64,000 bases of DNA, taken from Eledone cirrhosa. Its lineage: Eukaryota. Within the stretch, counting starts at the first letter, position 1, and every line of letters begins with the position of its first letter. The notes under the pieces are model-generated. The model was not told the DNA's origin and ran no database searches. It saw only the letters and a list, made by a program, of their open reading frames with translations. The stretch is taken from contig OZ024744.1 in the NCBI GenBank assembly GCA_964016885.1, forward strand, positions 84,382,001 through 84,446,000, given 5' to 3'. Shown piece after piece: positions 1-64,000 of the stretch. Made by a program: the position numbers and the translations under genes.

Positions 1-33
1 AGCTACATGACATTTTGAAATAAAAATTCTGCC

Positions 34-733
34 TCATTTAATCGTGCTATCCAATAATGAAGATATAATAACCGATGCCAACATTCTTTTGCAGGTTATG
101 AACTTAAAAACAGATTTACCAAAGTAAAATAATTCGCCATGTTTCTCAGCACAAGAGAACAGCAGCACTAAAATAAATATATTTCCAGTCTTTTAAACCC
201 TTTCGTGAGAGGAATCCGAGTCGATTATGTATGTTTTAATATTTAAAAGTATAAATATCTAACAACATTAGGTGATATATAAATAAAAGCTGTAATGTTG
301 TTCAATATTTAGAGAAATAGATTCACATTATTTTAAGGCTAAATGCTTATTACTTACCAATATTAATGGTGTCTGAATCAAAATTAAGGGTTCTGCATAT
401 TTGAGGTTTGGGACCATACTTTTTAAAAAGAAAAAATGGTCTATGCTTTCTACGAATAACATGTTCTTTTTTAGGGTAGAATTCCCAAATTTCTATTAGA
501 ACTGGTTCGCCATTCATTTTGATAGGTTCCTGCTGAAAATAATGTGCGTATTATAAAATAGATTTAAATAAGTAGATACTAATAATTGGCAATAAAAAAA
601 AAATGAATGAACTTTCTTCAACATTTCATTTCGTATAAACATTTAGAATATAAAGAAAGAAAATACAAGATAAATACTTAGTATATAATGATAAAAATAA
701 TTAACATTTTAAATATCTTACTTGATGATTCAT
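34..733 (-). CDS. Spliced small protein gene, copy A; join(733-722, 532-358, 167-34), 106 aa MNHQQEPIKMNGEPVLIEIWEFYPKKEHVIRRKHRPFFLFKKYGPKPQICRTLNFDSDTINIVLLFSCAEKHGELFYF...STIK; possible RRM-like fold
   Basis: Canonical splice sites on the minus strand (CAA|gtaaga, ttttcag|CAG, ATTG|gtaagt, attttag|TG). Exon phases are compatible (0 then 1), only one frame is open in the 175-nt exon, and the structure is conserved in the paralog at 22733-23430. Confidence 0.7.
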
Positions 734-830
734 CGTTAGAAATATATGAAGCTCTGGCAGTCACTGGTAAATTAAATCATGAAATAAATATTTAACTTCC
801 ACACTATATATAGTGTTGACGTTGGCTCAC

Positions 831-878
831 TTGAACCGTCTTTTTTCTATTTTGGATGGTTGTATTAACAGTTTACCC
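831..878 (-). other. 48-nt probable 5'UTR exon of gene copy A
   Basis: Acceptor tgttatag| and donor |gtgag; same boundaries at 23528-23575 (-) and 32995-33042 (+). Confidence 0.55.
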
Positions 879-935
879 CTATAACACAAAATGGATTAAC
901 TTAACTGGCAAGTTTTCATGCGCATATAAACACCC

Positions 936-1010
<75 letters not shown>

Positions 1011-1011
1011 G

Positions 1012-1112
<101 letters not shown>

Positions 1113-1138
1113 CGAGTGAGAGAGAGAGAGAAAGAGAG

Positions 1139-1230
1139 AGTAATAATAACAAGTTTGAAGTCTAAAATCCAAAGAGGGCTCGATAAGGATAAGCAGCGAT
1201 TCCTTGCTTAAACTTTAATCTGTTATTTTA

Positions 1231-1236
<6 letters not shown>
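1139..1236. mobile_element. Internally deleted copy of fold-back pLTR-like family P1 (tail fused to terminal arm); paralog at 33376-33472
   Basis: Matches the tail and right end of the complete element at 56164-56762. Confidence 0.65.
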
Positions 1237-1322
<86 letters not shown>

Positions 1323-1344
1323 ATATACACATATATATATATTA

Positions 1345-1391
1345 TGAACTATTCAGAACCCTTAATTTTGATTCAGACACCAGTAATATTG
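1345..1391 (+). pseudogene. Gene relic D: truncated 3' part of the hypervariable exon (ELFRTLNFDSDTSNI)
   Basis: Matches 33683-33729; its 5' part is replaced by (TA)n. Confidence 0.7.
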
Positions 1392-1574
1392 TAACTGCTT
1401 GTATTTGCATACCCATAGCGAGTGTTTTCGCGTATGCTTGTGTATGTACGTATATGGATGCGTGTACGTATATTTTTAATTTCAATTACCTCTGTATTTT
1501 ATGTACTTTATTTTTAACTCTGAAGCCGAGAATCATTTGGTTTCCTAAATAGCATTTTATTCTACGCCTTCAGT

Positions 1575-2462
1575 TATACAACAGAACCCTCTGTGTTCAG
1601 GGAACGTGAGGCCGCCTGTGAAACGTGGGACAGGGTGGGACTTAGCACGGTAGACGTCCCTCCTCCTTCTCCCCTGTTGACGTCAAATCCCCCCAACCAG
1701 CACCGCCTTGCTTGTTTTCGTGCGGCCTCCAAACCGCACAGTGGTGCCTGGCTCCATGCTCTGCCCTCCTTCTCCACTGGCACGCAGCTAGACAACAGTA
1801 GCCTGCGAATCGGCGTTTCCCTGAGTGTCGGCCTCCGGATCTGCCAGCCACAACAATGTCGCTGCGGTTCCACCGTGGACTCTTTCGGCCTTCACCCTCT
1901 TTGCTGTCGCCACAGTGCCGGCCGCATTCCACGCCATACTGCCCTCAACAAGGTCATTAAGCATGGCTTGGACGCTGCAGGCTTCCCTTGCCAGCTTGCT
2001 ACGGTGGGGCTGGATCGAGGGGACGGCAAAAGGCTAGATAGCATGACCATATTCCCGCGGTGGCAAAACCCTAGTCTGGGATGACACTTGCACCGACACT
2101 TTCTGCAGCCGCAACCTGGTGCAGTCTGCGACTGACCCAGGTTCTGCTGCACGTCGGGCTGAGGGGGCCAAACTCTTCAAATACCGGTCGCTCTCCGACA
2201 GGTTTGCGGTCGTTTCCCTGGCAGTGGAAACTTCTGGTGTCCTAGGCCCCAGGGCTACCTCCTTACTCACCACCATAGGCGCTGAGCTGGCCAGCCGCAG
2301 GTGTGAGCTCCGCGAGTTGGAGTGGCTTTTCCAGCGCGTCTCCATTTCCGTCCTTCGGGGAAACGCCTTCTCCATTCTGTCCGCCGGGGCTGTGAGTGGG
2401 CCCCATAGCGTACCAATACATTAGTTAAATACCATTCTTTCATCTTATACAACACAATAAAG
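1575..2462 (+). mobile_element. CRE-clade non-LTR retrotransposon 3' fragment (CCHC zinc finger plus restriction-like endonuclease), frameshifted
   Basis: Motifs HSGAWLHALP, CRCG..D..G.H.LCC, RH..LN, GKR.D, WD.TCTDT, AVETSGVLGP, QRVSISVLRGN. Confidence 0.85.
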
Positions 2463-2467
2463 ATTTT

Positions 2468-2875
2468 ATAGAATATTCATAAATTGTTATACCATTTACG
2501 TGGTTTTGTCTTTGCGTGTAATTGTTCTCGTTACTCCACATAATGTAGTATTATCTACGTTTTTTCCGTTCATTGCCAGAGAACGTCTCTATGAACCATC
2601 TAATAGAATATTCGTCTACGACTTCATTTATAACATAAACGTGGTTTTGTCTTTGCGTGTAATTGTTTTTCACCGCTCAAAATAATGACGTATTATATTC
2701 GTTTTTTTTTTCGTTCTTTGCCAGGGAACGTTTCCACGAACCAAAGTATCGTCTTACTGATTTCCTTTGGTTACAACTTTTTTTGAAATTTTTAATTCTG
2801 CTTTCACAGATTGACTTTATTAGTTTCAGAAGATCCTGTTAAGGGTCAAAGCAGCGATTCTTTGCTTAAACTTTT
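2468..2875 (+). mobile_element. Single arm of pLTR-like family P1; paralog at 34808-35210
   Basis: Homologous to 56471-56762 and ends in (TA)n. Confidence 0.65.
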
Positions 2876-2876
2876 A

Positions 2877-2924
<48 letters not shown>

Positions 2925-2925
<1 letters not shown>

Positions 2926-3200
2926 CCCTATTCCAACGGCTTATTTTAAATGTACTGGGATTTAAACCTCTCCGACACTAATTTGCATAATAGAAAAATA
3001 ATAAAATTAGTAACCCCACTATCCCTGAGCTTCCAACCGACATGGTCGCATTCTTTAAGGGTATGTCAATTTTTTGTTTATAAAACTGATCTATATTATA
3101 TTTTATGTGATGAAAGCGCACCATAATTTGCTTTGGTGTCCTTGAAATATCTATGATGAAATAAATATGGTTTTATAAATATAGTTTCAATTTGTTAATA
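2925..3200 (+). mobile_element. Diverged PLE pLTR fragment with a decayed hammerhead (GTGATGA...GAAA)
   Basis: 3150-3195 resembles the reverse complement of 28620-28670; flanked by (TA)n. Confidence 0.5.
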
Positions 3201-3241
3201 TATTGTATGTATATATATATATATGTATATATATTTATATG

Positions 3242-3272
<31 letters not shown>

Positions 3273-3379
3273 AAATATATGTATATATATATGTATATAT
3301 ATATATGTATATATATACACAGTTCAAGAGCAACCAATCTTAAAGAGAGAGATGGAGATAGGGGAGGAGATATGAGAGG

Positions 3380-4330
3380 AGAGATTGGTGAATTAGTTAG
3401 AAGCCAAAGCGTAAAGGCATGTGCTCAATGTGCAATATGCAGTAGAAAGCAGCTAGGTGTCTGTGTTCATGCAGAAGTTGGGTGCGCAGAGCTGGAAATA
3501 TTCATTAGTTAAGCAAAACAAGACCACAAATTTCACAAAGAAGGCATTATTAAATCTCGACAGATGTTCGACCACGCTAGCTAGGCTCATTAAAAACCTT
3601 AAATTGAGCAACGTTCAACACTCACTAAAATGGGATATCGTGGCTAGGGCCCAACCGTTCAATGGACGAAAAAATCTTGTGCTCTCTGTATTACAGAAGC
3701 ATATTACATAACTCTATCACGACCTCTACCGATTAACGATAGAATGGAGGTAACTATTAGCTGTCAACATCGAGGGGCTAATTCCTTCGCCAATAGAATA
3801 TTTTTCCCAACTTAGTCATCTAGCCCCATTTTTACTTGTAGCTAATAAGTTAAATATTTATGACTAACTTAGATAATTATAAGTTACCTCCCCTACATTG
3901 TCTCTCTATTAAAAAATTAAAAAATTAGCACTTAACTCGAAACTACCCACAATTTCTAATCTCTCGATGAGTTACTTCCCCTGAAACCACCCTCTAATTA
4001 GTAAGGTAAATATGTCCTTTGGCAACCATCTTGTTACCCATAGGCAGATCTCTCACAATGCAGCCTCGACAGATGAATATTGCTTGATTATGGCTGACAA
4101 CTGATGCAACCAAGACACCATAGTGAAAAAGCAATATATGGAACATTATATTATGTAACATACTCTCCTTATTTTAATTTATATTCCTTTGAAGTTCCGA
4201 TGAGCCGCTCTGTTTTTTAAATATGTGAATTATATTCAACTGAACCAGATCAATAATGATATATAGTCATCTGATCCAGAAATATGATATGGAGTAGCGA
4301 AACAATTGTAAACGGACATTATTATTATTA
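3380..4330 (+). mobile_element. Penelope-like (Naiad-type) 3' fragment: degenerate GIY-YIG C-terminus, 3'UTR and pLTR; paralog at 39690-40635
   Basis: STTLARLIKNLK...KWDIVARAQPFNG...CxLCITE...IND.RME....CQHR across frameshifts; hammerhead downstream. Confidence 0.75.
4194..4313 (+). ncRNA. Type I hammerhead ribozyme-like motif with CCGAUGA core variant and long stem II insert; paralog at 40498-40617
   Basis: GTT-CCGATGA-GCCGCTC...GGAGTAGC-GAAA-C(AATT)G-TA-AAC. Confidence 0.6.
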
Positions 4331-4340
4331 ATATTATTAA

Positions 4341-4530
4341 GGGCGGTAGATTGGCAGTATCGGTAGAGGGTCGGACGCCATGCTTTGAAGCATACGGTTA
4401 CCTCCCTTTATGATCTTAGTTCAAATCCCGCCGAGATTAACTTTGCCTTTCATCCTTACGGGGTCGATAAAATAAAGTACCAGTAATGCACTGAAATTGC
4501 TGACCTTGTGCCAAAAGTAGAAACAATTAT
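4341..4530 (+). mobile_element. tRNA-derived SINE; further copies at 40645-40835, 55001-55210 and 63275-63465
   Basis: A-box-like TGGCAGTATCGG, B box GTTCAAATCC, conserved core CTTTGCCTTTCATCCTTACGGGGTCGATAAAATAAAGTACCAGT and (ATT)n tail; four copies in the window. Confidence 0.85.
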
Positions 4531-4651
4531 TATTAATATTATTAATATTATTCTCTACATTCCTTACATCAAACTATAATATGTTGACAATCTTTTAATA
4601 ATGTCTTCCTTGTGAAATTTGTGGTCTTGTTTTGCTTAACTAATGAATATG

Positions 4652-4751
<100 letters not shown>

Positions 4752-4825
4752 CATATATGTATATGTGTGTATATATATATATATGTATATATATATATGT
4801 ATATATGTGTATATATATATATATA

Positions 4826-4894
<69 letters not shown>

Positions 4895-4963
4895 GTATAT
4901 ATATATGTATATATATATGTATATATATATGTATCTATATATATATGTATATATATGTATATA

Positions 4964-5064
<101 letters not shown>

Positions 5065-5100
5065 GTATATATATATATATGTATTTATATATATATATGT

Positions 5101-5673
5101 ATATCCATGTGCAAACATGCAGTATTCTTACTCACCTTGTTGTTCATATATATTTACCTAAACTGCGATTATCTGTTTCTCTCTTTCTCTCTTACTGCTC
5201 CCCCTTTGTCTCTGTTTCTCTTACCTTCTTTCACGCTCTCTGTAAGTTACACTCTTTCTCTCGACTGACCTCTTCCTCGCACTTCCACTCACTCACTCTC
5301 TGTTTTCCCCTTCTCACTTCCTCCCGTTCGCTACTTGTGGGGTTCCTTCTTTCTCACACTGCACTCACGGCGTACGGTCTGCTTCTCTGACCGCTCATGA
5401 AATTCACCCAGATATGCTGATCGGATAACTACCATGTGGCTTGCTGTTTTCCAACCTTCGGTTTGCTTTTCCTTCTGTTGTTTACTTGTCTCACTCGCTT
5501 TACGCGTTTCACTTGTCCCAATAGCTTATTTTAGTTATTGCTCGCACCAACCTGAGGTATCTGATTTTTACTGCGATGAAATACCAATGATGGTTGGCAA
5601 AATCACTGATGAGGGACTAATTTTATAATATGTAATACATGTGCAACGATGCAATATTCTTCTTCCCCTTGTT

Positions 5674-5680
<7 letters not shown>
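5101..5680 (+). mobile_element. Non-coding ~540-bp unit with ~45-bp terminal direct redundancy between (TA)n tracts; paralog at 43763-44345
   Basis: catgtgcaaccatgcagtattcttcttccccttgtttttcatata occurs at both ends; CTGATGA at 5606-5612. Confidence 0.55.
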
Positions 5681-5729
<49 letters not shown>

Positions 5730-5732
<3 letters not shown>

Positions 5733-5928
5733 AAATAAAGTTAAATAAAATTTCAAATGATTATAATTTAGCTTCGTTTATTACTGCTATATATATTTCA
5801 GTGACAGCCATACTAATTCAGGCAGTTTGAATTAGTATGGTATAGACAAGTACATATGTTGTTGAGGTGTATAATATTGTCAATACTCTGATATGCCCAG
5901 TTCCTGGTTGGGTTGTTATTTCATATAT
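5730..5928 (-). mobile_element. pLTR family P2 fragment; also at 44465-44678 (-) and 32275-32570 (+)
   Basis: Three homologous copies, two of them with an intact hammerhead. Confidence 0.7.
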
Positions 5929-5929
5929 G

Positions 5930-8900
5930 TAACAACTATCAACAGAAAGTAAAAACTATCAACATGTGTGAGTGTGTGCGTGCGTAAGTTTGCGTGCCGT
6001 GCGCGTTTCCATGCGTGTATGTGTGGGTACGTGTGACATTCCACAATCGCCACGCAGTTAATCTGTCTGTGTGCCTGTCTGTCAGTCTAACATACACAGA
6101 GTTGTGAAGGGAGTAAATAGGGACCTTTCTTTACATTGACTGACATCTTTTATATTTATTATTGTGTCATTTTTTGACAATTGCTCGAAATGAATACTGA
6201 TAATAAAAGCAATTCGACTTTATCAAACAGTGAACTACAGCGGCGACGGTCTGCAGCCCGCAATGAAGAAACGGGCCAAACAGCGCCATCGGAACGCCGA
6301 ACTTCAGAGGCGAAGACGTGCCGCCATGAATGAAGAGGAGCTGACCGAACAACGCCAACGAAACACTGGAGCCAAGCAGCGACGGCGTGCCGCGATGGTT
6401 GAAGACGAACTGGCTGAGCATCATCAGCAGATGGCCAGAATTCAGCAGCAACGGCGTGCTACGTTGGATGAAGTGGAGCTGGCTGAACAGCCCCAGCGCA
6501 ATACAGAAGTTCAGAGAGTGTGTCGCCAAAGTGCTCCTCATTCCAGTAAAGAGGCTAGAAGGCGAACGGATGATATTAAAAATAGATCATGGCAACCGTG
6601 TCATTTTCAGATTGGTGGATGAACAGAGTGTCCACATTGTGGAGCATTGCTTCGGAGGCACGAAAAGACGTGGGCCACAATGTGCTGTCATAAAGGAGCA
6701 GTTTAACTAGAACCCTTGCGAAGGCCGGATGATGAGGAGTCACTGGCGTTTAAAATACTAAGTATGTGGGGTAATCAAGGAGACCGAGGGAGATTATTGC
6801 GCAAATATTTGCGGCAAATTAACAATTCATTAGCTTTAGCATCGTAGAGAGTTAGTAAGATGTTTGAGAGTGGAGCATGGCAGCCGAATGTAGTCATCAT
6901 TCAAGGCCCATTGTATCGTTAATTTAGAAGTTTCCCCAGGAGAGAGGCCTTGATTCGCTTATAGTTAATCGGAGGAGGATATCAGAATCGGTTGGATGAA
7001 GTTGCCGGGAAATATAACTGAACTTGAACCGTGATTTGCAATCATGGCTTACACAGTGTAATCCATATGTTATGGATTTCATGTTGGTTGCTGACCTGCA
7101 AAATGTTCAGCAGCAAACATTGGTGATTAAGGCTGTCACAGTGCCAAGGAATCAACACGAACTGCCATATAATGCCCCTGAAGGATTTCGTGAATTTGCT
7201 GTGTTGATGGACGATAAGCCTGGATGGAAAGATATCGTCCTCGATCGCAGAGATTGTGGTCTCAAGACTATCAATGAGTCAAATAGGGCATACGATCCAT
7301 TGCATTATGTTCTTTTATTCCCAAAAGGTGAAAATGGATAGAACATGTCTGTTTATTTAGATGATCATGAGAATCATCTAAATAATGTATATATATATAC
7401 TCCATATCATATTTCTGGATCAGATGACTATATATACTCCATATCATATTTCTGGATCAGCTGACTATATATCATTATTGATCTGGTTCAGTTGAATATA
7501 ATTCACATATATAAAAAACAGAGCGGTTCATCGGAACTTCAAAGGAATATAAATTAAAATAAGGAGAGTATGTTACATAATATAATGTTCCATATATTGC
7601 TTTTTCACTATGGTGTCTTGGTTGCATCAGTTGTCAGCCATAATCAAGGAGTATTCATCTGTCGAGGCTGCATTGTGAGAGATCTGCCTATGGGTAACAA
7701 GATGGGTGCCAAAGGACATATTTACCTTACTAATTAGAGGGTGGTTTCAGGGGAAGTAACTCATCGAGAGATTAGAAATTGTGGGTAGTTTCGAGTTAAG
7801 TGCTAATTTTTTAAATTGTTAATTGAGAGACAATGTAGGGGAGGTAACTTATAATTATCTAAGTTAGTCATAAATATTTAACTTATTAGCTACAAGTAAA
7901 AATGGGGCTACATGACTAACAGGGAGGTGGCAATAGACACAATAATTCGATTCGAGACTTTTACGCGTTTCATTTGAACGAGAGGGATCAACAGAGAAAT
8001 GCGCTATTTCAAGCCAGCAGATTGTTCCAGGAATACTGTTGTATGGCATTCGCAAAGATCGAAAATCAAAGGTTAAATTATATAGCTACATATCAGCAAC
8101 ATATCCGAGCTGAATTGTATAATAATATACAGGATGCAATAACAGCCGATGATGCCAATTACAAGCAAATTGGTCAACGTATCATTTTGCCATCGTCGTT
8201 CATCGGTGGCCCGAGATATATGAAGATTCGCTATCAGGATGCAATGGCTATTGTCAGAAAGTTTGGAAAGCCAGATTTGTTTATAAGAGTTACATGCAAT
8301 CCTGAATGAACTAATATTAAAGAAGGAATTTTGCCAGGACACCAACCAAAGAACCGTCCTGATATTGTGACAAGAGTATTCAAAGGATATGTGAAAAAGA
8401 TAATGGATGATGTGGAAAAAGAGGGAATCTTTGGAGGTATGGTTCCTTTTACATACGTAATTGATTTCCAAAATAAGAGGATTGCCACATGCACATTTGC
8501 TGATCATTTTACATAGAGATTGCAAATTGAGATGTGCTGGGGATGTCGGCAGCATTGTGTGTGCTGAACTGCCAGAGAGTGAGACACTACGCAACTTGGT
8601 GGCAAAGTCAATGGTTCAAAACCAATGCGGTGTGGCAAATCGGAAAGCGCCTTGCATGAAAAATGGCCAATGCAGTAAGCACTTTCCGAAATCTTTTGTC
8701 ACGAACACTTCCTGGAACGATAGGGATGCTCATCCCTCATACAGAAGACGGTCGCCTGCAGATGGCGGTTTGGTCGAAAATATAAACGGTCGACAGGTTA
8801 CAAATCAATGGGTTGTGCCATACAATCCATATTTGATTATGAAATATCGTTGTCATATTAATGTGGAAATTTGTAGCTCAGTGAAAGCTTGCAAATATCT

Positions 8901-11900
8901 ATTCAAATATGTTTACAAAGGTCATGATCGGGCAATGATCAATGTCAGGAATGAGGAAGCGAGCCAAGGAGATGAAGTTGGCAGGTTCCAGGATGTTCGC
9001 TCGATTGGATCTAGCGTAGCTTGCTGGAGATTGTTCGATTTTGATCTCAATGAACGCAAACCCAGCGTTCAGAAATTGACGGTTCACTTACAGAATAGGC
9101 AAATGCTGTTTTCAGGACACTAGAAGAGGTGTCGAAAGAATTTCTAACGCACCACCTCCTAAGATGGAATTGACTGAGTGGTTCAAGCATAATAGGGAAC
9201 ATGCTTTGAACCCGGATCAAAGGCAACTCTATGGCGATTTCCCTTCGTACTATACGTGGGATAAGAAGGGAAAGAAATGGAATGATAGAAAACAAAAGCT
9301 GAGATTCATGACTATTGTACGGGTTTGTAATGTCCATCCACCATCTGGTGATGTGTTTTATCCCCGAATTCTGTTGCATAATGATTTTTCGCTGATTTGT
9401 AAACAATCAATGGCGTGGAATATGAAACATACCAGGCTGTGTATCAGCATCTGGGAATCATTCAGGATGACGCTGAATGGAATAACGCTATGGAAGCTGC
9501 AGGAACAACACAGATGCCAGCTCAAATAAGGCAGTTGTTTGTCACGATTCTAGGATTCTGCAATCCTACCGATCCAAGAGAGTTATTTGAACGCCATTGG
9601 GGAATTATGGTTGATGATTTTAGGCATCATCTTCAGGTCGATGATAAAAATTTGATGAAAGCTATTGTTTTGCTCAATCTTGAGCAACTGCTTGAAGTTC
9701 ATTTCAAATATTTAACAGATTTCAATTTGCCAATTCCTGATTAAGAAATGCGGCAACGTGTCATAGAATTGAAAATGGGATTGCAGCTTAGACGGTTGCC
9801 ACTCGATCGGAGGGAACTATTCCAGTTTGATCCACTGGAACAGCAACGTATTGTGGGTGAACGTTTGGCACTGTTGACCCAATATCAGAGAGAATTGGTC
9901 GATGGCGTTCTCCACTCGATTTCCACTAATGAGCATCTTTGTGCTTTCATAGATGCTCCAGGAGGCACCGGAAAGACATTCTGTTTCAACACTATCTTAT
10001 CGGCAGTCAGAGCTCAGAGGAAGTTGCTCTCCCTGTGGCGACCAGTGGGATCGCTGCCACTTTGCTGAGTGGTGGAAGGACCTTCCACTCAAGCTTCAAG
10101 GCTCTATTAGCTCCGGATGAGTTGAGTGTCTGTAACATTACAGCACAAAGTAAAATCGTGGGCCTTATACGCAATACGTCTCTGATTATTTGGGACGAGG
10201 CTCCAATGGCACACATATATTTGCTGGAGGCATTGGACATAACTTTGAGAGATATCTGCGGTAGTGACCTGCCATTCGGTAGTAAGACTATCGTTCTTGG
10301 TGGCGATTTCAGACAGGTTCTACCAATTGTTAGGAATGTTCAAAGAGCGCAAATTGTCGATGCATGTCTGAAAAAGTCCCCGTTGTGGCGCCATTTCAGA
10401 GTTTTGCGATTACACGATAATATGCGACTTCGTATGTTCGGGCAAAACGAAGAGGCTGAGACATACGGCCGATGGTTGATGCAGTTGGGAAACGATGAAT
10501 TGCCACACGTTGGTGATAATCAGACTGTAAGAATCCCAGACTATTTGGTCTTGCCACTGGACCGCCAAGCATCGATTGACTGGGTGTTCCCTAATTTGAA
10601 TGCTTTTTGGCAGAATATCTCCTGGATATCGGAACGCGTCTATTCTAACTCATACGAATAGAACGGTCGATGAAATAAATTCACAAGTAGCCGGAATATT
10701 TCCTTGAGAAGACTGGTTGACCGTCAGTGCGGATGCAGTGGAGCCTAATCAGCAGAACAATATGGATGTTCCGACTGAGTATCTGAATTCACTTCAAATA
10801 CCCGGATTCCCCCCCCCCCCCCCCTCCACACATATTTTGATTGAAAAGGGGTATGCCGATTATATTGCTTAGAAATATCAATCATAAAATTGGTCTTTGC
10901 AATGGTACCAGATTGATTGTTGAGAGATTGATTAACGGAAGAGTTTTAGAAGCTAAACACCCAGGCAGAGAAGACTCGGTTCTCATTCCGAGGATTATGC
11001 TGAGACCAAGTGAAGATCTGCTGCCATTTATTTGGCGAAGGAGACAGTTTCCCGTTAATTTGGCCTTCTCCATGTCTGTCAACAAGGCACAGGGATAGAC
11101 TTTCAACCGGGTCGGTGTCTACTTGAATGATCCAGCATTCAGCCATGGGCAACTGTATGTTGCTGCATCTCGAGTGTGCGATCCTGATGGTATAAAATTT
11201 GCAATTGATACCACTAACAGAGGAATAAACCTGAATATTGTCTATAATGAAGCTTTGAGCTGATGTATGCATATCTTTAATGTTATCAATAAGCGACGTA
11301 AATTATTCGGACATTGGTATCCTTCGATCAGTATTGCAAGGTTTGACAGAGTTATCATTTATGTTCAATGTCATTTAATGTCTTTATGAGCAATAAAACA
11401 AACAAGTATTGGTAAAAATTGCTTTGACTGCTATGTTGCGCAATAAATACCAACAAGTATTGTTAGAAATTGACTTCACTGCTATGAATATTCGACATAA
11501 AGGATTCAGACATTGGTGTCCTTTCATCAGTATTGTGAGCTTTGACAGAGTTATCATTTCTGTTCAATGTCATTAATTGTCGATAATGAGCAATAAAAAC
11601 CAACAAGTATTGGTAGAAATTGCCTTCAAATTTATTGCTTCTGATAGCGGTGGTAATAAAACTTCATCATATGCTGAGTCTGGCAAAACGTTTGGTGCAT
11701 ATGGCCGGCAGGGCTAGAGTTTTATTGAAAAACGATTCTGTTTTCGAAGTAGAAGCATCCGCCATTTGGAGCTCAAACCAGCCCACCTCCCCGAGTTGAA
11801 CTCTGGCCAATATTGACTGTCTATTACTCAGTGGCTAAGAGCCTGGAAATTACTGAATAAATTTTTGTGTCATATAATTTGTTGTTTTATTATTATAGCT

Positions 11901-12222
11901 GACCACTTACAGATAAGCATGTTATCCATATCCATATTAATTTGGCATTTGTATAAACTATTTCAAGTAAATAGGGACCTTTTTTACATTGACAGACATC
12001 TTTTATATTAATTATCTATATCTATATCTACATATAATATAAAAGATTGGAATTCCATGATCCTTTTGAGAAAATGACTGTATTGGATATTTGTCTGGTT
12101 ACAGTATGAGGCGAGTCCGTGGTGTCTGTGTGATACAAAAATACAGTACAAAAAATCTTCCAGATATATTAGATTCTTCGTTATCATCTGTTTACCCGGG
12201 CGAAGCGGGGTACATGAGCCAG
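5930..12222 (+). mobile_element. Autonomous-type Helitron (Rep/PIF1 helicase), decayed, copy 1
   Basis: Rep motifs PDLFIRVTCNP, FQ.RGLPHAH, KYLFKYVYKG; helicase motifs DAPGGTGKTF, IIWDEAPM, GGDFRQVLP, LCNGTRL, RRQFPV, FSHGQLYVAASRV; 3' hairpin cccgggcgaagcgggg followed by CCAG; many stops and frameshifts. Confidence 0.95.
7381..7920 (-). mobile_element. PLE 3'UTR fragment inserted in the Helitron Rep region
   Basis: Reverse complement of about 3812-4297; absent from the paralogous Helitron at 46510-46530. Confidence 0.85.
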
Positions 12223-12237
12223 TATATATAGATATAT

Positions 12238-12271
<34 letters not shown>

Positions 12272-12524
12272 GAGTGTGACAGTTAAATAATACTAATAAT
12301 TGTTTGTGTGTATTCAACTAATTTTGCCTCCTTTAAGCTGACTGTCGACTTATTTAGGAAAATTGTATAGGGAGGCAGTTGGAGGAGAATTTACTGTTAT
12401 TTCTAGCACACAGAAATCGTCTTTTCGTCCACTATGATATCATATAGAAAAAGGGAACCACAACACTTCACACTCTCTCTACTAAAACATTTCTTCGTTT
12501 GTTGTCTGCTGGTCTGACATCTGA

Positions 12525-12528
<4 letters not shown>
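12272..12528 (+). repeat. Unclassified interspersed repeat; also at 50853-51112 and, more diverged, 54550-54750
   Basis: Shared gactgtcgactt...ggcagttggaggagaattt block. Confidence 0.65.
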
Positions 12529-12615
<87 letters not shown>

Positions 12616-12738
12616 GGAGGTGAGTTTTATTGTAGTACAATAAAGCAATGCAGATATCGGATAAGAAGCACTCTACAGTTTGTGGGACTGGAGTATGCAT
12701 AATATAAGATCAAAAGATGGTTAAAGGAGTTCAATATA

Positions 12739-12805
12739 TTTTATTATGCGCATTTCAAAAACAAACATCATCAAACAATAATATTTGTGTTTTCATCAGA
12801 TAAAA
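12739..12805 (-). ncRNA. Type I hammerhead ribozyme (mirror of 14361-14427)
   Basis: Reverse complement of the plus-strand motif. Confidence 0.8.
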
Positions 12806-14360
12806 CAGGAGAACATGATATGAAGGCTAAAAAAACACTTGTTGATAGTGCAGTTTTAAATCAACATATGAAAAGTGGTTTTAGATTGATGTGTGATATT
12901 GGGAAAAATATTTTATTTAGAGAGGGGGGGAGAGAAAAGGATGAAAAGGGAAGGAGATGAGAGGGAGAGATGGGTGATAGAGAGAAAGAGATAGTTTTTA
13001 TAACAGAGAGGAGATATATTTTATATAGAGGGGTTGAAAACCGTTGGAAGATACTGTATAAATTAAAAATTTCCATCTGCCTGCATAAATTCCATAGAAC
13101 TTTTCACAAAGTATACAGTTAATATTCAATTCTTTATCAATTTAGAATCTTTTCTCAAAGGCACATATACATACACCTCTTTAAAATATACCCATCTACC
13201 TTACTTTAAAGGGCATTATACACTCTATAGTACTCGTTTATTCATTTACCTCATCCTATCTTCTCGTAAAACAATAACATTTGTTTTTGACTTTTTGAAT
13301 ATTCATCCGCAATCATTATTATTTTTTTTTTTTTTTCCCTCTATCATAAATCTTTTTAATCTCAATTTCATCCTTAATTTATTATTATATATTTTTTTTA
13401 ATATATACTCATATATTCTTTAAAATATACCCATCTACCTTACTTTAAAGGGCATTATACACTCTATAATACCCGTTTACTCATCACCCTCATTATATCT
13501 CTTCGTAAAACAATAACATTTGTTTTTGACATTTTGAGTATTCATCCGCAATCATTATTATTTTTTCTCTCTATCATAAATCTTTTTAATCTCAATTTCA
13601 TCCTTAATTTATTATTATTTTTTTCTCCCCATCAACGAACTCATTATTAATACATATGAATTCAATATAAAAACTTTAACTTCACATTATTTTTCTCAAA
13701 TCCTATACATAAACATTTTCTCTTTGCTAATTTTAAGATTCCTACATTTCTCCTTTTGAATATTCACCCACAATTATTATTTTTTTCTCTCTATCTCCAT
13801 ACATAATCTCCCTTCGTTATTTTTTTCTCTCTATCTCCATACATAATTTCCCTTCGTTAATTTTCAAATTCCTTTAATTTATACATTATCTTCCAACGGT
13901 TCCCAACCTCTCTATATTAAAACATTATATCTTTTTCTCAGTTATAAAAACTATCTCTTTCTCTCTATCACCCATCTCTCCCTTTCCACCTTCACTCTCA
14001 TCTCCTCCCCTTTTTTTCATCCTTTCCACCCCCACCCCTCCCTAAATATAATATATTTTTTCCTCGCACATATCCTCCCTTCGTTAATTTTCAAAATTTT
14101 TAATTTATACAGTATCTTCCAACGGTTTTCAACCCCTCTATATAAAATATATCTCCTCTCTGTTATAAAAACTATCTCTTTCTCTCTATCACCCATCTCT
14201 CCCTCTCATCTCCTTCCCTTTTCATCCTTTTCTCTCCCCCCCTCTCTAAATAAAATATTTTTCCCAATATCACACATCAATCTAAAACCACTTTTCATAT
14301 GTTGATTTAAAACTGCACTATCAACAAGTGTTTTTTTAGCCTTCATATCATGTTCTCCTG

Positions 14361-14427
14361 TTTTATCTGATGAAAACACAAATATTATTGTTTGATGATG
14401 TTTGTTTTTGAAATGCGCATAATAAAA
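14361..14427 (+). ncRNA. Type I hammerhead ribozyme
   Basis: TTTTAT-CTGATGA-[~16-bp stem II with G.U pairs]-GAAA-T(GCGC)A-TA-ATAAAA; perfect stem I and palindromic loop III. Confidence 0.8.
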
Positions 14428-14459
14428 TATATTGAACTCCTTTAACCATCTTTTGATCT

Positions 14460-14516
<57 letters not shown>

Positions 14517-15538
14517 TGTTATATATCAATATCAAAATAAGGATCAAAAGGCATGGTATAAATTTCCAATCATTTTAATCACGACACATGTTTCAATAAG
14601 AGATAGATCGATCGTGCGGCCATGATCGATTATCACTGATTTGACAGGTGATAATGAATTGTCTTCAAATCTTTGATATGAGGGAGAAAATGTAACGATG
14701 TTCACTCACTAGAGTTTTGTCCCCCATATGAAGATTAAGCAGCCAAAACACGCCGACTGCTATTGTCCTTAGTTAGGATCATAAAGCTATCAAGTCTCTA
14801 TCTCTCAATAGCTGTAAAAGACACTGGACGGGTCTAATCTCAACATCAAATCTTTAGAATTACAGTCGGTCTCAGTTAGTGTGAGTGAGTACACACACAC
14901 TCACACACACACCGACGCGAGGTCGAAGTAAAAATATATAAATATACCAACATAGTATTCACCGATTTGACGATGTAAATTGGAGAAATTGGGTCAACCG
15001 CAGCCCTATACACACCCAAGTAAATTCAGTTCAATGTTCTGTTATACGTGTACCGATTGAATTGTAAATAGTGTATGTTTTCGTACATACACATCCGTAT
15101 CGTCAAAAAAGTGTATGTTTTGGTATATACACATCCATGTGAAGAGCAAGTAGTCAGTTCATATCGAACTCTGTATGTGCCGTTGTCCCATTGAGAATCT
15201 TAGTCCCCAAATCTGTGCGTGCAAGCAACCGCCATGTAGGCCAACAAGGGGCTCTGTATAGGGTAGGGTATTTTAGTTAAGGTGTCAGTATGTGCGTTTT
15301 CCCGTCATATGGGCCCTTGGGCTTTTAAGATAGGTGTTTGAGTGGTGGAGGTGAGTTACCCAACAAAGAAATAAAATAAAATAAAATAAAAAAGAATAGC
15401 AAAACCCCGAGGATGTGTGTAAGCCCATTAATGGTGTGTAAGTAATATTGTCCAATCAGTAACCGTGAGCACTCCATGGATAGATGATCATGGATCAAAA
15501 GCTAGTGTAGTGTTGAATTGATAGGATCGTGACCAGTC

Positions 15539-15586
<48 letters not shown>

Positions 15587-15589
15587 TAT

Positions 15590-15905
15590 ATCAAAGGTGC
15601 ATATTGAGTTAGAAACTCAAAATAGTCTCTTACAATAAAATAGCTCTAAGAAAGAGATATTTCCGAGCCGTATATTATAAGTGAATATAAAAGAAAAACG
15701 AACACAGGTATATAGATATATGTGTTCAAATCGTAAGGGACCAGATACGCTAAGGTGAAAAGAATACTAACTTAAATTGAGTCAGGCAAACCCTATTGTC
15801 TATAGTTAGTATTCTTTTCACTTTAGCGAATCTGGTCCCTTACGATTTGAACACATGTATGTATATATATCTGTGTTTGTTTTTCTTTTATATTCAATTA
15901 TAAAA
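15590..15905. mobile_element. Fold-back element: ~83-nt tail plus ~100-bp inverted repeat (15673-15772 / 15804-15905)
   Basis: Direct reading; flanked by TA-rich tracts. Confidence 0.7.
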
Positions 15906-15917
15906 TTATATATTAAT

Positions 15918-16120
15918 ATATAGATATTTTAATACAGAGGAGCTTCTACAGGACTAGAACTGTATCATTCGTGAGAAATCATCAGAAAGCGCCTGATGAT
16001 TTCCCACGAATGATACAGTTCTAGTCCTGTAGAAGCTCTTCTACATTAAACATTTATACTCTTCTATGTATTGAGTACCTTACTTATTGTGGTTACCCCC
16101 GATTCAACCGGGAATAACTT
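15918..16120. mobile_element. Fold-back element with decayed hammerhead (CTGATGA...GATA) and ~62-nt tail
   Basis: Palindrome centred on 15996-16002, immediately 5' of CTGATGA. Confidence 0.7.
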
Positions 16121-16129
16121 ATATATATG

Positions 16130-17640
16130 TAGAGTCGCCGGCAATCACATTGGACGCCGAGCTCTGGCCAGTTCAGTACCCTCGACTCCTTTGACGATGT
16201 TTGCCGGCGTACTGTGAATCGGTTCCGTTTCGGGTGAATTTTATCAGCAGGTCTCTGCGGTAGCGATGGGAACCAGAATTGATCCAAACTATCCCAACTT
16301 GTTTGTTGGTTACGTCGAAGCCCAGATCTTCTCTCAGTACGCTTGACCGACTCCTGAGCTATACGGTCATTATATCGACGACTGTGTCGACGCCACCTCT
16401 CTATCACGAGAACAGCTCGACTCTTTCTTTTCTTTGTCCTATCTTTCAATCCTGCTCTCAATTTCACCGCCTCCGTCGCCGATTCTTCTGTCGCTTTTCT
16501 AGATATCTTTCTATCTATTAATCACTCTTACCACAGCTTCTCTACTTCCATCTTCATCAAACTAACAGACTCCCAATCTTACCTCGACTTCACATCCTCC
16601 CATCCAACCCACACCAAACAATCCATACCCTATTCCCAATTCCTCCGTTTTCGACGATTTCGAAACCCATTGCTTTCGCATGGCTTCCTGCTTCATCTAG
16701 CGTGGATATCCCCCCCCCCTCTCACTCTGATCCAAGCTGCTCTCACCCGCGCCCAGGAAACATACCGCACCACAGTCCTCTCACCTCACCCCCGCCTTCC
16801 CAACACCTGTGTTCCTTTCCCTCTAGCCTACAACCCTACCACTCCGGCGTCATATCCTCCGTTCCTTCCGTATCCTCTCTTCTCACCCCGTTACTTCTCC
16901 CTTTTTTCCAAACCCACCCATTACTGCCCGCAACCTCCGCGACCTCCTGGTTCGCAGTTCCTTTTCGTCCTCTTCCACGACTCCACCTGGCTCTCATCCT
17001 TGTTCCAGTTCCTGCTGCAACACTTGTCCCTTTATTTCAACCCTCACCACTCTTACAGGCCCTAACGGGTCTTTCCATATCCGCCATTCCTTCACCTGCA
17101 CATACACCCACGTTGTCTATGCCCTCCGGTGTTCCCTTTGCGGGTCTTTAGATATCGGACAAACGCGACGCCGTATGGCGGACCGTTTTGCCGAACATTT
17201 GAGGGACATACGACTCGGTTTGAATACTCCTGTGGCCCGTCATTTCTGTTCTATTTGTCATTCTTCCCTACATGTTTCAGTCCTGGGTGTCCTTTTACAA
17301 CATGGATCACAAGCCTCGCGCACCAGGACTGAACAAAGTCTAATTCACCGCCTTGTGTCCTATTCCCCTCTTTGACTAAAACTCACCTCCCCAATTTCTC
17401 TAATACTCCGTCCATTATCACACCCCTAGATTCCTATCGCTTTCTCTTGATCTTTAGCAGCTTCTCTTACAACTAATACGTGCGGACTATATATGATAAC
17501 TCCACTTTTCCCTACACTGTTCTGTATACACACATACACACACTTATATTTACATACTTTTGTTCATAGCTTCGTACTTACATGCACACACACTCTTTTA
17601 CTCTCATATACACATTTTTCTTCATAGCTTCGTACTGACG
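16130..17640 (+). mobile_element. Degenerate, internally deleted Penelope-like element (RT thumb plus GIY-YIG), related to 35245-39602
   Basis: Remnants of YPNLFVGYVE, YIDDC, K.TDSQSYL, C...CCNTCP, YIGQT.RRMADRFAEHLRDI. Confidence 0.8.
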
Positions 17641-17641
17641 T

Positions 17642-17728
<87 letters not shown>

Positions 17729-17736
<8 letters not shown>

Positions 17737-18436
17737 AAGGTTTAGCAAATAATGAAAAAGTTTCAAAATAAATTTTAAAAAATTGACTTTACCTACTATA
17801 GTTACCTTTACAGATCGGTTTCGAATCCCAAAAATAAACGGAGACCATACGGCCTTCGTTGCAAAGAAAGATTCTCGTCAGAAGGTTCTTTTCATTCGAA
17901 GAATATAAAATTCTTGAATTTAAATTACGAACTAGCGCTATCCAAAACTGTTCCCGAGATGAGAGTGAATGAAGTGGAATCAATTTTTTCAAGGGCCGAA
18001 GTAAAGATAGAGGCAGAGGGAGGTAGGTCTTATAGTTGCGGCTTGACCTACCTCCCCCTGCCTCTATCTTTACTTCGGCCCTTGAAAAAATTGATTCCAC
18101 TTCATTCACTCTCATCTCGAGAACAGTTTTGGATAGCGCTAGTTCGTAATTTAATATTCTTCGAATGAAAAGAACCTTCTGACGAGAATCTTTCTTTGCA
18201 ACGAAGGCCGTATGGTCTCCGTTTATTTTTGGGATTCGAAACCGATCAGTAAAGGTAACTATAGTAGGTAAAGTCAATTTTTTAAAATTTATTTTGAAAC
18301 TTTTTCATTATTTGCTAAACCTTGTTTATATATGTTCTGGCTCGTTAATTTATTAACCTGCCATTGAACCACATTGGCATTTGGTTGGACAATACATGCG
18401 TCCCTTAGCGCCTTGTGCGTGAAGGAACACATATCC

Positions 18437-18437
<1 letters not shown>
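17729..18437. mobile_element. Fold-back element: ~300-bp inverted repeat (17729-18029 / 18045-18332) plus ~105-nt tail
   Basis: Near-perfect palindrome between (TA)n tracts. Confidence 0.85.
18174..18256 (+). ncRNA. Hammerhead-like motif (mirror at about 17803-17887 on -)
   Basis: ACCTT-CTGACGA-GAATC...GATTC-GAAA-CCGA-TC-agta-AAGGT; core and stem II are clear, stem I is offset. Confidence 0.5.
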
Positions 18438-18520
<83 letters not shown>

Positions 18521-18521
<1 letters not shown>

Positions 18522-18640
18522 ACGAAGGAGTTGTGGTAAGAAACCAGATGGACGATAACGCACCAGAGTACTCAATACGTAGGGTTGTAAAGTGGGTAAT
18601 AGGAAAATGTATGACCCGACGGCAGAGCTCAAACCGTTGA
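18521..18640 (-). mobile_element. Family P3 terminal arm joined to a Tx1-like fragment
   Basis: Homologous to the copies at 27231, 51157, 53651 and 57956. Confidence 0.7.
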
Positions 18641-19940
18641 AACGCTCCGCCTTCACCACTGCCAAGGCCCAGAACCACTAGACGACCTTCCGGGTCCAAA
18701 TGTACCTTCTGTGTTGCGAGACCCAGATGTTTTTGTAGCAGAATGACAACTCGGGTTGACAGAGAGATGCGTGCATCACAAAGTCGTCAAAGGTGGGGGC
18801 CAGCTGTCGCACGTTGTTGATCCGGGCCTCGTTTGATCATCTAGTATGACGCGTTCAGGGGTCTGGGCGATCCTTTCGGTCCTCATTTGAACTACAAGTT
18901 GGAGGCCCGTTCCACTGAACGCGTCACCCGATGCCTTTCCCATGGATATTAATGTGTCGTCGTCTAGGTCCAGGAAACCTGTCAATACCCACCATATGTC
19001 CGTAATCGGAAGGATGGTGTGAATTTTTACTTTTTGTGCCCTTCTACCCATGTACGTAGGGTAGAAGGTGTATGCGAGTGGTTTTATTGTCAGTTTCGCT
19101 GCCGTGTCCCTGTCCTTCATGAGAATGGATAGACTCCCGTAGAGTCTATCCTTCTGAATGAATAAGATATCTTTCATGATATCTTTTAAAACCAGCTCTA
19201 TCTCACTCTCTGATGGTTGAACTGGTTTTTTGGTTTTGTTTGAGACTGTCCTAAACATGAAAGTGTTTAGGAGTCTCTGGCTTTTTACTTCCGGGGGGGG
19301 GGGGGGGAGTGGATCGAAAATGATCCATTTTCCCGATACACTACGTAATTTTTGGCATCTGCCAGTAGATCCTGAGCTTTGCTTATATCTACTGGCAGAT
19401 AGTCGAGGATTTTCCTTGCAGTCTGGGCGAAGGAGACCTTTTCCTTGTTCGTGTTGCTGTTGTTGTTGTTGTTGGTGGTGGTGTTGATTTTACCATTGTT
19501 GTTGGTGTTGTTGTCTTTATTGTTGCTGTTGTTGTCGTTGTTTTCAGTTTCTTTTATAGTTGTGGCGACATCAAGTTGTCGGTCAGCAGGTGCAGAAAGT
19601 TCTTCCCCTGGCTGACCTCTGCCTTTGGCATCTGCAGCTGTGGAAGTGGCAGGGGAAAGCTGTGAGTTTAACTTTCCTTTTCTTCCTTTGAATGTTGGTG
19701 AAGATGCTTCAGCCATTTTTATCAAAGTAGGATTTTTGGAAATTTTTCGAAAGATGAAATATTTACACCACTATTTCGCCTAAAGCCGTAGAATATTTTG
19801 AGAGACTGACCGGATCAAAATTTCACCTGGCAGTCCCTCTACGAAATGGTACAAAAATGAAAGTTTACAATTAGGAATTTCTATGGAAATTTAGGCAGAA
19901 CTTACCCAGCAAGTTTCACGCGTGTGTCCATCCCAGAGAA
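18640..19940 (-). mobile_element. Tx1/L1-like non-LTR fragment: 5'UTR, ORF1 and start of APE endonuclease, internally deleted
   Basis: Low-complexity ORF1 N-terminus with SFAQTAR; EN-like VVILLQK...VHLDPEGRLVV. Confidence 0.6.
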
Positions 19941-20201
19941 TAGATAGATAGATAGATATACACACGCGTGTGGTTTGGTCACAATTGGGTTATCATTCGA
20001 TTTTGAGAACACAGGGAGAGAGAGAATGAGAGCTGTGTCGGATGCATACCAAATATTCTTTTCTTAATACTTCATATGCCACGTATTTCCACTATATTTT
20101 ATTTTAACGAATGAAAAATAAAGACTTATTTCGTAACGTCTCTACGTTTCCATATTTATTTTATACTAAATTAACATTTATTTATCTTTCGGGGCAAGAT
20201 A

Positions 20202-21098
20202 TCTAAACTATTATAAAGTAAGGAGTGCAGGACTGCGTACGATTTATTTTTTTAATCCAGTTAGTAAAATAAGTTGGATTACTTTGAATAAATAATGAAT
20301 GAATATTACATAATTTATGTACTAAATATCGTAAATATAAATAATTTAAAATTGACTTCTTTTCAAAGTTTCAAATTTATACACTTCCGGTATATCGTCG
20401 CCACCACCACCACTTCAAGTACCATATATATAGAAAGAGAGAGTTTGTGATGAGAGAGATATAGTGATCATGATTTTCTACCCGCTGACGCGTATGATTG
20501 TGCACGCAAACAAACTTGTAAAATTACACGCTGAGGGACATAGATTCAGATAAATACACATATTATCACACATATACATTTACACAAACACACATGTATT
20601 TACACAAACACACACATACAGTCATTATAGTAGCGTTCAGTGAATTGGAAATGGGAGGGTAAAAACAAGTATAACGTATTATTTAATTAACACAGTTTAA
20701 CTCTTTTTTTAAAAAAACTTAATTGTATAAAGATTTTATATAATGATTATAGAACGAAAACACTAACAAATATAATATATACAAAGGAAAGGGAAAGGAA
20801 AAAAGAAAGAAAAAATACCCAAGCACGTAATACTCACATCTTAGACCCCATAGAACAATATGCAGGCGAAAGAATGGAAAAACGTGACGCTACCAGTGCA
20901 AAAGATAGCAATATAGAGCACTGGGTAACCACTAATAATTTTTGAGGCAAGCCAGCACGCTTGAAGCGTTACCTGGGGTGATGGCGAGTCTGAGGTGCTG
21001 GAACAATCAAGTGCCCTCACGAGCATCACCAGTTACCTCTCTTTGGTATAATACCAATATGCTAGCAGAAAACCGCCTCTGGCCGGTTTTTCTGCTAG
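20202..21098 (+). mobile_element. Non-autonomous Helitron
   Basis: 5' TCTAAACTATTATAAA; 3' hairpin gcagaaaaccg...cggtttttctgc followed by CTAG; inserted between A and T without TSD relative to the empty paralogous site gcaagata^taataat at about 22290. Confidence 0.8.
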
Positions 21099-21282
21099 TA
21101 ATTGTAATATTTATTGAAATTCTTTAAATAAAAACAATTATAAAATAAAATCAGCGATTCGACAAAATACATTTTATTTCTCTCCAAAAAAAAATGTATT
21201 TCTGTGGGGTAATTTAAAAAATATATATACATTATACAAGTGAAACCGGTTTCTTCTATTACAACTACAACGTACGCGATGG

Positions 21283-21512
21283 GGCCCACCCACAGCCCCG
21301 GTGGCCGCACGAAAACAATGAAGGCGCTGCTGGTCGAGCTGGCGCGGGAGCCTGTCTGAAATCAGGCTGCACTGGATGGCATCCCAAGTGCTTTGGAGGG
21401 ACTTGACGTCAACAGGGGAAGAAGGAGGAGGGACATCTACTGGGCTAAGTCCCACCGGTCCCACGTCTCACAGGCGGCCTCACGTTCTCTGAACACAGAG
21501 GGTTCTGTTGTG
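21283..21512 (-). mobile_element. CRE-clade fragment
   Basis: Homologous to 1575-1750, with the same 5' boundary acaacagaaccctctgtgttcag. Confidence 0.8.
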
Positions 21513-21529
21513 TATAGTGAAATAGAGAA

Positions 21530-21840
21530 GCTTTCGTTAGAGGAATCCGAGTCGATTATGTATGTTTTAATATTTAAAAGTATAAATATCCAATAACATT
21601 AGCTGATAAATAAAGGAAAGCTGAACCACTGTTCAATATTTAGAGAAAAGATTTACGGCTAGAGCAATATTTTCATGGATTATTTTTAGGCTAAATGCTT
21701 TAGTCACGCATCAGACTATTAAAGCTCTTAATATTTACAAATATTACTGGTGTCTGAATCAAAATTAAGGGCTCTGTATAGTCATATTTGGGACCATACT
21801 CTTTAAGATGAAAGCGTCGTCGAGACTTTTTAAGAATCAC
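21530..21840 (-). pseudogene. Gene relic E: frameshifted 3' part of the hypervariable exon (21739-21840) plus downstream intron
   Basis: VILKKSRRRFHLKEYGPK, then a 1-nt loss before RALNFDSDTSNI; intron homologous to 200-350. Confidence 0.7.
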
Positions 21841-22184
21841 ATCTGTGATGGTATTTTCTTGTTTCTCTATGATGCATATGTAGGGTCTGGGAGGGGTAAA
21901 CAGACACTGACGTGCCGACGAGAGAACATCTACGTGGTTTCTCGAAATTCGTGAACTGAGTGAAATGCCATTGAATTGAAACATCGTTGGGAAATATGCT
22001 TGTAATCCTAAACAGTGTATTTGTAGGAAACAATATGGTGTCAATCAATTGGGTTATTCCATTCTATGATGTCGATTGTAATGAATAAATAACACACGAG
22101 TAAAAGCCGTGTCGGACGCACACAATGTTTTTTCCTTAATAATTCGTATACCAGGTAATTCCACTCATTTTATTATTTTAAGGA

Positions 22185-22226
<42 letters not shown>

Positions 22227-22557
22227 AAGACTTATTTCCATATTTATTTTATACTAAAATTAACATTCATTTATCTTTCGAAGCAAGATATAATAATATT
22301 TATTTAAATTCTTCAAAAACAAACAATTTTAAAATCAAATCAGCAATTCAACAAAATACATTTTTTTTTTTTTTTCTAAATAGAGAAGCAAAATAATGTA
22401 TCTTTATCCATTCTGTTAACAACCATTAAAAAGTTCCAGCAACTAAGATGTGACAACAATCGAAGTTTTACCAGCTGTGTTGCAGTATATTTTGAAACAT
22501 TTCACGAATCAACAGCTCGGTAAATTTAAGCTGTGTTACGAAAATGAAAGGTTTTAC

Positions 22558-22615
22558 CCTGCAACAACAGAGGCACCAGTGGTAGCAATTCCATTTCCAG
22601 TGAATTCATCTGTGT
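22558..22615 (-). other. Possible additional downstream exon of gene copy B
   Basis: Acceptor ttttctcag| and donor GG|gtaaaa; would read DTDEFTGNGIATTGASVVAG if the internal donor at 22819 is used. Confidence 0.35.
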
Positions 22616-22732
22616 CTGAGAAAAATAGATATATATATATATATCAGAATACATAAATACAGTTGAATGTTTTGATTCAAAAGCATACAACTGCAGAGAC
22701 AGCTACATGACATTTTGAAATAAAATTCTGCC

Positions 22733-23430
22733 TCATTTAATCGTGCTATCCAATAATGGAGATTTAATAACCGATGCCAACATTCTTTTGCAGGTTATGA
22801 ACTTAAAAACAGATTTACCAAAGTAAAAGAATTCGCCATGTTTCTCAGCACAAGAGAACAGCAGCACTAAAAAAAATATATTTCCAGTCTTTTAAACCCT
22901 TTCGTGAGAGGAATCCGAGTCGATTATGTAGGTTTTAATATTTAAAAGTATAAATATCTAACAACATTAGGTGATATATAAATAAAAGCTGAACTGTTGT
23001 TCAATATTTAGAGAAATAGATTCACATATTATTTTAGGGGGAAATGCTTAATACTTACCAATATTACTGGTGTTTGAATCAAAATTAAGGGTTCTGCATA
23101 CTTCAGGTTTTTTACCATACTTTTGAATAAAATATGGTCGAAGCTTTCTACAAATATGATATTCATTTTTAGGGTAGAATTCCCGGACTAGAACTGGTTC
23201 GCATTTATTTTTGACAGGTTCCTGCTGAAAATAATGTGTGTATTATAAAATAGATTTAACTAAGTAGATACTAATCATTGGCAATAAAAAAAAAAAAAAT
23301 GAATGAACTTTCTTCAACATTTCATTTCGTATAAACATTTAGAATATAAAGAAAGAAAATACAAGATAAATACTTAGTATATAATGATAAAAATAATTAA
23401 CCTTTTTAAATAACTTACTTGATGATTCAT
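22733..23430 (-). CDS. Spliced small protein gene, copy B; join(23430-23419, 23224-23059, 22866-22733), 103 aa MNHQQEPVKNKCEPVLVREFYPKNEYHICRKLRPYFIQKYGKKPEVCRTLNFDSNTSNIVLLFSCAEKHGEFFYF...
   Basis: Same splice sites and phases as copy A; indels of 6 and 3 nt preserve the frame. Confidence 0.7.
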
Positions 23431-23633
23431 CGTTAGAAATATATGAAGGTCTGGCAGCCACTGGTATATTAAAACATGAAATAAATATTTAACTTCCACA
23501 CTATATATAGTGTTAACGTTGGCTCACCTGAACAGTCTTTTTTCTATTTTGGATGGTTGTATTAACAGTTTACCCCTATAACACAAAATGGATTAACTTA
23601 ACTGCCAAGTTTTCATGCGCATATAAACACACA

Positions 23634-23695
<62 letters not shown>

Positions 23696-23702
23696 ATATA
23701 TT

Positions 23703-23840
<138 letters not shown>

Positions 23841-23879
23841 GAAATATATATATATATAGAAATATATATATATATAGAA

Positions 23880-23931
<52 letters not shown>

Positions 23932-26785
23932 CTAAGGCGGGTAAAATTCCCGAGATCCATGGACGAGTTCTCTCCAGCTGTCTCTGTCCCTCATTATCGC
24001 TGCCATGTCCTGCGTCTCCAACAGACCAGTGTCTGTCCTTAGGGCATCAACATATGTTAACCTTGGTCTTCCTCTTCCAGTGTGTCCATGTAGGGGCTCC
24101 CAAAGGAGCACTGAGTGCAATGTCAACTCTGGATGTCGGTGAGCATGTCCAGCCAACCTCAGTCTCCTCTGTGTCACTTTTGAGCTGACTTTTGGGAGGC
24201 TCCCATACAGCTCTGAGTTTTTCATCCTCAGTGTATACTGATTAATGTTCAGAGCCATCCTCAGCGTTCTCGTGTAGCACCCATCCACCATCTGAGTGAG
24301 TCTCTTGGTCAGTGTCCAAGTCTCAGACCCATACAGCAGCACAGACTCCACTACAGCAATGAAGAGGCGGATTTTCAGGTCTCTACGAAGGTCCGACTTC
24401 CACACCGATCTCAAGCTGTGGCACGCCGCCCAGGCCTTGCTCTTCCTCTCAACCACATCATCTTCCGTATTCCCAATCTTTGCTCCCAAATACAGGAAGT
24501 CCTCAACCAATTCCAGCGGCTTCTCGCCTACATTAGTGATCCCCTCTGGTTTCTCAACATTCTCTACCAGATATTTTGTTTTAGTCTCATTCATTCTCAG
24601 CCCCACACTCATCGACACAGTCTCAACCTCCCGCATCAAATCCTCTGCCTCCTTCACTGTATTTGTCACCAAAACTATGTCGTCGGCAAATTCAGCATCC
24701 GATACCTTTTTCGCCCCAACTCTCCTGCTCTGAGCCGGTGCTACAGTAAAGCCAGAGTCCTGGTGTTTCTCCAGTGCAAGGCGCATACAATAGTCCACTA
24801 CGATGATAAAAAGGTAGGGAGCCAATGTATCTCCCTGGAGCACTCCAGCCAGTATCTCAAAGAACTCTGTCATCCCATCAGGTGTAATGACTTGGGCTTT
24901 GGTGTTGGTGTAGAGCAGTGATATCAGGTCCACTATCCTCTTGGGGATTCCATAAGCCTGTAAGATCTTCATCAGGCAGTAACGGTCCACAGAATCAAAG
25001 GCCTTCCTAAAGTCAATGAAAACCATGACCGCAGGAAGGCACTTTGCTCTAGCTCCCTCTAATATCCTCCTCAGCATCAGGATGTGACTGGTGGTTGATC
25101 TACCCTCTCTGAAGCCGTTCTGGTTGTCCCTGAGCTTCTTCTCCATCTCAGGCTGGATCCTGTTAAGAATCATCCTGTTGAGGGTCTTTGCCACAAGTGA
25201 CGTCAGTGAGATCCCCCGGTAGTTGTTGGTGTTAGAGAGATCTCCCTTCTTTGGCACTGGGACGATGTTACTGATTCTCCACTGATTCGGGGCAACTCCT
25301 TTCTCCAGTGCCCCGTTACAGAACCCCAGGATGATATCATCAAAATCACACCACTTCATCACCTCTGATGCCACTCCATCTTCTCCATGAGCCTTGCCCT
25401 CCTTGATCTTCTTCTTGGCTCTCTGAAGCTCCTCTCTGGTGAAGGGTTCTGTCTCAACATCCAGTTCCTCAAACAGCCGCCTGATCTCCCCAGTGCTCTG
25501 GGCTGTGGAGGGTGGCTCTCCTAGTAGGGTCCTAAAATGGTCTAGCCATTTCCTCTTCCTATCCCCGGGCCCCGTTCCGGTACAGAGCTCTTCCCTCATC
25601 ACCTCCACAGTCTCCATCCTCTCCTCCGTAGGATCAGCATAGAATTGGTCCCTGGCAGCTTTCAGGTGTTCTCTGGCTGCACACACTTTTGGGTCTGCAG
25701 AGCTGACGTGCTTCCCTTTGTTCTTTTTCCTCGGCACCAGGGTTTCACTTGCTTTCGCCACTGCATTGGTGAAGTGCCCGTACCTCCTTGTCACACTCTC
25801 CTCAGTCCATCCAATCTCTCTCTCCTCTGACTCTCCACACAGAGCACTAAACCTGTTTCTCACTTCCACTGTGAACCTCTCCTGTAGCTTATCATCTTCC
25901 TTGAAAAGCTCCCCAGTCATAGATTGTTCTCCGGGGCTGAGCCTTGCTCTTTCTTAAGCTCACGCGGACCTCACTCATAACAAGCCGGTGGTCACTACCC
26001 AGTGTACTGAAATAGCTGTATGGTTCCGTGTTCAGAACACTATTCCGCCACTTTTTTCTCACCAGAATGAAATCAATCTGGGACTTGGACAGGTGCATAT
26101 CTGAGATGTAGGTCCACATCTTCCCCAGATTCTTCCTACACCTTAGGTTGGTCGCCATCAAGTTCGCCTCCAGCAGGGTGTCTCTCAGTAGTCTTCCATT
26201 TCGGTTGGTGTTGTTATGGAAGTACCAGCAAGGATCTTCACTGCCCTCCTTACTCAGATGTGCATTGAAGTCCCCCAAAACAAGCAGGATATTGTGTGCC
26301 TGAGTGGTGTTGACAGCTCTACACACTTCCTCATGGAACTCCTCGGCATTCACATCACTGTCCCCCTCGGTTGGACTATAGGCTGAGATGACTGTCAGTC
26401 TTGGGTTTCCATTGAAGGTCACCCTCAACACTCGCGGGGAGATAGGCATTATTTCCCTCACCAACAGATTGGTTTTTGCACTGAACACAAAGCCCACTCC
26501 TCCTACTGCAGCATTTGTTGTGTTCTTCACTGCCGATGTAGTGATGAGCTGGCTCTTCCTCCCGATCATCACACTCCTCACGGGCTCATCGTGTAGAATC
26601 CTGTGTTCTTGGATCGCAAGTATCTGTATACCACTCTCCTCGAACAGATGTCCCAACTCCTCTCTCTTCTCCAGCGTTCGAATAGTCCTCACATTCAAAG
26701 TGCCCATTTTGATGGCTCTTCTGCAGGACAAAACTGCATTCTTTATATTTGTCTCAGAGACAGCTGATCCATCATCCACTGGCCC

Positions 26786-26787
<2 letters not shown>
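23932..26787 (-). mobile_element. RTE-clade LINE (APE endonuclease plus RT), one frameshift near 25920 and an internal deletion
   Basis: EN motifs GTLNVRT, AIQEHR, SAYSPT, LGDFNA, SQIDFIL, SDH; RT motifs NYRGISL, QNGFR, FIDFRKAFDS, GVLQGDTLAPYLF, EFADD, FLYLG; the stop codon abuts (TA)n. Confidence 0.92.
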
Positions 26788-26881
<94 letters not shown>

Positions 26882-26893
26882 CATATATATGTA

Positions 26894-27032
<139 letters not shown>

Positions 27033-27047
27033 ATATATATATATATA

Positions 27048-27160
<113 letters not shown>

Positions 27161-27161
27161 G

Positions 27162-27227
<66 letters not shown>

Positions 27228-27230
27228 TAT

Positions 27231-27519
<289 letters not shown>

Positions 27520-27548
27520 GTATATATATATATGTATATATATATATG

Positions 27549-27595
<47 letters not shown>

Positions 27596-27730
27596 GTATA
27601 TATATATATGTATATGAATATATATATAAATATATATATATAAATATATATATATGTATATATATATGTATAAATGTATATATATAAATATATATATATG
27701 TATATATATATATATGTATATATATATATG

Positions 27731-27828
<98 letters not shown>

Positions 27829-27837
27829 AATATATGT

Positions 27838-28460
27838 AGATAAATCTACCAAATGTTTACGGTAGTGTCCAATCCGTATGAAGAACTCAATGTAATCCGG
27901 ATATCATGAAAAGAGAAGATGCATTCAAAAACTACTTTCGGTGAAAAATAAACGGAAAACAGAGTCAAGATAGATTAATAAAATAATGAATAAACAAAGA
28001 AACAGTTCCTTATATTAAAAAAATTCATCATTTTACGATCGTTTCTAGGATATATATGTGTTAGAGTTGGTATGCATATTCTATAGATCTATGTACAATA
28101 TTTATACAAACTATCAGAGGGAATATACATACCTACACATATATATGCTGTCTTCAGAAATAATGATATTTGTTTATTGAAAAAAACAAAGATTCAATAC
28201 AATAGGTCTGTTTGGGAACAGGTTCTGAATTGACCAATAGAGAGATAGTGAGGGTCAAGATAGTAATATAGTAGTAGAAGAACCTTAAATTATGGGTAGA
28301 GGAAGGTTATTTTGTATCATAAGAAGTAGGAAATCATCCTCAGAAGGTAATGGTATATTCTTTAAAGAAGTTCCCAAGTATTGTTTTTCCATTGTGATAT
28401 GGATAATGGACAAGAAAAAGAGCTCAACTATTTATATATGGAGTTATAAAGTTATACACA
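27838..28460 (-). mobile_element. Solo pLTR-like fragment carrying a hammerhead
   Basis: Bounded by (TA)n and contains the motif at 28026-28165. Confidence 0.65.
28026..28165 (-). ncRNA. Type I hammerhead ribozyme with extended stem II
   Basis: CATTATTT-CTGAAGA-..ATATATATGTG...CACATATATAT..-GAAA-C(GATC)G-TA-AAATGATG. Confidence 0.72.
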
Positions 28461-28496
28461 TATATGTATATATATAAATATATATATATATATAAG

Positions 28497-28568
<72 letters not shown>

Positions 28569-28579
28569 AGTATATATAT

Positions 28580-28611
<32 letters not shown>

Positions 28612-28612
<1 letters not shown>

Positions 28613-29087
28613 CAATATTAAATAAATGGAAAACTATATTTATAAAACCATATTTATTTCATTATATATATTTCGGGGATATCATATTAACAATATGCTA
28701 TGCCTTCATCAGACAAAATACAATATAAACAGTTTTATAGATAAATATATTCGACATACCGTAATAAACATCAACTTCATTTGAAGAGGTTCACTCTAGC
28801 AGTGAAAATACAGAGAGAAAGAAAGAGAGAGAGAAAAGAGGGAAATAGGAAAGAAAGAAAGACAAAACGAAGAAAAGGAAGAAAAAGAAGAAAAAGAAAA
28901 AGAAGAAATGCATGGGACAAAATAGAGAGATGGAAAAATAGATAAAGCGAAGAGCTTCATGTAAAGAGACAGAAAGAGATATATATATAGAGAGAGAGAG
29001 GAAGTAGAGATAGATACATATATAAATATAGATATAGAAAAATTAGGTAGTGGGAGGTCATTTTGAGTAAGTGTATCAATGATGCAT

Positions 29088-29122
<35 letters not shown>

Positions 29123-31160
29123 GCTCAAGTATTAATGTAAGGGAGATATATAGAGAGATATAGAGAGAGAAAAAATTTAAAAATAGCCAGACATATTCGA
29201 GGCGTAGAGAACCCTATGTTTTAATGTATTAGTATTTATAAAACTTACACTATATTGTAAATATCAGTATTCCTGAATGAAACAAGTATTCACAATGCGT
29301 GAAAATTCATTATCTTATGTTTAGTTTTTTAAAAAAATTCATATGTCTATGTGAATCCAACTGATTCACTCCGCAAATTCAAAGTTACCGGAAAACATTC
29401 TCAATGTGGTATAAAAATTTGAGCGTATTATTATTCTTGCGATTACTCTACAAGATTATCTATCAAGCAGAAATAGAGAGCAGATTTCAATATACTAATC
29501 GAAAATATATATTATATTATAAGCAGAGATAACAATAATAATGATAATAAGTAAAAATATATAAAAATATATAAAAATATAAAAATATAGAATAGAAAAC
29601 TAAAAAAGAATATTACGAAAGAATATTACATAATAAAAATATTGCATATTAAAAATACTACGTATTAAAAATATTACGTATTAAAACTTTACATATAAAA
29701 ATATACATATAAAAATATAAAAATATTAAAAATAAAAATAAAATAAAATAAAAAATAAAAATATTATAGAATACTACAATACTAAAAGAATAAAAATAAA
29801 AATAAAAATAAAAATAAAAATAAAAATAAAAATAAAAATAAATAAAAATAAAAATGAAAATAAAAATAAACCACAAAGAACAACCCTTCAAAGTTAATTG
29901 ACAATATATTGCCAAGTTCACTACAAGACAAAGCCAAAAATTATCTATCAAATCACATCTAGCAAGGAATATCGCAAAAAAAGATTATGATGTCCAATAA
30001 TGTCTACATATGTTCCTATATTTAATATATAAGTTTATCAAGTGTAAGGTTAATTCAAATGTAAGGTTAATTCAAAAAATTTGGAGCATCGGCTTTTAGG
30101 GTAGCTTAATTTTTCATGAGGAATGTTTAGATAAAAATAAAAATAAAAATAAAAATAAAAATAAAAATAAATAAAATAAAATAAACAATAAAAAGAGTAA
30201 AAAGAGGGAATCAAAGATTTAGGAATCAAAAGATTTATCGGCTAGTTCTCATATAAATATAAATCAAACTAAATATACTACATTTTAAATTTAAATTTAT
30301 ATTTAAACGTTGAGTTTAATCTATGTTTGCAACAACTGAATAAATTTGTCCGTAGGTTAAGGGAATTTTTAGATTTTAATATAAAGAATATCTCCTCTGC
30401 GCAGAGGTCACATGTCTCAGAGGATGAATTAAAAGGAATCCCTCTTGAGACTATATTCCAAGCCGTCGAATATCTAACGTTATCTAGCTTAAGTTGCCAG
30501 AGTACACCTGATAGTGCCGTTGAAGATTTTTTATTTGGATCTGTGAAAGAATTCTTGTGGTTATTATAGCGAAGTTTAAATTCCGTCGATGTGGAACCGA
30601 CGTAGTTAAAAGAATTAGAGTCAGTATTAACATTACAATTGTATACTATATTTTTAACTAAGCAGTTGTTATTTAACGGACATTTAGATCTATCTCTACA
30701 GTTACATTTGTTAACTTGTATATTATTTATGCTATTATCAGTAGGTTTTAAGTTCCTATTATTTATTCTATTAATATTTTGTGCTAAATTTTTGGTGGAT
30801 GAGTAGGTTAATTTAATTGTATGCCTATTGAAGATTGAGTGGTACCTATGTGTTCTAGGGAAGCGATTATCAAGAGCTTTGAAAAATAATTTAGCGATGT
30901 GGGTTTTAATGTTTAGTGAGAAAGGGGGGGCAAACCAAATTATGTTCCTAGTTCTATTTCTTTTTTGTCCTTTGGAATTATTGTAATGCTTTCTATTATA
31001 GTTGTTAATGTTGTTGCCGTCATTAAAAAAGTTGTTACTTTGTTTAGTTTGTTTATCATTATCTATGTACACAATCTTATCAGCATACCCTGCCCTAGCT
31101 AGTGCATCATTATAGTATTGGGCCTTTTCGTCAAAAATCTTTCTATTCGACGAGATATAT
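28612..31160 (-). mobile_element. 5'-truncated Naiad-type Penelope-like element; ORF 31072-30278 (linker, Cys cluster, GIY-YIG) and a long 3'UTR
   Basis: [26 protein letters not shown]...CPL...C, IVY...YVGST..FK.RY.NH, CDLC..E, LN.R...CKH. Confidence 0.85.
28656..28719 (-). ncRNA. Type I hammerhead ribozyme; second copy (CUGAGGA) at 50644-50707
   Basis: ATTTTGT-CTGATGA-[stem II]-GAAA-T(ATAT)A-TA-ATGAAAT. Confidence 0.72.
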
Positions 31161-31166
31161 GTATAT

Positions 31167-31328
<162 letters not shown>

Positions 31329-31456
31329 GTAGGAGGTGAGTTTTATTGTAGTACAATAAAGCAATGCAGATATCGGATAAGAAGCACTCTACAGTTTGTA
31401 GGACTGGAGTATACATAATATATAAGATCAAAAGATGGTTAAAGGAGTTCCATGTA

Positions 31457-31523
31457 TTTTATTATGCGCATTTCAAAAACAAACATCATCATGCAATAAT
31501 ATTTGTGTTTTCATCAGATAAAA
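31457..31523 (-). ncRNA. Type I hammerhead ribozyme (same family as 14361-14427)
   Basis: Same core and stems. Confidence 0.75.
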
Positions 31524-31584
31524 CAGGAGGACATGATATGAAGGCTAAAAAACACTTGTGGATAGTGCAGTTTTAAATCAACAT

Positions 31585-31764
<180 letters not shown>

Positions 31765-31780
31765 TATATATATATACATG

Positions 31781-31860
<80 letters not shown>

Positions 31861-31881
31861 AATATATATATAAATATATAA

Positions 31882-32054
<173 letters not shown>

Positions 32055-32085
32055 TATATATAAATATATATATATATGTATATAA

Positions 32086-32162
<77 letters not shown>

Positions 32163-32190
32163 AATATATATATATATGTATATATATATG

Positions 32191-32266
<76 letters not shown>

Positions 32267-32462
32267 AATATATAGATTTTGAGTTTATGTTGGTTGTATA
32301 CCAACACCTCAGTATGCAGGCTGGAGCACTCGACGAAGTGCGCAGGTATGACTCCAGTTCCCCAGTGAATTAACAACACAGCAAGGAACTGGGCATATCA
32401 GAGTATTGACAATATCATACACCTAAACAACATATGTACTTGTCTATACCATACTAATTCAA

Positions 32463-32517
32463 ACTGCCTGAAGAGGTCACAGCCAAACATGGCTGTCACT
32501 GAAATATATATAGCAGT
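32463..32517 (+). ncRNA. Type I hammerhead ribozyme; second copy at 44523-44577 (-)
   Basis: ACTGC-CTGAAGA-GGTCACAGCC(AAACAT)GGCTGTCACT-GAAA-T(ATAT)A-TA-GCAGT. Confidence 0.82.
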
Positions 32518-32640
32518 AATAAACGAAGCTAAATTTTAATCATTTGACTTTTATTTAACTTTATTTTATATAAATATATATATATATATATATAAATATA
32601 TATATATATTTATATACATATATATATATATTTATATATA

Positions 32641-32747
<107 letters not shown>

Positions 32748-32758
32748 GTATATACATA

Positions 32759-32793
<35 letters not shown>

Positions 32794-32794
32794 T

Positions 32795-32848
<54 letters not shown>

Positions 32849-32853
32849 ATATT

Positions 32854-32906
<53 letters not shown>

Positions 32907-32907
32907 T

Positions 32908-32991
<84 letters not shown>

Positions 32992-32994
32992 CAG

Positions 32995-33057
32995 GGGTAA
33001 ACTCTTAATACAACCATCCAAAATAGAAAAAAGACTGTTGGAGTGAGCCAAAATTTA

Positions 33058-33118
<61 letters not shown>

Positions 33119-33292
33119 AGGCGATGAATTAGTTTTGCGAGGTTTTTTATATGAAATTTTGTGTCGAAACAAATATTTTTATACTTGGGGAGGGTCATAT
33201 TTGTGTAATATTGCCAGAATTACAACCATACAGTGAGTGTGTTCTGTTATTAATTCTGGCAATATTACACAAATATGACCCTCGCCAAGTAT

Positions 33293-33373
<81 letters not shown>

Positions 33374-33729
33374 GAGTAATAATAATAAATTTGAAGACTA
33401 AAATCCAAAGAGGGCTCGATAAGGATAAGCAGCGATTCTTTGCTTAAACTTTAATCTGTTATTTTAATAAATATATATATATATATATAAATATATACAT
33501 ATATATATATACACATATATATATACACATATATATATATATTATTTTCAGCAGGAACCTGTCAAAATTAATGGCGAACCAGTTCTATTAGTAATTTGTG
33601 AATCCTACCATAAAAAAGAACATCATGTGATTCGTAAAAAGGCTCGACCATTCTTTCATTTTAAAGAGTATGGTCCCAAGCCTGAACTATTCAGAACCCT
33701 TAATTTTGATTCAGACACCAGTAATATTG
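32995..33729 (+). pseudogene. Gene copy C: UTR exon 32995-33042 and hypervariable exon 33552-33729 (open frame); ATG exon lost
   Basis: QEPVKINGEPVLLVICESYHKKEHHVIRKKARPFFHFKEYGPKPELFRTLNFDSDTSNI; the intervening intron is replaced by (TA)n and two small elements. Confidence 0.72.
33118..33300. mobile_element. Fold-back element: ~55-nt tail plus ~50-bp inverted repeat
   Basis: tatacttggggagggtcatatttgtgtaatattgccagaatta / taattctggcaatattacacaaatatgaccctcgccaagtata. Confidence 0.7.
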
Positions 33730-33912
33730 TAACTGCTTGTATTTGCATACCCATAGCGAGTGTTTTCGCGTATGCTTGTGTATGTACGTATATGGATGAG
33801 TGTACGTATATTTTTAATTTCAATTACCTCTGTATTTTATTTACTTTATTTTTAACTCTGAAGCCGAGAATCATTTGGTTTCCTAAATAGCATTTTATTC
33901 TACGCCTTCAGT

Positions 33913-34803
33913 TATACAACGGAACCATCTATGTTCAGGGAACGTGAGGCCGCCTGTGAAACGTGGGACAGGGTGGGACTTAGCCCGGTAGACGTCCCTC
34001 CTCCTTCTCCCCTGTTGACGTCAAGTCCCTCCCCCCAACCAGCACCGCCTTGCTTGTTTTCGTGCGGCCTCCAAACCGCACAGTGGTGTCTGGCTCCATG
34101 CTCTGCCCTCCTTCTCCACTGGCACGCAGCTAGACAACCATAGCCTGCGAATCGGCGTTTCCCTGAGGCTCGGCCTCCGGATCTGCCAGCCACAACAATG
34201 TCGCTGCGGTTCCACCGTGGACTCTTTCGGCCTTCACCCTCTTTGCTGTCGCCACAGTGCCGGCCGCATTCCACGCCATACTAACCTCAACGAGGTCGTT
34301 AAGCATGGCTTGGACGCTGCAGGCTTCCCTTGCCAGCTCGCTCCGGTGGGGCTGGATCGAGGGGACGGCAAAAGGCTAGATAGCATGACCATATTCCCGC
34401 GGTGGCAAACCCCTCGTCTGGGCTGCCACTTGCACCGACACTTTCTGCAGCCGCAACCTGGTGCAATCTGCGACTGACCCAGGTTCTGCTGCACGTCGGG
34501 CTGAGGGGGCCAAACTCTTCAAATACCGGCCGCTCTCCGACAGGTTTGCGGTCGTTCCCCTGGCAGTGGAGACTTCTGGTGTCCTCGGCCCCGGGGCTAC
34601 CTCCTACTCACCACCATAGGCGCTGAGCTGGCCAGCTGCAGGTGATAGCCCCGCGAGTTGGAGTGGCTTTTCCAGCGCGTCTCTATTGCCGTCCTGCGGG
34701 GAAACGCCTTCTCCATTCTGTCCGCCGGAGCTGTGAGTGGGCCCCATAGCGTACCAATACATTAGTTAAATACCATTCTTTCATCTTATACAACACAATA
34801 AAG
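33913..34803 (+). mobile_element. CRE-clade 3' fragment (duplicate of 1575-2462)
   Basis: Near identity to 1575-2462. Confidence 0.85.
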
Positions 34804-35244
34804 ATTTTATAGAATATTCATAAATTGTTATACCATTTACGTGTAATTGTTCTCGTTACTCCACATAATGTAGTATTATCTTCGTTTTTTCCGTTCATTG
34901 CCAGAGAACGTCTCCATGAACCATCTAATAGAATATTAGTCTACGACTTCATTTATACCATAAACGTGGTTTTATCTTTGCGTGTAATTGTTTTTCACCG
35001 ATCCAAATAATGACGTATTATATTCGTTTTTTTTTTTTTTTTTGTTCTTTGCCAGGGAACGTTTCCACGAACCAAAGTATCGTCTTCCTGTCTTCCTTTG
35101 GTTGCAACTTTTTTTGAAATATTTAATTCTGCGTTCACAGATTGAGTTTATTAGTTTCAGAAGATCCCGTTAAGGGTCAAAGCAGCGATTCTTTGCTTAA
35201 ACTTTAATAAAATATATATATATAAATATGTATATATATATATA

Positions 35245-38200
35245 TTTTTTTTCTTATTCGTTCACTCCACCCCGCTTCACACCCCCGCCCTCTCATCCCT
35301 CCCCCTGCTTTCACCCAACGCCCATCATGGCCAACCTGAGATCCTTTCTCCACCAACTCCACAATCGCCTCAAACTTTTCCTCACCACCCTCCTTCCACC
35401 CTGCTATCTCCCCTCCGCCCTTCAACTCTCCTACCTTCTCTTCGCCAAAACCCGGCACTCCAGCCACATCCATTTCCTCAGCCACTGCCTCCGCCTCCAC
35501 CTTATCCCCCTTGGCTTCCGTCTACACTTCCACCCCTCCCCCGCTGCCTCCCCCTCCGCGCAACGTATCCTCACCCGATCCTCACGCCTTCTGATGCGCA
35601 ACTCCATCCGCGCCTCCCGTTCCACCCTCCGCCTACTTGACCACCAACTGACCCCCACCCTCCTCCGCCTTTACTCCACCTGCCACCCCCTCATCGCCCA
35701 AGCCATCCTCTCCTTCATCCACAACCTCAACCACAACCTCTTCTCGTTCCTCAGCTCCACCAAAGCCCGCAAGCTACACTCACTCCCCCCCCCCCATCCA
35801 CCACCACCCGCCCATCCCCATACGCTCACCACTCCCCCTACCCCACCCCCACCCAATCTCCACCCCTCACCACACCCTCCCTTCCCTCCCCCAACACCCA
35901 AACCCCACCCCTTGTTGTCACCATAACCCCTGACCTCCCCCTCTCCGCACCTGAGCGCTCACTCCTTAGTAGAGGCCTTCGCTTCATAACTCACACTCCG
36001 CTCAGCGACGAGTTCCGCACCCGAACGGAAGTCGAGCGATTCGTGCGACGCACTAAGCTACAGGCACATTTCAGCCGAACGCCACCGGCTCCGGACGCCC
36101 CAGACCCGTTTCTCGCCCTGGGCCGACGACCATCTTCTTGGACGCCGGCCCCAGGGCAATTTAGCACCCTGGACGCCTTCGTCGATGCCAGCCGTAGCGC
36201 AGTAAATCGTTTCGACTTCCGCCACCGTTCCAAACGGCACAACATCTCACGGGGCGAACTCCTCGCTCTCCGCTCCCTCCGTAGCCGAGATGACATCGTC
36301 ATCAAACCGGCGGACAAGGGAGGCGCCGTGGTGGTATGGCGCGCGGACCTCTACACGGCCGAAGCCCTCAGGCAGCTCTGTGACCCCCTCTTTTACCGCC
36401 CTCTACCCTCCGATCCCACCCCCCTCTACCAACAACAAGTCTCCTCCACCATCAAAGACCTTATCGCCTCCTCCCTCCTCCCCCCCACCGCTTCCCACCT
36501 CATCGTCCGCACACCCCGCACCCCCACCATCTACTTCCTCCCCAAACTCCACAAACCCGACAACCCCGGCCGCCCCATCGTCTCCGCTTGCAACTGCCCC
36601 ACCGAACTCATCTCCGCCTTTCTCGACTCCCTCCTCGCCCCCCTTGTCACCACCCTCCCCTCCCACATCTCTGACACCAACCACGCCCTGCGCCTTTTCG
36701 ACTCCTTCACCTACCTACCCGGCCCTCAGCCATTCCTCTTCACCCTAGACATCAAGTCCCTCTATACCGTCATCCCCCCACGCCGACGGCCTTCGCGCCC
36801 TCAAACACTACCTCGACCATCGCCCCTCCCCCATTCCCTCCACCCCCACCCTCCTTCGCCTCGCCGAGCTGGTCCTCACCCTAAATTGTTTCTCCTTCTC
36901 GGGTGAGTTTTACCAACAGGTCACGGGGGTAGCCATGGGCACAAGAATGGGCCCGAACTATGCCAACCTTTTTGTTGGCCATGTTGAGGCCCAAATCTTT
37001 GCCCAGTACACCGGCCCCACGCCCGAACTGTACGGTCGTTACATTGACGACTGTATCGGAGCCACGACCCTCACCCGAGTACAGCTCGACTCCTTTCTCT
37101 CCTTCTTCTGCTCCTTCCACCCCTCCCTCCACTTCACCACCTCTATCTCCACCACCCACGTCCACTTCTTGGACATCTCCGTCGCCTTCGACCCCTCCCA
37201 CCACTCCCTCGTCACCTCCGCCTTCTTCAAACCCACCGACTCCCACTCTTACTCGACTTCACCTCTTCCCACCCCACCCACACTAAACTCTCCATTCCCT
37301 ACTCCCAACTTCTCAGGATCCGCCGCCTCTGTAGCCGAGATGCTGACTTTGAGTCCGAGGCCCTTTCCCTAGTCAGCCATTTCATCCGCAGAGGTTTCCC
37401 CCCTCTCTCGTCCACACCGCTCTCACCCGCGCCCGTGCTATCCCCCGCTCCACCACCCTCACCCCACGCCACCGCACACCCACCCACCGTCTCCCCTTCG
37501 CCATCACCTACCACCCCTCCACCTTACCCCTCCACCGCACCATCCGCCGCCTCTTCCGACACCTCCAGTCCGACCCCTCCACCTCCCACATCTTCCCAAC
37601 CCCACCACTCCCCTCCTTCAAACGCGCACGCAATCTCCGCACCCTCCTCGTCCACAGCTCCCTACCCCCCAACCCACGCTCCGTTTCCCCCCCCCCGGTT
37701 CCTTCCCCTGTTCTAGGCCCCGCTGCAACACCTGTCCCCACATCACCAACACCACCACCTTCCAGGGTCCCAACGGCCACCCTCTCTCGGTCCGGCATGC
37801 CTTCCGCTGCACCTCCTCCAACCTAGTCTACGGACTTCGTTGCACGAGGTGCAGCGCGACTTATGTCGGACAGACGGGACGCCGCCTGGCGGACCGAGTC
37901 ACGGAGCACCTCCGGGACATTCATCTCGGGGGCAGTTCCCCCATCGCCCGCCACTTTGGTGGCCCTGGACACTCCGCACGCCATCTCACAGTCTGTGGCC
38001 TACTCCAGTGCCACGGAACACCCGCCCATCGCCTTACGGTCGAACAACGTACTATCTTCATCTTACAGACCCACACTCCCCCCGGCCTGAACTCCCCACC
38101 CTTATTCCTTTAGCGTTCGACCGCTTCCCTCCCCCCACTTATCCCCCACTAACACCACTAACACACCCCTCCTTTTCACCGCCCACCCCACACTAACAAT

Positions 38201-38599
38201 ACTAACACCTCCACTCCACCCCTCATCTGACCACCCTTCCCCAACTAACATACTAACATCCCTTCCCTCCCCTCTTCTCCTCCTCAAGCCTCCTTATCAC
38301 ACGCACACACTTACACCACCCACCCCACACGCAACTAACATCACTAACACCCTCCAACCCCACGCACACGTACCCACACAGCCTCGTACATCACCAACTC
38401 TACACGCCCTACCCCCACTAACCCCCACTCACACCTGCATTCCACCCCTCCCCACCTCCCGCCTACTAACACCCACTAACACCTCCTCACCAAACTACAC
38501 ACACACCAGTACACCACACTCCCTCCATAGAACCACACACACCCTTCTCTCCCCACTCCACACTCACTCATCCCACTAATACCCCTACTAATACACACA

Positions 38600-38647
<48 letters not shown>

Positions 38648-39602
38648 CCTCACTCCAACTCTCACACCTACCCATCCTCGCCTCCCTACCATTCCGCCGA
38701 CTGCTGCTATGCCCTTCCGACCACTGTCTCAGCACCAACTGACCACAGCACTTCCACTGCTGACCACTTCCTGTTGCGCGCGCACCCCACATCTCTCCTC
38801 TTCCGACCACCGCTTCTTGGATTACCCACACGCGTTTTGACTTCCAACCAAAATCTCCATACATCCGTGTAACTTACCACTTTCAACCATCCTCTTACAC
38901 CATCACCTATATAACTCACCCACACACACATCCCAAAACAATTTTTTTTATCCACACGCCACCCACACCCACAACACGCTTAAACCACACACACGTGCTT
39001 CCCACCACATATTTACACCCTCAGCCCCCTGATTCCTCTCCCCCCCACCCCCTATCCACACACGCACAGACCCTCCGACCCACAAAAACACCCCCCACAC
39101 ACACCTTCATGAACATGCAACTCCGTTCTTCCCCCAACCCTCACTTTCACATACACACACACACACACACACGCACACCTAACCACACACACCACCTTCA
39201 GCCCTCCCCGCTCGGACACCCCGTCTCCCTCTCCCCACTCCACCCGCCACCACCCCTACTCACCCCACACCCTTCCACCACCTGTTTACCCCCCTTTTAA
39301 TTTCAGTTTATTTTGATCATGCCTTTATTTTTAAATTTTCTCATTCCTTGTATTTTGATCATGCTTTATTTTTATTTATTATTTATTATATTTTTGTCTT
39401 TATTTGTTAATTTTTCATTCGCACCGTTTCCTTTCGCTATATGTCTCTCCACCACTCCCCTACACACCTTTTGAACTCTCACCTGAAGAAGGGCTTATGC
39501 CCGAAACGTCGTCCTCCACCTACTCCCCACTCTCCTGAGCGTGAATTTAATAAACATTTATCGTACTGCCTCTCTGTTCTGTCCCTGTTCAATTTTTCAT
39601 TA
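35245..39602 (+). mobile_element. Near full-length Penelope-like element (Neptune-type; RT plus Cys cluster plus GIY-YIG), ORF about 35327-38113 with frameshifts, C-rich 3'UTR
   Basis: DIVIKPADKGGAVVVW, YFLPKLHK, GRPIVS, LDIKSLYT, GVAMGTRMGPNYANLFVG, RYIDD, FLDI, KPTD, C..PRCNTC, LVYGLRC..C.ATYVGQTGRRL..R..EH. Confidence 0.93.
39481..39513 (+). ncRNA. Minimal hammerhead-like motif in the pLTR; copy at 52065-52097 (-)
   Basis: CTGAAGA-AGGGC(TTAT)GCCC-GAAA-CG-TC; stem I is weak. Confidence 0.55.
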
Positions 39603-41102
39603 TATATATATATATATACACAGTTCAAGAGTAACCAATCTTAAAGAGAGAGATGGAGATAGGAGAGGAGATATGAGAGGTAGGAGAGATTGGTGAATTA
39701 GTTAGAAGCCAAAGCGTAAAGGCATGTGCTCAATGTGCAATATGCAGTAGAAAGCAGCTGGGTGTCTGGGTTCATGCAGAAGTTGGGTGCGCAGAGCTGG
39801 AAATATTCATTAGTTAAGCAAAACAAGACCACAAATTTCACAAGGAAGGCATTATTAAATCTCGACAGATGTTCGACCACGCTAGCTAGGCTCCTTAAAA
39901 ACGTTAAATTGAGCAACGTTCAACACTCACTAAAATGGGATATCGTGGCTAGGGCCCAACCGTTCAATGGACGAAAAATCTTGTGATCTCTGTATTACAG
40001 AAGCATATTACATAACTCTATCACGACCTCTACCGATTAACGATAGAACGGAGGTAACTATTAGATGTCAACATCGAAGGGCTAATTCCTTCGCCAATAG
40101 AATATTTTTCCCAACTTAGTCATCTAGCCCCATTTTTACTTGTAGCTAATAAGTTAAATATTTATGACTAACTTAGATAATTATAAGTTACCTCCCCTAC
40201 ATTGTCTCTCAATTAACAAATTAAAAAATTAGCACTTAACTCGAAACTACCCACAATTTCTAATCTCTCGATGAGTTACTTCCCCTGAAACCACCCTCTA
40301 ATTAGTAAGGTAAATATGTCCTTTGGCAGCCATCTTGTTACCCATAGGCAGATCTCTCAAAATGCAGCCTCGACAGATGAATATTGCTTGATTATGGCTG
40401 ACAACTGATGCAACCAAGACACCATAGTGAAAAAGCAATATATTCAACATTATATTATGTAACATACTCTCCTTATTTTAATTTATATTCCTTTGAAGTT
40501 CCGATGAGCCGCTCTGTTTTTTAAATATGTTAATTATTTTCAACTGAACCAGATCAATAATGATATATAGTCATCTGATCCAGAAATATGATATGGAGTA
40601 GCGAAACAATTGTAAACGGACATTATTATTATTAATATTATTAAGGGCGGTAGATTGGCAGTATCGGTAGAGGGTCGGACGCCATGCTTTGAAGCATACA
40701 GTTACCTCCCTTTATGATCTGAGTTCAAATCCCGCCGAGGTTAACTTTGCCTTTCATCCTTACGGGGTCGATAAAATAAAGTACCAGTAATGCACTGAAA
40801 TTGCTGACCTTGTGCCAAAAGTAGAAACAATTATTATTAATATTATTATTATTATTCTCTACATTCCTTACATCAAACTAAAATATGTTGACAATCTTTT
40901 AATAATGTCTTCCTTCTGAAATTTGTGGTCTTGTTTGCTTAACTAATGAATATGTATATATATATGTATATATATATATATATGTGTATATATATATGTA
41001 TATATATGTGTGTATATATATATGTATATATATATGTATATATGTGTATATATATTTATATATATGTATATATATATATGTATATATATATGTATATATA
41101 TA

Positions 41103-43622
41103 TTTATATATATATAAAGGGAAGATGGACATTGTTTGGTGTACCGAACTTGCATGCTACACCGTTCATCCAATTTTCATGAAACTTCACACATATATAA
41201 AACTCCACGCGTAGAGTGGAATAGACTACTTGAAATTTTTGAAAAATCGATAATCGGGCCATATGACAGAATGTTATTCGATTCCAATGAAATTTTATGT
41301 GAATTCGAACACAAGAACTCTTAGTTTACATCTGGCGCAATAAAAATTAATTTCATATGCCCATATAAGGACGTGCGTTATTGATTGGACGGCCAGCTGC
41401 ATGTCTTCCCAGCTGTCTCAGTAAACGACCGACCATTAAAGAGTTTATCTTTTCATATTCCACCTTATTCAAGTGGAAATACAGTATTATCCCTATCTGA
41501 AAAGGGAACCAAATTTAATGGTGTCTTTTGTGATGCTAAAAGCTGTGAGTAAATTTTCAAACAGTCTTAAATAAACATGCTTTTTGAAAAAGAAATTACT
41601 AAATAATACGTTGACCAAGTTGTGGTGTACACATACAAAGGTGTAAAAAATGTTACGTCCTAACAATGTTTTCCTTTTTTAAACAAAAGATTCTAAAAAA
41701 TTACTTAATTCATAATACAGTCTTTTGCACAGGAAGTGAGTAACTTTTCGGGTGTTTAAACGTAAGTTCACCAGGGTTTGTGTCTTCATTATTAGCCCAC
41801 CTCTAATGGCATTTTTTGTTCTGCTTACGACTAAATGTTATGAGCGTATTTGCAATTAATTGCGCACACGTGCACACCTGCATGCAGATAGACACTGACA
41901 GCCAATAAAAAATCGATAACTTGCTTATTAAGATATCGGTCAAAAAGAGAGATTTTATGTACTTTAGAACATTTTTTGAATATATTGTTCTTTTTAGCAT
42001 GATATGTCAGAAATATAGCTACTATACACTTTGGTTATTTTTTGTAACTAAAAAACGGTTCCTTTTGGGTGGATACTTAACGAGAAAAATCCTAGGGTTT
42101 TGGACAAGTTTGTTTCAGGCGCTGTATAGACGCCGATTTTATCACACCTTGGTCATGAATTCGTATTCTTTTCCAATAGATATTTTCCGCTCTATAAGGC
42201 TCACCAGGATATAAGGCGTATCATTTAAAATCAGGTCCGCGCAACGGCGTGTGAGGCCAACTAGGAAAATGCTATCTTCTTTACTTTTAGTCTAGACCTA
42301 TTACTTCTGTTAGAGCCGTGATTGATTACCATTGTATTATTTATACATAAGGCTCACCGTTGTATAAAGCGCAGAGCTGTTTTTTGATTAAATTTAATTA
42401 TTTTAAGTACAATTTATAGACCGGAAAATTCGGTAAGTTATTGTAATCATATTTCCAAACCTTCCTATTCACCAATAACCATGCTAACGAATCTGGTGTC
42501 ATCTCTCTCTGTATTTAATCACCTCTCTCTAACCTAACAGCTTCGTTACACGTCGTTATGCCCACACGGAAACGTTCAAAACTTACCTCCAAAAAAGGTA
42601 CAGCTACTGCTTTGAGACAACGAATTAGGCGTTCTCAGGTATGAGTTCATTCACAATTGATTAATCCTTTATGCAATATTCTCCCTTAATGTTAGCAAGT
42701 ACTGCGTTTATCCTAACTGTCACCACTTTTAAGCAACTAGAACATTCTAATCGTAGTTATATTAAATTTATTGTCTTACCTTGATTCCCTTTTGTTCATG
42801 TTAGACTTTTCTCATTTACTATTGACACTGCCATTGGCTTAACTAACCAGTAGAATTAATTAATTTTCTCTAGGAAACACCTGCTGAGCGCGAATCTCGA
42901 CTCGCTGATAGACGTCTTTCCCGGCTGGTTGAGTCACCAACATCACGTACGACAAGGCTTGCTGATGTTCGCCTTCGTCGCCAACAAGCGCTGACGGAGG
43001 AATCACCAGCATCCCGTCAGACGAGGCTTGAGGCTGTGGCAAAGGGCAATAACCCTAGATACAATTTTGATCAACTTTTTTTCACCTATAGCAAATTTAC
43101 CGGGACAGGTTTTTAGCTACTCAAATCTACTTCAGAGATCACGCATTGATGTAAAAAATCAATAAAACTGAAGCGGGGCTCGACTTTGCGCAAAAAAACA
43201 AGGCAAAGTTACACATGGGAAAACTTTTTACAGGAACGTCCTATATTCTTGAAAACTGTCACAAAAGACTCGCCATTATGCCGCGGTTAAGATAAAGGCC
43301 CTTTTAATTCTTCTTCCGCACATGTGAGCGCAAAAATTGTAAAAAAAAAAGAACCCTGAAATTAATCGACATTTTCACCCTGCTTTAAATTAACTGAACA
43401 TTCAATATCAAGCGATTTCGACTTCCGTCAGTCGTGCAGAGAACAATTTCAACGATATACTGTGTAACTACAATTAATGAAAGACACACCTGTGTCTACT
43501 AACCTATTTTTTTTCATTGAAGTTCGAAGTTTTGAACCTGTGATGCGCGGAAAGTAACTTTCACACATTCTAACAGACCAAAGGTCTACTTACACCCGGG
43601 CAACGCCGGGTACTTCTGCTAG
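41103..43622 (+). mobile_element. Non-autonomous Helitron
   Basis: 3' cccgggcaacgccgggtac hairpin followed by CTAG; absent from the paralogous (TA)n at 4650-5100. Confidence 0.8.
42175..42435. mobile_element. Possible pogo/Tigger-type MITE nested in the Helitron
   Basis: Imperfect TIRs tattttccgctctataa / ttatagaccggaaaattcggta. Confidence 0.4.
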
Positions 43623-43691
<69 letters not shown>

Positions 43692-44345
43692 GTATATATA
43701 TATGTATATATATGTATATATATATATATGTATATATATGTATATATATATATATATATATGTATATCCATGTGCAACCATGCAGTATTCTTCTTCCCCT
43801 TGTTTTTCATATATATTTACCTAAACTGCGATTATCTGTTTCTCTCTTTCTCTCTTACTGCTCCCCCGTTCTCTTTGTTTCTCTTACCTTCTTTCACCCT
43901 CTCTGTCAGTTACACTTTTTCTCACGACTGACCTCTTCCTCGCACTTCCACTCACTCACTCTCTGTTCCTCCCCTTCTCACTTCCTCCCGTTCGCTACTA
44001 GTGGGGTTCCTTCTTTCTCACACCGCACTCACGGCGTACGGTCTGCTTCTCTGACGCTCATGAAATTCACCCAGCTAATGCTGATTGGATAACTACCATG
44101 TGGCTTGCTGTTTTCCAACCTTCAGTTTGCTTTTCCTTCCGTTGTTTACTTGTCTCACTCGCTTTACGCGTTTCACTTGTCCCAATAGTTTATTTTAGTT
44201 ATTGCTCGCACCAACCTGAGGTATCTGATTTTTAATGCGATGAAATACCAATGATGGTTGGCAAAATCACTGATGAGGGACTAATTTTATAATATGTAAT
44301 CCATGTGAACCATGCAGTATTCTTCTTCCCCTTGTTTTTCACATA

Positions 44346-44464
<119 letters not shown>

Positions 44465-44674
44465 TATATATAAAATAAAGTTAAATAATAAGTCAAATGT
44501 TTAAAATTTAGCTTCGTTTATTACTGCTATATATATTTCAGTGACAGCCATCTTTGGCTGTGACCTCTTCAGGCAGTTTGAATTAGTATGGTATAGACAA
44601 GTACATATGTTGTTGAGGTGTATAATATTGTCAATACTCTGATATGCCCAGTTCCTGGTTGGGTTGTTATTTCA

Positions 44675-50561
<5,887 letters not shown>

Positions 50562-50599
50562 TATATATATATATACATAAATATATATATATATATATA

Positions 50600-50830
50600 T
50601 ACGATATTAAATAAATGGAAACTATATTTATAAAACCATATTTATTTCATTATATATATTTCAGGGATATCATATTAACAATATGCTATGCCTTCCTCAG
50701 ACAAAATACAATATAAACAGTTTTATAGATAAATAGATTTGACATACCGTACAACATCGACTTGTATTTGAAAAGTTGAATTTATTAATATTTACTAGTT
50801 GTAACCCAACAATTTAAATATAACTTTCCA
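50600..50830 (-). mobile_element. pLTR fragment of the Naiad-type family at 28612
   Basis: Homologous to 28612-28785. Confidence 0.75.
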
Positions 50831-51859
50831 TATATATATATATATATATATATGAGTGTGACAATTAAATAATACTAATAATTGTTTGTGTGTATTCAAC
50901 TAATTTCGCCTCCTTTAAGCTGACTGTCGACTTATTTAGGAAAATTGTATAGGGAGGCAGTTGGAGGAGAATGTACTGTTATTTCTAGCACACAGATATC
51001 GTCTTTTCGTCCACCATGATATCATATAGAAAAAAGGAACCACAACACTTCACACTCTCTCTAACTAAAACTTTTCTTTGTTTGTTGTCTGCTGGTCTGA
51101 CATCTGAATCACTCTCACTCTATCTCTCTCTCTTTCCATATATATATATATATATAACGAAGGAAATGTGGTAAGGAACCAGGTGGTCCATAACGCACCA
51201 AAGTACTCAATACTTAGGGTAGTAGAGTGGGTAATAGGAACGAGTAGGACCCCGACGGCCGAGCTCAAGCCGTTACGACGGCTAATTCTGGTCAGTCCAG
51301 AATTAGCCGTCGAAACGGCTTGAGCTCAGCCGTCGGGGTCCTACTCGTTCCTATATATATATATATCAAAATAAGGATCCGAAGGCATGGTATAAATTTC
51401 CAATCATTTTAATCACGACACATGTTTCAATAAGAGATAGATCAATCGTGCAGCTAGGATCGATTATCACTGATTTGACAGGTGAAAATGAATTGTCTTC
51501 AAATCCTTGATATGAGGGAGAAAATGTAACGATGTCACTCACTAGAATTTTGTCCCCCATATGAAGATTAAGCAGCCAAAAGACGCCGACTGCTATCGTC
51601 CGTAGTTAGGGTCATAAAACTATCAAGTCTCAATGTCTCACCCCTAGATTCCTATCGCTTTCTCTTGATCTTTAGCAGCTTCTCTTACAACTAATACATG
51701 TGGACTATATATGGTCACTCCACTTTTTCCTTCACTGTTCTATATACACACATACACACCCTTATATTAACATACTTTTGCTGATAGCTTCGTACTTACA
51801 TGCACACACACTCTTTTACTCTCATATACACATTTTTCTTCATAGCTTCGTACGGACGT

Positions 51860-52870
<1,011 letters not shown>

Positions 52871-53053
52871 ATCAGAGCAAACATCACGGACGCTCTATCT
52901 CAAAATTATTTTTGAAAAGCATTAGAAATGCGCAACCGGTAAAAACTTAAAACCAAAACTGAATACTAACCAATACAATTACTAATTCTCACTTATTCCT
53001 AATTAAACTATTTTTCACTGTGAACAATTTGTCAGCATTTTCTATTCCGTTTA

Positions 53054-53100
<47 letters not shown>

Positions 53101-53413
53101 GAATATTCGAGTATCGGAAAATCAGCTCATGAATTTACGATAAACAAATCCGACATGAGTGGCAGAAGGCTCAATAATTCAGATAAATCAGAGCTATAAC
53201 TATCGTTAAAATACCAACACACAAAGATTATGCCTAAAATCACCCATGCAGCCGAAAAATAACGACCAGGAAGATTCGGGTCACTCAGATAAAATATCAA
53301 TAAATCAATAATTTATATGAATGTATATATGAATATAGTATGCTAGGGAAAGGATCAGGGGTGTATAACACTCCACTTATCCAGCAGGCAGTATGTGGTT
53401 AGCTCAATGTCTA

Positions 53414-53652
<239 letters not shown>

Positions 53653-53768
53653 CGAAGGAGTTGTGGTAAGGAACCAGATGGACCATAATGCACCAGAGTA
53701 CTCAATACTTAGGGTAGTAGAGTGGGTAATAGGAAAATGTATGACCCCGACGGGGTCATACATGTTCC

Positions 53769-53801
<33 letters not shown>

Positions 53802-54171
53802 CCCCCCGGTATTCGCGGGGGTTACTTTCCTAGACAACGCACAAAGAGAGAAAACCGTAAAAATGCCTGTAAACGTCAAAATATAACGACAATAACGCAA
53901 AACACTGACCAAAAACGGCCACACTGGCCGCATCAGTCGTAGTGATATTACTACCTTTGTGACAACAACAACGATAGCGACAGCTACAGTAAACAGTTAC
54001 AACAACAGCAAAAGTAATAACGACAACAGCAAAAACACAGACCAACGTCGTGTACATAGGCCCATCTTAGTTGAAAACACACAAACATTTTATCAATTTT
54101 AATCGTGACTTAGAATATTTGATTCACAATCTTTTCTGCCATGATAGTTCTCAGAAAGAAAATGTGTTACA

Positions 54172-54505
54172 TATCCCCCATCGCTGTGTGCAACGTCTTC
54201 TGGAGGCTGGCGACCAAGGTGGTCTGCAGATTCATCACACCTGAAGTGGGGGAAGAGTTCAGCCCTCTGCTGGAACTAGGTGTCGGCGTGTCCGGTGGGT
54301 GTGAGGGGGGCAGCACATGATCTAGGCAGTTCTTAAACAGCTGTCACCGGAAGCGGCGTTGTGGGATGCCAGGTACCTCATTTTCAAGCTTGACATGAGG
54401 AATGCCTTCAACTGCGTCCGGCGTGACCATCTGCACGAGCTCTGCTTCAGCCGAGCCCCCTCGGCGCATACGCTGGCCTACTTGTCGTATGGAGCCCCGA
54501 GCATG
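54172..54505 (+). mobile_element. CRE-clade RT fragment
   Basis: PIAVCNVFWRLATK, LGVGVSGGCE, KLDMRNAFNCVRRD. Confidence 0.75.
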
Positions 54506-55270
54506 CTGGGAATTTTTATGTTGACCGCTAAATAAGACTAAATAAAATTGATAAAATGTTTGTGTGTTTTCAACTAAGATGACTGTCGACTTAATTTACG
54601 AAAATGGAATGGGTGGCAGTTGGAGGAGAATTTATTGTTATTTCTAACACACAGAAACTGTTTTTTCGTCCGCCATGCTATTATATAGAGAGAAGGAATC
54701 GCAATACCTCATACTCAATCCAACTCATCTTCTATCTAACTAACTAAAATGACGCCTTGGTTAAGTACTCAATTATAGTAAACCATAAGTTTGAAAATGT
54801 ATCATGTTTTAATAGATTCTTTCGTGTGGCAACTCTTCAATGGATTTTTCTCTTTTCTTTGTTTTTTTTTGTTTTTTTGAGCTTTCAAATTCTTTCTCTT
54901 ATAAAATTATTTAGATTCTCCTGAATCCAGTACATAGTCAAATACTCATCTTTCTGTATGAATATCTAAACATATATATATATCCTTATATTTCTCCCTA
55001 GGGTGGTGGATTGGCCGTATCAGTAGATAGTCGCACACCATGCTTTGCAGCAGAGAGTATAATCCTTTATGGTCTAAGTTCAAATCCCGCCGAGGTTAAC
55101 TTTGCCTTTCATCCTTACGGGCTCGAGAAGTTCCAGTAACGTACTTGGAGTAATTTAATCAACTTTCCCCTCACCCCAAATTACTGGCCTTGTGCCTATA
55201 CTAGAAATCATATCTCTCCCTGTCAATCGCTCGCTCAATTTTACTTTATGTATATTTTCTCACTCACTTA

Positions 55271-55299
<29 letters not shown>

Positions 55300-55304
<5 letters not shown>

Positions 55305-55513
55305 TATTTATTAAAATAGCAGATTAAAGTTTAAGCAAATAATCGCTGCTTTCACCCTTAACGGGATCCCGTTAAGGGTTAAAGCTGCGATTCCTTGCTT
55401 AAACTTTAATCTGTTATTTTAAAAAATATTTGCTGAAGGGTTCTTATATATTTGATATATATTTATACTTATCGAGCCCTCTTTGGTTTTTAGTCTTCGC
55501 ATTTATTATTATT

Positions 55514-55518
<5 letters not shown>
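55300..55518. mobile_element. Fold-back family P1, short copy (centre gggatccc at about 55366, ~90-nt tail on the right)
   Basis: Homologous to 56164-56762. Confidence 0.75.
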
Positions 55519-55571
<53 letters not shown>

Positions 55572-55816
55572 GAGAGAGAGAGAGAGAGAGAGAGAAAGGG
55601 GGAGAGTCTGCGGTGCAGAGATCGTGGTACCAGCAACCATGGATGTACTCTATGCAACCATGCAACCATTTGCTGAACACATAAGCCGAATCCGCTTAGC
55701 GCCGCGGTCTCTATCCTCACTCTATATTTCCCTATGCATAGAGTACACCCATAGTTGCTGGTACCACGGTCTCTGCACCGCAGACTTCCCCCCCCCCCCC
55801 CTCTCTCTCTCCACAG

Positions 55817-55877
<61 letters not shown>

Positions 55878-56095
55878 AGTAATAATAAATGCGAAGACTA
55901 AAAACCAAACAAGGCTCGATAAGTATAAATATATATCAAATGTATAAGAACCCTTCAAGGCTTGTTGGGCACTCAAGCGGAAACCGCTTGGCGCCGTGGT
56001 CAGGATTCTACATCTCTCTATCTCTATCTATTTATTATATAGATATACATATACACACGCACACATATACATACATATATATATATATACGTATA

Positions 56096-56163
<68 letters not shown>

Positions 56164-56166
<3 letters not shown>

Positions 56167-56762
56167 ATAATAATAAAATTGAAGACTAAAATCCAAAGAG
56201 GGCTCGATAAGGAAAATATATATCAAATATATAAGAACCGTAGAGCAAATATTTATTAAAATAACAGATTAAAGTTTAAGCAAAGAATCGCTGCTTTCAC
56301 CCTTAACGGGATCTTCTGAAACTAACAAAGTCAATCTGTCAAAGTCAATCTGTAAACGCAGAACTGGATATTTCAAAAAAACGTTGCAACCGGTGGAAGA
56401 CAGGAAGACGATACTTTGGTTCGTGGTGACGTTCGCTGGCAAAGAACGGGAAAAAACGAATAATACGTCAAGAGAACATTAGTCTACGACCTCTTTTATA
56501 CCATAAACGTGGTTCTGTCTTTGCGCGTAATTGTTTTTCACCGCTCCTATTAATGACGTATTATTCGTTTTTTCCCGTTCTTTGCCGGCGAACGTTACCA
56601 CCAACCAAAGTATCGTCTTCCTGTCTTCCTCCGGTTGCAACGTTCTTTGAAATATCCAGTTCTGCGTTTACAGATTGACTTTGTTAGTTTCAGAAGATCC
56701 CGTTAAGGGTGAAAGCAGCGATTCTTTGCTTAAACTTTAATCTGTTATTTTAATAAATATAT
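56164..56762. mobile_element. Fold-back family P1, complete copy: ~84-nt tail plus ~220-bp inverted repeat
   Basis: 56248-56470 and 56544-56760 are reverse complements; hammerhead-like CAGAAGA-TCCC(GTTAA)GGGT-GAAA. Confidence 0.82.
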
Positions 56763-56769
56763 ATATATA

Positions 56770-57212
56770 CGTCGCCGTGAGCGTTATATTATCTGCATGA
56801 TGTGGAAAATGTTCCATCATCACTGCCCAAATGATGTTGGCATCGCCTTCAAGATACACCCAAGGCTTGTGCCCCGTGCTATCCGTCCCATTCAAAAATC
56901 TAAATCGCAACTCATAACAACAATACGGCACAATTATTTCACCTCAATCGGCCCTGCTCTCTTCAACATCACACCAGGACACGTCAAAACAGAAACTGAC
57001 CACACAAAATTCAAGAAGTCTTTGGACAAATTCCTCCAAGTAATCCCGGACAAACCACCCACACCCGGATATGTCTCCGCAAACAGTAATTCTCTTCTCG
57101 AATGGGCCATGGTGCCCAAATCCTGAATTGAAAGACTTCGCCAGGTGGTGCTATTAAGTTAGACATGGCCTCGGCCAATACTGGTCAAAACATTTCAAAG
57201 TTATTCAAAGTT
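56770..57212 (+). mobile_element. 3' end of a CR1/L2/Jockey-group LINE
   Basis: GPALFN...FKKSLDKFLQVIPDKP..PGY...SNSL; short 3'UTR with a ttcaaagtta repeat. Confidence 0.65.
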
Positions 57213-60790
<3,578 letters not shown>

Positions 60791-61149
60791 ATATCTGTGT
60801 GAGTATATGTGTCTGTGTAGTAATTAGTCTGTAACTATGAACAAAGCAGAAGAGAACTCAAAAAAGTTTCAAAATGTCTTCCACAAAATCGATTCAATTT
60901 TAGACTATAAGTGAAGTCAGATTATTAAGAGATAAAAGCCTGGCGTTAAGATTTTGACTAAAGAAAGACATTTTTTGTAATGTTTAAATAAGTATACATA
61001 AAAGAAGAATAGAGTAGAGTAAACTTTTTATACGATGAAAGGTGAATAACACTTGTGTTTTGAATTTTTGGAAATATATTCCATTTCAACTTAGTCGCTT
61101 AGTCCATAAACCCCGGTACTGCGGGTTGCAGTTCAGAGGAAAGGAAGAC

Positions 61150-61395
61150 AAACACATACCTGTGATTGTCCAGCCGCTTCCTCTTCGCATCGGTCGCCGT
61201 CGAGACCTTGGGCGTACTAGGACCCCGTACAGCCGAGCTCCTCCACAAGATCGGAACGTCAGCAGCCCGTCTGAGAAAGGAGCCCCGTGAGGTGGGGGTG
61301 GCTATCGCAGCGGGTGTCGCTGACAATTATCCTCCGCGGAAATGTTTTTGCGGTCTTGTCCACGGGGTGCATCCCAAACATCGCTCCGCCCTAGG
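61150..61395 (+). mobile_element. CRE-clade RLE 3' fragment (diverged)
   Basis: SVAVETLGVLGP...QRVSLTI..RGN. Confidence 0.7.
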
Positions 61396-61914
61396 TACAG
61401 AGTTCATCACCCTCTCATATCCCACCCCATCTTTTGTGACCCAAGAGTCTTTGCTTTTCCTTCCTTTTCCTCTCATTTATAGCATTTATAGTCCTTTCCT
61501 CTACTTTCCTATACCCTTCTGTAACTCTAGAGCCCTTGTCTTTCCCTTCATTCTGTGTTTTTAAATGTCTGTAGTGTTGTTGTTATTTTAAATAGATTTG
61601 TTTACGATATTTTTTATTTCTATTGATAAAACGTATTTATCTGATAGATAAAAAAAAATAATAATATTAATATGGAACTACAACTTTGTTAAAACTGTCA
61701 AAAAAAAAGAAAGGAAACTAAAATCCAACTTCTTTATGGTGTGAAATGTTATGAAACTATGGTTTAACCTGTCGGTAATGTAAGTATTTTTAAATTAGGA
61801 AAAGGGTAACAATGAGAATTGTGGTTTCACGACATTTGTGTTTTTATAATCGACCGAGTTCATTTATAACTGCGTTTATCTTTATATTTCTAACGTCTAA
61901 CTTGAATGGAAAGC

Positions 61915-62250
61915 GACATGTGTTGTGTCTCTGAAGATGTAACGAATGACCATGTGATTTGCACCTAGAAAGTTTCCCACCGAAGCACAAGTCAAGGCAA
62001 GGTTGTTTTAGGAAGACCAGTAGTCCCCCATGCATACCAGTCTTCACTCTCCATGCCACCAATGTTGTCCAAGGGAAAAAGCAATGGCCGATACTGTTTG
62101 GCATTAGTGACGTCGCAACACATTTTTCCAGAACTGGAGCAACGTGAAATAAAGTACCTTGCTGAAGAACACAACGCAAAGCCTGGTCCGAGAATCGAAC
62201 TTACAACCTCTCGATTGTAATCTCGATGATTTAAGCAATGCTCAGTACAT
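61915..62250 (-). mobile_element. Second tRNA-derived SINE family (V-domain-like)
   Basis: B box GTTCGATTC followed by ttgtgttcttcagcaaggtactttatttc. Confidence 0.55.
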
Positions 62251-62526
62251 AGGGTTTTAAATGTGACTTTGATAATATTGATATAGTTGAGGGTGGTCAT
62301 ATATGTTCTCTTCGAGAAGCTTTAGAGCGGTTACCATGGAAAGGGTAGTTGTTATCAATTGGATCGAGTTGGAAAAGCATATTTGTATATACGTATTTGG
62401 TAGACTTTTAAAGTTAAATCTAGGTAGAAGAGTACCAAAATTATCAGTGCAGTGATCTGAATAAGTCCATTTGATTGTGTGTGTGTTTGTGTTTGTGCAT
62501 GTGTGTGTGTGTGAAAGAGAGAGAGG

Positions 62527-62594
<68 letters not shown>

Positions 62595-62644
62595 GAGGAG
62601 GGAGAGAGAGAGATCTGTATTCACAATTCACTGTTTAAGGATTA

Positions 62645-63065
62645 GTCCGCCTCGGCATTCTGGTGGTCAGAAAAGAGAAGACATTGCTCCGGAGGATGGT
62701 GAAGGGGACGGTCTGGAACCGCTACTCCAACTCGCAAAGCTTACACATGCGGGTACCCAACATCTATCTCGTTAGTAGTGAGTCGGGATGTGGCCCGGGA
62801 ACCAAGAACGCCGGAAGTTTCCCCTGCCACAGGCTCGACCACGAACATATCAGAGAGCGGCCGATCTTTGACAGTTCGCCCTCTTCGGCCAGGCGTGCAG
62901 CGAAGCCTGGGCTGGTAGCCAAACGCACCAGGTTGCCATTGGAGAAGGTGTCACAACTTGTGGCATCCTAGATGAATTGTCATGCCGTCAGCCTTTTTCC
63001 CGTCCTCCTGGTCTAGCCCGGCTGGCTCGAGCTAGGAAAGGAAGACTGCGGCGTCCAGGCCATAC
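62645..63065 (-). mobile_element. CRE-clade RLE fragment (diverged)
   Basis: DATSCDTFS, AARLAEEG, GETSGVLGP on the minus strand. Confidence 0.7.
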
Positions 63066-64000
63066 TTTATAATCTCGTTGAGAACAGCGGTGTGTGTGTG
63101 ACGCAGCCAGCACTATAACAGCATGACAGTGAGAGGAGACCGAAAGAATCCACAGTGAACCCGCAGCAGTATGTGTGAGGTTCATAAATCCGAAGGTTGA
63201 CCCTCGCGGAAATACCGATGTACAAACAGTCGCTGTTCGGCTGAGTGCCAGTCGAGAGTGATGATTGTAATTGATGCGGTGGATTGGCAGTATCGGTAGA
63301 GCATTAGACACCATGCTTTTCAGCATAGAGTTATGGCTCTTTGCGTTCTGAGTTCAAATCTGGCCGAGATTAACTTTGCCTTTCACCCTTACGGAGTGGA
63401 TAAAAATAAAGTACCAGTAATGTACTGAGAGAATTGCTGGCCTTGTGCCAAATGTAGAAACAATCATTTTTATGGAAAGTTTTGTGGAAGTTATGATCTA
63501 CAGGAAATTTAGAAATAATGTTGCAATCTATTTTTAAAGCTAGTCTGTGGATTGAACCATGTTATTTTTGTTCTATTCTTGCTTTTATTTTACTTCTTTC
63601 TGGTTCTGTAAGTAAAATATATATATTTTAACCACGCAATTTAATTATATGATGATAACTAGAACCTTCAGCAGGCGACATACTTGAAATTCATCTAGTA
63701 TTGTCATTAATTTATTTAAAATAATTGGAGGAAATAGGAATGTTTAATGATATATTAGTTTTTGTAATGAGGCATTAAGTATTCTATATTAGTTATATTT
63801 TACGCAAATATAAGTTTAGAAGTATGTCTGAGAAATTAGCTATGCTTATATTAATATTAACTAAATTTCAATTTTAATAGCGTTTAATGTATCAATTAGA
63901 CTCTGTTTAGTTGATAAGAATTCATAATAGAATATACTGTGTCCATCCACATTGCACAACCCTAATATTAGTGAATCAGTTTTTTTTAAGCGAGTATCAA

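Follow-up and report, generated by a model that had tools for sequence, protein, structure and literature searches.

In venom genes, the exon evolves faster than the intron. The multigene families of conotoxin type, as far as they are portrayed in one account (PMC10561478), consist of small three-exon genes that lie amid transposons in multiple copies and carry a hypervariable coding part. The family analyzed here, found in a window of 64,000 nucleotides (the whole stretch of Eledone cirrhosa DNA under analysis), resembles them in these features; unlike them, it carries no signal peptide, no pro-region, no fixed cysteine frame and no sequence likeness to them, and it is known from the genome alone. 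A second parallel is offered by the RHCE and RHD genes, for which an island-of-divergence model of gene conversion has been described (the Innan model, as outlined in PMC3966226): divergence peaks at one exon, the flanks are similar and the copies exchange sequence, as at the present locus, but the excess of copy B described below is solely non-synonymous. Clusters of orphan genes comparable to this one are also found among the taxon-restricted arrays of coleoid cephalopods (reflectins, suckerins and unnamed arrays, as summarized in PMC9068888); a comparison with the named families showed no likeness.

The reading that we prefer, with a probability of about 0.5, is that the locus belongs to a young, chromosome-restricted orphan family, which would encode a small intracellular protein, evolve by birth and death, and have passed through an adaptive burst in copy B.

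Copies of the family and the predicted gene model

DNA and protein searches of the 3.0-Gb genome identified at least 15 copies or fragments, all of them on a single contig (C28) between 28.5 and 90.7 Mb, and the multicopy family supposed by the sequence-only reading is thus real. Nine copies are of A-type (A, A2, B, B2, C, C2, D, E and F) and six, at about 70-75% identity, are of G-type (G, H, I, J, K and M). The 5′ border of every copy lies at the same TA-array boundary, with no upstream DNA in common, and the 3′ borders are ragged. Copies A2, B2 and C2 together with A, B and C form a tandem array in which A-type and B-type units alternate, about 20-40 kb each; the segment G000:C28:84322000-84433000 is a gap-free run of such units in the order A2, B2, A, B. 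Because there is no gap and the B unit contains about 9 kb of extra inserts, we favor A2 and B2 as true duplicates rather than stacked haplotypes.

The minus-strand gene model of copies A and B (Table 1) was verified base by base, and the two copies do have start, splice sites, intron phases (0 and 1) and stop in common, as stated in the sequence-only reading. The span 34-878 assigned to copy A does contain the gene, but position 878 is merely an AG-like boundary without ATG, and the common start is at 733; a candidate upstream exon at 878-831 found no support, since it lacks an ATG and part of it is missing from copy E. The ATG at the start-exon position is present in A, A2, B, B2, E, G, I, J and K, and lost in D, F, H and M. 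Splicing at the two GT-AG introns is predicted, as is transcription from the TATA-like site within a palindrome of which the spacing is identical in A, B and the G-type copies. Since TATATATA is abundant in the window (1304 sites), the palindrome is weak evidence, and the candidate transcription start of copy A, which would lie near 780, is weakly indicated by the TATA-like site.

Complete predicted frames were found in 4 of the 15 copies (106, 106, 103 and 104 aa), the predicted product being small and basic (pI about 9.5) with a middle rich in Lys/Arg and aromatic residues. As judged against the A/B model, 11 of the 15 copies are truncated or broken. Copy D has lost the first ATG and is otherwise open, its last exon being restored by deletions of 25 and 2 nt; copy E has a stop in the last exon; and copies C and C2 consist of the exon only. 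In five of the G-type copies, the frame stays open over 68-69 codons before a stop, and M is broken. The exon of copy C, cited by the sequence-only reading as a further divergent and open member, does stay open, but this copy is a fragment, in which TA arrays replace the start exon and a high-copy repeat starts exactly at the donor. The same repeat continues over 33730-35211 at the end of the C exon, and its fragments also trail the tail copies; its summed contig depth reaches up to about 10^5, as compared with 10-60 over the gene.

Several smaller observations were made on the copies. In copy F, a 965-nt insertion is located at a TA in the middle of the main exon (L008:1900-2870), almost where the tail copy of A ends. 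The tail itself (window 21700-21900, minus strand, with matching tails of D, E and F) has its own AG acceptor and donor, with about 50 codons open in E and F; it could represent either an additional exon or the outcome of a rearrangement. Another AG-bounded stretch (L001, G000:C28:84381860-84381911, minus strand), 120 nt past the stop of A and present in both classes, is open for about 17 codons and is a possible further exon. For the G-type copies (L017:1690-2170, L016, L018), a five-exon model with introns of 85-114 nt is possible, the last acceptor being intact in H alone; the last codons of its frame are two cysteines followed by a stop, which we take to be a prenylation-like ending.

Table 1. 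Positions (numbered along the window) of predicted gene parts and related segments
Feature	Position	Strand	Details
Candidate promoter palindrome, copy A	802..815	-	14 bp, with TATA-box-like octamer; 32 nt upstream of TCA
Candidate promoter palindrome, copy B	23499-23512	-	same palindrome
Predicted start codon and three further codons preceding donor 1, copy A	722..733	-	ATG 733-731
Predicted intron 1, copy A	533..721	-	189 nt, GT-AG, phase 0; donor GTAAGA 721, acceptor 533
Main, hypervariable exon, copy A	358..532	-	175 nt = 58 codons + 1 nt
Predicted intron 2, copy A	168..357	-	190 nt, GT-AG, phase 1; donor GTAAGT 357, acceptor 168
Predicted last coding exon, copy A	34..167	-	TGA 36-34
Predicted start codon and exon end at donor 1, copy B	23419..23430	-	ATG at 23430
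Predicted intron 1, copy B	donor 23418, acceptor 23225	-	194 nt, phase 0
Main exon, copy B	23059..23224	-	166 nt; carries replacement burst and in-frame deletions
Predicted intron 2, copy B	donor 23058, acceptor 22867	-	192 nt, phase 1
Predicted last coding exon, copy B	22733..22866	-	TGA-ended
Copy C, open main exon only	33552..33729	+	start exon missing; repeat begins at donor; 5′ remnant 32993-33051
C′, 3′ end of C-type exon	1343..1391	+	head to head with A
Tail, partial duplicate of 3′ half of main exon and intron 2	21531..21842	-	frame-shifted; about 900 nt past stop of B
High-copy repeat inserted at exon end of C′	1392..2400	+

Divergence of the main exon and its reading frame

Between copies A and B, the main exon differs at 25 of 166 nt and, under plain alignment, at 19 of 55 residues, with one synonymous change among the conserved residues and with in-frame indels of 6 and 3 nt, all in agreement with the counts of the sequence-only reading; a codon alignment including other copies gives 22 nt and, at the codon level, 17 of 54. 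Over the remainder of the 1.8-kb unit, 52 of 1622 nt differ, and the excess in the exon is highly significant (p=4.8e-9). The introns are slow, as claimed, with 5 differences in 189 nt upstream and 8 in 190 nt downstream. The three changes in the last exon are indeed all non-synonymous, but 3 of 134 nt is the neutral rate and therefore uninformative. Along the 12.9 kb over which the A unit and the B unit were aligned (1.6-5.5% mismatch), 134 segments of 166 nt were scored and two non-orthologous ones set aside; the segment with the main exon is the most diverged of the 132 orthologous segments, with 24 differences against a median of 5 and a highest non-exon value of 17. The exon is more diverged than the neutral DNA of the same duplication: the introns evolve at a neutral pace, and the main exon is truly fast.

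The main exon is probably coding, as judged from its reading frame. It is open in 8 of the 9 A-type copies, and both pieces in F are open. In a neutral simulation on the exon tree, six tips without any stop were obtained in 1.2% of 3000 runs (P=0.012), and each of the 4 gap runs within the exon has a length divisible by three (about 0.007), a property of 16 of the 56 gap runs that lie elsewhere than in the two coding exons. Openness and in-frame gaps point to a frame maintained by selection with a joint probability of about 1e-4, a value that is too favorable, since openness was what led to the choice of this region. A control in all six frames covered 2194 stretches of 40 codons each, of which 134 were open in A; 24 of these remained open, without a shift of frame, in B, D and E too, and all 24 fall in the main exon and in its frame. 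The indel between A-type and G-type copies is 39 nt long and in frame, and across the classes the main-exon frame contains 0 stops, as compared with 5-13 in the other two frames.

Two comparisons between the classes speak against the coding reading: conservation of the splice sites is no higher than that of the 3′ flank and the intron interiors, and a weak synonymous bias (p 0.02-0.03 among about 60 tests) is seen in the start exon in a frame other than that of the ATG. In the last exon, 6 of 11 and 6 of 14 single changes between the classes are synonymous, which is only suggestive of purifying selection; within the A class, amino-acid-level purifying selection was seen in neither exon. Contigs of one sample of unrecorded kind cross the predicted introns (299-710, for instance, is covered with 0 differences), and exons resembling those of B, C and D are present on them; they behave as DNA and provide no evidence on expression.

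Selection, gene conversion and competing explanations

The claim of positive selection on the exon is supported in part: the exon excess is confirmed, the burst on the branch of B is likely due to selection, and the tests across the family are not significant. With eight sequences (A2 omitted as identical to A), omega above 1 across the paralogs, which the sequence-only reading had named as its own test, was not established, the M0 estimate of 1.41-1.56 being not different from 1 (p 0.15-0.27), and the comparison of site models M1a and M2a was not significant (p 0.25-0.38). Within A/B/D, omega is about 3 (p=0.04-0.05), with non-synonymous divergence of 0.12-0.18 and pS of 0.04-0.07, as compared with 0.03-0.08 in the flanks. 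On the B/B2 branch, 15 of 166 exon sites changed versus 9 of 1441 elsewhere, in 13 codons with 0 synonymous changes; the omega of this branch, singled out after seeing the data, gives p=0.009-0.010. The branches of A and D are not significantly fast (p 0.11 and 0.59, respectively), and B and B2 differ from each other by 0 replacements with 2.6 expected. Multi-base mutations are known, as stated in 10.1101/165969, to mimic selection, and two of the changed codons on the B branch are multi-base events. After neighboring changes were merged, the rate excess of the B branch remained (10 vs 9 events, p=4e-6), and the synonymous deficit was weakened (P(0 synonymous)=0.07-0.11). When the classes are compared, conservation over the gene body is lowest in the exon middle (30-40% of columns invariant vs 55-95% for introns and far 3′ flank); among the G-type copies themselves the exon is not fast and evolves at the flank rate.

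The excess has two sources, the burst on the B branch and a conversion-like older divergence towards E and F. Between A/B/D and E/F, pS is 0.14-0.23 and pN 0.17-0.28, both about double the flank rate of 0.08-0.10; the synonymous sites being raised too, this points to gene conversion, and the extra divergence is better read as conversion among older copies than as selection. The split of E+F from the others is backed by 10 of the 16 informative exon sites, and these sites lie in clusters and in part conflict with one another (p 0.037 and 0.012, the latter by a PHI-like test). A simple conversion of the exon from an older paralog, by which the sequence-only reading would have been refuted, has some force for A/B/D versus E/F, but less for B: pS within A/B/D is at the flank rate, and no older donor of the B exon was found in the assembly, the nearest other copy having 81% identity.

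Under the preferred reading of an orphan family with an adaptive burst, a tandem duplication would have been followed by the change of the 13 codons in the B main exon, all of them non-synonymous, the likely cause being positive selection that acted briefly on a binding surface; the copies do exchange sequence as a mosaic, and the frame is kept through in-frame indels. We suggest, quite tentatively, that the protein is intracellular and that its Lys/Arg- and aromatic-rich middle serves as a variable contact surface in a genetic conflict, be it with transposons, viruses or germline drive. If expressed, the locus would represent an orphan family that is absent from the annotation and escapes both ORF tracks and searches for homology. 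With its burst of change mapped precisely to one exon after a tandem duplication, it would then be a compact test case for neofunctionalization under gene conversion, possibly with conversion of intron to exon. Birth and death, a fast exon and conversion together form a well-known pattern, and the probable orphan multicopy gene is ordinary in kind.

A possible but doubtful alternative is that the copies are decaying, non-expressed or relaxed duplicates in which the exon middle is a hotspot of breakage or mutation, with clustered multi-base changes and templated repair, the open frame being part luck and part picking. This would account for a family-wide omega indistinguishable from 1, for the clustering of the changes in B, for the flank rate of the G-type main exons, and for the number of independent breaks in or at the exon, that is, the 39-nt indel, the insertion that interrupts F, the junction of the tail, the point at which the tail of A ends, the start of C′ and the repeat at the donor of C. 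Against it stand the avoidance of stops (0.012) and the in-frame state of all four indels (about 0.007), together with the survival of the main-exon frame alone in four copies; furthermore, a hotspot is expected to lift the synonymous sites, but the pS among A/B/D is only 0.04-0.07.

We regard it as unlikely that the gene is real with an exon older than its flanks, either converted in from a lost or unassembled diverged copy, or escaping while the flanks were homogenized around it. Such a history fits the elevation of both pS and pN above the flank between A/B/D and E/F, the E+F split and the PHI-like result, but for B it lacks a donor in the assembly, and the exon tree groups B with A and D; the B branch of 0.105 should hold about 3-4 synonymous changes and has none, and the neutral DNA of the two units differs by just 1.6-5.5%.

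A-type copies lack the internal donor of the G-type copies through the 39-nt in-frame indel. With similarly low probability, the hypervariable middle could be a former intron: a 39-nt deletion would have taken the donor in the A-type ancestor, and the remnant would have become coding in frame and been remodeled by selection, most strongly in B. If this were true, an orphan conflict gene would build its variable surface from intron sequence. Still less probable is that the copies stem from a longer ancestral gene, of which internal exons were duplicated and the 5′ part was left behind; the true structure would then have more and smaller exons, as suggested by the G-type copies, and the variable middle would be a retained or still spliced intron. 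In favor of this, G, H and I contain in the middle of the exon a 97-nt GT-AG segment, without which the end of the exon returns to the A-type frame, a GT-AG segment of 85 nt is present in the last exon of H, all copies start at the one TA-array boundary without common upstream DNA, and the start exon shows its conflict of frames. Against it, the A-type copies have no internal donor and keep the frame open through the middle, DNA and protein searches of the genome yielded no parent gene, and only transposons and TA arrays are present between B and C.

Searches for related proteins and the surrounding elements

Returning to the preferred reading of an orphan family, word-based searches with the main exon, the last-exon alignment and both classes detected no homologues among database proteins of 30-2000 aa (103-2000 aa for the main exon, 77-2000 aa for the last exon and 30-119 aa for both classes). 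In Pfam, three families gave E values of 0.055-0.16, below the cut-off; the best match among PDB sequences had E 0.029 over 21 residues; and the ESM Atlas yielded no usable match. The AlphaFold model of the main exon, with a pLDDT of 49.9 and no Foldseek match at E<=0.001, is uninformative. The single match in a profile search of 1.84 billion representatives (P0003) was rejected as a repeat protein, of which the score sums at least 10 copies of a short motif, and a genome match on C9 was rejected as a TA-repeat artefact. No paper on this family was found in searches of the literature, where the family sequence itself is not searchable.

A toxin or gamete-recognition role, mentioned in the sequence-only reading, is unsupported, with no signal peptide, transmembrane stretch or cysteine frame, although in its mode of evolution the family bears some resemblance to conotoxin-like and surface recognition families. 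The best 19-residue hydropathy is 0.9-1.4, located in the C-terminal third, and the N-terminus is polar, as judged from hydropathy only. No Cys is invariant in the main exon, and there are 3 Cys in A and 5 in B. A presumed likeness to the strands of small GTPases was rejected, as was an assignment as a fragment of a Ras-type small GTPase, since no copy was among the 116 matches to PF00071 and the scores on the Ras profile were no better than those of shuffled sequences (25-200 of 200). A role as host of snoRNA or miRNA was likewise rejected, the 39 sub-threshold Rfam matches, at 3 loci, all lying in or beside TA arrays outside the gene.

The window consists mostly of transposon remnants and TA arrays, and only these are found between B and C, which are arranged head to head. 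A putative SINE likeness would fit an octopod host. The segments 6089-12182 and 45209-50404, which we take to be decayed Helitron-like Rep/helicase remnants, are present one per duplicated unit and are 2-5.5% apart. At 23932-27370 (minus strand), between B and C, lies what is presumably an RTE-like LINE with a reverse-transcriptase frame of 673 aa, both interrupted and flanked by TA arrays. Two further segments, 30278-31342 (minus strand) and 35201-38113 (plus strand), appear to us to be Penelope-like remnants of reverse transcriptase/GIY-YIG, and the latter is located in a strongly C-skewed stretch.
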